A stretch of 64,000 bases of DNA from Gammaproteobacteria bacterium (GCA_009692265.1 SHZM01000005.1:12459-76458), one strand, 5' to 3'; shown: positions 1-64,000, numbered from the stretch's first letter. The notes: a model not told the origin generated them from the sequence alone. Made by a program: numbers and translations.

Positions 1-776
1 GCGACAAAGTAATTCACCGCTTGCACGCTGCCGCTACCGATCGCCTCGGACACGACCTTGGTGGCTTTTGCCTCGGCATCGGCCAAGCGTTCACGTGCTT
101 CGGCGTCCTTGAACGCAGCCTCTCTGCGACCTTCGGCTTCCAGCACGGCGGCTTGCTTCTCGCCTTCGGCTTTTAAGATCGAGGCCTGGCGCGCGCCTTC
201 GGCTTCAAGGATCGACGCACGCTTCTCTCGCTCCGCTTTCATTTGGCGCGCCATCGCCTCGACGAGATCCTGTGGCGGAGTGATGTCCTTGATCTCGATG
301 CGGGTGACCTTAAGACCCCAGGGGTGGGTTGCCTCGTCGATGACCGTCAGCAGTTTCGAATTAATGACGTCGCGCTTCGATAACGATTCATCAAGATCCA
401 TCGATCCCAATACAGTTCGAATATTGGTCATCGTCAGATTCAGTACGGCGTTTTCAAGATCGGTTATTTCGTAGGCCGCGCGTGCCGCGTCGAGCACTTG
501 GTAGAACACCACACCGTCTACTCTGACCACTGCGTTATCGCGCGTGATGATTTCCTGAAAGGGAACTTCGAGCACCTGCTCCATCATGTTGATCTCGCGA
601 CCAACACTGTCGACATAGGGTACGATCAATCCGAGACCAGGGCGCAGGGTTTTGCGGTAGCGCCCGAAGCGCTCAACAGTCCACTCGTACCCTTGGGGCA
701 CGATTCGGGCAGCTTTATAGAGAGTGACAATTACTAGCACAACGAAGCCAACGACGAATGAGCCACCGATATCCAT
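1..776 (-). CDS. qmcA: SPFH/band-7 (stomatin-like, QmcA-type) membrane protein, 3' end outside the window
   Basis: Not in the ORF track. Manual translation from ATG 776: [40 protein letters not shown]...[18 protein letters not shown]...[10 protein letters not shown]...[19 protein letters not shown] upstream. Confidence 0.88.
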
Positions 777-876
777 GCTTCCCTCCTGTTTAGTTCCCAC
801 GCGATGGGCGCAGTCTAGTTTAACGGGCCGGGGGAGACATCCTTCAGGCGCTTCGGGATTCCCCTAGTCGAATGGT

Positions 877-1077
877 TCAGGCGTGCATCGCGTAGAGCGA
901 TTGTTGTGCCTGAACCGCTTCTACATGTGCGCGGTACCAGCTATTGCATCGCTCCCAGAATGCCCCGGTCTCGGATTCGGCTTGATCCTGTGACTCGATC
1001 GGATGGTTTTCCATGTGCCGATGCTCGCAACCGCAAACATCGCAGGATTGGACCCAGACAAGTTCTACTTCAGACAT
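877..1077 (-). CDS. small hypothetical protein with CxxC-xC-xH-xH motif (66 aa)
   Basis: ATG at 1077 with a GGGAG RBS; MSEVELVWVQSCDVCGCEHRH... Confidence 0.65.
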   Translation of the reverse strand: MSEVELVWVQSCDVCGCEHRHMENHPIESQDQAESETGAFWERCNSWYRAHVEAVQAQQSLYAMHA

Positions 1078-1214
1078 TGCATTCAACTCCCAGAGGTTCA
1101 ACGAATGAATTCGGCTCTGGAGTTAGTGTCCAGCACTAACGGTTAGATGAGAAGTCGGGAAATGTAAGCAATCGCGAAAACGCCGTTAAACAACGAAACG
1201 CCGCCGGAATTGCA

Positions 1215-2255
1215 TCACATTCCGATGGCGATTCGATCGAACCAGAGGCCGAGCAGGTAGGACACGAACCCGGCCCCGCCGCCGATCACGACCATCCGTG
1301 CGCCGCTCTGCCAGGCACTCCGGCCGGTAAATAAACTCAACGCCGCGCCGACGAGAAATAAACCGACCAGTGCGACCGCGCTCGACGCGGCGATGGCATG
1401 CGAACTTGCTCCCCACAGTAAGGGCACCAAAGGCAGCGCGGCACCGATAGCAAACGCAGTGAAAGAAGCAATCGCCGCTCTCCACGGCGAGCCTAATTCT
1501 TCCGGGTTCAAGCCAAGTTCTTCGCGCGCCATGGTTGCCAGCGCGTGCTCGGGATTTTGAAAGAGCTCACGCGCGAAACTGCGAGCGGCGTCGAGGTCGA
1601 GGCCACGGGCGTTATAGATCAACGCCAGCTCTTCCATTTCTTCCTCGGGATAGTTTTCGAGTTCCGCACGCTCCAACGCGATCTGAGATTCGAAGACTTC
1701 ACGCTGTGAGCGCATCGACAGATACTCGCCAGACGCCATCGATAAGGCACCTGCGAGCAAGCCGGCGGTGCCCGCCAACATGACCGCCGGGGGAGCACTT
1801 CCGGCGCCTGCGACAGCCATGATTAAACAGGTGTTGGAGACCAAGCCGTCATTGATGCCGAATACTGCCGCCCGCAAGTTGCCGCCGCCGGCGACCACGC
1901 GGTGACGCGCGCCAACTTCCGACAGCTGAGACGGCATCGCGTGACCCGGCGACAGCGACCCCGAGTGCAGCACTGATAAACCACGCACTTTCATCGTTGC
2001 CAACACTGGCTTTATCGCACGTGGTCCCAGTCGACGGATTAACCAAGCGACAAGTCGGGCCCGGGTTCCGGGTACAAAGGGTGGTGGCTCAGCAATTCCC
2101 GCAACCCAAAGCTTGGCTTGATCATCGGCTGCGGTGGCCAGCGCGCGGAACATGTCAGCGATTTTTGGATCTGGCTCGCCCGCCGCGATAATGCGATAAA
2201 GCCACGCCGATTGGCGCTCTTCATGCCAGTTGTCGTGACTGTTCGCCGCTTGCAT
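1215..2255 (-). CDS. VIT1/CCC1 family Fe/Mn transporter with N-terminal ferritin/rubrerythrin-like domain
   Basis: LRAAVFGINDGLVSN, AGALSMASGEYLS and AREELG motifs; N-terminal EERQSAWLY...E helix bundle. Confidence 0.9.
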   Translation of the reverse strand: MQAANSHDNWHEERQSAWLYRIIAAGEPDPKIADMFRALATAADDQAKLWVAGIAEPPPFVPGTRARLVAWLIRRLGPRAIKPVLATMKVRGLSVLHSGSLSPGHAMPSQLSEVGARHRVVAGGGNLRAAVFGINDGLVSNTCLIMAVAGAGSAPPAVMLAGTAGLLAGALSMASGEYLSMRSQREVFESQIALERAELENYPEEEMEELALIYNARGLDLDAARSFARELFQNPEHALATMAREELGLNPEELGSPWRAAIASFTAFAIGAALPLVPLLWGASSHAIAASSAVALVGLFLVGAALSLFTGRSAWQSGARMVVIGGGAGFVSYLLGLWFDRIAIGM

Positions 2256-2332
2256 GGCGAGAGGGTAGCACAGGCATTATTGGTGGGAGCGCCCTATGCA
2301 GAGTTAACACGAAGTTGTCGGCACCTGCCAGG

Positions 2333-2572
2333 CTAGAGCGACACGGTGCGCAATAAGTCAGACGTGCGCTCCAGGGGATTCGCATAAATCCGGCGTAACC
2401 CGGTGCAGTCCTGGGGGTCGAACACTTCTAACTCTTCGAGCTTGGCGCGATAGAACGCCTGATCGTCACGTAACCGCTGTTTACGATCCTCAAGCCGGTC
2501 CGAATAAATCTGGACCAGGTTTGTTAACGAAGACGCCTGTTCTGAATTCGGGAGGCAGGCTTTGTTGTACAT
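2333..2572 (-). CDS. small hypothetical helical protein (79 aa)
   Basis: ATG 2572 with GAGG RBS and a sigma54-type promoter upstream; the longer track ORF start is unlikely. Confidence 0.6.
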   Translation of the reverse strand: MYNKACLPNSEQASSLTNLVQIYSDRLEDRKQRLRDDQAFYRAKLEELEVFDPQDCTGLRRIYANPLERTSDLLRTVSL

Positions 2573-2598
2573 AGTGGGCACCTCTGACTTTATTTCTG

Positions 2599-2614
2599 AG
2601 CACAGTTCGTGCCA
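2599..2614 (-). promoter_or_regulatory. candidate sigma54 -24/-12 promoter
   Basis: Minus strand TGGCACGAACTGTGCT; GG-N10-GC spacing correct; about 26 nt upstream of ATG 2572. Confidence 0.55.
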
Positions 2615-2757
2615 TCCCGTGATAAGGCGCGATAAGGGCGTTGATCTGCGGCTATCAGTCGGCAGGTAGTCCCCACGGATGGCTGACACATTTATCACCA
2701 ACACACCAGCATGCCTTTTTCTGTCACTTCCCGACGACATTGCTCGTACGGAGCTCT

Positions 2758-4755
2758 TTAAGATCCGAGCATTCCTTTCAAGCTCGCGAGCGTTGCACGG
2801 CCTGAAGCGCGATCGGTCGTGGTATTGCTTGCGCCGTCCAGCACGAGGTCCTCGCGGGGCAGCTCTTCCAAAAACCGGCTAGGCTGGCAATCTTCAGTCT
2901 TGCCAAAGCGGCGACGCGTTCGCGCATAAGAAATCGTCAAACTTTGTTGCGCGCGGGTGATTCCCACATACGCCAGGCGGCGTTCTTCTTCGACGGTATC
3001 GGCGTCGATACTCGCGCGGTGGGGCAGGATGTTTTCTTCGAAGCCAACGAGATAGACATGCGGGAACTCAAGACCTTTCGCCGCGTGCAAGGTCATCAAG
3101 GCCAGGCAATCGCGATCGTCTTCCTCCTCCTTGCGATCCAGCATGTCGAACAAGGTCAGAGCGGCGATAACTCCGCTGAGATCACGCCCACCGTCCTGCG
3201 TCTCCAGCCGCGCAATCCAATCGATAAGATCGCCGACATTGGCCTTGCGTCGGGCCGCGTCTTCAGGTGCCTCGCTGGTTTCCTCCAACCAATCGTCGTA
3301 GCACAGATCGGCGACGACCTGGCGCGCGAGCGCTGCCGGCGAGCTCCCGTCGCTGGTAGGTTGCAAGCTGTGTATCCAATGGCCAAATTCCCGCGCCAGT
3401 TTCACCACCCGCGGTGTGGCGCGAGCGGCAAAGGCTTCGCTGTTCAAAGTGGCGCATAACGAGCGTTTGATGGATGCGGCGACTTGCACCAGCACTTCGA
3501 CGCTGGCGGAGCCGAGTCCACGCCGCGGACTGTTGATCACGCGTAACAACGCGTTGTCGTCATCAGGATTGGCAATCAATCTCAGGTAGCACAGAAGATC
3601 TTTAATTTCCGCCGCATCGAAAAATGAACGACTCCCTGATAGCAAATAGGGAATCGCGCGCTCCCGCAAGGCACCTTCGAACACCCGGGCTTGGTGGTTG
3701 CCGCGAAAGAGGATCGCGAAATCCTTGAACGCAGTGCCGTGCACAACCCGATGGTGGTTGATCATATTGACGATATTTTCCGCTTCCGCGAATTCGTCCG
3801 CAGCGCCGATCACCTTTATTCGTTCGCCGAAGCCGCGTTCGCTCCAGAGCTTTTTATCGAAGACATGCGGATTACTCGCGATCAGTTGGTTCGCCGCCTT
3901 GAGGATAATTCCCATTGAGCGGTAGTTCTGTTCGAGTTTGATGATTTTTAACGCTGGGAAGTCGCCGGTGAGCTTGGCTAGATTTTCCGGGCGCGCGCCG
4001 CGCCACGCGTAGATCGACTGATCATCATCGCCAACCGCGGTCAGGCGCCCGCGCGCTCCGACCAGCAGCTTGACGAGTTCATACTGTGCGAGGTTTGTAT
4101 CTTGGTACTCATCGACCAGCAAAAATCTGATTTTAGTCTGCCATGTCGCCAGTAAGTCCGGGTCCGCTTTGAATAGGCGCGCTGGCAGAAAAATCAAATC
4201 ATCGAAATCAACCGCGTTAAAGGCCAACAGCATCCGGGCATATTCCGGATAGCAGGCGAGCGCGGCGCGGGCGAGAGGGTCCCCGCCGTCCGCGCTGGCG
4301 GCTGACGGGTCGAGCAAGGCGCTTTTCCAGCTGGAGATCCGTTGCTGCAACGCGCCCAGATCAAAAGTATTTGAAGCTAGTTCGCGGCGGGCGACGTCCG
4401 CGAGCGCGGACTCGCTGTCACGCGAATCGAAAATGGTGAATCTCGGGCGTAGACCGCACCGTGCAAATTCCTCGCGCAGGATCCTCAGTCCCAAGGTGTG
4501 AAAGGTCGACACCCACGGGCGTAAGTTGCCGTCGCGCCTGAGGAGAGCCGAGACCCGCGATTGCATCTCCTTCGCGGCCTTATTCGTAAAAGTAATCGCG
4601 GCTATGGATTCCGGCGCGGCTTGCCGGCTGCTCACGAGGTGGGCGATTTTGTGCGCGATCACGCGCGTTTTGCCGCTCCCCGCGCCCGCGAGAACGAGCA
4701 ACGGACCTTCGGTGTAGCGCACGGCTTCGCGCTGCGGGGGATTTAGATCGCGCAC
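2758..4755 (-). CDS. rep: ATP-dependent DNA helicase Rep (UvrD/Rep SF1)
   Basis: LVLAGAGSGKTRVI, DEYQDTN, VGDDDQSIYAWRGA, LEQNYRS, MTLHAAKGLEF, EERRLAYVGITRA; 665 aa. Confidence 0.92.
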   Translation of the reverse strand: MRDLNPPQREAVRYTEGPLLVLAGAGSGKTRVIAHKIAHLVSSRQAAPESIAAITFTNKAAKEMQSRVSALLRRDGNLRPWVSTFHTLGLRILREEFARCGLRPRFTIFDSRDSESALADVARRELASNTFDLGALQQRISSWKSALLDPSAASADGGDPLARAALACYPEYARMLLAFNAVDFDDLIFLPARLFKADPDLLATWQTKIRFLLVDEYQDTNLAQYELVKLLVGARGRLTAVGDDDQSIYAWRGARPENLAKLTGDFPALKIIKLEQNYRSMGIILKAANQLIASNPHVFDKKLWSERGFGERIKVIGAADEFAEAENIVNMINHHRVVHGTAFKDFAILFRGNHQARVFEGALRERAIPYLLSGSRSFFDAAEIKDLLCYLRLIANPDDDNALLRVINSPRRGLGSASVEVLVQVAASIKRSLCATLNSEAFAARATPRVVKLAREFGHWIHSLQPTSDGSSPAALARQVVADLCYDDWLEETSEAPEDAARRKANVGDLIDWIARLETQDGGRDLSGVIAALTLFDMLDRKEEEDDRDCLALMTLHAAKGLEFPHVYLVGFEENILPHRASIDADTVEEERRLAYVGITRAQQSLTISYARTRRRFGKTEDCQPSRFLEELPREDLVLDGASNTTTDRASGRATLASLKGMLGS

Positions 4756-4847
4756 AGAAAGTTAAACCTGGAAAGTGCAGTAGAGCGAGCGCGGGATTCT
4801 ACGGAAGAAGGGAGGTCGTCGCGAGGAGATTGCTCAGTTGCGGGAAC

Positions 4848-5351
4848 CTACGAGTTTCGTTCCGGCAAAGAAATAAGATCGGTTGCGCCGGGATCTATTC
4901 CGAGCTGCATCAACAAGGCGGTGATCTGACCACGATGGTGAGTCTGATGATTGAACATATGCACCACTGCAAACCAGTAGGGATACTGGCGCGGGATGGG
5001 CTTGGCGATCCCGGTGTAATGCAGTTCGCCGGTAAGATCGGCTTCGGACACACCGTCGATCCAGCGCGCAATCGCAGCATCGGTGGTTTTGCGCTCGTAG
5101 CTAAGTTCATCGAAATCAACGTAGAGTTCTTCGGCCAAACTTCGGATCACGAAGGTCTCGCCGGTAAAACGGCTGAGCCACATACGGTCCGCGAGCAGTA
5201 AATGATTCAAGGTGCCGTGAATTGATTTGAAAAAAGCTCCGAGATCGCGCTTGCGTTGTGCATCGGTCAACTCGGCACAACACGTGAATAAACGTTCATT
5301 CATCCAGCGGCTATACGCAGCGAGAGTGTGCAGATACTCGCGGGAAATCAT
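4848..5351 (-). CDS. DinB family protein
   Basis: FFKSIHGTLNHLLLADRMW and HMFNHQTHHRGQ motifs. Confidence 0.9.
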   Translation of the reverse strand: MISREYLHTLAAYSRWMNERLFTCCAELTDAQRKRDLGAFFKSIHGTLNHLLLADRMWLSRFTGETFVIRSLAEELYVDFDELSYERKTTDAAIARWIDGVSEADLTGELHYTGIAKPIPRQYPYWFAVVHMFNHQTHHRGQITALLMQLGIDPGATDLISLPERNS

Positions 5352-5432
5352 CGCTTGGCTAACGTCATGTACTTTATTGGGCTCTGCATTAGCCGAACCC
5401 TCGCCTGGTTGGCGAGGGTTCGGTGTGCCTGG

Positions 5433-5962
5433 CTAGTGGCTTTGATAGTAGACCGAGACTCCCGAACGCGGTACGTAATAGTTAGGGATCCCGTTCCAGT
5501 TGCCACGATATTGATCGCCGTAGCGATCCTGAAAACCCGAGTGTCCATGATGCGAGTTCCAGCGATCATGATTCCCGTGACCAGAATCCCACTGATTCTG
5601 CCCCTGTTGCGAGTGACCATTGTGGTGATCACTAGAACCATCGCGATAGCCGTGCCGATAACCGTGGCCGTAAGCCCACTGATCATCGCCACGAGAGATA
5701 TGGCTGCGTGAGTACGGCTGAACGAAAAACGGGCGGGTCGGCATTACCGGCTCTGGCCGTGGCGCGTAATACCCGCGATCGCTCTGGTAGCCATAGTGCT
5801 TCTGCTGTCCCCAGTTGCCCTGGTACCCCGGGTAGCTGTGGCCCCCGCGATTGTACTGGCGAATACCGGTTTCAAAACGATGCTCGGCCTCTCGGCCACA
5901 CCCGCGACAGCGATCGCTACGAGCAGCGCTGACACTTGCAGATTCCGCTTTAGTTTGTTCAT
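5433..5962 (-). pseudogene. secreted His/Gly/Tyr/Gln-rich low-complexity protein, frameshifted after its signal peptide
   Basis: Signal peptide MNKLKRNLQVSALLVAIAVAGVAE. Removing an extra AG near 5889-5892 gives VAEA-EHRFETG... continuous with the 5433-5744 ORF. Confidence 0.65.
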
Positions 5963-6041
5963 AACACCGAAACTCCTAAGCCCTTAAGTGTGTCCGGGGA
6001 CGTACACCCGCGGACACGATTCGCACACTAAGCGCACACCA

Positions 6042-6057
6042 CTTAATCCTGCCTGAA
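6042..6057 (-). promoter_or_regulatory. candidate OmpR-family (PmrA/QseB-like) direct-repeat box
   Basis: Minus strand TTCAG-N6-TTAAG upstream of the secreted low-complexity gene. Confidence 0.35.
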
Positions 6058-6135
6058 TTTTCGCGTGAGGCGGCGTAGATCGCAGTGCCGCAGGTTTCTC
6101 TGCCGCGCTGACCTGGGTCGGTTAGAATTCGCACG

Positions 6136-6636
6136 ATGCCCGATCCCGTTCCGAATAATTCCGCGATGCCACCTGCCCGCAATCGCTGGCTGTGGGGGCT
6201 AACCACACTCATCGCGGCAAGCGTCTTTTTTGTTATAGGTCAACACTATGCGCTACGCAAGGTCGTGCCGAGCGTGGTCCCCGTCGTTATCCAGGAAGCC
6301 CAGCTGGAATTTGCCGCGCGCCTTGATACGGGGGCCGAAGTGTCTTCGATCAACGCGACCGACGTTGCGGTTATCGGCGGCGAGGGGCGACCAACGCGAC
6401 GCGATATCGGCCGGCAAGTCGCGTTCACCGTGCTGAATGAGCGGGGCGAACGCGCCCGGCTGCAGACGAAAATAATCGGGATCCACGCGATTAAGACGGC
6501 CGACTGCCGCGAATTTCGCTATCACGTTTCGCTAACCGTCCAGCGCGACGGTCGCGCGCAGTCGGCCGAGAAGCTGCTACTGGGCCGCAACTGGTTGGAG
6601 GCTGGCTATCTTGTCGACGTTACTCGCCGAAGGTGA
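6136..6636 (+). CDS. retropepsin-like (RimK/LysX-associated) putative aspartic protease
   Basis: N-terminal TM segment, ARLDTGA catalytic motif, LLLGRNWL; C-terminal part looks shortened. Confidence 0.7.
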   Translation: MPDPVPNNSAMPPARNRWLWGLTTLIAASVFFVIGQHYALRKVVPSVVPVVIQEAQLEFAARLDTGAEVSSINATDVAVIGGEGRPTRRDIGRQVAFTVLNERGERARLQTKIIGIHAIKTADCREFRYHVSLTVQRDGRAQSAEKLLLGRNWLEAGYLVDVTRRR

Positions 6637-7831
6637 GATCCCCGCGGTCGCGGCACCGCCGTTCCGGGAAGTCGTGATTGGGAACAGTTCGATCCGCCTG
6701 CTCGGCACAGCGCATGTGTCGCGGGCGAGCCGTGATGCGGTGGCGCATGAAATCGCGGTAGGGGATTACGACTGCATCGCGGTCGAATTATGCGCGAATC
6801 GACTGCAGGCAATGCGCGATCCGAACGCCTTCGCGCGACTCGATCTAGTGCAAGTGATCCGCCAGGGGAAAGCGTCGATGGTCGTCGCGATGCTCGCGCT
6901 CGGCGCCTTTCAGCAACGGCTTGCCACTAAATTCGGGATTGAACCGGGGGCCGAGATGCGTGCCGCGTTCGATGGCGCGCAGCGCCGTAATCTCGCTCTT
7001 GAGACCATCGATCGCGATATCGGCATTACCTTACGACGGATTTATCGCGGAGTGTCGTGGTGGCGGCGCGCGATCTTGTTCAGCGGACTTATGCTGAGCG
7101 CGTTAAGTACAGATTCGATCGGCGAGGAAGAGATCGAACGGTTGAAGGACAGCGATCTATTAGAGGCAACCTTCGCCGAGTTCGCGCGCCACGCGGATGA
7201 AATCTATGTCCCGCTAGTGACTGAGCGCGATCGCTTCATGGCTGCGCGCCTACTTCAATTGGTTGACCTGGGACATCGCCGCATTCTCGCCGTTGTCGGC
7301 GCGGGACATCTCAGTGGTCTAAGCCAGGAGCTGCAGAATTACACCGCCACCGCAACTTCGGTATTGCAAGAACTCAATGCGGTTCCATCCTCTTCGCGCT
7401 GGGGCCGTGCGTTGCCCTGGTTACTCGCGATTTTTATCGTTGGCGGGATCGCGCTTGGTTTTGCGCGCAACCCAGAAATTGGTTGGGCGATGGTGCGCGA
7501 TTGGATCGTGCTTACCGGTGGGCTGTCCGCGCTAGGTGCCTTCCTCGCTGGCGCGCATCCTTTGACCATCATCACCGCGTTCCTGGGCGCGCCGCTGACT
7601 ACTCTACATCCCGCCATCGGAATCGGCATGTTCACGGCGCTAACGGAAGGTTACCTACGCCGGCCGACCGTCGGTGATTTCAAGAATCTGCGGTATGAAA
7701 CAACCCACTGGCGCGGGTGGTGGCGAAACCGCGTCGCCCGCACCTTGCTGGTCTTTGTACTGAGTGGCCTCGGTGCCTCGCTTGGCACCTACATTGGCGG
7801 CTATCGGATCGGCAGTGCGTTATTGGGGTAG
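6611..7831 (+). CDS. TraB/GumN (PrgY-like) family membrane protein
   Basis: LLGTAHVS, VAVELC-like CIAVELC, PGAEM, IDRDIGITL, ERDRFMA, VVGAGH; C-terminal TM helices. Confidence 0.9.
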   Translation: MSTLLAEGEIPAVAAPPFREVVIGNSSIRLLGTAHVSRASRDAVAHEIAVGDYDCIAVELCANRLQAMRDPNAFARLDLVQVIRQGKASMVVAMLALGAFQQRLATKFGIEPGAEMRAAFDGAQRRNLALETIDRDIGITLRRIYRGVSWWRRAILFSGLMLSALSTDSIGEEEIERLKDSDLLEATFAEFARHADEIYVPLVTERDRFMAARLLQLVDLGHRRILAVVGAGHLSGLSQELQNYTATATSVLQELNAVPSSSRWGRALPWLLAIFIVGGIALGFARNPEIGWAMVRDWIVLTGGLSALGAFLAGAHPLTIITAFLGAPLTTLHPAIGIGMFTALTEGYLRRPTVGDFKNLRYETTHWRGWWRNRVARTLLVFVLSGLGASLGTYIGGYRIGSALLG

Positions 7832-7840
7832 GCGGGCCGC

Positions 7841-7872
7841 TTCAGGGGGTCAACGTCTGATGACCCCCTGAA
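7841..7872. terminator. hairpin between convergent genes (probable bidirectional terminator)
   Basis: TTCAGGGGGTCA-N8-TGACCCCCTGAA, 12-bp perfect stem. Confidence 0.7.
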
Positions 7873-7881
7873 ATTCTTACG

Positions 7882-8085
7882 CTACGCCTCGTATTTAAAC
7901 GACAGCGACACCCGCGCCCGGTACGCCACGACTTTCCCGTTCTCGATTTTCAAATCAAGTTTTTCGATTTCCGCCACACGCAAGTCACGCAATGATTTCG
8001 CGGCGCCTTCCCACGACAGCGTGCTGGTACCAATTACATCGGTGACACGATGGATTGCCGCTGCCGCGGCTTTAGGCTTCGCCAT
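7882..8085 (-). CDS. dodecin family flavin-binding protein (probable short internal deletion)
   Basis: RVTDVIGTS..SWE...SLRDLRVAEIEKLD...YRARVSLSFKY; the helix between SWE and SLRDLR appears about 8 aa short. Confidence 0.75.
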   Translation of the reverse strand: MAKPKAAAAAIHRVTDVIGTSTLSWEGAAKSLRDLRVAEIEKLDLKIENGKVVAYRARVSLSFKYEA

Positions 8086-8188
8086 GATGACCCCCTTAGT
8101 GGTTTGCGAGGTCGACACTTGTGTGCGACTCTCGAGCGAAGTCTAGTCGCATTTTCGCGAATCTGCCGCAGCTCACGGCACGGGGTAC

Positions 8189-8279
8189 GATATTGCGCGC
8201 GGTGTTATTTCTCGCCCACGACGATGCGGGATACATCACTGGGCAGGTGATTTCAGTCAACGGCGGGTGGGATATGTGA
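8189..8279 (+). pseudogene. C-terminal remnant of an SDR (PhaB/FabG-like acetoacetyl-CoA reductase)
   Basis: Reads DIAR/AVLFLAHDDAGYITGQVISVNGGWDM* with no upstream ORF; lies just upstream of phaC. Confidence 0.7.
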
Positions 8280-8414
8280 GGTCATGTCGCGTTTGTGCTA
8301 TTGATCGAACTGCGGTTAGGCACAAGTGGCAACCGGTGCGCCCCGGGGTACGCGTAACCACGATTCCACGCGTCGGCGAAATAAGAAAATCCAACGAACT
8401 CTCGAAGGTGACCA

Positions 8415-10084
8415 ATGACTACTCCCTCGGATTCCGCTCCCGATATGAGCACCGATCGCGCTACCGAGCGCCCAGGTGCCGGCGAATTTCTTGGTGATCT
8501 CAATATCGCCAATGTGCTGGCGGCGCTGGGGCAGGGCGCGCAGCTCGGACCCGCGATGACCGAGGCGGTAAATTTTTATCAGGAACTCTTTAAAATCGCA
8601 CTCGGGACATCTGACGTCGCGCCCGATAACAAGGACTGGCGGTTCAAGGACGACGCGTGGTCGCAAAACCCCTTCTACAAGCGGGTCGGGCAGGCCTATC
8701 TTGCGTGGTCGAAGGCGCTGAACAATTTCGCTGAGCACAATCAAGACTGGCGGGCCCGCGAACGCGCCAAGCTCGGGGCGGATGTATTGACCAGCATGTG
8801 GTCACCCACCAACATTTTTTTAGGCAATCCAGCCGCGCTCAAGCGCGCGGTGGAAACCGGCGGGGGAAGCGTCGTCGAGGGCCTGCGCAACTATTTCGAG
8901 GATTTAGCCGAAAATCGCGGCATGCCGTCGCAGGTCGACCGCAGCGCGTTCACGCTCGGCGAAAATCTTGCGGCGACCCCGGGCGCGGTGGTGTTTAGAT
9001 CGGAAACGTTGGAGCTGATCCAATACCAACCACAAACGCCGCAAGTCAGCCGCCGCCCAGTACTGGTGATTCCACCGCAGATTGGCAAGTACTACTTTCT
9101 CGACCTAAGCCCCGACCGCAGTCTGCTGGAGTATTCGGTCAGCCAGGGGATCCAGACGTTCGTGATCAGTTGGCGCAATCCGACTTCAGAGCATGCCAAC
9201 TGGGATCTTGATCACTACGTAAACGCGATCCTAGAAGCCACCGATGCGGTACGCGTTATCACGGGCAGCCAAGATCTGAATGCCATGGGCTTTTGCGCGG
9301 GTGGAATTACGATGACGGCCGTTCTCGGTTATCTCAACGCGGTGGGCGATCCACGCATCCAATCGATGACCTACGCGGTAACCCTGCTCGATTTCGAGTC
9401 CGAGGCCATGATCGGTGCCTTGCGCACTCCGCACGTTTTACAAATGGCGCAGCAACACTCAACTTCACAAGGGATCATCAAAGGCGAGGATCTCGGTCTG
9501 TTATTTACCTGGATGCGGCCGAACGATCTGGTGTGGAATTATTGGGTCAACAACTATCTGATGGGCAAAAAGCCTGCGAGTTTCGACATTCTGGTTTGGA
9601 ACGTTGATTCGACGAATCTGCCAGCCGCGTTGCACGCGGATTTTCTGGAACTCTTTCAAAACAACGCACTGTGTAAGCCCGGTGCACGCGAAGTTTTGGG
9701 CGAAGCCGTCGATATTTCAAAGATCACGACCGACACCTTCGTCATCGGGGGTCTGACGGATCACCTCACGCCGTGGCAGGGGTGCTATCGAACTACCCAA
9801 TTGTTGGGCGGAGAACCAACCTTCGTACTCAGCAGTTCCGGGCATATCGCAAGCCTCGTGAATCCACCTGGCAACCCGAAATCGAACTATCACACCGGTC
9901 CGGAACCGGGACCCAATCCCGACGCGTGGTTGCGCGAATCGACTAAACATGTGGGATCGTGTGGGAATGCTGGAGTGAATGGATTAAAGCGCGGAGCGGG
10001 GAGTCGTGCCCCGCACCCGCAAAGCTCGGCGACTCACAACATCCGGCGCTGGTGGCCGCACCCGGTACTTATGTGCACGGCTGA
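8415..10084 (+). pseudogene. phaC: polyhydroxyalkanoate synthase with C-terminal frameshift
   Basis: TPGAVVF, GFCAGG lipase box, DHLTPW, SGHIASLVNPP. A 1-nt loss at about 9961 (TGG TGG to TG TGG); the other frame gives GSWWECWSEWIK...AAPGTYVHG* ending at 10084. Confidence 0.88.
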
Positions 10085-10233
10085 TGAGCTAAGCACCACG
10101 TAAATGGCCGACCTCTGGGCCATTGGTAGCAATTGTAAAACGTCGCGCGAATTGCAAGCGGATTTGCAATTCGAGGAAGCAGGAGCCGCGCGCGGCTGTT
10201 ATTCTCATGCGACATACCGACGGAGACCCATAG

Positions 10234-11473
10234 ATGTCGATTCAGTACCAGCTCACTGACGTGATGCAAAAAGCGGTGTTTTATCCCTGGAGCGCCGTGT
10301 TCGATTACAGTCGTCGCGTCGTAACCCACCCTAACTACCCCCTGCGGGATACGGGGATTGGGCGTTGGCAGGCCGCGACATTCGAGTCGAGTGCGCGTCT
10401 ACTAGGCCACTACCCGAAACAGTCTTATCGCATCAACGAATGCGAAAGCGAAGGCCGGGTAATCCCCGTGGCGGAGCAAACCGTCGTAAAAAAGCCGTTT
10501 TGCAACCTGCTCCACTTTGTTAGCACAGGCGCGAAGACGCGACCGAAGGTTTTAATCGTCGCCGCCTTGTCTGGCCATCACGCGACTTTATCACGCGACT
10601 TTATCGCGCGAAACGTATAGCGCGTTTCTACCGGACCACGATGTCTATGTCACCGATTGGCAAGACGCGCGCTACGTGCCCCTGAGCGAAGGTCGCTTTG
10701 GCTTCGAAGACTATGTGCATTACATCATCGAATTTTTAGAGTTCCTGGGACCGGCGACCCATGTGGTTGCGATTTGCCAGGCGGCGGCACCGGTATTGAC
10801 GGCGGTCGCCGTGATGGCCGGTCGACAGCACGAGCAACGTCCAAAATCCTTGACGTTGATGGCAGGCCCGATCGATGTGCGGGCAAATCCCAACATTTTA
10901 ACTCGCGTCTCCGAACTCTCGAATGCGCGCCTGCATCGCCTGTTGACCGTGAAGGAAGTACCCGCTGGTTATCCGGGCGCGGGTCGGCGTGTATACCCTG
11001 GCATTATGCAGTTGGCCGCCTTCATGGGCATGAATCTTCGCACTCACTGGCAAAAGCATCGGCAGTTCTTTGTGGATGTCTTCAATGGCGACGAGGCGGC
11101 GGCGAACAAACATCGTGAGTTTTATAATGAATATTTCGCGATCCTGGATACGACCGAAGAATTTTTCATCGAGACCTCGGAGCGGGTGTTCTTCGATCCA
11201 CAATTATCCAAAGGTACGATGCAATACGAAGGTGCCGCCGTCGAATGCGCTGCGATCCGAGACATTCCGTTGTTCACGATCGAAGGCGCGGACGATGACA
11301 TGTGTAAGGTTGGAATGACCGAGGCGGTGCACGCGCTCTGCCCAGAGCTGCCGTCCGAATTGCATCAACACTATGTACAGCCTGGCGTTGGACACTACGG
11401 CGTGTTTAGCGGCACGCGTTATCGCGAAGAAGTCGCACCGCGAATTAAGTCGTTTATCGCGGCACAAAGTTAA
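10234..11473 (+). pseudogene. phaZ: intracellular PHB depolymerase split by a 13-bp tandem duplication
   Basis: KPFCNLLHF, VAALSGHHATL, AICQ, GPID, GRRVYPG, VGHYGVFSG. ATCACGCGACTTT duplicated at 10577-10602; removing one copy restores HATLSRETYSAFLPDHDVYVTDW. Confidence 0.88.
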
Positions 11474-11552
11474 CCAGGCAACGGACTCCTTGTCGCGCTG
11501 GCCTCGCGCAAAGTCGCAATAGAGCGAACCACTCACTTCGGACAATGCTGAG

Positions 11553-12182
11553 ATGCCGCATTTACTCTATATCGAGTCGCCGCCGCGCAAACAGCGTTCG
11601 GCATCGATTGAAGTCGCACAGGAGTTTCTGAGCGCGTATCAGGCGGCGAACCCGCGCGATACGCTCGATGTGCTCGATGTTTGGAACATCCCACTTCCAG
11701 AATTCGACGGCGATACGTTGGACGCGAAATATTCGGGGATCACGGGCTCGCCGCTGACTACGGCGTAAGAACGTGCCTGGGACACCATTCGCGCGTTGGC
11801 GGCACGACTTCAACGTGCGGATAAGTTGCTCATCAGCGTGCCGATGTGGAACTACACGATCCCGTACAAGTTGAAACACTTGATCGATTGCGTCACGCAA
11901 AAAGATCTGCTGTTTACGTTTGACGAGAAGGGTCTCAATGGACTTCTAAGCAAACATAAAGCGGCGGTGATTTACGCCCGAGGCGTCGAATACAATGCGG
12001 CCGGGCTCGCGTCCGAGCTGTGGGATTTGCAACGACAATATCTCGAAGTTTGGTTGCGCGCGATCGGGATCACCGAAGTATCCACAATCCTTGGCGAAAA
12101 AACCTTATTTGGTCCGGAGGTGGATAGCGCTTCCCGCGAAGCGGCAAAGTCCGCGGCGAGGATCTTGGCGGCTTCGTTCTGA
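11553..12182 (+). pseudogene. azoR: FMN-dependent NADH-azoreductase (AzoR/AcpD) with in-frame TAA at 11766-11768
   Basis: LLYIESPPR..RSAS and ADKLLISVPMWNYTIPYKLKHLID; both track ORFs are in the same frame. Confidence 0.8.
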
Positions 12183-12240
12183 AAGCGTTGGTGTTGATCT
12201 TCTTCGCCGCAGTGGGGCGCGAGTTTTTACCCTGATCTCG

Positions 12241-12691
12241 CTACTGCTTCGCCAAGCTTGTCATCAAAGTGACGACCGGCGCGATCGAAGCGCCGTCGAA
12301 GTAATCGATCCAATACACGACCTTAATGTCCTTGACTCTGAATAGTCCGGCGACCGGCACCGCGAATTTTGAATTACCGATTTCAAAATTATCAACACGC
12401 TCTATCGCGACGCCATCGCCGCCGGGCATGCTGTTTTTGATCTCAGTCCGCAAATTGAATGAAATGATAAGCGGGTCTTTAGCAAAAAAGGGCGCGAGAA
12501 ACGTGCGCATTTTCTCGCGTCCAATGATCGCCGGATTCACGCCAGTCAACGACGGAACATTTGCGTAATGACAATCATCGGCGATAAAGGACCTGATTTT
12601 TTCAACATCGCCCGAATGCCACGCCACGACACGATAAAGTCATTGACTACTTCCGCGGGTTAAACACCGTTTAAACGATCGCGGGTCCCAT
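12241..12691 (-). pseudogene. limonene-1,2-epoxide hydrolase-like (NTF2/SnoaL fold), 5' end disrupted
   Basis: YANVP, VAIERVD, VPVAGLFRV, WIDYFD motifs. The N-terminus MGPAEVVNDFIVAW is recoverable after removing a 26-bp insertion and a 5-bp duplication. Confidence 0.7.
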
Positions 12692-12723
12692 CCCATGTTA
12701 TTCACCTCGAACGTGCCGCGATC

Positions 12724-12947
12724 CTAAGCAGCCTTGTTTGCGGCTAGCGCGTGAACGTCGGAGCTTTCATCGTTTTGCCGCCGATCGCCCAGTCTCCGCC
12801 TTCAAACTTGTTGATGCGGACCCACGTCACTGCGCGCATACCTTCGCCTTCTACGTCGATCATCGCTTCAGTCACCTTTGCGATGAGTGCTTGTTTCTGT
12901 TTTGGCGTGAAAACGTCTTTGATCACATCGATGGTTACTAGGGGCAT
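12724..12947 (-). CDS. 4-oxalocrotonate tautomerase family protein, probable 3' frameshift
   Basis: N-terminal Pro (MPLVTIDVI), [17 protein letters not shown]; the alternative frame ends [11 protein letters not shown] at 12724. Confidence 0.8.
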
Positions 12948-13030
12948 TTCACTTCTCCTGGATAGTTAGGTACGCCGGCGGCGATATGCCATCGACGAGC
13001 CTAGGGTTACACTCGGCGGCACCCGGTGCT

Positions 13031-13057
13031 TGGAGTTACTATGGAGAAATCGTGGAG
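13031..13057. promoter_or_regulatory. three TGGAG direct repeats at 11-bp spacing, probable winged-helix regulator binding site
   Basis: TGGAG at 13031, 13042 and 13053, between the divergent tautomerase gene and regulator. Confidence 0.5.
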
Positions 13058-13098
13058 ATTTCTGAGAGATCGCAGCAGGATATTCTAAGTTTCTTTCC

Positions 13099-13455
13099 AT
13101 GATTTGCCGGTTCGCTGACTTCGAATTAGATCTCGACAAGGCCGAGCTTCGGGCGAGGTATTTGCGCTCGAGCCGCAGGTATTCGCTCTACTTGTGTTGT
13201 TAATTGAGAATCGGGATCGGCTCGTGTCCCGCGACGAAATCATCGAGAAAGTGTGGGACGGTCGGGTGGTCTCGGATAGCGCGATGGCAAGTCGGATCAA
13301 ATCTGCGCGCCAAGGTTTGGGCGATGATGGCGTAACCCAGCGCTTCATCAAAACCATTCACCGCAAAGGCTTTCCGGTTTGTTGGCGAAGTTCAGATCGG
13401 GCGCGCCTCGCCAAGCGCGGAGCAACCGCCTGTACAAGCCACCGACGACCACTCT
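13099..13455 (+). pseudogene. OmpR/CadC-type winged-helix regulator, frameshifted twice and truncated
   Basis: MICRFADFELDLDKAELR / ALEPQVFALL..LIENRDRLVSRDEIIEKVWDGRVVSDSA...RFIKTIHRKGF / RFVGEV across three segments. Confidence 0.75.
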
Positions 13456-13647
13456 ACAGGCATGAATTGGTGTCGAACCCACTAATTAGTGTTTGTCCTA
13501 AGATTTCACTAAGCTCGGCAGGAAAATCCGGATCTGAGAGAGAATTCTCTCTCCGGCGTAAAGACCAGCGACTGTCTGTGCTCCTAGAGATATCACCGGC
13601 CAACCAATAAGCAAAAAAACCAAGCTCCGGCACTATTTCCGCTCGAA

Positions 13648-14979
13648 TCACGCTGTTGCGGCAGTGCGCGGCGCGGCGCGGATCCGATACAGGCGATAAG
13701 CCCACGCCGTGCATAGTGCTATCTGAATTAGTAATAGCACGCTGGCGGACACGGGGTCGGTCCAGAACGCTGGCCGCAACAGCTGGCTCACAGTCTCCAG
13801 TCCCAGCATCTCGAATAGCGCTGGTGCCAACCAATATAATAACCCCAGGGTTAGCGCAGTGGTCATTTCGGCGCGGTCCGGGCGTGCAAAATTGCTCGCG
13901 GCGAGCAGAATTAGAAGATCTCGGATCACGAATAGCAGCAGCGGGACACCGACGAAGCCGAGATTCTCAACAGGCTTCTGTGGGGCGATGACACCGCCTG
14001 ACAAAGCCATACTGATTGCGACCCACATCACACTCAGCGCGAGTGAGCAAAGCCAGAGCGGTACTGCTTCGCCGAACCTCCGCCACTCGCCATCGCGGCC
14101 ATAACGCACGAGTCTGCGCAGCGCGAGCGGATCGCGAAAAAGGGTAAACGCACACAAATAAGCGGCGAGTACGGTGCATAGCAAACCGCTTACCGCCGTG
14201 GTTCGCAGATTGGTGAGGGTCCCGATCCCGGCACTAAAAAAGCCGGTAATGACCGCGCTGACATAGAGCAAAAAGATCAGCCAGAGCCACGGCATCGCGC
14301 GCACCTGTAGCTCGTTGCACATCATGCGATAGGCGCCCACAACGACCCAGGCCGTGGTCGCCACCACTAGGCAGGTGGTGAACGACAACGCGGGATAATC
14401 CCGTCCGTACCAACGCACAAGTTCATCGTCGCCCAGGCGGAAGGCGAAGTATGCGAAGACAAGACCGCCGATCACCGCAATAAGCCGCGCGCCAACCGGT
14501 CCTTTATTGCGTTTAGGGTGACCAGCGCTGGCGAGAGCGCCGATCAAGCTCAAGCCTTGTACAAAGACAGCGCCGGTGACTGCCTGGATCCCGAGTAGCG
14601 CCCGGATCGAGAATTCGAATTGTTTCGCGCTGAGCATGAACACCGCTAGGCAGACGCCGCCGCTCAACCAGGTAAGGCTGGTCGCACCCAACCACTTGCC
14701 CCAGACCATCCGCCAGGACCCGAGTGCTGAGAGGCGTTGGGTATCCCAGGTGCGATCGCGCAATTCGACGAGCATCGCATCGCCCGCGCGCTGACCGCCC
14801 CAGGCCAAGCTCAGCGCGACGAAGGTCGCGGCAGCGACCGCGGGCAGCGCTACGCCAGTGCCAGTCTCCGCATCTATGAAAGCCATCAACATAAATAACG
14901 CCGCAAGGCTGCCCCCCATCAACGTGACCCGTGCCACACTGAGCTCCAACCAGCATTGCCGTTGAAATTCAGGATTCAC
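13648..14979 (-). CDS. ABC-2-type permease-like membrane protein
   Basis: MNPEFQRQCWLE start, ELRDRTWD motif, many TM segments; overlaps the upstream ABC ATPase. Confidence 0.75.
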   Translation of the reverse strand: MNPEFQRQCWLELSVARVTLMGGSLAALFMLMAFIDAETGTGVALPAVAAATFVALSLAWGGQRAGDAMLVELRDRTWDTQRLSALGSWRMVWGKWLGATSLTWLSGGVCLAVFMLSAKQFEFSIRALLGIQAVTGAVFVQGLSLIGALASAGHPKRNKGPVGARLIAVIGGLVFAYFAFRLGDDELVRWYGRDYPALSFTTCLVVATTAWVVVGAYRMMCNELQVRAMPWLWLIFLLYVSAVITGFFSAGIGTLTNLRTTAVSGLLCTVLAAYLCAFTLFRDPLALRRLVRYGRDGEWRRFGEAVPLWLCSLALSVMWVAISMALSGGVIAPQKPVENLGFVGVPLLLFVIRDLLILLAASNFARPDRAEMTTALTLGLLYWLAPALFEMLGLETVSQLLRPAFWTDPVSASVLLLIQIALCTAWAYRLYRIRAAPRTAATA

Positions 14980-15919
14980 TTAATCGCTCCGCAGGCGTGC
15001 GCACGCTGTTGAGGTAGGACTGTTGCAGATCAGAGCCGACCGGCCCAAAGCTATTGACGAGAAATCCGGCGGTAATGAGATCCCGCAGCAAATCGACCTG
15101 TGCGATGCGGGGACCGGCGCACAGGAAACGCGCGCCGCGCGTGGTAGTTTCCACGTCGCTGATCTCGCTGCGAGTGCGTAACCACTGCGCGACCGCAGTC
15201 GGATCCGAGAGCACTTCCAGTGTTAGCTCGGCGTGTGTCGCAGCGGTGCTTGAAAGCGCGCGATGCTCCAGCAAACGGCCCTCCTTCAGCACCAGCATAT
15301 GGGTCGCGTAATCTTCGAGTTCCGCCAGAATATGCGACGACACGAGTAGGCTCATCCCGCGGGCCTGCAGGGTCCGAAACAATCGCGCGAGATCATGCCG
15401 CGCCTCCGGGTCCAGGCCCGAGGCTGGCTCATCTAAAATCAACAGGGCAGGTTCATGGATGATCGCCTGCCCGATCGCGACCCGCTGGCGGAGCCCGCGA
15501 GAAAGTTCGCCGACTGGTTGTTGCAGTCGATCGCTCAACTGCAGCTGCGCGGCAGTCTCCCGGATCCGCTCCGACAGGTTTCGGGTCACGCCATTTGCAG
15601 CAGCGTGGTAGTGCAGACATTGCTCGACCTTCAGCGAATCGTAGAGGCCGACGAAGTCTGGCAGGAAGCCGATGCGTTCGTGACTTCGACGTGGCTCGTC
15701 AACGACATTGATATCGTCGATGTGGATAGTCCCGGTCAGCGGACTCTCCAGACCACACAGGCAACGCATCAACGTGGTTTTTCCGGCACCATTCGGACCT
15801 ACCAGGGCAGTTACGGTGCCGGCCTCGACTTCAAAGGTCACGCAATCGAGTGCACGTCGCCCAGGGTATTCGAAACTGACTTCGTGAACTGCAATGGCGG
15901 GCTTTGTTTTCACTTTCAC
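14969..15919 (-). CDS. ABC transporter ATP-binding protein
   Basis: GPNGAGKTT, LSRGLRQR, LILDEP, SSH. Probable GTG start near 15919; the track extension is antisense to the next gene. Confidence 0.9.
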   Translation of the reverse strand: MKVKTKPAIAVHEVSFEYPGRRALDCVTFEVEAGTVTALVGPNGAGKTTLMRCLCGLESPLTGTIHIDDINVVDEPRRSHERIGFLPDFVGLYDSLKVEQCLHYHAAANGVTRNLSERIRETAAQLQLSDRLQQPVGELSRGLRQRVAIGQAIIHEPALLILDEPASGLDPEARHDLARLFRTLQARGMSLLVSSHILAELEDYATHMLVLKEGRLLEHRALSSTAATHAELTLEVLSDPTAVAQWLRTRSEISDVETTTRGARFLCAGPRIAQVDLLRDLITAGFLVNSFGPVGSDLQQSYLNSVRTPAERLSES

Positions 15920-16015
15920 GACTGTAGCAAACGTAACTGCAATGTGCGCGGGCACGAGACCGCTTCGAGGCAGTGTTGCTTTGTGTCGCTGGCACGAGCG
16001 ACTACACTCGCGCGT

Positions 16016-16762
16016 ATGCGCCGCGACCACTCCAAAATTCCCGAAGAGCGTCGGATCGGGCTGGCGCGTGCGCTGTCCAAAGCCGGTTTGTGTTCGAGAT
16101 CGGCGGCGAGCTCGTTGATTGTGGATGGCCGCGTTCAACTCAACGGCGTCACGATCCGCGATCCCGAAGCGCCGACCACCGTGCACAGCCACATTACTGT
16201 CGATGACGAGCCAATTCGCTCGCGAGTTCCGGTTTACATCATGCTCAACAAACCACACGGGGTGGTGACCACTGCCGCCGACGAACGTGGTCGCGAGACG
16301 GTGTACTCCTGCTTTAAAGACAGCGGCCTGCCTTGGATCGCGCCGGTCGGGAGGCTCGATCAAGCCAGCGAGGGATTGCTCTTATTCTCCAACGATCCTG
16401 AATGGTCGTCAGCCATAGTCGATCCCGTACGCCACGTGCCCAAAACCTATCACGCGCAAATAGAGGGACTTCCTACGCCTGAGACTTTATTGAAGCTGTG
16501 CCAAGGAGTACTCATGCGCGACGGTGCGATGCTGCGGGTCGATTCGGCGACGCTATTACGGCATGGCGCCCGCAACGCCTGGCTCGAAGTCGTGCTCGCC
16601 GAGGGCAAGAACCGTCATCTGCGCCGATTACTGGAAGCGGTGGATCATCCCGTGGTCAGGCTTATTCGGATCGCGATTGGTTCGCTGCAACTCGGCGAAC
16701 TCGCAAAAGGGCACTGGCGGCATTTGCGCGCCGAGGAACACGCGCACTTGGCACAGGGGTAA
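16016..16762 (+). CDS. RsuA/RluB-family pseudouridine synthase with S4 domain
   Basis: GLCSRSAA S4 domain, LNKPHGVVTT, VGRLDQASEGLLL, EGKNRHLRR. Confidence 0.9.
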   Translation: MRRDHSKIPEERRIGLARALSKAGLCSRSAASSLIVDGRVQLNGVTIRDPEAPTTVHSHITVDDEPIRSRVPVYIMLNKPHGVVTTAADERGRETVYSCFKDSGLPWIAPVGRLDQASEGLLLFSNDPEWSSAIVDPVRHVPKTYHAQIEGLPTPETLLKLCQGVLMRDGAMLRVDSATLLRHGARNAWLEVVLAEGKNRHLRRLLEAVDHPVVRLIRIAIGSLQLGELAKGHWRHLRAEEHAHLAQG

Positions 16763-16810
16763 GGAGTAAGGTCAGAACACGGCGATCTGGGTGCTCGGCT
16801 TCCGTTAAAT

Positions 16811-18049
16811 TTACCGGCGAGCGCGATACGTCCGATGCAAGGCGTAGGCGCTGAGCGCGCCGACGCTGAAGAGAAGTGCGGACAAGATAAAAACACTGGC
16901 GTAGTCGCCTGCGCGAGGTGCAGCATCTAGTAGCCGCCCCGCAATCGGTGCAAAAAAGATATCCGGGGTGTAACCAATCACCGAGATGACGCCCACTGCC
17001 GTTCCCGTGTGTGCGCGCGGAACGCCAGATTCTTCCAGCAGGGCAAAGTAAATCCCACGCAAACCGTAAACGCACACTATTGTGACGAACAAGTTCGCGT
17101 AGAAAATCATCGCCGTGCCACTGCTCCCTAGCGCTAACGCGAGATACGCCAGCGCGCCCATGACAAACATTCCGCCGACCATCCGACCGGCACCCAAGCG
17201 ATCGGCTAGTAAACCCGCGCTCACCGCCGCGATCGGCCGCAGATAAGCTGCCTGGGTCATCAAGGTAGCCGCCTCAAGATCATTTAAGCCCAACGCGGCT
17301 TGGGCATAGAGCGTGTAGTAGTCGAGCCCCTTGTAGCCACAGTAGGCCGCGATCACGATTGCCGCCTGACACCAAATCCGCGGTGCGAGGAGCACCGTGC
17401 GCAAACCCGTGAATGAAATGGAACGCTGGCTGGACGGGGAACTAGCGGTGGGAATCACCCACCAGCACAGCACGCCGGCGAGGGCCGTGATTCCGGTGTA
17501 GAAATAGATCACGAGCGCGAAACTCGCTTTATTCATCTGTGAATCCCCCGCCACAAAGTTAGCACTAAGCAGGGTCACCGCGACGCTGGCAAGCGTGGCT
17601 GCGACCAAGCCGCGGCCGCCGTCCAGTACGCCGAAGGCGCGACCTTGCAGCGCTAATCCGCCCCACTCGCGGGTGGCGCGGATTAGCGCTGCCCAGAACA
17701 ACAAAATGGTGGTGAGGCCCCAGTATCCATAGAGCACCGCCAAAGACTGCGCGCTCGGAAAACTCGCGAGCCAAATTCCGCCCGCGGCAGTGGCCAGCAG
17801 CGACCCTGTTAATAAAATCCGTGGTGAGTACAGATCGGCAAGCGCGCCACCGGGAAAATACGCGAGCATGGCGGTGATGCCATACACCGCATACACATCG
17901 CCCAAGCGAGCATTTGAAAGCGCGAATGCTTCGAGCATGGTCGGTCGAAAGAAGCGCGCGAGATGAAATGGCAGGCTGAAGATCGCCTCGCCCGCGAAGA
18001 TCAGGCAGAACATTACCCAGAACGAAGAGGCGCGAGGTGCGGAATTCAC
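16811..18049 (-). CDS. MFS transporter
   Basis: About 12 TM helices; GGALADLYSPR and AGLLADRLGAGR motifs. Confidence 0.88.
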   Translation of the reverse strand: MNSAPRASSFWVMFCLIFAGEAIFSLPFHLARFFRPTMLEAFALSNARLGDVYAVYGITAMLAYFPGGALADLYSPRILLTGSLLATAAGGIWLASFPSAQSLAVLYGYWGLTTILLFWAALIRATREWGGLALQGRAFGVLDGGRGLVAATLASVAVTLLSANFVAGDSQMNKASFALVIYFYTGITALAGVLCWWVIPTASSPSSQRSISFTGLRTVLLAPRIWCQAAIVIAAYCGYKGLDYYTLYAQAALGLNDLEAATLMTQAAYLRPIAAVSAGLLADRLGAGRMVGGMFVMGALAYLALALGSSGTAMIFYANLFVTIVCVYGLRGIYFALLEESGVPRAHTGTAVGVISVIGYTPDIFFAPIAGRLLDAAPRAGDYASVFILSALLFSVGALSAYALHRTYRARR

Positions 18050-18150
18050 GAGAGCCGATTCTAGGATTAACCTCGCGACATGGGAAATTCAGCTTTTTTC
18101 ACTTGGCAAAGCTCCGGAAGACGAACTGCACTGGCCTTAGGGTTAGTCGG

Positions 18151-19770
18151 CTAACTTTCGCGGTAAAACAATAAAATCAGCCCAACCGCGACGAAGCACC
18201 AGGGCCAAATGCGACCGGCGCGTACGCTGATCGGCCCCTCACAGCGTAGCTCCATCCAACGCGCGCAGCCGGCCATAATCGCGAAGAGGCCGAGTGGAAT
18301 ATGGCTTAGCTCAATCAATAACGCTTCTTGGATGTTTTCAAGATTATGCGCATGAGTAAGCAGCATAAAGCCGCCCACGATATTCGTAATCGGAAACACA
18401 TAGGCGGCGCGGTTTGCGGCCAGCTTGCCTATCCGAACCTGCCATTCGAAGAACCCGAATACGCAGGCGAGGATCGCCATCAAACGATGCTGTATCACGG
18501 AAGGATCGCGCATGGCTTCGAAAAAGCCCACGCTACCAAGCGGCCATGCTTCTGGATCCGAGCGTGCAGTGACAAAGATCCCGAGCGCAACAAACGTAAT
18601 GGGCCAATGCCGTGCCCACGACCCACGTCGCTGGCCCGCCAAGAGCGCAAGATTTCCGATCGACAGGACAAAAATCCCCGACCAATTATGATTGAACTCA
18701 GACCATCCGATATCGGCTGCGGTGCGTACCGGTACGATACCGGCGCTAGGCACGAACGCGCGTGGGGCGTTTTCGTGCGCGGCCTGCGCCAGCCGATTTA
18801 CCCGTTCCTGCTCGGTCGCGTACCAAAGCTCCGAGTGAGCGGGGCTGCTGAGACGCGGCGCGTGTGGGGTTATTCGGTCAGTAATACGCTCGAAGGCGAC
18901 CCGATCATTGGGCAAGTCGACCACCGGCGGCAGCGAAGTCAAAGAACCGGCCACGAGATAAATCGCAAGCCCGAGTACCATCTCGACTTCCACAAAGCGC
19001 CGAATGCGGATCGCCGCGCCAGCATCGGTGGCCATGCGGCGCACAGCCCAGAAGTTGCCCGCCCCAAAACACAGCAGTGCGGCAAACAGCAATGCTTTCG
19101 TCGAAGCCATGAGTCCGTTGGCTGTGCCATACAGTGCAGCCGGTGCGGCGAGGTACCACAGATACTTCGCCGCCGCCGAAATCGCGATGGCACTCACCGC
19201 GATCACGCAAACCGTCGAGAAGCGGTGGGCGATAGCTACACGAGTGGCGGGTGCCATGGAGCCGCCCAGAGCCAACAGGAAATAAGGCAGAGCGCCGATC
19301 CAGGCGGCACCTCCAGCCTGGTGCATCGCCGAGAAAGCGAGCAGTGCCGCACGCCCTTCGAGCCTCCCGGTAGCGTGGGTGGTCGCGATGATGCTCCCAA
19401 GCAGCAGCATCGCCAGCGTAAGCTCAAGCGACCGCAGCACGGTGCTGCGGCGCGCAGTCACTGCCAACACAATACCGGCGCCACAACTCGTAAATCCGGC
19501 GAGGACAAAGGGTGCGCTTAGCGCGCTACTCCACGCCAGTCCGATGGTTGGGGTCAATATTGAGACATCAAGGGATTTGCTAATAAACGTCACCGTGGCA
19601 AGCGCGAGCGCGGCCGCGCATTGCAACAGCGCCAAGCGCGCGCGGAGATCCGATCCGATGAAGCTCTCCGCCGCGAGGGGTGCCATTACCCAATGACGAA
19701 AAATGACGCCACCAATGACAGCGGCGCTTAATGCCAGCGCGCAACCGCGCAATAACACACTCAGAAACGA
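18151..19770 (-). pseudogene. copD: long CopD-family copper membrane protein, start apparently deleted
   Basis: HATGR, HQAGGAAWIG, ALYGTANG..KA; C-terminal WSEFNH/QHR/THAH/ELSH domain. Reads SFLSVLLRG directly after the last copC codons. Confidence 0.7.
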
Positions 19771-20115
19771 CTTGAAACTTCAAGTTGCCGCGGGTGATAT
19801 GTCCATCGGCGCTTAGAACATACCACTCCAGCCGGTATTTGCCTGGGACAACACCCTCCGCCTGAGTTTGAAGTCGGTCCTCAGGGGCTATGGTAGACAA
19901 CACCAAAACTCGCGCATCGATCAGTGCCAAGCGCGAACGACCTTGTCGATGCGGCTGTTAAATTTCAGATCAATTGGAAAAGTCGACACTGCCACCACGG
20001 CATTCGCAGCAGGTTCGGCGCTAACGACTACGGCATGCGCGAACGTTCTGCTTGCGGCGCAGGCGAGGAATATCCCCAACACCTAGGGTAACCTACGGAG
20101 CATCGGCAAGCGCAT
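19770..20115 (-). pseudogene. copC: CopC copper-binding periplasmic protein (TAG in signal peptide, frameshift, stop lost)
   Basis: MRLPMLRRLP*VLGIF...AHAVVVSAEP...LKFNSRID / ...GKYRLEWYVLSADGHITRG. Confidence 0.8.
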
Positions 20116-20116
20116 G

Positions 20117-22762
20117 TCATTCCTTCTCCAACCTACTCGTTATGTAGTGTTCTCGCGCCGCCATGATCGCCGGTAGCACCACGAGCGCGGCGATGATGGC
20201 GTAGGACAGCGAAACGCTGATTAGGATACCCATCCCAGCCATCCCGGGATGTTTCGAAAAACCCAAAGCCCCGAACGACGCAATCGCGGTTAAGCCGCTG
20301 AACAGCACCGCTCGGGGGGTGCTGCTCGCCAATAAATCCCGCACATTCCCGGTCGCATGATTACGCACAACCAGATACGCACCATAGGCGTTATTGAGAC
20401 CGATCAATAACGGTAATGCAATGATATTGGCGAAATTAAACGGAACATCGAATACCACCGAGGTCGCAACCGTAAGTAACATCGCAAGTAGTAGGGGTGC
20501 GGCGACCAGCAGCGCATCAACGACACCGTGTAATACGAAAATATGCAGCAGGATCGTCAATACCAGTGCGCCGGCCGACGCCATCACGCAGGCCTTAATA
20601 ACAACTCGGCTGCCAACATACAGTTCGATCGGCGCATCGGTTGCTCCGGGTGCGATCGACTGAACACTTACCGCGAAGTTTTTCATCGCGGCGTTGTCGT
20701 TCAAGTTTTCACGCGGGATGACTTGTACCCGGGCCTGGCCATCGCGGGCAATGTATTGATCGCGAAGCTCATCGGGAAGGGAGTCCAGGCTGATCGCTTG
20801 CGCATTTAATGAAGACGACAAACGCACTAGCACCGCGGGCAAATCGCCAATCAACTGAGTGCGTAGCAACGGCACCAGTGAGGTCGGCCACGCGCGATGC
20901 GACATCAGGGCCGTGAGCGCATGTTCCAGGCGCTTGAGACTGATCGTCCATTCCGGCGACACCTCGGGCGCGGCGGTGTGCCGGGATAGTGCGGCGATAA
21001 AGAGATCCATTGCCGCGATTTCCTCTTCGCTGGTGGGAGGCGTCAGAGTGCTAGGTTCCAAGGCCCCTGAGAGTGTTAATTGCAGCGCGGAGATGATTTC
21101 TAATTTTTCTCCTTGATCCTCCGGCACAAATTTCGACAAGGTGATCACCTTGTCTACCGTGGGTAATTCACCCAGAGTGCGTGCGAGCTGATCCGCGTCG
21201 ACGAGTGAAGGGGCGAGCAGATGAATGCTGTACGGAGTGTTTGTCGGATCAAGCGCTAGATCCCGAAACGCGGCGACCCCATCTGTCGAGGCATCTTTTA
21301 AATTCAACGGATTCAAATCGAAGCGCGCGCGCGGCAGTAAGAGCAGGCTAACGATCACGCCAAGCGCACTGAGGCCCAGAATTACTTTGAAATGGCGGCC
21401 TGCCCACGATGTGGACGCCTGGTTTTGATTCGCGCGGTCGGAATTTCGTCGCGTCGGGACGGGCAGACGGCTCAACAACGCCGGCAACAAGCTCAGATTT
21501 AGAAACCACGCGATCACCATGCTACCGCCGGAGATCACCCCAAGCTGCGCAAGGCCCTGGTAACTCGTTGGAACAAAGGCCAGGAAACTAATCGCAGCGC
21601 CAACCGCCGCCAGCGCAAGTGCCCCCCCGGCGTCACGACCTGCGGCGATCAATGCTTCGGATCGCGCTAGGCCGCGATCGCTTCCTTCGAGGTAGCGCAT
21701 CGAAAACTGGATCCCGAAATCCACTCCCATACCAATAAACAACACCGCGAAACAGACCGAGATGATATTCAACGCGCCGACGAAGAAGGTCGCGAACGCC
21801 GCGGTCCAAATCAAGCCGCATGCCAAGGAAATCAAGACAGCGCTCAGCAGACTCCCGCTGCGTAGACCAACGATGATCACAAGAGTGACGCAGACGAAGG
21901 ACAGCAAGGTTGTGAATTTTGCATCTTCTGCGACGGTGACTAGCTCCTCGCCATTCATCACCGCATCACCAGTTATGCGGATTCGCACTGAAGGATTCGC
22001 CTGCGCGACCTCGCGCACGACCAGTCGCACCGACTCTACCGCTTTGAGCGCCGGTTGCACCTTCATGGTATCTACTACCGGATCGATCATCACGAATGCT
22101 CGGTGCGGGCCTGGGTTCGCCGCGTCGTTAGCGAAAAGTTGATCGCGCCAGGAAATCGGTACCGCCGTGCCGGCCAACAGGCGTTCACTTGCCGCACTTA
22201 CCTGATCGAACATCCGAATCAGCAGCGCCTGTTGGTCGGCGCCGGATGCCGCTTCCAATCCGTGACCAAACGTGGCGAGCAGGCCCCGCAAACTAGGATC
22301 CTTCGCCAGGGTGCCGAGCAATGGCTCGGCCGTGTTTAAACGATCATCCAACGCCCATAATTCGTCGATCGACAGATAAAGCAGTCCGTTCGTCTCGAAA
22401 AACTCGCCGCCTCCGGGCCGAATCACCACGCGTGCTGTGGCGGGCATTGCACGAAGTTTGAGGGCTATTTGATCGGCGGCGTCTTCGGCAATTCCGGCGC
22501 TGGCGGCTTCGGTGAATACCACAATATCGCTGCTGAGTTGGGGGAACGCCGCCCGGTATGCTAGGTGCGCTTGGCGATGCGGAAGTCTCGCATCGATCAT
22601 GTTGGACGTATCAGTATCGATCCCTAGGTGCCGCGTGGTATATACCAGCGCACACACCGTCGTCAGCGCCATAATGAGTAATGTCAGCCAAGCGTGTCGA
22701 ACGCACCGAGCAACGATCGCGACTGTAAGTCGGCTTGGCAAAAGTCGAAGGTAGCTATGCAT
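20117..22762 (-). CDS. hpnN: hopanoid transporter HpnN-like (MMPL/RND family)
   Basis: IDTDTSNMI, FFETNGLLYL, LAKDPSLRGL, GMGVDFGIQF, FDLNPLNLKD, NFANIIALPLLIG, HPGMAGMG. Confidence 0.85.
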   Translation of the reverse strand: MHSYLRLLPSRLTVAIVARCVRHAWLTLLIMALTTVCALVYTTRHLGIDTDTSNMIDARLPHRQAHLAYRAAFPQLSSDIVVFTEAASAGIAEDAADQIALKLRAMPATARVVIRPGGGEFFETNGLLYLSIDELWALDDRLNTAEPLLGTLAKDPSLRGLLATFGHGLEAASGADQQALLIRMFDQVSAASERLLAGTAVPISWRDQLFANDAANPGPHRAFVMIDPVVDTMKVQPALKAVESVRLVVREVAQANPSVRIRITGDAVMNGEELVTVAEDAKFTTLLSFVCVTLVIIVGLRSGSLLSAVLISLACGLIWTAAFATFFVGALNIISVCFAVLFIGMGVDFGIQFSMRYLEGSDRGLARSEALIAAGRDAGGALALAAVGAAISFLAFVPTSYQGLAQLGVISGGSMVIAWFLNLSLLPALLSRLPVPTRRNSDRANQNQASTSWAGRHFKVILGLSALGVIVSLLLLPRARFDLNPLNLKDASTDGVAAFRDLALDPTNTPYSIHLLAPSLVDADQLARTLGELPTVDKVITLSKFVPEDQGEKLEIISALQLTLSGALEPSTLTPPTSEEEIAAMDLFIAALSRHTAAPEVSPEWTISLKRLEHALTALMSHRAWPTSLVPLLRTQLIGDLPAVLVRLSSSLNAQAISLDSLPDELRDQYIARDGQARVQVIPRENLNDNAAMKNFAVSVQSIAPGATDAPIELYVGSRVVIKACVMASAGALVLTILLHIFVLHGVVDALLVAAPLLLAMLLTVATSVVFDVPFNFANIIALPLLIGLNNAYGAYLVVRNHATGNVRDLLASSTPRAVLFSGLTAIASFGALGFSKHPGMAGMGILISVSLSYAIIAALVVLPAIMAAREHYITSRLEKE

Positions 22763-22925
22763 GAATTATTCAATTTCGAGAGATGAAGATGGTGCGACAG
22801 GGTGTTTGTAATTGGCGAGCGCAAGCCCCAAGCATGACTCATAGGATACGCAAATCGACTGGTGTTTTCAGCCACTGGCCGGCTCGGCGCCGTTTGCGCG
22901 ACGCCCTAAGCGGAAGGGAAGTCCA

Positions 22926-23804
22926 TTGAGGCGAAGGCAAACGGCGACGTCACTCCGCGACGAGCCGCTCTTCGGTGTGTGCCTGCTCGCGACCGATCGA
23001 TCACTCGCACCGACAACGCTCGCGCGGGCGGTAGAAGCCCGCGATCTGGATATGCTGTTTCTGCCTGAAAATAGCCACATTCCTCTCCAACGCGCCAGGG
23101 ATTGGCCGTATGCGGAAGCTCTATTAGATCCACTGTCGCGCTTACACGACCCCTTCGTCGCTCTCGCGCAAGCCGCGGCCGTCACCGAGCACTTGCTCCT
23201 TGGCTTCGGGGTCTGTCTGGTCACCCATCGCGATCCCATCAACACCGCAAAGGCCGTGGCCTCGCTGGATCAGCTGTCTAGCGGTAGGGTTATTTTCGGT
23301 ATAGCGGGCGGCGCCCTGGACGAAGCCATGCGCAACCACGGCACTGCGTTCAAGCAGCGGTGGCAAATTGTGCGTGACCGGACGCTTGCGATGAAGGCGA
23401 TTTGGCGCGACGAAATTGCCGAGTATCACGGCGAGTTCGTTGATTTTGAGCCGATGTGGTCATTCCCGAAACCGCTACAAGCAGGTGGTCCACCAATTTG
23501 GATCGGCTCGAATTCGAAATGGGTGCCGGGACGGGTCGCTGAGTACGCAGATGGCTGGATGGTTTACAACGGACGTTACGCAGGAGATGCAGTACACGAT
23601 TTGCGCGTTGCGTGCGATAAGCGCGGACGTAGTTTTGCTGATGTTACCTTGGCCTTGATGGATGCACCTTGGGACGCAGGCGAAGCGGTTGGGTTCTTGG
23701 AGCAAGGGTACTCGAAGCTTATATTTTTAGTGCCTCCCGACAGTGGCAATATCGAGGCGGAGCTCGATCGCATCGCCGAAGTTGTGGCGAAGCTAAGGCG
23801 TTAA
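22926..23804 (+). CDS. luciferase-like (LLM class, Rv2161c-like) oxidoreductase
   Basis: PENSHIP, DPFVAL, AKAVASLDQLSSGR, YHGEFV, PKPLQAGGPPIWIG, YADGW. Confidence 0.85.
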   Translation: MRRRQTATSLRDEPLFGVCLLATDRSLAPTTLARAVEARDLDMLFLPENSHIPLQRARDWPYAEALLDPLSRLHDPFVALAQAAAVTEHLLLGFGVCLVTHRDPINTAKAVASLDQLSSGRVIFGIAGGALDEAMRNHGTAFKQRWQIVRDRTLAMKAIWRDEIAEYHGEFVDFEPMWSFPKPLQAGGPPIWIGSNSKWVPGRVAEYADGWMVYNGRYAGDAVHDLRVACDKRGRSFADVTLALMDAPWDAGEAVGFLEQGYSKLIFLVPPDSGNIEAELDRIAEVVAKLRR

Positions 23805-23856
23805 CTAGCTTAGTGAATAAAGCTGTTCGGGAAATTGTCGTGAGGAAAATTCGCGC

Positions 23857-24099
23857 GTGAATTACCGCTTCGCGAGTTGGTGGAAGTACGTGTGTGATCG
23901 CGGAGTTGTGCGACGAGCCGTCAAAGTTGCTTTCGTCGTCGGCACCGTATTGGCCGTGATCAATTACGGAGACAGGTTTTTGAGCGACTCGTTATCAAGT
24001 CGGGACCTACTGAAAATCGCGATTACGTACCTTGTCCCGTATTGTGTAGCGACTTATTCTGCGGCGAGTGTGCTCGCCTCGGCGCGAACCAATCAATAA
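23857..24099 (+). CDS. NrtS-like small membrane protein
   Basis: RRAVKVAFVVGTVLAVINYGD...TYLVPYCVATYS. Confidence 0.75.
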   Translation: MNYRFASWWKYVCDRGVVRRAVKVAFVVGTVLAVINYGDRFLSDSLSSRDLLKIAITYLVPYCVATYSAASVLASARTNQ

Positions 24100-24117
24100 T
24101 GGTCGGAAGGTAACAGC

Positions 24118-24705
24118 GTGGAATCCTCAACGAGTCCGATTCATCCTCTATTAGCAAGTCGTTGGAGCCCCCGAGCTTTTGCTGATCGCGATCTCGATCT
24201 CGAGACCTTGGGAACGTTGCTCCAAGCCACGCGTTGGTCACCTTCCTGTTATAACGATCAACCTTGGAGCTTTGTGCTTGCGCGTCGCGACGACGATGCG
24301 TATCAGAACCTGCTCGACTGCCTGGTTCCGCAGAATCGGGCCTGGGCCGCGACCGCACCAGTGTTGGGGTTGGCCGTTGCGCGGCTTCAGTTTGCCCATA
24401 ACGGCGCACCTAACAGACACGCCTGGTATGACTTAGGACTAGCCGTCGCGCAATTCATTGTGCAGGCGACAGCACTGGGCCTGTGCGTTCATCAAATGGC
24501 CGGATTCGACACTGACGCCGCGCGCCAGCACTGTAAAGTCCCGAACGGATTCGATCCGGCAGTTGTTTTTGCCCTCGGCTACCAAGGTGATCCAAGCCGC
24601 CTACCGGCAGGCGTCACCGAAAAAAATCCCGCGGAACGCGCACGCCGTAACGTGTCGGAATTTGTCTTTGCTGGGCGCTGGGGTGTACCGTTCGTGGGAC
24701 TCTAG
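24118..24705 (+). CDS. nitroreductase family protein
   Basis: RWSPRAF, WSPSCYNDQPW, YDLG, HQMAGFD. Confidence 0.9.
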   Translation: MESSTSPIHPLLASRWSPRAFADRDLDLETLGTLLQATRWSPSCYNDQPWSFVLARRDDDAYQNLLDCLVPQNRAWAATAPVLGLAVARLQFAHNGAPNRHAWYDLGLAVAQFIVQATALGLCVHQMAGFDTDAARQHCKVPNGFDPAVVFALGYQGDPSRLPAGVTEKNPAERARRNVSEFVFAGRWGVPFVGL

Positions 24706-24807
24706 AGGACCGTTCACCGAAATTTGCCAGTGCTATTCTTGGCAAACCACCGGCTTTGGCGTAGATCATTAAACTGCAAGTCGCTACTCAATACAGGAGG
24801 CTGCGCA

Positions 24808-25146
24808 GTGCCCGTTTATGATTACTGCTGTGATGCCAACGGCCAGACCGTGGAAGTGCGGCATGGTGTTGATATCGAACTCACGACCTGGGGCGAAGTG
24901 TGCTACGCCGCACAAATTGCTTTGGGCGAAACCGATTTCCTGACCCCAGTACGAAAGTTAATCTCGGCCCCTGCGATCGCAATTCCGATCAGCAACTCGA
25001 AGCTCAAGGGGATGGGCTTCACGAAACTGGTGAAGCGCGACAGTGGAGTCTACGAGAATGTCACCCGAACTGGCGGCGAGGCGCGCTACATGCAGGCGGG
25101 AGATGCGCGGAGTCTGCCGCACCTGAATAAGAAAATCTCTGACTAG
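24808..25146 (+). CDS. FmdB-like zinc-ribbon regulatory protein
   Basis: GTG 24808 after AGGAGG; (M)PVYDYCCDANGQTVEVRH. Confidence 0.75.
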   Translation: MPVYDYCCDANGQTVEVRHGVDIELTTWGEVCYAAQIALGETDFLTPVRKLISAPAIAIPISNSKLKGMGFTKLVKRDSGVYENVTRTGGEARYMQAGDARSLPHLNKKISD

Positions 25147-25192
25147 CCGCGTAGCTCGCCGCTTTCTTCAGCGGGGGACACTACGGCGGTAA

Positions 25193-25846
25193 TCAATTTA
25201 TACATCTAATCCGCTGAATTTTTTCGTTCTGCGTGAGACGGTAGAACGCACGCAGTTCGCGCAGAAAGCTCGGGTGCCCGTGATGTCCCGGAAACCGTCG
25301 GCGCAGTGCCGAACAATACTTTGCCGCGAAGTAATTCGCTTCCTGATAGCGAGACTGCGCCTCTTCCCCTAGTGTCATATCGTAGCCTACGGTGTCGAAT
25401 AACGTCTGATGCAAACCACTCGGGATGCTACCTGCGTTCTGTTCACTGAATAACTTCGCGCACGCCACGTATTTATCGACTTCCGCCTGTATTTCGAGTT
25501 CCAACAAGCTGACGGTATTCTCGCGTTCGACGTTCCAGATCACGTAGTGAAGATGGCTCACGCCTTCCAGCGCAATTAAATATTCGGCGAGGTTGCCGGT
25601 ATGCAGAGATATCGTTGGATTATCGGCTTGCAGCCGCGCCAAGACTTCCGAATCAATGTAGAGCGATAAACGCGGATCTTCCAGGGTCGGCTGGATGAGT
25701 AATCGTTCGAGATTATTCGCGGAGTCGGTCGCTGGTGTCAGCGCTTCGGCCAGCCGCGCATCGGTGATGACGAAATCATAAATGTCATAAGGCAGCGGCG
25801 CCTCATAAAGCGCTGCCAGATCGTGTTGAATCTGAGCTAACAACAT
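25193..25846 (-). CDS. conserved-looking hypothetical protein
   Basis: 217-aa ORF with EGVSH and ELEIQAEVDKY motifs; 4 nt downstream of the upstream gene's stop. Confidence 0.75.
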   Translation of the reverse strand: MLLAQIQHDLAALYEAPLPYDIYDFVITDARLAEALTPATDSANNLERLLIQPTLEDPRLSLYIDSEVLARLQADNPTISLHTGNLAEYLIALEGVSHLHYVIWNVERENTVSLLELEIQAEVDKYVACAKLFSEQNAGSIPSGLHQTLFDTVGYDMTLGEEAQSRYQEANYFAAKYCSALRRRFPGHHGHPSFLRELRAFYRLTQNEKIQRIRCIN

Positions 25847-25850
25847 CGCC

Positions 25851-26474
25851 TTAGTGCCGAGCGAAACTTGCGCTCGCGCGGCAAGGTTGCAACCCGTATT
25901 GGTGCATTTTGTTTAAGGTGCGCGCGCTTCCAGTGCGTAACCAAATTTCGTAATCACGAAGCACATCGCGTTTGCTGCCAAGATGCGATTTTTCGGAAAC
26001 CTCGGCAAGCACGTCGACGAACGTTGGGAATTTACTTCCAAGCTCCGCATACGGAGAACTCGGTAGCTTAGGAATAAAATTTCCCGACCAGGCTTCATCG
26101 AGGTCCCGATAGGCGGTGCTACCCATTGCGATGTAGTAGTCGACATCAACTAGCTTTCGCGCCAGATTGCCTGCAAACATCCCTGAGATGAACAACGCGA
26201 TATCGCCCAAGCGTTTCAACGCGAGCTTGCGTTGGGAGTCGCCTTCCGCGTGGACAACGTCCGCGTACTGCAGCGCCAGCGGTTTAATATCCAACCCTTC
26301 CTGAGTGCGGGCAAACAGCTGCTCGGGATCCGCAAATTGCGTGAGCATGTCGGCGAGATAGTTCAAGGTTTGGGGATCCGCGGCGACCTGCTGATGAGCG
26401 ACGGACGCCGCCAGCTGCGCGTGAAAGTAATCGTGAACGTTGACGTTCGTGAGAACTGAGAAGGTGTTCGACAT
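25851..26474 (-). CDS. conserved-looking hypothetical helical protein
   Basis: ATG 26474 with GAGG RBS; LKRLGDIALFISGMF..LARKLVDVDYYIAMG motif. Confidence 0.75.
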   Translation of the reverse strand: MSNTFSVLTNVNVHDYFHAQLAASVAHQQVAADPQTLNYLADMLTQFADPEQLFARTQEGLDIKPLALQYADVVHAEGDSQRKLALKRLGDIALFISGMFAGNLARKLVDVDYYIAMGSTAYRDLDEAWSGNFIPKLPSSPYAELGSKFPTFVDVLAEVSEKSHLGSKRDVLRDYEIWLRTGSARTLNKMHQYGLQPCRASASFARH

Positions 26475-26596
26475 CGCGATACCTCGTCGTTGTACTCGTA
26501 CAGCCGTGCTATCGGCACGAGCCCGCCGTTGCTTCAACTCACACGCAGCAGGCACTGGAAACGAGACCGGAGTCCGTGCTGTCCTAGTTAGTCTCT

Positions 26597-26612
26597 CGCA
26601 AGAAGCTTGCCA
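26597..26612 (-). promoter_or_regulatory. sigma54 -24/-12 promoter candidate
   Basis: Minus strand TGGCAAGCTTCTTGCG, near consensus TGGCACG-N4-TTGC. Confidence 0.65.
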
Positions 26613-26810
26613 TTCGAGATCGGTCCGATTGCAATCAGCCGACTCGGCGCGCGGCTGCTAAAAGCGACGATGAAGTGCAAACCACATCACGCTTTACGGT
26701 AAAAGCACAGGCACCTTATCAAAAACTGCTAACGAGCAGGCAACCTAAAGTTCATTGAGGACGGGCCACCGAGGCGCGGTTGGTCGTTCCAACACGACAA
26801 AACCTGACCC

Positions 26811-26842
26811 AAAAAGAAAGCCCCGCGGAAGCGGGGCTTTCG
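26811..26842 (-). terminator. Rho-independent terminator of groESL
   Basis: Minus strand GAAAGCCCCGC-TTCC-GCGGGGCTTTC followed by TTTTT. Confidence 0.88.
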
Positions 26843-26866
26843 AGGAGCAGATGTTAAGCGAGATGC

Positions 26867-28516
<1,650 letters not shown>

Positions 28517-28540
28517 TTAGTTTGATTCCGGGTGCGCGAG

Positions 28541-28828
28541 TTAGGCCAGAACGGCCATGATGTCGTCTTCACGCATCACGACGTATTCAACGCCTTCGAC
28601 CTTCACCTCGGTGCCGGAATACTTGCCGAACAATATTTTCTCACCGACTTTGACGTCGAGGCCACGAACTTGGCCGTTTTCGAGAATTTTGCCGTTTCCA
28701 ACAGCGAGAACTTCACCTCTAATGGGTTTTTCTGCTGCTGAATCTGGAATAACGATGCCGCCGGCAGAGGTTTTTTCCTCTTCTAGGCGCTTGACCAATA
28801 CGCGGTCATGTAGTGGGCGAATTTTCAT
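28541..28828 (-). CDS. groS: co-chaperonin GroES
   Basis: [14 protein letters not shown]...[13 protein letters not shown]; true start ATG 28828. Confidence 0.98.
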
Positions 28829-28881
28829 GACAATGTTTCTCCTTAGTAACTCATTGAATAAGATGCCAATAAGAATTTTTA

Positions 28882-28908
28882 TTAGCACTCGATGACGAGT
28901 AGTGCTAA
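28882..28908. promoter_or_regulatory. CIRCE element (HrcA operator)
   Basis: TTAGCACTC-N9-TAGTGCTAA, one mismatch to consensus, upstream of groES. Confidence 0.88.
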
Positions 28909-28936
28909 TGATAAACAGGCTCCAGGCTGATATCAA
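28908..28936 (-). promoter_or_regulatory. sigma70-type promoter of groESL
   Basis: TTGATA-N17-TATCAT abutting the CIRCE box. Confidence 0.65.
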
Positions 28937-28988
28937 CACTAAATTTTGCTGGACGGCCGAGCCAAGGGAGGTATTTTTGAACAATGCT

Positions 28989-29540
28989 GTGGATAGCGAG
29001 CCGCGCGATGCTTTCGTGTGGACGGTCAGAGCAGGTAGCTTTCTAAGCTTATTGCTTGTCTCGTTTGGGGCATTTGGCGCGTCTCCAAGGCCTAATGCCT
29101 GCGAAATCGAAGCCCAGGACGTCTCAATCAATGTGGTCGCCGCGCCTGCCGCCGACGCTTGGGGGCCGACGATCGAAATTAGCCTTAGCCACGCTGGACA
29201 GACCTTAACCCGTTTAATCGCGGAGGAGTCGCGCCCGATAGAAACCTGTTGGTGGACAGATTTAGGCCGCGATGGGGTTGAAGACTTGGTAATTGCGTTC
29301 GGAAGCAGCGGCGACCTCGCCAGCGGCGCGCAGGTCTACGCCTGGGTCGATGGCCACCTGCAAGCCCACACATTGCCGCCTATCACCAACGTTCCCGGGG
29401 TGACGTGGCGCTACGTGGTGACCGAGCAGGCCGTATGGGCGTATCCGCTGGCCGACTCCGGGACGGGCGTTGCCAGTCGTCGCCACCACGGCGAGACCTG
29501 GGTTACGGACTCGAAGACTGTTGTAGCACCTAATCCATGA
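28989..29540 (+). CDS. hypothetical exported protein (start uncertain)
   Basis: Hydrophobic signal-like segment, then a beta-rich region with an FG-GAP-like [12 protein letters not shown]. Confidence 0.55.
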
Positions 29541-29684
29541 AGCGGACTTCCTTGTTGTCCATACCTAAGGGCCCGAGCACCGGACTACGGCTCGCGGGAG
29601 GGTGACTGCACCAAGCAATTCAGGCTATATAGATCAAATATGCGCGCGCAAAGCCCGCGAGCTTTATAACGTTGGATATCAACT

Positions 29685-30374
29685 ATGACTCTCGATGCCA
29701 TAAGCACGACTGAATACCTGCAACAGCTACTCACGCAATGCCATCGGCGACGTTACGGACCAAAGGCGGCCATCATCCGCACCGGTGATCGCGCCGATGA
29801 ACTTTTCTACATTGTCTCCGGATCGGTATCTGTGTTGCTGGAGGACGACCAAGGCCATGAACTCGTGCTCGCGTATCTGAACGCGGGCGAATTCTTCGGC
29901 GAGATCGGATTGTTCGTCGAAGACGGTAACCGCTCGGCGCTGGTGCGCGCGCGCAACGAATGCGAAATAGCCCACATTGGCTACGCAAAACTTAAGACCT
30001 TAACGTCCTTGTATCCACGCTTAGTTACCTGTATGACCGCGCAATTAGCGCGCCGTCTACGCAACACCAATCGAAAACTTGGCGATTTAGCGTTCATGGA
30101 TGTCTATGGGCGTATCGCACGAACGTTACTAGACTTAAGCGAACAACCGGATTCGCTAACCCATCCCGACGGTATGCAAGTGCGGGTTACCCGACAGGAG
30201 CTTGCGCGACTTGTCGGCTGCTCGCGCGAAATGGTCGGCAAGGTTCTAAAAGAAATGGAAGAGCAGAAACAAATCAGGCTCAGCGGAAAAAACATTGTCC
30301 TCCTCGGAGTCCGAATTCGCGGAGCACGCCGCGGATCGGGTGATCAAGCGCTCCAGCGTCCCTGGATTACTTAG
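29685..30374 (+). CDS. crp: cAMP receptor protein (Crp/Vfr/Clp)
   Basis: GEFFGEIGLF, RSALVRA, THPDGMQVRVTRQELARLVGCSREMVG. Confidence 0.93.
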   Translation: MTLDAISTTEYLQQLLTQCHRRRYGPKAAIIRTGDRADELFYIVSGSVSVLLEDDQGHELVLAYLNAGEFFGEIGLFVEDGNRSALVRARNECEIAHIGYAKLKTLTSLYPRLVTCMTAQLARRLRNTNRKLGDLAFMDVYGRIARTLLDLSEQPDSLTHPDGMQVRVTRQELARLVGCSREMVGKVLKEMEEQKQIRLSGKNIVLLGVRIRGARRGSGDQALQRPWIT

Positions 30375-30544
30375 TTTAACGGTGCATGAACAATTAACCT
30401 GAGTTTTTTCATTAGCACAATAGCCGAGCCGCGCTCAACTCAATATACTTCGGGCAACCCTTTCACGCTGCCAGGAACCTAGTTCTGAAACGCCAACGTT
30501 CGCGACGAGATCAATTTCGATCGCGTTTCGCTCCCACGATTTTT

Positions 30545-31561
30545 TTGGTAAGTCTTGTTATCGCGCTATTCAACAGCGCGTGCGCGGCTGTCGGCCTTGA
30601 GGATGCCGAGGCGGCGCTACGTCGCGGGGACTACACGAGCGCCATCCCAATCTACCGGGCTCTTTCCGACGCTGGTGATGTCCAGGCGACCGTCAGGCTT
30701 GCCGGGCTCTATCAGAAGGGAGAGGGTATCCCCAGAGATATCGCGCGCGCCGTAGCGCTATATAAACAAGCGGCATCACAAAAAAACACCGATGCTTTGT
30801 ACAACCTCGGTAATCTGTATCTACTAGGTGAGGGGGTGCCACAAGATGATGACTGGGCGTTCACCTATTATCGACAGGCTGCGGAACAAGGGCATCCCTT
30901 AGCGCAAAAGAACGTTCGAGAATTTTATCGCGCTGCCGGAGTGATCCCTGCATCGCCCACCACACCGCCGCCTGTAAGCGCGCCGGTGCCTGCCAGCCCA
31001 CAGTCAACAGATTCGGTGCCACGCGATCCTGAATACGAACATGAGATCCCAGTCGAGTACTCGGCGGACGAATTAAAAGCAATCGATATCGCCCGTGCTC
31101 ACGGCATCGTGGTCGACATTTATGCCAGTAGTCCCGAGCCAAGGTCGAATCCGAGCACCGAACCCGTTGAAGACATCCCCGCCATGGAATTAACACTGGC
31201 GACCGTGCGCTCCACCCTCGCCAGTGGCAATACCGGTCAAGCACTCGGTGAGCTTGAGATCCTCGCCAGTAACGGTAACGCCGAAGCGCAGTTTGTGCTG
31301 TCAGAATTGCTTGCAACGCTAAACGGAAACCCCGACGAACAAGGCCAGGCGTTGTTGTGGCTAAAACGGTCAGCGCAGGCAGGATTCGCAGATGCTCAAT
31401 TTAAACTTGGCAATCATTATTTAAGTGGCGACCGCGTTCCTTCCGACGAAGCAGAAGCGGTGACGTGGTATCGTGCCGCGGCTCGTCAAGGACATGCGGC
31501 GGCGCGCGCTAAGCTTGACTCCCTCTATCGCCAGGCAGGGCTCAAGGTGCCGCCCTTATAA
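30545..31561 (+). CDS. Sel1-like repeat protein
   Basis: ALYNLGNLYLLGEGVPQD..A..YYRQAAEQG and AQFKLG..Y..G..V...EAVTWYRAAA repeats. Confidence 0.85.
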   Translation: MVSLVIALFNSACAAVGLEDAEAALRRGDYTSAIPIYRALSDAGDVQATVRLAGLYQKGEGIPRDIARAVALYKQAASQKNTDALYNLGNLYLLGEGVPQDDDWAFTYYRQAAEQGHPLAQKNVREFYRAAGVIPASPTTPPPVSAPVPASPQSTDSVPRDPEYEHEIPVEYSADELKAIDIARAHGIVVDIYASSPEPRSNPSTEPVEDIPAMELTLATVRSTLASGNTGQALGELEILASNGNAEAQFVLSELLATLNGNPDEQGQALLWLKRSAQAGFADAQFKLGNHYLSGDRVPSDEAEAVTWYRAAARQGHAAARAKLDSLYRQAGLKVPPL

Positions 31562-31611
31562 GTGATAAGCGCCGCTCGCGAGCCGCGACTGAGTCACTAC
31601 AAACCACGATT

Positions 31612-32232
31612 ATGAGCAACAGCAATTTTTTCATTTTCCCACGTTTGACCGAGCTCACCGAACGCTTGGCCGGTGTCGAGGCTGTGCGCCAACGAGCCAC
31701 AGAGTGTGCTACCGGTCATGTGTTGGAACTGAGTGCACGAAGCCATAACAACCTTTTCTACTATCCTCGAACTATCACGTCCTTGACGGCCTTGGTCTCC
31801 GGTCGGGCGCTGGGTGCCGCGCCCCGTCAACACGCGCGCCAGGTATTGTTTCCGGTGGATATCCGCGAGGGAAGTTGCGATCAGATCCCGTTGAAGGATC
31901 ATCGCTTTGATTGTGTCGTAAGCACCTTTGCGTTGGGTACGGCGCCAAACGTAGATCTTGCGTTACAAGAAATAAAACGAGTGCTTAAACCTGCTGGTCG
32001 CCTGCTGTTCGCGGAATTTGGTCTCAGCCGCGACCGTAAGGTCGCAACCTGGCAACGCCGCTTCGGTTGGCTTAATCGGGCTTTCCACGGCGTTGCGTTA
32101 CCGATGGCTATATTTGAGGATGCGCTGGCGTCGAATGGGTTTTCATTGCGCAGTAGCGCCTGTAAGTACCTTCAGTACGTGCCTCGTGCACTCGGCTGCT
32201 ATTACGAGGGGGTTGCGTCGAACGAGGAGTAA
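31612..32232 (+). CDS. class I SAM-methyltransferase-like protein with degenerate motif I
   Basis: FDCVVSTF and ALQEIKRVLKPAGRLLF present; VLELSARSHNN replaces GxGxG. Confidence 0.7.
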   Translation: MSNSNFFIFPRLTELTERLAGVEAVRQRATECATGHVLELSARSHNNLFYYPRTITSLTALVSGRALGAAPRQHARQVLFPVDIREGSCDQIPLKDHRFDCVVSTFALGTAPNVDLALQEIKRVLKPAGRLLFAEFGLSRDRKVATWQRRFGWLNRAFHGVALPMAIFEDALASNGFSLRSSACKYLQYVPRALGCYYEGVASNEE

Positions 32233-32318
32233 TTCCAAAGTCGCGGGAGCGGATGCGTCTGTACCGAATTTCATGGCACCGGCGCTTAGATACACCGTTG
32301 AGATTTTTGCAGCAATCG

Positions 32319-33937
32319 CTAGGCGCTGCGGATGACAGCTCGAGGACCACTGAACATGGCTAATTCCGGGGCAACAATCTTGCCCATCCGTTGCAGGCGT
32401 TGCCATTCTTCGCTAGAAAGATCGGCGCGATGGTTAAGCTGTAAGTCGAGCGCCAGTGCGCTGAACTCCTCGACCCTTTCGGTGATGTAATACACTTCGG
32501 CAAGACGCATTTTCGCCGACACGTTTCGCGGTGTTTGTGCGATAACTTCCGTCAGTAGATGCTCAGCTTCAACATAACGGCCGTGCGCGATGCTGGAATC
32601 TATCTCGGTGTCCGCCTCAACCGAAGCGACCGTCGCAGGTCGACTAGTTATAACGCTGGGGGTCCGATCGCGCGAATCAACCACAGTGATCCCAGAAGCG
32701 GGTTTCGCCTGCCGTTGTTGTTCGAGCTTGATGCGTAATTCTGACTCCAAGCGCATACGGACAGCCACTTTTTCGGCGACTACGGCTTTACGTTCGGCGT
32801 CGATGACGGCACCGGTCGGCGGGACGTGCTGTCGGCGTCGAATATAACCTGCAAGTACTAGCAAGAAACCGCTAACGAACAGTACCGCGGCTCCAATCGA
32901 AAGTACGCCGTCGCCTGTTTTAGACGTCGCGGTAGTTTGTGGAAGGCTGACCTTGGCTTTCGTCGGTGTAGCTTCCGCGATCTTCGGCACGAACGTGGCC
33001 TGTAGCGTGACCACCGGTTTCGATCGAACTTCAACGGCAGTTGGTGTTGTACTGGCCTGAGAATACTTTGCACGGATTGCGGCAAACTTCTCATCAAGCT
33101 CAACCAAGCGAGCAGCTAGAACGGGATCTCGTCCTTTCGCGCGAACTGTTACTTGTGGCTCGTCGTTGGAAGCGAGGGCTTCTTCGAAAGGATCTTTCAA
33201 TTGCACCGGAGACTGCGGTCGTTCCGCAGAGGATTTTTTCGAAACTGCTTTCTTCTGCGCCACATTAAATGCCGACTCTTCCGAGGTCCGCGCGAGATCG
33301 TCGCTCCCTGGAAGCGTCAGGATGACGCCACTCTTCAGTCGATTCATATCCCCGTCAACGAAGGCGGCTGGATTCGCAGAAAGAATCTTCTGCATCAGAC
33401 TCTGCAAATTTCCGTTGCCTTCTAGCTGCTTAGCGATCGACCATAGACTATCGCCTGCGCGTACTGGTCCGTAAGTCCCGCCGTTGCTGACTACTAACGC
33501 GCTCGACATCGCGGCGTTTTTCTTGAGTACCTGCGTAGTGGTGGTTTGGCGAACCCTCGAGGAGGCACGCGGTGCTGGCTGCGGCGCGAACGCGAAGTGT
33601 TTTAAGAGTGCGCGGCCGTCATGTTCGGCGCGGAAATGATTTTCCCGCTGCGCAGATGGATGTAGGTATAGCCACCGGAGCTATATTCGACAGACGCGCG
33701 GATGCCTTGAATCGAGGCGCGCTGCCGACCTGCGGGATCCGAGTAAATATCGTGGGTCAGCGATACCGTCCACGGCGCCCCGCGTTCTTTCGGGGCAACG
33801 TAGAGATCTATGTAGGCCTCGAACGGCTGGCCTACTTCTGTGCGGGAGTGAAGTTCTCCCAGACCGAAGGCTTGTGCACCACTTGGTAGTGCGATAAGCA
33901 GTAAAAGGCCTACGAGCGCTGGGGAAATTATTCTCAT
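32319..33937 (-). pseudogene. fimV: FimV-like LysM polar protein, split by a frameshift or deletion near 33600-33630
   Basis: N-terminal AFGLGELHSR...GQPFEAYIDL; LysM YGPVRAGDSLWSIA..ANPAAFVDGDMNRL; TM segment; C-terminal TPR-like region; the two ORFs are in different frames. Confidence 0.72.
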
Positions 33938-34032
33938 GACGGGCTAACCTGCCGCGGCTCTTGCGCAGCTTAAATTGAAAAATTCCAGTAATTTTGAGTG
34001 CTTGCACTGCTGAGCAAAGCACCAAATGAGGC

Positions 34033-34713
34033 ATGCGTCTACAGTGCCAAGAGGGGTATCGGCCAAAAATGGGTAAAACTACACAAAAATCGAAAGTAAA
34101 TCGGAGGGACCCTGAGTGTCGGCTCAAGGCGGAAGAACGCTTTGGTTCACGGTTTTTCGCTCGCTACTATCATCATCGATTAACCCGCGTCGTGACTTCC
34201 AAGGACTATTTGTTACGGGCGCAGCTCATCGCCGCACAGGCCGTGCTTTTGCGGCTACCGGTCAGGAGAATTTTAGATGTGGGAGCCGGCGCCGGGGGCT
34301 TTGCGCGTGCCTTTCGTGAAGTTCTGCCACGAGCCAAATTTACAGGTATCGATGTCAGCAGATATGCCTGCACGCGCCACGGTTGGACTTACGCCTCGAT
34401 CACTGAATACGCGGGTGGACGACCCTTCGATCTCGTGCTTTGTCACGACGTATTTCAATATCTCACGCGCGACGAAGCGTTAACGGGCTTCGGCAATCTC
34501 GCCGCACTGACCCACGGCATCCTTTTTTTCACCGCGCTTACTCTTGAGGATTGGAACGAGGCGTGTGATCAGTCCCGAACGGATGGCGAAGTTAATCTTC
34601 GCGCCGTGGCCTGGTATCGGCGGCAGCTGCTCAGTGCGTTTCAGCAAATCGGCCCAGGAATTTATCTGAGTCGCGGAACGCGACCGCTGTTCGCGCTCGA
34701 CACACCGCAATAA
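34033..34713 (+). CDS. class I SAM-dependent methyltransferase (start uncertain)
   Basis: ILDVGAGAG, GIDVS, FDLVLCHDVFQY. Confidence 0.82.
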   Translation: MRLQCQEGYRPKMGKTTQKSKVNRRDPECRLKAEERFGSRFFARYYHHRLTRVVTSKDYLLRAQLIAAQAVLLRLPVRRILDVGAGAGGFARAFREVLPRAKFTGIDVSRYACTRHGWTYASITEYAGGRPFDLVLCHDVFQYLTRDEALTGFGNLAALTHGILFFTALTLEDWNEACDQSRTDGEVNLRAVAWYRRQLLSAFQQIGPGIYLSRGTRPLFALDTPQ

Positions 34714-34716
34714 CAG

Positions 34717-35277
34717 TTAGGGATTGGTTGGAATGAAGCTAAGTGCGACGCCGTTGTTGCACCAACGTTCGCCGCTGGGCGTGGGACCATCATCGAATAG
34801 ATGACCCTGGTGACCGCCACATTTAACGCAATGGTATTTGGTCCGAGGAATGAGAATCTTGTAATCCGTCTTCGTTGCGCAGTGGCCAGGGATGCTCGTA
34901 AAAAAGCTGGGCCAACCAGTCCCGCTGTCGTATTTCATCTCGCTCGAGAACAGGGGCAGTCGACACGCGCGGCACACAAAGATCCCAGCGCGCTTTTCAA
35001 GATTCAGGTGGCTGGACAACGGCGCCTCGGTGTCTTCCTCGAACAGCACCTGATAGCTTTCAAGCGGAAGTTCCTTGCGCCAGATCTCTTTAGACTTGGC
35101 AAGTGCCTTTGGATCAGTAGCAACTTTCGCGTTTTCGGCGAGCAAGGAGCGCCAACGTTTTTGCAGAGCGGCAATCTCCGGAGGAAGCGTCTTCGTCGCT
35201 TCGACCAAGGAGGGAAATACTGCCACCTGTAAAAGTACCAGCGCACCGAGTTTCACGATGAAATCTCGACGATGCAT
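34717..35277 (-). CDS. msrB: peptide-methionine (R)-S-oxide reductase MsrB with Tat-type signal
   Basis: MHRRDFI signal; CRAC, KYDSGTGWPSF, CVKCGGHQGHLFDDGP, RWCNNG. Confidence 0.93.
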   Translation of the reverse strand: MHRRDFIVKLGALVLLQVAVFPSLVEATKTLPPEIAALQKRWRSLLAENAKVATDPKALAKSKEIWRKELPLESYQVLFEEDTEAPLSSHLNLEKRAGIFVCRACRLPLFSSEMKYDSGTGWPSFFTSIPGHCATKTDYKILIPRTKYHCVKCGGHQGHLFDDGPTPSGERWCNNGVALSFIPTNP

Positions 35278-35307
35278 ATCAATCTCCTGCCAATAAACCG
35301 TCGTTAC

Positions 35308-35334
35308 TCGGATTCGCGATCATCATAAAAGTTC
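35308..35334 (-). promoter_or_regulatory. RpoE/AlgU-type ECF promoter candidate for msrB
   Basis: Minus strand GAACTT-N16-TCCGA. Confidence 0.55.
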
Positions 35335-35344
35335 AATTCAACTC

Positions 35345-36925
35345 CTAAGATAGGGTACGCTCTGCGAAATAGCGCGCTAAAAAATCCTCAAAGCTCAAAT
35401 TGTCGCTCGCCTCAATTTCGCGCTGCGAGGCTAAGGACTCCTCGGCAATCGATTTGAATTGGTCAGCAAGTACGGCATCCAGCGGATTTTTTCGAAACCC
35501 GGCCGCGTACTCTCGAGAGCGCGCCAACGTGAATTCGTAGAACGTTTGATGTGAACTACGCAATGCTTGCATCACTCTTGCCGAGGGCAGCAAGGAGGGG
35601 TCGGCTAGCGCTTGACGCTGGCGTGCAAGGGCGGCGCGATACGGTTTGTCAGGCGCGTCGCGATCGAGGATTTCGCAGATCGGGTCCATAGCGCTAAAAA
35701 TCTCGCCTGCCCACTCAGTGACCGCGATTCTGCGCTCGCCCTCGATCAACCTTAAACCCGGTTCCCGGCCGCGCAGTGCGATGGTCAGCTCGTTGTATTC
35801 AATCGCCCAAAGTTCCTCGGCCTTGATCGGCGCGCTCTCTGCCAGCAGGCACAACAGCAAAAAAACTTCAAGGAAATGCATGTCTTCGATCGCGACCCCT
35901 GTCGGGCTAAACGTGGAAATGTCGAGTGCGCGCATTTCAACGTACTCGACTCCGCGTTCGCGTAATGCGGTGCTCGGTTTCTCGCCGCTATTGATCGCGC
36001 GTTTTGGGCGAATGTAACTGTAGAACTCGTTTTCCAATTGCAGCACATTGCTGCTGAGTTGGATCCGTTGCTCTCCATCGTATAGTCCGATCACCTCGTA
36101 CTCTGGATAAGGCGTGCTGATAGCCTTGGCGAGGCTTACGACATAGTTATCGAGATTGTCATAGGAGACCTGAAGCGCGGCTTGATTTTTATTTTTGTAC
36201 CCAATGTCACTCATTCGTAAAGATGTCGCATGCGGCAAGTAATGGGATTCGGCATCGAACGGCTTAAACCTCGCGGTTCGTCCAGACAGGAACGAAGTGC
36301 CTACGATTGGGCTGCAGCCAAACAGCAACGGTATCAGCCAGCCCAACCGGCGGAAATTTCGGATTAAGGCAAAGTAACTTCGGTCAGTGAAATCGCGCAG
36401 CCGTCCGGGATCCTTTTCGAGCCCTTGAAAGGCCGGCCAGAATTCGGCAGGCAGCGAATAATTAAAGTGGACCCCGGCGATCGCCTGCATTCGACGGCCA
36501 TAGCGATAATCCAGTCCAATGCGATACACATGCTTCATTCGGCCAATATTCGAGTACCCGAAGAACGCGATCGGTACGGACTGATCGTCCTTGATAGCGC
36601 ATGGCATGCTGGCCGACCACAGTAGCTCGTCCGGGGACAGTTCTTGATAAATGAACTGGTGCGTCTGCTGTAGGAATTCTGCGACCTCGGCACTGCGTGA
36701 AAAAGCAGGCGTAATCAATTCGGAAAGGGCCTCGGAATAATCCGTAGTGATATACGGATGCGTTAGCGCTGAGCCCCACGCCAGTGGATGAGGGGTCGTG
36801 GCTAAACTGCCGTCGCGCGTGATGCGCAGGCTTTCTTTTTCCAACCCCCGTTTCCCACCGGCTAAAAGCCAGGCGCAGCCCACGGCTTGCATGCGGTTTA
36901 GTCGGTGCAGGGCAAGTTTGTACAC
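35345..36925 (-). CDS. gshA: glutamate--cysteine ligase
   Basis: RGLEKESLR, ITTDYSEALSELITP, YGRRMQAIAGVHFNYS, ATSLRMSDIGY, QLENEFYS; GTG 36925 with GGAG RBS. Confidence 0.95.
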   Translation of the reverse strand: MYKLALHRLNRMQAVGCAWLLAGGKRGLEKESLRITRDGSLATTPHPLAWGSALTHPYITTDYSEALSELITPAFSRSAEVAEFLQQTHQFIYQELSPDELLWSASMPCAIKDDQSVPIAFFGYSNIGRMKHVYRIGLDYRYGRRMQAIAGVHFNYSLPAEFWPAFQGLEKDPGRLRDFTDRSYFALIRNFRRLGWLIPLLFGCSPIVGTSFLSGRTARFKPFDAESHYLPHATSLRMSDIGYKNKNQAALQVSYDNLDNYVVSLAKAISTPYPEYEVIGLYDGEQRIQLSSNVLQLENEFYSYIRPKRAINSGEKPSTALRERGVEYVEMRALDISTFSPTGVAIEDMHFLEVFLLLCLLAESAPIKAEELWAIEYNELTIALRGREPGLRLIEGERRIAVTEWAGEIFSAMDPICEILDRDAPDKPYRAALARQRQALADPSLLPSARVMQALRSSHQTFYEFTLARSREYAAGFRKNPLDAVLADQFKSIAEESLASQREIEASDNLSFEDFLARYFAERTLS

Positions 36926-37113
36926 GAAAACTCCGGTTTGGTGAGGGCGCCAAGAAGGGCACAGAGCGTAGCACATCGTTGCACACCACCGTGCGCATCA
37001 CCCACCGAGTCGCTTGCGGATTTACAACTAAAATCGATGTCGTCTAGGATGAACCCGGTCGGCCTCAGCGGACTCGCCCAATCTGTGTCCACGCAATCGT
37101 GTAGGAAGTTGCA

Positions 37114-38475
37114 ATGAATAAACTGCTAGTTGCCAACCGAGGCGAGATTGCATGTCGAGTCTTGCGCAGCGCCCGCAAACTTGGGGTCTCGACGGTCGCG
37201 GTGTATTCAGACGCGGACGAAGCAGCGCTGCACACGCGTAGCGCCGACGAAGCCGTTCGGATTGGACCTGCAAGAGCGGCGGAAAGTTATTTAAATGTTG
37301 ACGCGCTACTCGCCGCAGCGCGCCGCACGGGTGCGGATTCGATCCATCCCGGCTACGGCTTTCTAGCCGAAAATGCTGCGTTTGCCACTCAAGTAATTGC
37401 CGCAGGGCTCACCTTTGTTGGCCCAACGCCAGAGCAAATTGAAGCCATGGGCGATAAGGCGCGCGCCAGAGGACTCGCACTGGCGGCCGGCGTCCCGATC
37501 GTTCCGGGCAGCGCTCGCTTCACATCTGGCGAACTCGGTGGACTAGAAGCGGCGGCCGCGAAGGTAGGATATCCGCTACTGGTTAAAGCGGCAGCCGGCG
37601 GTGGCGGAATTGGGATGCGTCTGGTCGAGGATCCAATCCAACTCCTAAAAATCGCCGAAGCGACGCAAACGATGGCGACAAGATCATTTGGCGACGGCGC
37701 TATTTTTCTTGAGCGCTACATACCGAAAGCGCGGCACATCGAAATTCAAGTATTCGGGTTCGGTGATGGTCGCGCAATTCATTTATTCGAGCGCGATTGC
37801 TCAATCCAACGTCGATTTCAAAAAGTTATCGAAGAGTCTCCAGCCCCGGGACTTCCGGAATCGATCCGCCAACGGATGGCTGAAGCTGCGGTAACCTTAG
37901 CCGGGAGCCAACAGTATGCCGGCGCGGGGACCGTAGAATTCATCGTGGATGCCGTGACCTTTGATTTTTTCTTCTTGGAAATGAACACGCGGATTCAAGT
38001 CGAGCACCCGGTCACGGAGATGATCACTGGGGAGGATCTGGTTGAATTGCAACTGCGCCTGGCGCGTGGTGAGAGGCTGGCCCACATGGAACAAGCAAAA
38101 CTGACAAGCCACGGTCACGCTATTGAATGCCGAATTTACGCCGAGAACCCGCTGAAGATGTTTTTACCTTCGCCGGGGAAGCTCAACGTGTTGCGACTGC
38201 CTGCGGCTTCTTCTCGGGTGAGGATTGATACCGGTGTGCGCGAGGGCGACACCATTACCGCGTACTACGATCCGATGATCGCAAAAGTCGTGTGTTGGGG
38301 TGAATCACGCGCCGCCGCGTTGAGCGCGATGGTGGGCGCTCTCGCGTCGAGCCGCATCGAGGGGATATCGAGTAACATCGACTTCCTGGGTCGAGTTATC
38401 GGTCATGCGGCGTTTAGTCGCGGCGATGTGTTCACCGGCTTCATCGAAGAGTACAAACAGGATCTCATCGCCTAA
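37114..38475 (+). CDS. biotin carboxylase subunit
   Basis: LLVANRGEIA, HPGYGFLAEN, GGGGIGM, ERDCSIQRR, FLEMNTRIQVEHPVTE, YYDPMIAK. Confidence 0.95.
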   Translation: MNKLLVANRGEIACRVLRSARKLGVSTVAVYSDADEAALHTRSADEAVRIGPARAAESYLNVDALLAAARRTGADSIHPGYGFLAENAAFATQVIAAGLTFVGPTPEQIEAMGDKARARGLALAAGVPIVPGSARFTSGELGGLEAAAAKVGYPLLVKAAAGGGGIGMRLVEDPIQLLKIAEATQTMATRSFGDGAIFLERYIPKARHIEIQVFGFGDGRAIHLFERDCSIQRRFQKVIEESPAPGLPESIRQRMAEAAVTLAGSQQYAGAGTVEFIVDAVTFDFFFLEMNTRIQVEHPVTEMITGEDLVELQLRLARGERLAHMEQAKLTSHGHAIECRIYAENPLKMFLPSPGKLNVLRLPAASSRVRIDTGVREGDTITAYYDPMIAKVVCWGESRAAALSAMVGALASSRIEGISSNIDFLGRVIGHAAFSRGDVFTGFIEEYKQDLIA

Positions 38476-38498
38476 TTTAAGCGTTAAGGAGGGCCCGC

Positions 38499-39374
38499 TT
38501 GATGTTCTATGAAGAGCCACGATTTTTGCCGGGAGGCGACCGGTTCATGGAAATTGAGTTTGGCGATGAGCTAAATCTCGAACTGAATTTTCGTGCGCAG
38601 GGTTTGGCGCAGATCATCACTGAGCAGAAAATAAAAGGGATCATTGAAACCGCACCGTTTTTCGCGTCGATCTTGCTGCACTACGAGCCTGATCTCGTCA
38701 GCTACGAGTCGCTCAAAACCGAGATGCGGCAATTGATTCGATCGATCGCCACCCTTGATGACGTCGAACTCAACAGCCGCCTGATCTACTTTCCAGCCGT
38801 CTATCTCGATCCGTGGAGTAGTGAGGCGATCGATCAATACATTGAAAAAATCAATCCGAATAAAGAGCGCGATCCCGCGTTTATCGCGCGCTTAAATGAC
38901 CTTTCAGATGTGGATCAGTTCGTGCGGGTGCACTCGGGCACCGAGTACTGGGTTGCCGCTCTCGGCTTTTGGCCGGGCACTCCGTTCATGATGCCACTTG
39001 ATCCACGTTGTCGGTTGTTCGCGCCAAAATACAATCCGCCGCGCACCTTTACTTACAAGGGTACGATCGGGATGGGCGGCGGCGCGACGGCAATTTATCC
39101 GGTCGATGGTCCTGGCGGATATCAAATCTTTGCGCGTACGCCGGTCCCGATTTGGGACATGCAGCAACGCTTGCAGCCTTTCAATGAAGCGCCCTATTTG
39201 CTGCGGCCGACCGATCGCATGAAATTCGTCCATTGCAGCTTGAAGGAGTTCGCCGACATCGAACGCCGCTGTGAAGATGGCACCTACGAAATGAATGTCG
39301 TCGGCTACCAGAAGATCTCATTAAAAAGTTACCGCGCGTGGGTTAACACGCTAGATCCGAACGCCAGGTTTTGA
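38499..39374 (+). CDS. carboxyltransferase / allophanate-hydrolase-subunit-1 (PxpB-like) domain protein
   Basis: GDRFMEIEFG, LGFWPG, PKYNPPRT, IYPVDGPGGYQIFART. Confidence 0.85.
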   Translation: MMFYEEPRFLPGGDRFMEIEFGDELNLELNFRAQGLAQIITEQKIKGIIETAPFFASILLHYEPDLVSYESLKTEMRQLIRSIATLDDVELNSRLIYFPAVYLDPWSSEAIDQYIEKINPNKERDPAFIARLNDLSDVDQFVRVHSGTEYWVAALGFWPGTPFMMPLDPRCRLFAPKYNPPRTFTYKGTIGMGGGATAIYPVDGPGGYQIFARTPVPIWDMQQRLQPFNEAPYLLRPTDRMKFVHCSLKEFADIERRCEDGTYEMNVVGYQKISLKSYRAWVNTLDPNARF

Positions 39375-39383
39375 GGAGGCAGT

Positions 39384-40352
39384 ATGTTAGAGGTCATAAA
39401 ATCCGGCCTGGAAACCAGTATCCAAGAATGGCCTGGTCGCTACGGCTATCTTAATGTGGGTTTCCCGTGGTCGGGCCCGATGGATTCCTGGTCGTTTAGG
39501 TTGGCGAATTGCTTAGTTGGGAATCCTCCGGGTGCGGCTGCATTGGAATGCCAGTTCATCGGCCCGAGCTTGAAATTCCAACGCGCCGCGGTGTTTGCGC
39601 TAACGGGGGCCGAGATGCAAGCCAAGCTCGACGGAGTCCCGGTGGCGCTCGGAGAATCGACCTCGGCGACTGCTGGTCAGACCTTGGCGATGGGCTCGGC
39701 GAAAACCGGGGCACGGGGTTATCTCGCGATCGCCGGTGGAATTATCAATGAAGCATTCTTCGGATCGCGGGCAACCTTTCATAAGGGTGGACTCGGCGGC
39801 ATGGAGGGTCACGCGCTCAAGGTCGGGCAAACTGTTCCGGTCGGTAACGCGAGTGGCGTTGCGGGGCGCAAACTAAAGCTGTCAGCGTTACCACCCATCG
39901 TGACAAATAAGAAATGGCAAGTCGAAGTAGTTACCGGTCCGAACGATGACTGGATCGACGACGAGGGGCATGCGCGGTTTCTCGGCAGCGATTGGAAACT
40001 GTCGTCGAAGAGCGATCGCGGCGGTTTTCGGCTCGACGGTCCGGACTGGACGTTTACCGCGCGCGCCACCAATAAGCCCCCGGAACACGGCTCGGATCCA
40101 GCAAATATCGTTGATCACGGCTATCCGGTCGGCGCGATTAATTTAGCTGGCCAAACTCCAATCATTCTCGTCAATGACGGACCAAGCGGCGGCGGCTTCA
40201 TCAATCCTTATACAGTGCCGCAATGCGCGTTTTGGAAACTCGCCCAATCCAAGCCCGGTGAGACTTACCGCTTTCAGGTTATTTCAGTCGCCGAAGCCCA
40301 GGCGCGCGCGCGCGCGATCGCCGCGCTGTGCACCGCTACCAGTATCGAATAA
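39384..40352 (+). CDS. carboxyltransferase / allophanate-hydrolase-subunit-2 (PxpC-like) domain protein
   Basis: GLETSIQEWPGR, SGPMD..SFRLAN.LVGN, SDRGGFRL, DGPSGGGF. Confidence 0.88.
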   Translation: MLEVIKSGLETSIQEWPGRYGYLNVGFPWSGPMDSWSFRLANCLVGNPPGAAALECQFIGPSLKFQRAAVFALTGAEMQAKLDGVPVALGESTSATAGQTLAMGSAKTGARGYLAIAGGIINEAFFGSRATFHKGGLGGMEGHALKVGQTVPVGNASGVAGRKLKLSALPPIVTNKKWQVEVVTGPNDDWIDDEGHARFLGSDWKLSSKSDRGGFRLDGPDWTFTARATNKPPEHGSDPANIVDHGYPVGAINLAGQTPIILVNDGPSGGGFINPYTVPQCAFWKLAQSKPGETYRFQVISVAEAQARARAIAALCTATSIE

Positions 40353-40366
40353 GCAAGGAATCCGTC

Positions 40367-40585
40367 ATGGCGCACGAAATCGAACTACAAACCGCAGGCA
40401 ATATGTGGAAGGTATTGGTGAAACCGGGCGACAAAGTGGAAGCGGGTGACACGTTATTCATCATGGAAGTAATGAAAATGGAAGTCCCCCACGAGGCCCC
40501 TGCAGCGGGCACCGTCACAGCCGTGAATGTCAGCGACGGCGAAGAAGGCTTGGAGGCGGGGATGATCGCGGTTGTGATCGAATAG
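40367..40585 (+). CDS. stand-alone biotin carboxyl carrier protein
   Basis: EVMKME biotinylation motif; ATG 40367 after AAGGA. Confidence 0.9.
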   Translation: MAHEIELQTAGNMWKVLVKPGDKVEAGDTLFIMEVMKMEVPHEAPAAGTVTAVNVSDGEEGLEAGMIAVVIE

Positions 40586-40586
40586 C

Positions 40587-42059
40587 TTACCCTAACCCTC
40601 GCTCGGCCATTGCCACAGCGCGAAACATTGCCCGGCCCTTGTTGATCGTCTCTTCCCATTCGAGCTCAGGCACCGAGTCGGCGACCACGCCGCAGCCCGC
40701 CTGGATATACAGTCGTCCCGCTTTAATGACGGCAGTGCGGATTGCGATTGCCGTGTCCATGTTCCCATTCCACGATAAATAGCCCACAGCACCGCCGTAA
40801 ATCCCACGCTTCACTGGTTCGATCTCATCGATGATTTCCATGGCGCGGATTTTCGGCGCGCCCGACAAAGTACCGACCGGCAGGGTCGCGCGCAGAACAT
40901 CGATCGCATCATTGCCCGGCACCAAGGTGCCTTCGACATTCGACGAAATATGCATGACATGCGAGTAGCGCTCGATCGCCAGCTTTTCCGTCACTCGCAC
41001 AGTGCCTGGGAGCGCGACGCGGCCGACATCGTTACGACTGAGATCGATCAACATCACGTGTTCAGCGATTTCTTTCGGATCGGCGAGTAGTTCTTGTTCG
41101 AGCGCGAGATCTTCTGCTGGCGTGGCACCGCGATGACGCGTGCCGGCGAGCGGACGAGTTGTGACTGTATTGCCCTCCAGGCGCACGAGGATTTCCGGCG
41201 AGGATCCAACAATCTGGAAGTCATCGAGTTCGATGAAAAATAGATACGGCGAGGGATTAAGGTGGCGCAGCGCGCGATACACATTCACCGGTGCGACGTG
41301 CAGCGGGATCGACATGCGCTGTGAGGGCACGACTTGAAATGCGTCCCCGTCAACGATGTACGTTTTGATTTTTTCCACGGCTTTGACGAAGTTCTCGCGT
41401 CCGAACTCGGACACGAAGTCGGTTTCGCTGACCGTTACCTCGCCCGACGGGTTGGCTGGGGGCTGGAGCGGTTGACGTAAGCGGGCGACCAGTGCGTCCA
41501 GTCGATTTTCGGCCCGCGCCAGTGCCGAGGGGTCACGTGGATCAATTTCACACACGAGCTGCATTTCGCCCTTGAGATTATCGAAGACGACATACTCGTC
41601 CGCGACCATCAGCAACATATCCGGAGTGCCGAGGCGATCGGGGGGCGTCGAATGTGCCAGCTTGGTTTCGACGTACCGTACGGTGTCGTAGCCAAAGTAC
41701 CCAACCAAGCCGCCACTAAAGCGGGCCGTGGCCAATGGCGGGGTCCGGGTGCGCGCGAGAAATTCGCGGACGAACTCAAACGGATCACGATCGCGTACTT
41801 GCTCCACCTCGCGACCTTCTTCGGTCATGGTGATGTGTTCATGGTCACCTCGAATTACGGTGCGCGCGGGCAAACCGATAATCGAATATCTTCCCCACTT
41901 CTCGCCGCCTTCCACTGATTCTAAGAGGTAGCTGTAAGGACCCGCGGCGAGCTTGAGATACACGCTCAATGGAGTATCGAGATCGGCGAGCACTCGGCGC
42001 ATCACCGGCACGCGGGTATAGCCCTCGCGGGCATAGGCGGCTAATTCCGTCGGTATCAT
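40587..42059 (-). CDS. trpE: anthranilate synthase component I
   Basis: [56 protein letters not shown]. Confidence 0.96.
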
Positions 42060-42159
42060 GATTCGGCCGCGCCTTTACGCGTAGGCGTTGAAGAGGGTTG
42101 CGCAGGGTAAAGGAGCGCGATCAGGATGGCAACCGCAGGCAACGTGATGATGCCCAAGC

Positions 42160-42891
42160 TTAGTCACCGAACTCCAACAGTTGCTGGCGATAGAGCCCGT
42201 CGCGTAAAAACCGACTCGTGCTACGTTCAGTCCGCACGAGCTTGACTAACCCGACCGCGGGCGCATACCACTCCTTTTGGGTCACGACGACTTCAGCATA
42301 GGCGTTGCCACGATCGATCCGTACAGTGCGCTGGCCAGTCAATGTCAGCCGAAGGCAGCCAGCAAAGCTGCCCGCCGGGATAGAGATCGTTTCGTTGAAG
42401 CCATCGACCCGTGCCGTCAATGGCAACCAGAGGTGCCGCCCCCGAAGCCTATCCTGTGCTGCGAACGTGCGACTTTCGACAAGCGCGAGTTCGCTATTCA
42501 CCTCCCAGCGCTGCCCAATAAATGGAGCATTGGGCACGATCAAGCTCGGCGGCGATCCCTCGGTATCGGCATGGACTACCCCCTTGGAAGTTAAGCGAAG
42601 GTTGTAGCGAAGATCGGCCTGGCGTCGCTGGAGTATTTTTGCTCCGTCTCGTCGTAGGTTTTCTACCACGATGCGATGATTTGCCACTTCACCCAGAATC
42701 CTGGATTCACTCTCGTAAAACCACCAACTTCCTGCTGCGAGCGGGTAATAAAGTGAATCAGAGGGCCCGCATGAGGTGATTACCGCAAGAAGGAAAATCG
42801 CGAGGAACGCAGCGAAGGGTACCCGCGTTGCATGGTGCGACACGGCACGCGGCGAATTAGTAAAAAAAGTTGTTGGTTGGTAACACCGCAA
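42160..42891 (-). CDS. hypothetical lipoprotein (start uncertain)
   Basis: Lipobox-like LAVITSC; YYPLAAGSWWFY; ETISIPAGSF..C; WYAPAVGLVK. Confidence 0.7.
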   Translation of the reverse strand: MRCYQPTTFFTNSPRAVSHHATRVPFAAFLAIFLLAVITSCGPSDSLYYPLAAGSWWFYESESRILGEVANHRIVVENLRRDGAKILQRRQADLRYNLRLTSKGVVHADTEGSPPSLIVPNAPFIGQRWEVNSELALVESRTFAAQDRLRGRHLWLPLTARVDGFNETISIPAGSFAGCLRLTLTGQRTVRIDRGNAYAEVVVTQKEWYAPAVGLVKLVRTERSTSRFLRDGLYRQQLLEFGD

Positions 42892-42943
42892 GTCGCCATC
42901 CCCCTGAGCCGGCAGGATAGCGGATTAAACCGGCATAAGGCGA

Positions 42944-43153
42944 TTAACGCGAAAGGCTGCGATCGTTGGTATAGAAGAGCCCCTGCAGCTCTTGGTTGTC
43001 GCCAAGTTCAAGCCGCAGCAACACCCTCGCGCCAAGCTTGCGTGCCCGCCGAAAGACTTCGTCCGACATCGCGAAAGGAACAAAATCGCCATTCATGTCG
43101 TGGTAGCCGTTGTACCGAGCAACTTGGCGGTCTATAGAGTGCAGCGCGTTCAT
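42944..43153 (-). CDS. small hypothetical protein (69 aa)
   Basis: ATG 43153 with GGAG RBS and a sigma54-like promoter upstream. Confidence 0.55.
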   Translation of the reverse strand: MNALHSIDRQVARYNGYHDMNGDFVPFAMSDEVFRRARKLGARVLLRLELGDNQELQGLFYTNDRSLSR

Positions 43154-43206
43154 GATGTTCTCCGTGAGTGAAGCTTGCTTCGTCAACTTATTCCGAATTG
43201 AACAGG

Positions 43207-43222
43207 AGCAAATCGTATTCCA
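43207..43222 (-). promoter_or_regulatory. sigma54 promoter candidate
   Basis: Minus strand TGGAATACGATTTGCT. Confidence 0.5.
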
Positions 43223-43520
43223 AACTCTCCCGCCGGCTTCGTTATGATTGCCGAGTTGCGACCTGTATCTACTTTTCGAGGGTATTGCGTGACTCAGCTC
43301 ACGCTTGGATAGCGGCAAACGGGTTCGAAGCTGAACGCGTTAGTGCGCCTAAAGTGTTTAAACCTGAGAAACTGACGCCCAGCGGCGACAAAATGAGACA
43401 TAGAGCGCGATGCACGGCGGTGGATCGCCGCAACATTTGGACAGGTCGGAACCGCTGATATTCGTTCACACTGGGTTTGCTCGCCCCGAATAGGGCGAAG
43501 CGCGCGCCCCCGGCAATTAT

Positions 43521-43755
43521 CTTAGAAACGGCAGTTCAACGGCGCGTGCAGTGTGTTCCGTTGGGTGCAGGGCAAGGTGCGAGGAGGAGGAATAGCCAGC
43601 ACATCCTCCGAGTTGCAACGCCGCCATGCGCGCAAGGGGACGCGCTGCGCGAGTCGTAGCGAACCCACCCAAAAGGTGACGCCCATTTGAACGGCAAAAT
43701 CACTCTTTTTCACGGACTTATGCATGCTCGACAGCGGTCAACTGCCGTTTCTAGG
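43521..43755. mobile_element. MITE-like element, type A
   Basis: 14-bp perfect terminal IR TAGAAACGGCAGTT (43523-43536) / AACTGCCGTTTCTA (43740-43753); non-coding. Confidence 0.7.
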
Positions 43756-43837
43756 AATATAGCTTTCTCAGGAAATTGCCGGGCCCGGACTCTGCGGTCG
43801 CCTCGCGCTGGCTTCTAACCCACGTGTTACCGCAACG

Positions 43838-43983
43838 TTAAGGGCACCTCTAAAAATTGTCTTTTTGCTCGACTGCGGTGTTGCGACACTTCGTGCGATG
43901 CTTATTAACTTACGGTGTTAACTGCGCTTCTCGAAAGTACCGCGCCTAGCAAAAAAAATCCCAATTTTCAGAGGCACCCTTAA
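43838..43983. mobile_element. MITE-like element, type B, copy 1
   Basis: TTAAGGGCACCTCTAAAAATT ... AATTTTCAGAGGCACCCTTAA; similar to 46943-47092. Confidence 0.8.
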
Positions 43984-45164
43984 TGGGATTTTTTTAGCGC
44001 CTTCATCGCTCGGTCGAGGCCATCAATGGTTAGCGGGAACATGCGATCGGACACCAGCTGCTTAACCATGCCAATCGAGGGTATGTAACTCCAATAATCT
44101 TCCGGCTGCGGATTGAGCCATACAGCGTAGGGATACAGCGCAAGCATTCGCGCCATCCACGTCGCTCCGGATTCCTCGTTCCAATGCTCTATGCTGCCGC
44201 CAACGGCCATAATTTCATACGGGCTCATCGTCGCGTCACCGACGAACACGACTTTATGGTCCTTGCTGTATGTATTCATTAAACGCTGCGTCGGAAACCT
44301 CACGTTGTTGCGCATCTGGTTGTCGCGCCAGACCGTTTCATAGACAAAATTATGGAAATAGAAATGTTCCAGATGTTTGAATTCAGTCCGTGTCGCGGAG
44401 AACAGTTCTTCACACACCTTGACGTGGGGATCCATCGACCCGCCGACATCGAGGAACAGCAACACCTTGGTGGTATTTCGTCGCTCGGGAACGAGTTTGA
44501 TATCGAGTAGCCCGGCGCGGCGTGCGGTTGAACGAATCGTATCGTCGAGATCTAGTTCCTCTTCTGCGCCTTCGCGCGCGAACCGGCGCAACTTGCGCAG
44601 TGCTATTTTGATGTTACGAGTACCAAGCTCGACTTGATCGTCGAGATTTTGATATTCGCGTCGATCCCAAACCTTGACCGCGCGGCCTTGACGTCCGCCA
44701 GCTTGCCCGATTCTGACTCCTTCCGGGTTATAGCCGTTGGCACCGAAGGGCGAGGTGCCGCCAGTGCCTATCCACTTATTGCCACCGTGGTGTTCGCGCT
44801 TCTGTTCTTCCAGGCGCTGCTTCAAGGTCTCCATCAACTTGTCCCAGCCACCGAGGCTTTCGATCAGCTTCTTCTCTTCCTCGCTCAGATTAAGTTCTTG
44901 TTGCTTGCGTAACCAATCAAGCGGGATCTCGCCCAAAATCTCTTCAAAGATCGTTTGCTGACCACGGATGTAATCGCCGAAGACTTTATCGAAACGATCA
45001 AAGAAGCGCTCGTCCTTGACCAATGTGGCGCGCGCAAGAAAGTAAAAATCGTCAATGCTAAAGCCCGCGATGCCGGCTTCCAGCGCGCTCATCAACGTCA
45101 GATACTCGGTAATGGAGACCGGGACCTGTACCTTGCGCAGGCGATAGAAAAACTCAGTTAGCAC
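43980..45164 (-). CDS. VWA-domain (CoxE-like) partner of MoxR ATPase
   Basis: GTG 45164 (VLTEFFYRL..VPVSITEYL); GGNKWIGTGGTSPFG; MIDAS DVGGSM; FVGDATMSPYEI. Confidence 0.88.
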   Translation of the reverse strand: MLTEFFYRLRKVQVPVSITEYLTLMSALEAGIAGFSIDDFYFLARATLVKDERFFDRFDKVFGDYIRGQQTIFEEILGEIPLDWLRKQQELNLSEEEKKLIESLGGWDKLMETLKQRLEEQKREHHGGNKWIGTGGTSPFGANGYNPEGVRIGQAGGRQGRAVKVWDRREYQNLDDQVELGTRNIKIALRKLRRFAREGAEEELDLDDTIRSTARRAGLLDIKLVPERRNTTKVLLFLDVGGSMDPHVKVCEELFSATRTEFKHLEHFYFHNFVYETVWRDNQMRNNVRFPTQRLMNTYSKDHKVVFVGDATMSPYEIMAVGGSIEHWNEESGATWMARMLALYPYAVWLNPQPEDYWSYIPSIGMVKQLVSDRMFPLTIDGLDRAMKALKKSH

Positions 45165-46011
45165 CGCGTCCTCGCGACATGAACACCAGGCGCTCGAACA
45201 AGTGCATGTCCTGTTCGTTCTTGAGCAGCGCACCGTATAGTTTTGGGATTGCCTTGCGTGAATCTTTTTCGCGCAAAGCTTCAGGCGGAATATCTTCCGC
45301 GACCAAGAGCTTGATCCAGTCGAGTAGTTCCGAAGTCGACGGCTTTTTTTTGAGACCCGGTAATTCACGTAACTCGAAAAAGCACTGCATCGCTTCGGTT
45401 AATAACCGCTTTTTTATGTCGGGGTAGTGGACATGCACGATTTGGTTCATCGTTTCTTGATCCGGGAATCTGATGTAGTGGAAGAAGCAGCGTCTCAGAA
45501 ATGCGTCGGGCAACTCTTTCTCATTGTTGCTGGTAATAATGATGATCGGCCGGTGTACCGCTTTAATGGTTTCCTTGGTCTCGTAAACGTAGAACTCCAT
45601 GCGATCGAGTTCTTGTAATAAATCATTTGGGAACTCTATGTCGGCTTTGTCTATCTCATCGATCAAGAGTACTGGCTGTACCGGCGCTTCAAACGCCTCC
45701 CACAGCTTGCCTTTGAGGATGTAGTTACGGATATCGTGGACCCGGTTGTCGGCTAGCTGCGAATCACGCAGGCGCGCGACGGCGTCGTATTCGTAAAGCC
45801 CGCGCGCGGCCTTAGTAGTCGATTTGATATGCCATTGGATCAGTTCGCGATCAAGTGCACGGGCGATTTCCTCGGCGAGCATAGTTTTGCCGGTCCCGGG
45901 CTCGCCCTTGACCAGCAACGGGCGGGCGAGCGTAATCGCAGCATTCACGGCCATCATGAGATCGTCCGTGGCGACGTAAGTTTCGGTACCAGAGAAGCGA
46001 GCTATCGACAT
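45154..46011 (-). CDS. MoxR-family AAA+ ATPase
   Basis: GEPGTGKT, LLIDEIDKADIEFPNDLL, TSNNEKELPDAFLRRC. Confidence 0.93.
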   Translation of the reverse strand: MSIARFSGTETYVATDDLMMAVNAAITLARPLLVKGEPGTGKTMLAEEIARALDRELIQWHIKSTTKAARGLYEYDAVARLRDSQLADNRVHDIRNYILKGKLWEAFEAPVQPVLLIDEIDKADIEFPNDLLQELDRMEFYVYETKETIKAVHRPIIIITSNNEKELPDAFLRRCFFHYIRFPDQETMNQIVHVHYPDIKKRLLTEAMQCFFELRELPGLKKKPSTSELLDWIKLLVAEDIPPEALREKDSRKAIPKLYGALLKNEQDMHLFERLVFMSRGRGAN

Positions 46012-46145
46012 GAATAAGTTCCGATTAAGTTGAGTTACGGGCCGCATTGTAATGCAAGCTCGCGCCGATCAAAGCGCCGGCTGACAGCTTTGGCACGGTT
46101 ACCGAAATTTTTACCGGAACGAGGTCTACACGAGGAAATCTGGCT

Positions 46146-46946
46146 ATGACCACCAATTCGCAGCTAGTGATCGCAGTACTCGCGTCGGCGCTTAGCCAGT
46201 TGGCACAAGCCGATCGCGCCGTCGGGATCAAGGCATTCGAAAGCGCTGATTACGGCCAAGCCCTAACCGAATTGCGCCCCGTCGCGATCGCGGGTAATGC
46301 GGAAGCCCAATACACCCTGGGGGTCATGTACGCCCAAGGTTGGGGAGTACTGGCCGATCCTGAACAGGCCTTTGCCTGGTATCAGCGCGCCGCTGTTCAG
46401 GACTACGCCAAGGCAGAACATAATCTCGCAGTCATGATCGAAGGCGGTGAAGTCGCGACCCCCGATCCTGCCGCCGCCCGCCGCTGGTTCGAACGTGCGG
46501 CTAACCATGGCAGTGCCAAGGCCGCGCTTGAACTAGGGTTGCGTTGTTATCGTGGATTTGATGACAGCGGGCCGGACTACGCTCGCGCGCTGGGGTGGTG
46601 GGAGCGCGCATTCTCGGCCGGTGAACCCGATGCTGGGTATAACCTCGGAATTCTTCATCGCCGCGGCCTAGGGGTCGACAAGGACATCAATTCGGCCACG
46701 AGGTGGTGGGAGCGCGCGGCGCGAGCTGGATCTTTAGTGGCCCAAAACGCCTTGGGAGCAGCGTACCAATCCGCGGCAGGTGTGCCGCTCGAGCCGGTCA
46801 AAGCCTACGCGTGGTACCAAGTAGCTGCGCGTGGAGGCCTGCGGGTAGCGGCGCAAAATGCGACGCTTTTGGAAGCTCAACTAAGTCCCGAACAGCTCGC
46901 GCACGCGCGTGACCTTTCCACCGAATTGATGACTCAATCGCCTTAA
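46146..46946 (+). CDS. exported Sel1-like repeat protein
   Basis: Signal peptide and about 5 SLR repeats (AQYTLGVMYAQGWGV, etc.). Confidence 0.88.
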   Translation: MTTNSQLVIAVLASALSQLAQADRAVGIKAFESADYGQALTELRPVAIAGNAEAQYTLGVMYAQGWGVLADPEQAFAWYQRAAVQDYAKAEHNLAVMIEGGEVATPDPAAARRWFERAANHGSAKAALELGLRCYRGFDDSGPDYARALGWWERAFSAGEPDAGYNLGILHRRGLGVDKDINSATRWWERAARAGSLVAQNALGAAYQSAAGVPLEPVKAYAWYQVAARGGLRVAAQNATLLEAQLSPEQLAHARDLSTELMTQSP

Positions 46947-47092
46947 GGGCAACTCAAAAATTGTCTTTTTGCCCGATTGCGGCGCTGCGGCACTTCCTTC
47001 GATGCTCATTAACTTGCCGTGTTAACTGTGCTTTTCGGAAGTACCGCGCCTTGCACTCAAAAAAAAACCTAATTTTTTAGGGGTGCCCTTAA
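46943..47092. mobile_element. MITE-like element, type B, copy 2
   Basis: TTAAGGGCAACTCAAAAATT ... AATTTTTTAGGGGTGCCCTTAA. Confidence 0.8.
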
Positions 47093-47114
47093 CCGGAAAC
47101 GGCCGTTTCTCGGT

Positions 47115-49556
47115 TTAAAACTCGTCAGCGAGTTTGTCGGCGATTTCGTCGAGAAGCGTCAAGGTAGTATTGTCCGCGGCCTGTCGGGCCGCCGTGGCGC
47201 GCTGTCGAATGCGTGCCGTGTGTTCGAGCATGCGACTCATTAATCTTTGCGTTGCGCCGTTGAATTCTGCATTCGATCTTGTTCTTCAACCCATTCTTCA
47301 AGCTCTTTCTTAAGCAGCGAACTCAGTCCGCTTCCGGGCTGCTGCGCGCGTTGCAGCTGCTCCGCGTTTTCGCGCTGTCGCGATTCGGCGACTGAGGTCG
47401 CGGCTACCGCATCGACAAGTTTAGACGCGGCCGCCGAAGCGTGGGCCTCTAGCAGTTCAATCTCCGCGCGTAAGTTTTGTTCCGTCTGTTGGCTGGAAGA
47501 TTGACGCAAACGTGCGGCCGAAAGTTCTTGCTCTGCGACTACGCGGGCGGCTTCGGCGGCTTCCTTATCGCGCACCGCGTTAAGCATTTCGAGCCTGAGT
47601 CGCTCGGCATCCGCCGCAATGCGAGTTCGCTCCGCCGTCAGCTTCTGGGCCATTTCAAACGCTTGACGCGCTTGCGTGGCGCGATACTCCGCAATGATTG
47701 TCTGCGCTTCTTCAGCCGCCGCCGCCTTGGCTGCCTCGGCCGCTACTTGATCCTGGCGTGCCTGGGCGATTTCGGCTGCTGATTTGGCGAATTCAGCTTC
47801 AAAGCGTTGTCGCTCACGCGCCAATTCGCCCTTCAAAGTTTCGCGGAGTTGGGCTTCTTGCGCGGCGAGCTTGGTTGCTTGGGCAGCCTCGCGTGCGCGG
47901 GCTGTTTGCTCTAAGAGTTCAGCGGCGGCGAGCCGGTTGCGACTCATCGTGGATTCGAGTTCTATTTTTTACCAGGTGTCATTCAGAGACCGACGTTCCT
48001 GCTGGGTCGCCACTTGGAGCTGTTCGAGCTGTTGTGCCTGTTGTCGAAAAACCTCTTCAAGCCGAGCTTCTTTTTCCTGTAACGCGCGTTCGATTCGTTC
48101 CTGCGCGAGCTGGGCGCGAGCAGCGTGCTCTTTGCGTTGCCGCGCCGCTTCGGCCGATGCCGCGGCATGCTGCTGTTCGAGTAAGTTTTTTAAACGTCCC
48201 GCTTCTTCCAGCTTCGCACGAACCGCAGCCTCTTCTTGCTGGATGCGAGCTCGCTCATTTCCAACCTGCTGGGCGACATACTCCGCCGCTTCGCGTTTGG
48301 CCGCTTCTGCTTCCGCAACCAATTGCTGTGCATGCGCGATTTGAATGTGAGCCCGTTCAACTTCTGCGGCCAGCGACTGGGCATGGACTTCGGCATCAAC
48401 CATCGCTTCCCTACGCTGCGCGCTAGTGGCTTGGGCGGGGACTTCGGCCGGGGCAGGTGAAACAGCAGCTGTAGGCGCCGCTATCGGCGGAATTGGATGA
48501 GTGAGTAACTCATCGATCGCGCTGGTCGCAACAAAGCAGATGTCATAGCCTTCCTGGGTAAGGAGGAAGGCGGCTGCCGAGCTGCGCCCACCAGTATCGC
48601 AATACGCCACATAACTTATTTCGGGAGCCAGTTCTTTAAAGCGAGTTCGCAGGAAACTGAGTGGCAAATTAAAGCTTCGCGATAATCCGTTGGCCGCATG
48701 CTCTTCCGGGAAACGTACATCCAGCCAGCGCGCGCCGGCGTCTACCATTTCTCGCGCTTTAGCCAGACTGACGCTCCGTAGCAGTGGCTCCCTGATCAAT
48801 TCGATGAAATGCTCTTGCGTTAGCCGTCCCAGCACGCCGTCGGACAACATGCGCACCGTTGCATTTCGTTTTGTATTAGAGACGAGCGCTTCTTCGCCAA
48901 AGGTGTCGCCAGGCCCCAGTTCGGCGAGCTTGATTTGCTTGCCCGCACGCGTTGCGCGGCAAACTTCACACCTGCCGGTTTGCACGATGTAGTAATAATC
49001 ACCGACGTTGCCTTGTTGGATAACGACTTCGCCAGCGGTGACGTTGATAGCTTCCAAGGTATCGATCAACCGTTGGATATTCGCCGGTGGGATGCGCGCA
49101 AAGAGTTCGGATTGCAGCATGCTGGTGAGCCAGTCTAGCGCGCCAGTGGATTCAAACTCTTCGACTTCGATTGAAGACGGCTTTTCTTCTACCTCTTCGT
49201 TCGCAAGGCTTAGAAACTTATCGAGTAGGCGGCGATCGATCCGTAAAACCTGAGCGCTGCCAAGCGCCTTGGCCGACATTTGGCGCGGCTGGAGTTGCGC
49301 TAATGGCTGAAACGACGCAGCGTCTCCACCCACCATCCTTTTTATGAGTTGGTCGCCGGACCACATCTCAAGTTCGCCAGACAGCAGATAATGCGAATAA
49401 TTATCTCGATCGCCCTGCCGGAAGATGTGGTCCTTCTTTGTTAAAACTTAGAATTTCGGCCGTCGCCAACAGTTGTTCCTGTTGTTTCGGCTGCAAATTA
49501 TTGATGGGCACCAACAGGCCCAGACGTTCATGGAAAGTATTTTGTTCCGAAGGCAT
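47115..49556 (-). pseudogene. tandem cNMP-binding/rhodanese/coiled-coil protein, short paralog (about 810 codons, three lesions)
   Basis: Start MPSEQNTFHERLGLLVPINNL; frameshift near 49440; GDTFGEEALVSNTKRNATV; WLDVRFPEEH; YCDTGGRSS; in-frame TAA at 47969; frameshift near 47240; tail RIRQRATAAR...LLDEIADKL* matches the paralog's C-terminus. Confidence 0.85.
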
Positions 49557-49587
49557 AACACGTCCGTGACTTGCTTTATGCGTTGCC

Positions 49588-49794
49588 TCAAGCGTCTAAG
49601 TCGGGAATGAGGGCGCTTTTGAGTTTGGCAATTTGATCCTTGAGCTGCAGCTTGCGCTTTTTTAAACGCTTAATCAGTAATTCATCGACGCGTGGTGATT
49701 CGGTTAAACGAGCCACAATTTCGTCCAGGTCGCGATGTTCGACTTGGAGTTCGAACAGACGGCGTTCAACTGATTTACGATCTGTGTTCGACAA
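49588..49794 (-). CDS. DUF465/YdcH family small coiled-coil protein
   Basis: RLFELQVEHRDLD...IKRLKKRKLQLKDQI...IPDLDA; TTG start after GGAG. Confidence 0.88.
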   Translation of the reverse strand: MSNTDRKSVERRLFELQVEHRDLDEIVARLTESPRVDELLIKRLKKRKLQLKDQIAKLKSALIPDLDA

Positions 49795-50234
49795 GCCGAA
49801 CTCCAAGCTGCAAGCGTACCGTTTCATGCAAAATTCTACAGCTAATCGAATAAAAAAACGGAACTTTTTGTCGGTCCATCGACGAGGATGCAGGGCCGCC
49901 AGCGCTATGGCGTGGCGCCGGTAGGTGTAACCCTATGGTAGGCCGATGACGAGTCAACGTTCCCTCCGCCCTGCCGATTCCGGGACCGTTCACAATACGG
50001 GTTTGCCGGGAGCGGTCGCTACACCCAATAGAGCGCCGCCAGCGGTGTTACTGGAGCCGGTCGTGAGCGTATACTCGGCACAAATATACGAAGATAAATG
50101 CCCACATCACGAGATCTCGACACCGCGGCGGCGGCACTGGTGAGAGATTTGTCGGGGATGGCCGCGCTCGGGATAATGGCCGAGCGCCCGATTGGTGGAT
50201 CTCGTGTGGGTCGCTGCGTTGGTGAACCGAAATG

Positions 50235-50250
50235 CGTGATCGCTATCACA
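50235..50250. promoter_or_regulatory. candidate CRP/Vfr binding site
   Basis: CGTGA-TCGCTA-TCACA (consensus TGTGA-N6-TCACA); extended -10-like TGCTTTAAT at 50288-50296. Confidence 0.55.
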
Positions 50251-50359
50251 AAGGCCTACCTACTCTCCTGCAGCAGCCGCCACGGGTTGCTTTAATTCGA
50301 ACTGACGACAACCAACTAGCTCATTTGCAACCGAGTCAAAGCTTGCGTTTTCTCCAATT

Positions 50360-53300
50360 ATGACAGCGTCGCAGGCGATCGAAGAAAAATTCTCATCCGT
50401 TCTACGGATGCTTGTACCCATCAATGGGTTGTCGGTGCCACGGCGTCAACAGCTCTTCGCGCAGGCCGAAGTGCTCGGGATTCGACGCGGCAGCTATGTG
50501 TTTCATGAAGGCGACAAGGACAGCTACGCTTTCTTTCTGCTTGAGGGCAGCTTGGAATTGTTTGCAGGACAGCAGCTCGTGAAGCGCATAGCCGGAGGCA
50601 GTGTAGATGCGATTCATCCGCTCGCGCAGTTGCAACCGCGTCAGCTGTCGGCACGCGCATTGAGCGAGGCGCACGTCTTGCGGGTGAGCCGAGATTTACT
50701 CGATAAGCTCCTGGCGCTCGACGGAACTGGTGATTCCAATTACCTCAAGATTGACGAAACCGACCCCGACGAGGAAAGCGATTGGATGACTCGGATGCTT
50801 CAGTCCGAACTATTCAGCCGTGTGCCAGCCGCGAACATTCAACGGATATTCGTAAGCCTCGAATCCGTTGAGTACAAAGCCAGCGACGTCGTAGTGCGGC
50901 AAGGGGGCCCAGGGGATTTCTACTACGTGATTCAAACAGGTCGCTGCCAAGTCAGCCGTCAGATCCCCAACGGCAAAGTGCCCATCAAACTTGCTGAATT
51001 GGGACCTGGTGACACTTTCGGCGAAGAAGCCCTCGTGGCGGAAGCGACTCGCAATGCGACCGTGACCATGCTCACCGGCGGGACCCTGATGCGCCTGACG
51101 AAGGAGGACTTCGTCGAGTTAATCAAGAAACCTCTATTGAACGAAATTAGCCACCGTGAAGCGCAGCACCTTGTCGCTAATCAAGGTGCAGTGTGGCTCG
51201 ACGTCAGATTTCCGGAAGAACACCGCGCGGGGAGTATCGAAGCGAGCCTGAATCTTCCCCTCAATACCTTACGGATGCACGCCGAACGACTCGATCGCGA
51301 TAAAATGTACATCGTCTGCTGCGACACCGGATCTCGCAGCTCAGTAGGCGCTTTCCTACTTTCGGAACGTGGTTTCGATGTCTTCTATCTAAGCGGCGGC
51401 ATGGTACGGCACGGCTTACTGACGCCCGCGCTTGACGAGATAAACGATAGTTTTCCCGCAAAACCGCGACCACCCGTGCGGCAAGGCTCGACCGGCGTGA
51501 GTGTGACGCCAGTGAGCGCCGTGGTCCCTTCGTCGCAGAAGTCTGAAGCAGAGCGCCAGCACGCCGGCGTTTTGCACGCAATCAATAACGACGTACTTGA
51601 CGCCGACTTGCGCGCGCAAGCTCTTAAGACCGAACTTGCCAAAGCTAATATCCAGCTTAACGAAGCACGCAACCTTAAAGAACAAGCCGAACAAGCTCGC
51701 CTTGAAACCGAGCGGGTCGCAGCGCTCCGCCTCGAAGCTGAACGCACTCGCTTAGCCCAAGATGCCGAGCATGCCCGCCAAGCAGTTGAAGAGGCGCGGC
51801 GACTGAAAGTGCAGCTGGAGCAGGCTAGACAGGAAGCGCAACAGCTCGCGACTCGAGCGCGTGATAAGGAATCCGAAGATCTGCTTGCAGCCAATCGTCA
51901 GCTCCAGGAAGCACACCGCGTAAAGTTGGAAGTTGAAGCCGCGCGCGCGCAAATGGAGAGTGAATTACGCGAGCGACTTGCCAGTGAGCAAGCCAAACTT
52001 GCGGCTGAGACGGAAGCGGAGAGACGCAAACTGGAAGCCGAAGCTGCGCGTCTACGCGCCGAGCTCGAAGCCGAGCATCGCACGGCTAGAATGCTCGCCG
52101 CGCAGGCACGTGAACAAGAGTCCGCCAGTGCCGAAACGGTGAATGCTCAACTTGAAGAAGTTCGTCGGCTAAAAGCCGACGCCGAAACTGCACGAGCGGA
52201 CCTGGAACGCGCCGCCGCGGCGAGACTTGAGGAAGAGAAATCGAGGATCGCGGAAGACGCCGAACGTGCCCGTAGCGCGCTGGAGGAAGCGCAGCGCATT
52301 AAGGGCGAGCTGGAAAATTCACAGGCCGGTCTCACGCGAGAAGTTGAAACTCGTCTAGAGGCGAAGCAGCGTGAACTTCAGGCTGAAGCGGAACGTACAA
52401 GGCTGGCTTTAGAAGAGGCTCAACGTCTTAAGGAAGACGCCGAAGCGGTGCGCGCCAACCTAGCACGCGAAGCTGAAGCACGCCTGCGTGAGCAGCAGGG
52501 GAAGCTCGAAGCCGAGGCGGCGCAAGCCCGTCTAGCCTGGGAAGAAGCACAACGTCTGAAAGCGCAAGTCGAATTGGACAAGCAGCGTGCCGAGGAGGAC
52601 GCGGCGCGCCAACGCGCCGAAGCCCTCGCCGAGCTGCAGGAAGCGAATTTTCGTTTGGAAGCGGCGCAACGCGCTCGAGCCGAAGCCGAAGACGCGCGAA
52701 TGCTTCTCGAAAAACAAGCGGCTCTGCGAATTATCGAAGAACAGGCGTGCTTAGCTGACGAGGCAGCCAAGACGCAACGCATGTGGGAAGACGCGCAACG
52801 TTTTAAAGAGCAAATCGAAACCGAGAAACGCCAAGCTGACGAGGAGGCGGCCCTCCGGCACCGTGACGAAGAAGCCCGAATCCAGACGATGCGCGCAGAG
52901 GCCGAGCGACGGCTCCGCGAAGAAGAACGCAAGCTCGAGGAAAGCTACGCTTGGCAGGCCGAAGAACTCGCACGCTTGCAGCGTATGAAAGAAGAAACCG
53001 AGCAACAACTGGTGCTCGAACGGGCGCGGCTAAAATCAGATTCCGAAGAAGCGCGGTCACGCCTAGCGGAAGCCAAGCGAATCCAGGTTGAGGTGGAGGA
53101 AGCGCGAGTCGCGAGCGCGGAAGAGGCGCAAACCCGCGAGCTACGACAGCTTGAATTGGAACGCCGACTACGCGATGAAATTCAAGCCAAGGTGGACGGT
53201 GAACGCCGTAAGCTTGAGGCAGAATTTGCGCGTAATGCAGAAGAACTCGAGCGCGCGCAGCAAGAAAGGGCTGCGGCGGAAGCAGCCCGCAACGCGGCGG

Positions 53301-53911
53301 CAGAAGAAGCTGAAAGGATTATTCAAGAATTCAAGCAGTCTCATCAGGATCAGCGCGTTCGCGAAGAGGAGAAGCTGCGGATCGAACGTGAGCGCTTAGA
53401 GCGCGAATCCGCGCAATTGCGTGCCGCGCTACAGGAGGCACAGCAGGCGCAAGAACACGCGGCGCTTATTCAGCAGCGCTTAGAAAGCCAATTACAGGAA
53501 CTTGCCACCTCGCGTGCGGCGGATCGCACCCTGCATAGCGAACGCGAATCCCAACTTACGGCTGATGTTGCCGCGATAGAAGCGGAAGTTGGTGCCGCGC
53601 GTGCTAATGCGGCGGAGGAGGAGGCCGCCCATCGACGGGTGCTCGTTGCGGCGAGCATCAATGAAGCGAGTCTTGAACAGCATCGTCAGGAAGAGGGAGC
53701 AATCCGCAGTCGCTTCGAACAAGAAATTACGTCGTGGTTGAGCGAGCAGGACGAAATCAAAAACAGTCAATTGTCACGCCAAGTATTCGCCAATCAGCGC
53801 GCGCATCTTGATCGAATAAAACAGCGTGCCCAAGCTGCGCGAACCTCAGCCAAGGCCCACGACCAGGCACTGATCGAAGATCTCGCGGCTCACTTGAAGC
53901 GCCCGGACTAG
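50360..53911 (+). CDS. tandem cNMP-binding + rhodanese + long repetitive coiled-coil protein (1183 aa)
   Basis: Degenerate cNMP domain 1; cNMP domain 2 with GDTFGEEAL..RNATV; rhodanese WLDVRFPEEH...CDTGSRS; about 770 aa of E/A/R/Q/L-rich helix. Confidence 0.9.
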   Translation: MTASQAIEEKFSSVLRMLVPINGLSVPRRQQLFAQAEVLGIRRGSYVFHEGDKDSYAFFLLEGSLELFAGQQLVKRIAGGSVDAIHPLAQLQPRQLSARALSEAHVLRVSRDLLDKLLALDGTGDSNYLKIDETDPDEESDWMTRMLQSELFSRVPAANIQRIFVSLESVEYKASDVVVRQGGPGDFYYVIQTGRCQVSRQIPNGKVPIKLAELGPGDTFGEEALVAEATRNATVTMLTGGTLMRLTKEDFVELIKKPLLNEISHREAQHLVANQGAVWLDVRFPEEHRAGSIEASLNLPLNTLRMHAERLDRDKMYIVCCDTGSRSSVGAFLLSERGFDVFYLSGGMVRHGLLTPALDEINDSFPAKPRPPVRQGSTGVSVTPVSAVVPSSQKSEAERQHAGVLHAINNDVLDADLRAQALKTELAKANIQLNEARNLKEQAEQARLETERVAALRLEAERTRLAQDAEHARQAVEEARRLKVQLEQARQEAQQLATRARDKESEDLLAANRQLQEAHRVKLEVEAARAQMESELRERLASEQAKLAAETEAERRKLEAEAARLRAELEAEHRTARMLAAQAREQESASAETVNAQLEEVRRLKADAETARADLERAAAARLEEEKSRIAEDAERARSALEEAQRIKGELENSQAGLTREVETRLEAKQRELQAEAERTRLALEEAQRLKEDAEAVRANLAREAEARLREQQGKLEAEAAQARLAWEEAQRLKAQVELDKQRAEEDAARQRAEALAELQEANFRLEAAQRARAEAEDARMLLEKQAALRIIEEQACLADEAAKTQRMWEDAQRFKEQIETEKRQADEEAALRHRDEEARIQTMRAEAERRLREEERKLEESYAWQAEELARLQRMKEETEQQLVLERARLKSDSEEARSRLAEAKRIQVEVEEARVASAEEAQTRELRQLELERRLRDEIQAKVDGERRKLEAEFARNAEELERAQQERAAAEAARNAAAEEAERIIQEFKQSHQDQRVREEEKLRIERERLERESAQLRAALQEAQQAQEHAALIQQRLESQLQELATSRAADRTLHSERESQLTADVAAIEAEVGAARANAAEEEAAHRRVLVAASINEASLEQHRQEEGAIRSRFEQEITSWLSEQDEIKNSQLSRQVFANQRAHLDRIKQRAQAARTSAKAHDQALIEDLAAHLKRPD

Positions 53912-53912
53912 A

Positions 53913-53937
53913 TCAAGAGTCCTCGGAGGACTCTTGA
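53913..53937. terminator. hairpin right after the stop, between convergent genes
   Basis: TCAAGAGTCCT-CGG-AGGACTCTTGA. Confidence 0.6.
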
Positions 53938-53988
53938 ATTAAGAAGAATTCACTCCGCCAAGCTTAAGCCCAAGCATAATCTAGTCGT

Positions 53989-54330
53989 TCACGATGGCCG
54001 CGAGCCGCCGGCGATATCGATGTATAACGGGCCGTTCGGCATTTCCAGCTCGATCCACGTAAAGAACTGACCACGGAGTGCGACCATCCCACGTCGACGG
54101 TCGGCACCGTCGGTGCTGAATTCAAATTCATAGCGACGCTCAAAAGTTAGGCCATTCGCGCGCACTAAGCGGATTCCGCGTAAAGCTACTGAATCGTCAA
54201 GTCGTTGAAGCTTGAGATCACTGCAGACCTCACGACTCACCGCGAGCACTCGTTCTCGCCCAACCACACTCCAACTCCATGCACCTAACGCAAGGCCGAG
54301 CGCGGCCAGCATGAGGAGCGCCTGCCCCAT
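53989..54330 (-). CDS. DUF3301-like protein
   Basis: N-terminal TM; RE..C....LQRLDDSVAL; YEFEFSTDG..RRRG. Confidence 0.8.
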   Translation of the reverse strand: MGQALLMLAALGLALGAWSWSVVGRERVLAVSREVCSDLKLQRLDDSVALRGIRLVRANGLTFERRYEFEFSTDGADRRRGMVALRGQFFTWIELEMPNGPLYIDIAGGSRPS

Positions 54331-54388
54331 CTAGCTGCCTACTCTCAAATAAGCTGGGTTGTAAAAAAATCCTTTCAAGATCCAACAC

Positions 54389-54580
54389 TCAATCGTCACC
54401 GCGTGCAGCTGAGAACAGCGCGAGTTGGCCATCAATTACCTGGAACGCAATTTCGATCGGCTGGCAACACACTTCACAATCCTCGATATAGCGCTGTTCC
54501 GGCGCTGAGAGATCGAGCACGCTTGAGATCGCCTCGCCGCAATATGGACAGGAATAGTAATGTTCTTCGGCAAACGACAA
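54389..54580 (-). CDS. CPXCG-motif cysteine-rich protein
   Basis: CPYCGE...YIEDCEVCCQPI. Confidence 0.85.
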   Translation of the reverse strand: MSFAEEHYYSCPYCGEAISSVLDLSAPEQRYIEDCEVCCQPIEIAFQVIDGQLALFSAARGDD

Positions 54581-54586
54581 TGGGTT

Positions 54587-54732
54587 TAGGGCACCTCTAT
54601 AAATACTCTGAAAGCGCGCTGGCTAAGTTACAACCGAACTCAAAATGCTCAGTTACCCTCTGTAAACTACGCCTTTTCGCTCGGTTTGTGCCGCCGTCAT
54701 CACCTTGATCGAATTTATAGAGATGCCCTTTA
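54587..54732. mobile_element. MITE-like element, type B-related, copy 3
   Basis: TAGGGCACCTCTATAAAT ... ATTTATAGAGATGCCCTT; shares the ATGCTCA.TTAC..GTAAACT.CGC.TTTTCG core with the other copies. Confidence 0.75.
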
Positions 54733-54733
54733 A

Positions 54734-55216
54734 TTAATCGCGGAAGTTGGTAAATTGCAACGGCATCCCGAGGTCCGCGGGACGCAGTGCCGCGATTGCG
54801 GCTTGCAAATCGTCGCGTTTCTTACCCATCACCCGAACCTGTTCGTCCTGGATTTGGGCTTGGACTTTGAGTTGTGTCTCCTTGATGAATTTGACGACCT
54901 TCTTCCCCGACTCCTTATCGAGACCATGGCGGGCGGTGACGTTTTGGCGCGCTTCATTCAGCGCGATGTTGAGTGGCCCGAAATCCAGGCACGCCACATC
55001 GATCCCGCGTTTGCTGATTTTCATTCGTAATATTTCGACGACTTGTTTCACTTGGAACTCGGTTTGCGCAACGATAGTCACCACATGATCCTGTTGTTCG
55101 ACTTTCGTTCCGGTTCCCTTGAAATCGAAACGACTGGTGATTTCGCGATTAGTCTGGTCGACTGCGTTGGTCAGTTCGTGCAAATTGACTTCTGAAACAA
55201 TATCAAAAGACGGCAT
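54734..55216 (-). CDS. yajQ: YajQ family nucleotide (c-di-GMP)-binding protein
   Basis: MPSFDIVSEV, RFDFKG, VRVMGKKRDDLQ, LQFTNFRD. Confidence 0.96.
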   Translation of the reverse strand: MPSFDIVSEVNLHELTNAVDQTNREITSRFDFKGTGTKVEQQDHVVTIVAQTEFQVKQVVEILRMKISKRGIDVACLDFGPLNIALNEARQNVTARHGLDKESGKKVVKFIKETQLKVQAQIQDEQVRVMGKKRDDLQAAIAALRPADLGMPLQFTNFRD

Positions 55217-55284
55217 AGGACTAATCCCCCGATGATGGATCACAGCTATTGTACCGAAGCATCGTGGCTTGCCGAGCTGAATCG

Positions 55285-55995
55285 ATGATCGAACTGATAA
55301 CCATTGATCTCGACGACACGCTGTGGGACGCCGGCCCCGTGCTGATGCGCGCCGAAGAAGCGCATTACGCCTGGCTCGTGGAGCGAGCGTCGAGAATCGC
55401 CGCGCACTATGACATCGGGCAATTGCAACAGTATCGCCGCGAGTTGGCGCACGCCGATCCGACCTTACGCCACGATTTCACGGCTCTGCGGCTTGCCGCG
55501 TTAACTCAACTATTAACCACGTTCGGCTACGATGCCGAGCTCGCACCGCAGTGCGTGCAGGCGTTTTTGGTTGCGCGCAGCAAGGTTACCCTCTATCCCG
55601 AAGTCGACCAGGTTTTGCATGAATTGGCGCGCGATTACCGTTTGGTCGCTTTAACCAATGGGAATACAGATCTCGCCCTCGCTGGCGTGGCACACTACTT
55701 CGAATGCTGTATCGCGCCGTCCAACACTGGCACTAGCAAACCCGATCCCCGGATGTTCGCGGCAGTCACGCAACGAACCGGCGTTCAAACCACGGCGATG
55801 GTGCATGTCGGTGACGAACCGTTGTACGACATCGAGGGTGCGCACCGTGCGGCAGTGGCCGCGGTCTGGATTAATCGCCACGCTCGCGAATGGCCTGACA
55901 AGTACCGGCCGGCGGCGGTTGAAATCAACACGTTGCACGATCTGCGCGCCGCAATCGAGCAGATAGAATTGACTAAAACGCAGGACTTTTCATGA
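55285..55995 (+). CDS. HAD-IA hydrolase (YigB-like)
   Basis: ITIDLDDTLWD, LTNGN, KPDPRMF, HVGDEPLYDIEGA. Confidence 0.9.
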   Translation: MIELITIDLDDTLWDAGPVLMRAEEAHYAWLVERASRIAAHYDIGQLQQYRRELAHADPTLRHDFTALRLAALTQLLTTFGYDAELAPQCVQAFLVARSKVTLYPEVDQVLHELARDYRLVALTNGNTDLALAGVAHYFECCIAPSNTGTSKPDPRMFAAVTQRTGVQTTAMVHVGDEPLYDIEGAHRAAVAAVWINRHAREWPDKYRPAAVEINTLHDLRAAIEQIELTKTQDFS

Positions 55996-58895
55996 CGCAA
56001 ACAGCCTTTACGTTGACTGAATCGCGCCGGATCCCCACGTTGAATATCGAAATCCAAGCGTACGTGCATGCCGCCACTGGTGCGCGCCACTATCACCTTG
56101 CGTGCGACGACGATAACAATGCTTTCATGGTGGCGTTCCCGACGATTCCTCGGGATTCAACCGGAGTTGCGCATATCCTCGAACACACCACGCTCTGTGG
56201 CAGCCAACGCTATCCGGTGCGAGATCCTTTTTTCATGATGCTACGCCGCTCCTTGAACACCTTCATGAACGCCTTTACGAGCAGTGACAGCACGGCTTAC
56301 CCGTTCGCGACTCGCAACCGCCGGGATTTCGATAATCTTCTGGGGATCTATCTCGACGCGGTATTTTTCCCGATTCTCGATCCTCTGGATTTCGCGCAGG
56401 AAGGCTGTCGGATAGAGTTCGCCGCCAACGCCGAATCCACCCCTAGCTTGGTCTATAAAGGCGTCGTCTATAACGAGATGAAGGGCGCGATGAGTTCGCC
56501 GGTGGCGCAACTCTGGCAGCACGTCCAAGCAAGTCTGCTACCGGATACCGCCTACCGCTTTAATAGTGGCGGCGATCCGGCGGTTATCCCACGGTTAACC
56601 CATGCGCAGTTGCGCGAGTTTCACGCGGTGCACTATCACCCCACTCAGGCCGCTTTCATTACCTACGGATGCTTCTCCCCACAGGACCATCAGCAGCGCT
56701 TTGAAGCCTTGGCGTTATCGCGGTTTTCTCACGCTGATCAGATTATCGTCAGCAGCCCGCAACCCCCGTTGACCACCGCGCGGTCGATCGATGCCACGTA
56801 CGCAGTCGATCAAGAGGATGACCTCAGCGACGGCACACATTTAGTCTGGGCTTGGTTATTAGGGGATACCGTGACACCGCGAAATTTACTCGAAGCGCAC
56901 CTTCTCACCGGCGTGTTGCTCGAGCATAGTGCGTCCCCGCTGCGACATTTTTTGGAAACCACCTCCTACGCTAAAGCACCCTCCGAACTGTGCGGACTCG
57001 ACGATTCAGCCCGACAACTCGCGTTCCTCTGCGGGGTCGAAGGCAGCGAAGCTGCACACGCTGCGGCGCTCGAGGGCGATATCCTCGCGGTCCTGGCACG
57101 AGTCGCCGACGACGGCGTCGAGCCCGCTGCCCTGCACGCCGCGCTCGATCGAATCGAAATGGCTCAGCGCGATATCAGCGGCGATAGCTACCCCTACGGT
57201 TTGCAGTTGATGAGTCGGCTCCTCCCCGGCGCAATGTATCGTGCGGATCCGATGGCGCTGCTCGATATCGATGCGCTGCTGGCGAGCCTCAGGGACGAGA
57301 TCGCCGACCCGGAGTATTTCAAGGGCCTACTACGAACCCGCCTTTTGGATAACCCCCATCGGGTGCGCGTCTCCATGGTCCCTGATCTCCACAAGCGTCA
57401 AGCCGAACAAGACGATGAACGGCGACGGCTCGACACGCTTCTCACGAAGCTGTCGACCAGCGAGACGACCATGGTCACCGCCCAAGCTGCGGCGCTCCTA
57501 GCCCGTCAGGATCGCCGGGATGATCCCAACATCCTTCCAAAAATCACCTTGGCCGACGTCCCTGCGAGTGTCGCACCAGTAATTGGCACGATCGAAACCT
57601 TAAGCGGTCGGTCGCTTCAAGCTTATCAACGCGGCACCAACGGCCTCGTTCATGCCCAATTGGTGTTCGACCTTCCGGCGCTCACCCACGAGGAACTCAG
57701 CGCGCTGCCGCTGTTCGCGAATTACCTACTCGAATTTGGCGCGGGTAAGGAAAGTTACTTACAAACCCAGGCGCGGCGCGCGCAGGTTGGTCACTTTGGC
57801 GCGACCCTGTCGGTACGCAGTCAACTAGCAGATCTGCGCCACCACCACGCACACTTCGTCGTCTCCGCGAAAGGATTGCGTCGACACACTTCAAAACTGG
57901 TGTCGGTGCTGGAAGAGATACTGTCTGGCGCGCGCTTCGACGAAGCACCACGCCTAATCGATCTGCTCGCCCAGACCCGGGCTGATCTCGAACAAGGGAT
58001 TACCGATCGTGGGCACCAACTCGCGATGCACAGCGCGGCCCGCGGGCTTTCACCGAGCGGTTGGTTATCCGACCTTTGGGATGGTCCGAGCAACGTTCGC
58101 GAAATCCAGCGGCTCGATACCGCCGTGAACGCGACGCCCAGCGCCCTGGCGGGGATGTTTACTGTCTTTGAAAGTTTGCGCCGAAAGCTGCTTAAGCATA
58201 CCCCCCGGGTGCTTATCGTTGGCGAGGACGACGCCCTGGCGCTCGCGCGTGCCGAGCTTGCGACCACCGCTTCTGTCGTTGCACAGGAAGGACCGCGGTT
58301 CGAAGTCCCGCCAGCACCAGTAGCGCAGGCAACGGCCTGGCTGGCCAACGCGGAAGTCAATTTTTGCGCGAAGGCCTACCCGGTAATTTCAGAAGGTCAC
58401 CCTGATGCGCCGGCACTCGCGGTTTTGAGTCGCTATCTCAGTGATGGTTTCCTGCACCCGGCGATCCGCGAGAAGGGCGGGGCCTACGGCGGTGGTGCGA
58501 GCTTCGACGGGGACAGCGGCTGTTTCTTCTTCTATTCCTACCGCGATCCCCGCCTCGCTGACACTTTGGCCGATTTCGATCGAGCGCTTGAGTGGTTTGC
58601 CGCGACCAACGAGCCTATGCGGTTGGAGGAATCAATCCTCGGAGTCATTCGCGGACTGGATAAACCGCGTTCACCGGCAGGTGCTGCAATCGATGCGTTC
58701 TACAGCCAACTGCAGTCGCGGACCCCCGCGTTCCGCGCGCAGATCCGCCACAAAGTTCTAAACATGTCGTACGCTGAACTCAGTGCGGTGGCGACACGCT
58801 ATTTAGACCCGCGGCGCGCGGTAATTGGTGTAGTGACCAATCGCGCCGAAGAGGCGACAATTGCCTCGCTCGGATTGGTCGTCGAACAGTTGTAG
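55992..58895 (+). CDS. M16C (presequence protease, PreP-like) zinc peptidase
   Basis: STGVAHILEHTTLCGS, RDPFF, GVVYNEMKG, IREKGGAYGGG, YSYRDP. Confidence 0.95.
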   Translation: MTQTAFTLTESRRIPTLNIEIQAYVHAATGARHYHLACDDDNNAFMVAFPTIPRDSTGVAHILEHTTLCGSQRYPVRDPFFMMLRRSLNTFMNAFTSSDSTAYPFATRNRRDFDNLLGIYLDAVFFPILDPLDFAQEGCRIEFAANAESTPSLVYKGVVYNEMKGAMSSPVAQLWQHVQASLLPDTAYRFNSGGDPAVIPRLTHAQLREFHAVHYHPTQAAFITYGCFSPQDHQQRFEALALSRFSHADQIIVSSPQPPLTTARSIDATYAVDQEDDLSDGTHLVWAWLLGDTVTPRNLLEAHLLTGVLLEHSASPLRHFLETTSYAKAPSELCGLDDSARQLAFLCGVEGSEAAHAAALEGDILAVLARVADDGVEPAALHAALDRIEMAQRDISGDSYPYGLQLMSRLLPGAMYRADPMALLDIDALLASLRDEIADPEYFKGLLRTRLLDNPHRVRVSMVPDLHKRQAEQDDERRRLDTLLTKLSTSETTMVTAQAAALLARQDRRDDPNILPKITLADVPASVAPVIGTIETLSGRSLQAYQRGTNGLVHAQLVFDLPALTHEELSALPLFANYLLEFGAGKESYLQTQARRAQVGHFGATLSVRSQLADLRHHHAHFVVSAKGLRRHTSKLVSVLEEILSGARFDEAPRLIDLLAQTRADLEQGITDRGHQLAMHSAARGLSPSGWLSDLWDGPSNVREIQRLDTAVNATPSALAGMFTVFESLRRKLLKHTPRVLIVGEDDALALARAELATTASVVAQEGPRFEVPPAPVAQATAWLANAEVNFCAKAYPVISEGHPDAPALAVLSRYLSDGFLHPAIREKGGAYGGGASFDGDSGCFFFYSYRDPRLADTLADFDRALEWFAATNEPMRLEESILGVIRGLDKPRSPAGAAIDAFYSQLQSRTPAFRAQIRHKVLNMSYAELSAVATRYLDPRRAVIGVVTNRAEEATIASLGLVVEQL

Positions 58896-58925
58896 TTATG
58901 GTTGGTTGGATGACGCATTAGGACT

Positions 58926-59354
58926 ATGAAAATAGATTTTGATGAGGCAGACGCCGGATTCTTCGAAGCGCGTGCACTCCACATGGTGGTGCGTACGGCG
59001 CTTGATGCCGAAGCCCCGCTGGAGGCGCGACCCCTACTCGATTTTATGCAGGACTCCGCGCGTATCCATTTAGCTCGCCCCGAATTCAATGAACTGCGCG
59101 AAAAACACGGGATGGGCGGCGCGCGCTGGCCAAGCTTTTCGATGTTCAATCACCTTTGGCGACGCTTGGTCGGGCCGTCGCAGCGTGAAACATCTTTAAG
59201 CCAGCAACGAGGCGAAGCACTGGAGCGCGCCGAGCGCGCCGAGCATTCGGCGTTCGAAGCGCTCGCCGAATCCACGCGTAGCGCTCGCGAACGAGATCAA
59301 GCGAGTGCCGAGGTCGTCCGTTTGCAGCAGGAATTGGCCAGACTCAAGCCCTGA
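58926..59354 (+). CDS. hypothetical protein with C-terminal coiled coil
   Basis: 142-aa ORF with AGGA RBS. Confidence 0.65.
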   Translation: MKIDFDEADAGFFEARALHMVVRTALDAEAPLEARPLLDFMQDSARIHLARPEFNELREKHGMGGARWPSFSMFNHLWRRLVGPSQRETSLSQQRGEALERAERAEHSAFEALAESTRSARERDQASAEVVRLQQELARLKP

Positions 59355-59371
59355 GTAATCGCCGTAAACTC

Positions 59372-60874
59372 TCACGGACTCCGCTCAAAATAGCGCTCGA
59401 TAAGATTGGGATCATCAAAATGCCGGCGCCCGATAAAGGCGCTCGCGTGATGCCCACGCGAGCGCATCGCGCCAGGTGCCGGTACGCCTAGTGGCCACAG
59501 GACAAAACGTTCGGTCCGCGAGCTGCTCCAGACAATCCCGTCATTGCCAAAAAGTCCGCGCCGCGAACTTGCGTACGGCAGGCTGCGCAGTTCGTCGTAG
59601 TCGCGCAACGCTACGGGAACACCGCGTCCGGAGGCGTTGGTAATGGCCAACACGTAATGCGTTCCGGCAGCGAGAGTCAGCGCTAGCGGACCGGGCGAAA
59701 GCGCCATCGGCACCCATAACGGTTCCTCTGCGTCCTGCTGCGGTCGTTGTCGAAGACGGTCGGTCGGATAGAACTGGTGGTAGCAACCGCAGTTATGCAT
59801 CGCTTCGTACAACAGCGGTGTTCCGTCGGCATCGAGTGTGACCCGCCACGTCATGCCATCCAGGTGGCCGGCGAGCAGATCGAAGCGGCTCTCGGCGGTA
59901 CGCGCCGGAAACCACACCACATAATTAAGCTGCAATAATGCAACGTGCGCGAAGCGCGTGAAACTCGCGTAGTGGTAAAGCACCGGTGTTGAGGTATCGA
60001 TCTCGATCCGGCCGTCACGCCAAAGCACTTGCCCGATCTGGTCATCGTCCGAGTGGCTTGCGACTGTCCACAGTGGCGCATGCAGCGCAAAGCGCTGCGC
60101 GAGTTCAGAGGATCCGATCTGCACCCTGCCCAAGGCATCACGTGGAAACGTCGAGAATTCCCCCAACACCTTTGGACGCGGGGTTGGCCAGCGATAGGTG
60201 ATGGCCGGTGTCGAACCGCTCAGCGCGTGGGTTGTCACTGGGTGGTCTCGGTGCAGGCGACGGATCCCGGCGCGCGCAAAGTGCGCCGCGAGCGGATACA
60301 ACCCGAGCACTCGCCCCCAGTCGCTGTATTCATCCGGAATTTCTGTCGCCGCCATTTTTTGCGTTAGCGCTGAGTTGTCCATGAGCCGAGTGACAAGTTG
60401 CGCGCGACACTGGGCGAGTCGCTTCAGACCGGGTAAACGGCCTCGATGGAGCGAGGCGACATTGGCGAGTTCAGCCGCCCGCGCACTGGCGTCCAAACCA
60501 GCGGCGGCGGCTAACCACGCGGAACGAACCTCGTGATTACTCAACTCACTCGCGTACGAAGCGAGGAAGCGATCGATCCGCAAATACGGTATCCCCGATG
60601 GTGCGACTCCTTCACTGTCGCGCAGGCCACTACGTGCCAAGGCTTCGTCGAGCTGCCGAAATTCCTCGAGACATTGCCGATCTTCGACCCTCGTCGCGTG
60701 CGGGGTCAGCAGGAGCGGCTGAGTGCAACCAACCAGCAGGATCAGGCCCAAACCCAGCAACATCAGGTGAACGGCGAGTGCGGCGTGACCCATTGCGTGC
60801 CTGTCAATTGATCGGATTTGTTGCATGACTTGAGAGACAGTAAATAGGCGTTGACACCTTCCCGCAGTGTACAA
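59372..60874 (-). CDS. hypothetical lipoprotein with HNCGCYH motif (start uncertain)
   Basis: Lipobox-like LLVGC; PYLRIDRFL; QLNYVVWFPAR; GHLDG..WRVTL; GHHA.AFIGRRHFDD. Confidence 0.75.
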   Translation of the reverse strand: MYTAGRCQRLFTVSQVMQQIRSIDRHAMGHAALAVHLMLLGLGLILLVGCTQPLLLTPHATRVEDRQCLEEFRQLDEALARSGLRDSEGVAPSGIPYLRIDRFLASYASELSNHEVRSAWLAAAAGLDASARAAELANVASLHRGRLPGLKRLAQCRAQLVTRLMDNSALTQKMAATEIPDEYSDWGRVLGLYPLAAHFARAGIRRLHRDHPVTTHALSGSTPAITYRWPTPRPKVLGEFSTFPRDALGRVQIGSSELAQRFALHAPLWTVASHSDDDQIGQVLWRDGRIEIDTSTPVLYHYASFTRFAHVALLQLNYVVWFPARTAESRFDLLAGHLDGMTWRVTLDADGTPLLYEAMHNCGCYHQFYPTDRLRQRPQQDAEEPLWVPMALSPGPLALTLAAGTHYVLAITNASGRGVPVALRDYDELRSLPYASSRRGLFGNDGIVWSSSRTERFVLWPLGVPAPGAMRSRGHHASAFIGRRHFDDPNLIERYFERSP

Positions 60875-60888
60875 TCGCCCGCCATCCT

Positions 60889-61959
60889 ATGCCCCCAGAT
60901 CGCCACACCGAAGCCGCGCCCATCGCCCACCGTGTCCTCACGGAGTACGGGGTCGAAGCAATCGAGTTGATTCCAATCACCGAAGGCCTGATCAACTTAA
61001 CCTGGCGAGTACAGTCCAGCAGCGGCGGGTGCTTTATCCTGCAACGACTTCATGCGATTTCCCCGCCATCTGTAAATCTGAATCTGCGCGAGGTAACCGC
61101 GCACCTGGCCGCGAGAGGACGAGTAACACCGCAACTTGTCGCGACCACCGTGGGTGCCTGGTGGGTCGACGACGGCAGGGCGATTTGGAGACTACAGACC
61201 TTTGTCGATGGTCGCAGCTTCGCGATTCTGCCCGATCTCGCCCACGCCACTGCCGCCGGGTGTCTGCTCGGGGATTTTCATCGCGCGCTAAGTGATTTCA
61301 CCAAGGAGTTGCCCTGCCCACGTGCGCCCGTGCATGCGCCACTGCGGCATTTCGCCGCGTTGGAAACCGCACTCACCACATCCAATCATCGCCTACTGCA
61401 CGAGGTCAGGCTGCTTGCGCTGGTGATTACACAGGCATTTAACGGGATGCCCGAGATTCCGGCGCAACCGCTGCGGTTAGTCCACGGTGATCCCAAGCTA
61501 TCGAACCTGCTCTTCGGCTCCTTCGCGACGCCGCGCTGTCTGGTCGATCTCGATACGGTTGGATTCGCGCCCCTAGCCTATGAACTCGGAGACGCGTTTC
61601 GTTCGTGGTGTAACCCCGAACCCGAGGATGGGATCGAAGCGCGCTTTAACTTGACGTTATTCACGGCCGCACTTGAAGGGTATGCCGCAGTCGCCGACTT
61701 CATCAGCGCAAGTGAAATAGACGCGATCGTGCCCGCCACCGAAGTGATTTATCTCGAACTCGCGGCGCGCTTCGCGACTGACGCGATCAATGAATCGTAT
61801 TTCGGTTGGGACCCCGCTCGCTTTGCAAATCGCGGCGAACACAATCTAGTGCGCGCACGCAATCAACTCCAGGCCGCGCGATCTCTGCACGCGCAACGCG
61901 CGGACGCGGAGGCTGCAGTCCGGCGTGCATTTGGCGCCCATTCCAGTCGCCCAAGCTGA
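60889..61959 (+). CDS. APH/choline-kinase-like phosphotransferase
   Basis: GLINLTW, ILQRL, VHGDPKLSN, VDLDTV, ELGDAFRSWCN. Confidence 0.88.
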   Translation: MPPDRHTEAAPIAHRVLTEYGVEAIELIPITEGLINLTWRVQSSSGGCFILQRLHAISPPSVNLNLREVTAHLAARGRVTPQLVATTVGAWWVDDGRAIWRLQTFVDGRSFAILPDLAHATAAGCLLGDFHRALSDFTKELPCPRAPVHAPLRHFAALETALTTSNHRLLHEVRLLALVITQAFNGMPEIPAQPLRLVHGDPKLSNLLFGSFATPRCLVDLDTVGFAPLAYELGDAFRSWCNPEPEDGIEARFNLTLFTAALEGYAAVADFISASEIDAIVPATEVIYLELAARFATDAINESYFGWDPARFANRGEHNLVRARNQLQAARSLHAQRADAEAAVRRAFGAHSSRPS

Positions 61960-62005
61960 AGGTTTTTTGCCTTCACAGTGATGAAATAAATGGGTTACCT
62001 TTCCC

Positions 62006-62620
62006 TTAACCCGCCGCCGACTCTCCCGGTGCGGCCCGCGCGTGGCACAGGATGTCGAAATTCACCACGCAACGTGGATCACGTTTCGGGATCCCACCGC
62101 CATGGTAAATCGTGCCGTCGAAGACCAGCAGTCGTCCTTTCTTTGGTTCAACTTCCTGGATCACTTCTTTTTGTTTATTGAAGAACACGGTATTGCCGTC
62201 GGCATCGTTGACGTAGTAAAGCAAAACCGTATGCGCATACGGAAAATCCACGTGTGGCTTGTAATGCTTCTGTTCAGTTTGGTAGGGAAGAATTAAATAA
62301 ATTCTGGCGGCGAGGATCTCGCGCAGGATCAACTCGTAGGAACGACAGAAAATTCGCGGAATCTCAAAGAAATTATCGAAATGGACTGAACTTCCAGCGG
62401 CGGATTTCAGTACGTGAAAGAACGACATCGGTGCGCGGCCTTGGTCATCGACCGCGGTGTCCTCGTATTTGCATTTGAACTCGACGTTCGGATGAATGAC
62501 CTTGTCGGGAATGCCTTTGTCGAAGGTGCGTCCGAGGATCTGCAGGGCGTAGTAATCCTGCAGATATTCCGGGATCAAGTCGTCATAGACTTGAATGAAC
62601 ATGGTGTTATCGGCTGGCAT
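62006..62620 (-). CDS. 2OG-Fe(II) oxygenase-like protein
   Basis: [39 protein letters not shown] (HxD...H triad plus Arg). Confidence 0.78.
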
Positions 62621-63527
62621 TCGGCTGAATAGTTCGCGCGTAGGGTAATCCTGTCAACGGTGGTCTCGATCCCTCAAGCAGCCATTCCTCGACCTTGAGT
62701 CGCTGCTCGCCGCGCGCGCCCAAACTCGCGAAATCAAACGCCGACGGATCAGCCAGATGCGATGGGGTGACGTTTTGCAGACTGCGGAACACATTTTCGA
62801 CTCGCCCCGGGGTTTGACGATCCCATTCTTTCAACATCTGCTTGATGTTCTTACGCTGCAGTTGTTCCTGGCTGCCGCATAGATTGCACGGGATGATTGG
62901 AAACTCACGCGCCTGCGCGTAGCGCGCGATATCCTCTTCCTTGCAGTACGCTAACGGACGGATCACGACGTTGTCACCATCGTCGGAGAGGAGTTTCGGC
63001 GGCATCGCTTTCAGGCGCGAGCCGAAGAACATGTTCAGAAACAGGGTTTCGACGATGTCGTCGCGGTGATGCCCTAGCGCAATTTTCGTGATCCCGTTGT
63101 TGCGCGCGAAGGTATACAAAATACCGCGGCGCAGCCGCGAGCACAGGCCACACATGGTTTTGCCTTCCGGCACGACGCGCTGGACAACGCTGTAGGTATC
63201 CTGCTCCAGGATATGGAATTCGAGGCCGATCGCGCGCAAATACTCCGGCAGGATTTCGGGCGGGTAGCCCGGCTGTTTCTGGTCGAGGTGAACCGGGATC
63301 AATTCAAAGGTGACCGGTGCTTTTTTCTGCAACGCGAGCAGGATATCGAGCAGGGTGTATGAATCTTTGCCGCCGGACAGACACACCATCACCCGATCGC
63401 CGTGCTCAATCATGTTGTAATCGGCGATCGCCTGCCCGACCTGCCGTCGCAGGCGCTGCTGCAATTTGCCGTATTCGTAGCGCGCACGCTCGGCGCGGGG
63501 CTTAAATTTAAGACGGATCGCGTCCAT
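62607..63527 (-). CDS. ttcA: tRNA 2-thiocytidine(32) synthetase
   Basis: SGGKDS PP-loop, [31 protein letters not shown]. Confidence 0.96.
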
Positions 63528-63595
63528 TGGAGACTTCGTCGTTGTGGGTTGGGTACGTTACAGCAGCCCACCTGGCGGATAAAGCACCGCGGACT

Positions 63596-64000
63596 TCAGG
63601 GCGTAACAGCGGCCTCGGAAGAGCCTAAAGAGGGAAGGCTTTTAAGCCGCGCGCGCAAGACCTCCGCCTTAGCCTCATCCCCACCCAGAAAGCCTGGTGC
63701 CTCAGCGTAATACTGCGCGAGATCGGCGAGTGCGCCGGAATTATTGGGGTTGATCTGGACCGCGCGTTCAAACGAATCGCGAGTCAGCTTCGCGAATTTC
63801 ACGGCACTGAACCAGCTCGCTTGCTCGGCCAACCGGCCGTACGCGCGTCCACGCCAGTGAAAGTAGTCATCATTGGTTGGCGCTATCGCGATTGCGACAT
63901 CGAGCGCCGCTGCGGCACCTGCATATTCTTTCGCCTCGAACATACGCACGCCTTCGGCAAAGGCCAATGCGGGGTCTTGGTCGAGAGTGTCTGCGAATAC
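63596..64000 (-). CDS. TPR-containing protein, 5' end outside the window
   Basis: YFHWRGRAYG, FERAVQINPNN, YYAEAPGFLGG. Confidence 0.75.
   Translation of the reverse strand, partial: VFADTLDQDPALAFAEGVRMFEAKEYAGAAAALDVAIAIAPTNDDYFHWRGRAYGRLAEQASWFSAVKFAKLTRDSFERAVQINPNNSGALADLAQYYAEAPGFLGGDEAKAEVLRARLKSLPSLGSSEAAVTP

Follow-up and report, generated by a model that had tools for sequence, protein, structure and literature searches.

A tandem-CNB rhodanese protein with a long repeat tail: a candidate cyclic-nucleotide effector of uncultured Gammaproteobacteria

Introduction

What would a bacterium do with a protein that joins two cyclic-nucleotide-binding (CNB) domains to a rhodanese domain and a helical tail hundreds of residues long? 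To our knowledge, very few bacterial cAMP or cGMP effectors beyond the transcription factors of the CRP family are understood. The question is raised by positions 47115-53911 of a 64,000-nucleotide stretch of gammaproteobacterial DNA, the whole of which we refer to as the window. The original prediction for this locus described two divergent paralogs of this layout, one long and one short, around a DUF465 gene, and proposed a cAMP-controlled scaffold or filament, possibly a heteropolymer of both, by analogy with CbpA, which a review describes as a second cAMP effector beside Vfr in Pseudomonas aeruginosa. We find the observation partly confirmed, with the long gene, the DUF465 gene and the domain layout upheld and an open short gene not, and the interpretation partly supported, with the tandem-CNB head and the synteny standing and a heteropolymer in this genome falling away.

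Results

We first describe the long gene, which is intact at 50360-53911 on the plus strand and encodes 1183 aa, as judged from its open reading frame, translation and Pfam matches; orthologs in relatives measure 1275-1372 aa. Pfam recovered the cNMP-cNMP-rhodanese layout as two cNMP_binding stretches (PF00027, 104.2 bits in total against a cut-off of 27.5, E = 3.8e-30) followed by a rhodanese domain, and the motifs singled out beforehand (LAQLQPRQ, FGEEAL...RNATV and CDTGSRS) are all present, with key residues invariant or at least 90% conserved when scored over 23 full-length and 65 head sequences. The first domain, CNB-A (50480-50716, plus strand, 42.7 bits), is degenerate: the QPR motif LAQLQPRQ, with P93 and R94 invariant across the 65 heads, replaces the phosphate-binding cassette, and HPLAQLQPRQLSA is shorter and lacks Gly-Glu. 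The second, CNB-B (50867-51130, plus strand, 72.2 bits), carries an intact cassette of the form F-G-E-x-A-L ... R-x-A-T, FGEEAL...RNATV, which aligns with that of PKG I; across the 65 heads F220, G221, E222, E223 and L225 never vary, and R231 is kept in at least 90% of them. The cassette Arg is followed by Asn (R-N-A-T), which we take to fit neither the PKA nor the PKG pattern and which therefore gives no pointer to the ligand of CNB-B. A structural model of the head reached a pLDDT of 89.7 with a pTM of 0.61, a value low enough to leave the packing of the domains uncertain, and its top Foldseek matches were the tandem CNBs of PKA regulatory subunits (PKA-R) and PKG (E ~1e-19 to 1e-20). Sequence and predicted fold thus agree on a degenerate-plus-intact tandem CNB head of PKA-R/PKG type, the arrangement originally proposed.

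The rhodanese domain (51155-51406, plus strand; PF00581, 45.1 bits against a cut-off of 22.2, E = 1.5e-11) has a CX4R loop, C321-D-T-G-S-R326, in which the Cys heads a six-residue active-site loop. C321, D322, G324 and R326 are invariant in alignment A1 and at least 90% conserved in alignment A2, and all four forms of the family, long, short, head-only and FGE-ended, retain the loop. The predicted acidic linker is present, as is the linker said to be Pro-rich (residues 350-420; 51407-51619, plus strand), a low-complexity segment whose Pro content proved moderate (7 of 71 residues), whose length and sequence vary in A1, and whose modelled residues 359-365 have pLDDT below 50. Since no 19-residue window of the long protein exceeds a hydropathy of 0.99, it has no apparent membrane segment. 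NCBIfam holds no family model for the long protein, and an Rfam search of 46900-54400 at E ≤ 1 gave zero matches.

Beyond the linker lies a helical tail of tandem 43-residue repeats (51620-53521, plus strand), supported by a self-comparison that scored 97 where shuffles reached 60 at most, a repeat HMM that finds 19 segments, a 43/12 seam and AF2 modelling. Clean copies begin at residues 434, 477, 599, 642, 685 and 728. The tail, of some 760 residues, is rich in Ala (21%), Glu (19%), Arg (14%) and Leu (10.5%) and nearly free of Gly and Pro (6 and 1, all over 763 residues), with 18% large hydrophobics and 41% charged residues. Each repeat has 12 Ala/Leu core positions, and periodicity power over residues 599-813 was 1.30 at 43/12 = 3.58 against 0.19 at 3.5; over the entire tail, power at the heptad period of 3.5 was 0.0. 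AF2 modelled residues 786-1054 as one helix. The tail originally described as a coiled coil is helical and repeat-built but shows no heptad periodicity, and it is possible that it forms a non-heptad, weakly supercoiled coil.

The protein ends in a conserved C-terminal module of about 400 residues (785-1183; 52712-53908, plus strand; alignment A3) found in both protein types, long and short. AF2 models the final ~120 residues (1062-1183), previously called the cap, as two further helices, 1062-1135 and 1137-1180. The module occurs in only 264 representative clusters (E ≤ 0.001); among the 150 listed, the best matched stretch mostly ends at or near the C-terminus, and of ten clusters examined, seven carried head domains and three had no Pfam match. 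A search of the ESM Atlas with residues 830-1183 returned generic hypothetical and coiled-coil clusters, with a best score of 0.84, below a meaningful level.

The short copy (47115-49556, minus strand) is a true paralog, with the same head domains in Pfam and a related C-terminal end, as predicted, but it is not one open gene. Its reading requires three frames to be joined, from 49556-49434 to 49447-47972 and, past an in-frame TAA at 47969-47971, to 47968-47246; the lesions are thus this TAA and two frameshifts, near 49434-49447 and near 47240-47250. The stretch 47968-47246 closes with TAA TGA, and the cap sits in another frame at 47285-47118, whose stop is at 47115, the start coordinate of the original prediction. 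Recoding of the TAA was considered and rejected: among true stops in the window TAA is the most frequent (18 of the 34 ORFs with 250 codons or more end in it), and the ortholog has Gln at the in-frame stop.

Could these lesions be sequencing or assembly artefacts, the pair being intact in the living cell? Both frameshifts fall in short A/T runs, an A-run follows the TAA, and the genome is a draft of 118 contigs. Against this, a separately assembled contig from a second sample spans 47000-49799 without gaps and with one substitution, and every one of the three lesions is present in it; in a second study, pieces reaching over the TAA and the 3' frameshift show zero differences; and the 3.5-kb long gene has an open frame, as do all flanking genes. 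This evidence consists of assembled contigs, not of raw reads, and X1 is possibly identical with the source sample; runs X4 to X6, which hold small shares of the stretch, were excluded from all claims. We regard an artefact as extremely unlikely. Among the 13 chosen relatives, six have intact short-copy orthologs of 762-824 aa and the loci of six lack the short copy, which is also missing from 18 of 46 wider loci. In the head tree, DUF465-linked short-type heads form a supported clade (0.94; 0.99 with L058), and the gene pair is therefore old and retained. We take the short paralog for an old sister gene in decay here, so that any function in this genome falls to the long protein alone. Co-assembly of the two paralogs into a heteropolymeric filament or polar scaffold gated by cAMP gains support from the head and ~400-residue module they share, from the age of the short-type clade and from the recurrence of the divergent pair around DUF465 (27 of 46 loci), but it must contend with the three lesions and with the relatives that do without the short copy. 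With three disabling lesions in the short gene, found in several samples, a heteropolymer cannot operate in this genome, and we consider it very unlikely as a general account. The pseudogene narrows the hypothesis, in that the long protein must be able to work without its paralog.

The DUF465 gene (49588-49827, minus strand; 79 aa) is real (PF04325, 52.9 bits against a cut-off of 25, E = 3.6e-14), although to call it flanked by head-to-head paralogs is inexact: it lies 31 nt upstream of the short pseudogene, shares its direction and diverges from the long gene. Contig C14 of the genome carries a second DUF465 copy. In all 13 relatives chosen, DUF465 is next to a tailed head gene, and among 46 loci with a C-terminal-module gene it was found no more than 900 nt upstream in 34 (in a 35th it overlaps the frame), leaving 11 to 12 where it was not found within that distance. 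The divergent pair with DUF465 between is present in 27 of the 46 loci having enough upstream sequence, and the predicted synteny thus holds in many relatives. By comparison, DUF465 neighbours none of 13 loci of the FGE-ended cousins. Our literature search found no described function for DUF465; we propose it as the likeliest partner of the C-terminal module.

We next turned to the region upstream of the long gene, where a CRP/Vfr-type palindrome, CGTGA-N6-TCACA, lies at 50235-50250 (no strand assigned), one mismatch from TGTGA-N6-TCACA. Only two candidate sites with at most one mismatch occur in the entire window, this being one of them; at up to two mismatches, 18 matches were found in the window against 18.3 expected by chance. 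A site with at most one mismatch lies at −124 to −164 in 10 of 12 relatives, and in the intergenic alignment it forms an island of conservation in which the N6 spacer varies; in L031 and L032 it is not in the same place. As the relatives are kin, this conservation overstates their independence. Downstream, TGcTTTAAT (50288-50296, plus strand), a putative extended −10, is supported by TTGCTTTAAT, which is conserved in 10 of 13 aligned sequences, the window included; with the candidate −10 hexamer at 50291-50296 and an inferred start at 50303/50304, the palindrome is centred (50242.5) at −60.5/−61.5. Class I CRP-dependent promoters have their site centred near −61.5 (or −71.5, −82.5 or −92.5), and the spacing here would be class-I-like if TGcTTTAAT is the extended −10 of the long gene. 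Sigma-70 and terminator scans returned sites no more numerous than in shuffles, and the one promoter-like match, at 50149-50177, was set aside because the intergenic alignment shows no conservation there.

The palindrome is probably read by a CRP/Vfr ortholog of 229 aa encoded within the window at 29685-30374 (plus strand), outside 47115-53911. It matches NF008732 at 301 bits against a cut-off of 266, its best solved relative is P. aeruginosa Vfr (E = 1e-75), and its recognition helix is Vfr-like. Together, the conserved site and this ortholog form a new predicted link to cAMP, and the long-protein family looks like a member of the CRP regulon; no CRP-type site was found in front of the head-only paralog. 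The genome is rich in cNMP signalling, with 24 CNB and 11 class III cyclase matches over cut-off.

How far does the family extend? It is confined to uncultured Gammaproteobacteria and carries generic names only; within these limits the long-protein family, one of freshwater bacteria, is widespread and uncharacterised, occurring in hundreds of uncultured Gammaproteobacteria. Of 8000 near-length candidates scored, 189 reached E ≤ 1e-3, and PF00027 and PF00581 were both present in all 120 listed of the 189. The contig profile scan was built on alignment A1, a scan with the single protein having returned nothing. The long gene went undetected, with the query used for them, in 4 of 12 same-genus genomes (G004, G007, G008 and G012; 74-97% complete). 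The head also exists alone as a 346-aa head-only paralog, whose top 120 matches show 74-88% identity and bear MAG names only. Two further paralogs in the same genome, on contigs C88 and C22, keep the loop Cys and have lost the loop Arg. Some members come from MAGs labelled Thiohalobacter, Thiogranum or Ectothiorhodospiraceae, which are sulfur oxidisers; the flanking genes scanned included no sulfur-metabolism genes. As the original prediction supposed, literature text searches found no characterised protein of the full CNB-CNB-rhodanese-tail architecture.

Discussion

Taken together, these results lead us to favour, with moderate confidence, a reading in which the long gene encodes a soluble, cytoplasmic cNMP receptor mounted on a long rod, a cAMP-regulon product acting as a cNMP-gated tether or scaffold and representing an uncharacterised family. 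Under this reading, cAMP-CRP bound at a class-I-type position, about −61 at an extended −10 promoter, would activate the long gene, and CNB-B would be the binding site for cAMP or cGMP. As in PKA-R, binding would shift a helix, here the one running from CNB-B directly into the rhodanese domain, and so might change how accessible Cys321 or a partner is. The repeat tail would form a weakly supercoiled coiled coil of the order of 100 nm, keeping the head at a set distance from the target of the C-terminal module, for which DUF465 would be the prime candidate.

Other readings shift the emphasis to the head or recast the tail. The protein could be chiefly an enzyme, a cNMP-regulated sulfurtransferase or persulfide carrier whose tail serves only oligomerisation or positioning, and here the CX4R loop kept in all four forms, weak matches to the GlpE and PspE models, the strong conservation of the head-only protein and the members in MAGs of sulfur oxidisers all point the same way; yet the scanned neighbourhood offers no sulfur metabolism, the C88 and C22 paralogs dispense with the loop Arg, and both the 400-residue module and the DUF465 linkage go unexplained, which makes this account rather unlikely. 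Because the heptad is absent and the tail has few large hydrophobics for its many charged residues, it may instead be a single stable alpha-helix (an ER/K-type spacer) or another non-coiled-coil helix acting as a monomeric spacer, as the one long helix of the AF2 monomer model might also suggest. A single helix, however, needs no seam, and the regular 12 Ala/Leu per 43 are kept between repeats; moreover, the 763 residues contain 111 oppositely charged i, i+4 pairs, a modest count for an ER/K helix. We therefore hold this alternative to be quite unlikely.

The tether or scaffold reading can be carried further, to a cAMP-CRP-induced "molecular ruler" of at least 100 nm in which a PKA-R-like head couples binding of cAMP or cGMP to a persulfide- or redox-active rhodanese Cys, an evolvable repeat array sets the distance to a DUF465-bound docking module, and the whole makes a cyclic-nucleotide-gated cytoskeletal or polar tether. 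So complete a picture is speculative and quite unlikely as a whole; if true, it would mean an unrecognised class of bacterial second-messenger effector and the first function for DUF465. Should the broader reading hold, it would add a new class of cyclic-nucleotide output, spatial or structural organisation, or sulfur/redox chemistry, give DUF465 its first functional context and provide a natural example of a length-variable helical spacer.

Among known systems, the best matches of the head are PKA regulatory subunits and PKG (E to 6.7e-25 by sequence, ~1e-20 by Foldseek), with which it shares two CNB domains in tandem and joining helices. It differs in having neither kinase nor inhibitor sequence, in its degenerate site A and in the rhodanese domain that follows the CNBs; TM-scores of ~0.3 reflect another relative placement of the domains, or model uncertainty. 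With GlpE/PspE and the rhodaneses of CoA-disulfide and persulfide reductases, the long protein shares the rhodanese fold and a Cys that starts a six-residue loop, but its scores fall far below the equivalog cut-offs (GlpE, 29.7 against 102 bits), and unlike in single-domain rhodaneses the domain is fused behind CNB domains. Crescentin, FilP/Scy and the Ccrp proteins, which are bacterial coiled-coil-rich cytoskeletal or scaffold proteins, and TolA domain II resemble the long protein in a long, repeat-built helical segment rich in Ala and charged residues and a tail without enzymatic domains. The long protein departs from them in its 43/12 rather than heptad period and in its N-terminal sensor head, and searches of Pfam and the ESM Atlas found no sequence relation to them.

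Within the family, the FGE-sulfatase-ended cousins (L090, L094, L101 and L105), a separate supported clade in the head tree (0.98), share the CNB-CNB-rhodanese head; after it comes a long stretch in which Pfam finds at most weak coiled-coil-type matches, and an FGE-sulfatase domain (E = 1e-51 to 1e-57) replaces the C-terminal module. One such cousin, P0341, also bears a PP2C domain. A further comparison is with CbpA (PA4704), which Endoh and Engel (2009) reportedly described as a non-DNA-binding cAMP receptor with a degenerate N-terminal and an intact C-terminal CAP domain and a cAMP-dependent polar localisation, and whose expression is said to be Vfr-dependent through a Vfr site. The long protein resembles it in the degenerate-plus-intact order of its CAP/CNB domains, and the conserved CRP/Vfr-type site upstream of its gene may be a counterpart of the Vfr site of cbpA. 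CbpA consists of two CAP domains only, whereas the long protein continues past its CNB domains with a rhodanese domain, a repeat tail of 760 residues and a C-terminal module.

A tandem cNMP-rhodanese head in an open gene

The long gene (50360-53911, plus strand) is an open frame of 1183 residues. It matches the Pfam families cNMP_binding, in two stretches (E 3.8e-30), and Rhodanese (E 1.5e-11), which bears out the predicted layout of cNMP, cNMP and rhodanese in one long gene. The last 830 residues had no Pfam match, and the maximum over 19-residue hydropathy windows was 0.99, below the level of a membrane segment. An AlphaFold2 model of residues 1-365 (65 sequences) reached a mean pLDDT of 89.7 and a pTM of 0.61, with the acidic linker at residues 124-136 disordered. 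The best solved Foldseek matches of the head were PKA regulatory subunits and the tandem CNBs of PKG (E about 1e-19 to 1e-20, TM about 0.3), in agreement with a PDB sequence search. Across 65 heads, the second cNMP-binding domain (CNB-B) keeps the FGEEAL...RNATV cassette, with F220, G221, E222, E223 and L225 invariant and R231, N232 and A233 at least 90% conserved, while the first (CNB-A) carries HPLAQLQPRQLSA at the cassette position, with P93 and R94 invariant. We read CNB-A as degenerate as a nucleotide site, though under constraint, and the proposed pairing of a degenerate CNB-A with an intact CNB-B stands. The rhodanese loop, C321-D-T-G-S-R326, is likewise conserved.

The genome itself, a 3.4-Mb draft in 118 contigs, has 24 matches to cNMP_binding and 11 to class III cyclase domains that pass the cut-off, a cyclic-nucleotide signalling repertoire that is dense for this size. 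It encodes three further head paralogs, namely one 346-aa head-only protein and two short-tailed forms. The head-only paralog (L003, contig C19, 1474-2514, plus strand) consists of CNB-CNB-rhodanese and no tail, a very strongly conserved form with 74-88% identity among the best 120 matches; directly downstream of it lies a 298-aa ORF that, read from sequence, resembles shikimate dehydrogenase. Another paralog (L004, contig C88, ORF 610-2277, minus strand) is open for 555 aa, beginning after an in-frame TAA that the match crosses within the first cNMP domain; its rhodanese loop keeps the Cys and has no Arg, and the gene may be another paralog in decay.

The same head also stands before other ends. 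A sister clade of 13 loci (L090, L094, L101, L105 and nine more) has ORFs of 1456-1773 aa with the CNB-CNB-rhodanese head; an FGE-sulfatase domain closes the protein in all four loci scanned (L090, L094, L101 and L105), and a neighbouring DUF465 gene was found in none of the 13. P0341, a separate protein of 1737 aa recovered in the module profile search, has this head and FGE end, with a PP2C phosphatase domain following the head. The head would thus be a sensor module placed before various ends.

A repeat tail and a shared C-terminal module

The tail (residues 421-1183) is composed of 21% Ala, 19% Glu, 14% Arg, 10.5% Leu and 9% Gln, with 6 Gly and 1 Pro. Its self-comparison revealed repeats at lags 43, 82-86, 165-169, 208 and 251, with a best window score of 97 where 30 shuffles reached at most 60, and a repeat HMM marked 19 segments, with clean copies from residues 434, 477, 599, 642, 685 and 728. 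Core positions (large hydrophobics and Ala) number about 12 per 43 residues, and over residues 599-813 the periodicity power was 1.30 at 43/12 = 3.58 compared to 0.19 at 3.5; there is therefore a regular seam, but no heptad coiled coil. Thus the 'coiled coil' of the original prediction survives as a long helical repeat tail with a seam and loses its heptad period. The tail may form a weakly supercoiled coil, and would span roughly 110 nm if it were one continuous helix (763 residues at about 0.15 nm). Length differences between orthologs are located in this repeat array.

The last ~400 residues can be aligned between long- and short-type proteins through the conserved blocks ERRKLEAEFARxAEELE, AAEAARxAAAEEAxRII, W..EQ and RIKxRA...HD..L.DEIA, confirming that the two share a C-terminal end. 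AlphaFold2 modeled this module (pLDDT 79.7, pTM 0.25) as one helix at 786-1054, followed by helices at 1062-1135 and 1137-1180. Among 1.84 billion representatives, the module profile matched only 264 clusters at E<=0.001, and in most of the 150 clusters listed of these 264 the best matched stretch ended at or near the C-terminus. Ten matches of atypical length were scanned, of which seven carried CNB and/or rhodanese and three had no Pfam match.

The short copy is almost certainly a pseudogene

The minus-strand short paralog has the same Pfam head as the long gene, and had been taken for a single open gene by reading silently through what are three breaks. The first 41 codons are read in one frame (49556-49434) and the body in another (49447-47972); an in-frame TAA (47969-47971) interrupts the body frame, which continues beyond it to TAA TGA at 47240-47245; and the conserved C-terminal end (47285-47118) lies in a third frame. 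Alignment to the intact ortholog of a related genome (G002) places the first break between ...AEILSFN and KKDHIF, and shows a Gln at the position of the in-frame TAA.

We checked these lesions over 47000-50400 in the Logan contigs, rather than raw reads, of four public freshwater-metagenome runs, one of which (X1) may be the source sample. In X2, another sample from the study of X1, a 4020-base contig spans 47000-49799 with no gaps and one substitution (48455 A>G), and all three lesions are therefore present. In X3, from a second study, two pieces (47193-47592 and 47651-47985) are identical to the window, so that the 3' frameshift and the TAA are present; this coverage leaves out the 5' frameshift. 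The long gene and all flanking genes scanned are open, and ordinary stops in the window are most often TAA. From the lesions in X2 and X3, the open neighbours and the ordinary use of TAA, we conclude that the short copy is almost certainly a pseudogene in this population; that its lesions are artefacts of the assembly or sequence is very improbable.

The A>G change at 48455, inside the pseudogene, is common to the X2 and X3 contigs and was not seen in X1. We also observed an intergenic repeat of about 91 nt, dispersed through the genome in 11 copies of 82-100% identity: one just beyond the 3' end of the pseudogene (46985-47075), one just beyond the VWA gene (43882-43967), and the rest on nine other contigs. 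Folded alone it has only mild stability (z -2.3), and in the metagenome runs 47000-47058 drew surplus contigs (summed depth 45.8 vs 11.7).

Conservation and history of the locus

The family is real, widespread and conserved. Scoring 8000 near-length candidates from a large protein collection yielded 189 proteins at E<=1e-3; all of the best 120 of these 189 contain PF00027 and PF00581, and the only names they bear are 'CRP-like cAMP-binding protein' and 'cyclic nucleotide-binding domain-containing protein'. In species-representative genomes, relatives were encoded at 484 of 599 pattern matches, from which 76 loci were kept, nearly all from uncultured Gammaproteobacteria MAGs and a few labelled Thiohalobacter, Thiogranum, Ectothiorhodospiraceae or Chromatiales.

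Close synteny was assessed in the 13 genomes with a long-tailed match among 31 related genomes searched, this one included. The DUF465 gene (here 49588-49827, minus strand, 79 residues, Pfam E 3.6e-14) adjoins the tailed head gene in 13/13 loci and faces a long-type gene in 12; the layout differs in G028, where two tandem copies lie on a short contig. Gene order is conserved across the 13 (VWA, AAA, Sel1 ... DUF3301, DUF520, (HAD), PreP). Between DUF465 and Sel1, six loci have an intact short-type gene (open frame of 762-824 aa) and six have none. A long-type match with this query was not found in four of 12 same-genus genomes (G004, G007, G008 and G012; 74-97% complete). In the wider set, 49 of the 76 main genes have the C-terminal module, and for 46 of them the sequence extends 900 nt or more upstream. 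Of these 46, 34 have a DUF465 gene in that 900-nt stretch (27 divergent, 7 co-directional), with one further DUF465 overlapping the frame in L075; a second, divergent head gene occurs in 28, and in 27 of those DUF465 sits between both genes. The predicted synteny of a divergent pair flanking DUF465 therefore recurs, although the 13-locus and 46-locus counts are not independent because some loci come from the same genomes.

We built a FastTree phylogeny of 65 heads, comprising 63 from 104 HSPs (>75% identity removed), the window's head and the head-only paralog, which served as root. A single 17-leaf clade, supported at 0.94 (0.99 once L058 is added), holds the DUF465-linked short-type heads, and long-type heads grouped weakly (0.47). 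We thus regard the long/short pair as an old duplication with repeated loss, not a recent copy.

The conserved neighbouring block at 43980-46946 encodes a VWA (CoxE-like) protein, an AAA ATPase that is 82-95% identical among the loci of the 13 relatives, and a protein with Sel1 repeats. As listed, the VWA ORF shares about 215 nt with the AAA ORF; the true start of the VWA gene is therefore probably further downstream. The genome has one more DUF465 gene, on contig C14 (2692-2832, plus strand), apart from any head paralog found.

A candidate CRP site upstream of the long gene

The 532-bp region between the DUF465 gene and the long gene contains CGTGATCGCTATCACA at 50235-50250, a site within one mismatch of TGTGA-N6-TCACA; only one other such site exists in the whole 64-kb window. 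Such a site lies at -124 to -164 from the long-gene start in ten of 12 relatives, and at -232 and -278 in the remaining two. In the intergenic alignment, AATGCGTGA-N6-TCACAAA forms a conserved island with a variable spacer, and a conserved TTGCTTTAAT follows 36 nt later. The conserved TGcTTTAAT at 50288-50296 is a candidate extended -10; taken as such, it implies a start near 50303 and puts the middle of the palindrome about -60.5 to -61.5 from it. This is the class I CRP position, which the candidate palindrome would then occupy.

A 229-aa CRP/Vfr ortholog is encoded at 29685-30374 (plus strand; NCBIfam CRP equivalog, 301 bits vs cut-off 266), with P. aeruginosa Vfr as its closest solved relative (E 1e-75) and a nearly identical recognition helix. 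The long-gene family apparently belongs to the CRP regulon. No CRP-type site was found upstream of the head-only paralog L003. Three loci (L020, L021 and L022) have a second CRP-like site, TGTGAC-N5-T[TA]ACA with one mismatch. Located at -230 to -247, some 100 nt upstream of the main site, it has no counterpart in the window and may act on the divergent promoter of DUF465.

Proposed mechanism and alternatives

We hold the descriptive part of this reading with considerable confidence. As a mechanism, we tentatively propose a gated tether, which is possible but somewhat short of an even chance: cAMP-CRP would turn on the long gene, a putative cNMP receptor; ligand-bound CNB-B would shift the adjoining rhodanese; and the repeat rod would keep the head apart from a C-terminal docking module that probably acts together with DUF465.

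The two-subunit filament originally suggested would be a heteropolymer of long and short proteins; here, where the short copy is a pseudogene, it is impossible, and as a general explanation we consider it improbable. A monomeric single-helix spacer would suit the long helix modeled in the module and has the regular seam of the tail to answer; we rate it only slightly higher. The conserved CX4R loop would accommodate a primarily enzymatic sulfurtransferase, and we judge this unlikely, if the strongest of the three. The gated tether remains our preferred, provisional reading.

In the literature covered by text searches, we found no description of the full architecture, in keeping with the original prediction, or of DUF465 function. 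A 2007 survey of CNB domains names a 'Rhodanese homology domain' among bacterial CNB partners (PMC2246266), and a 2024 review gives P. aeruginosa a second cAMP effector, CbpA (PMC11139211). The long protein, whose function we infer throughout, would be a non-transcriptional cNMP receptor, a known kind of protein.
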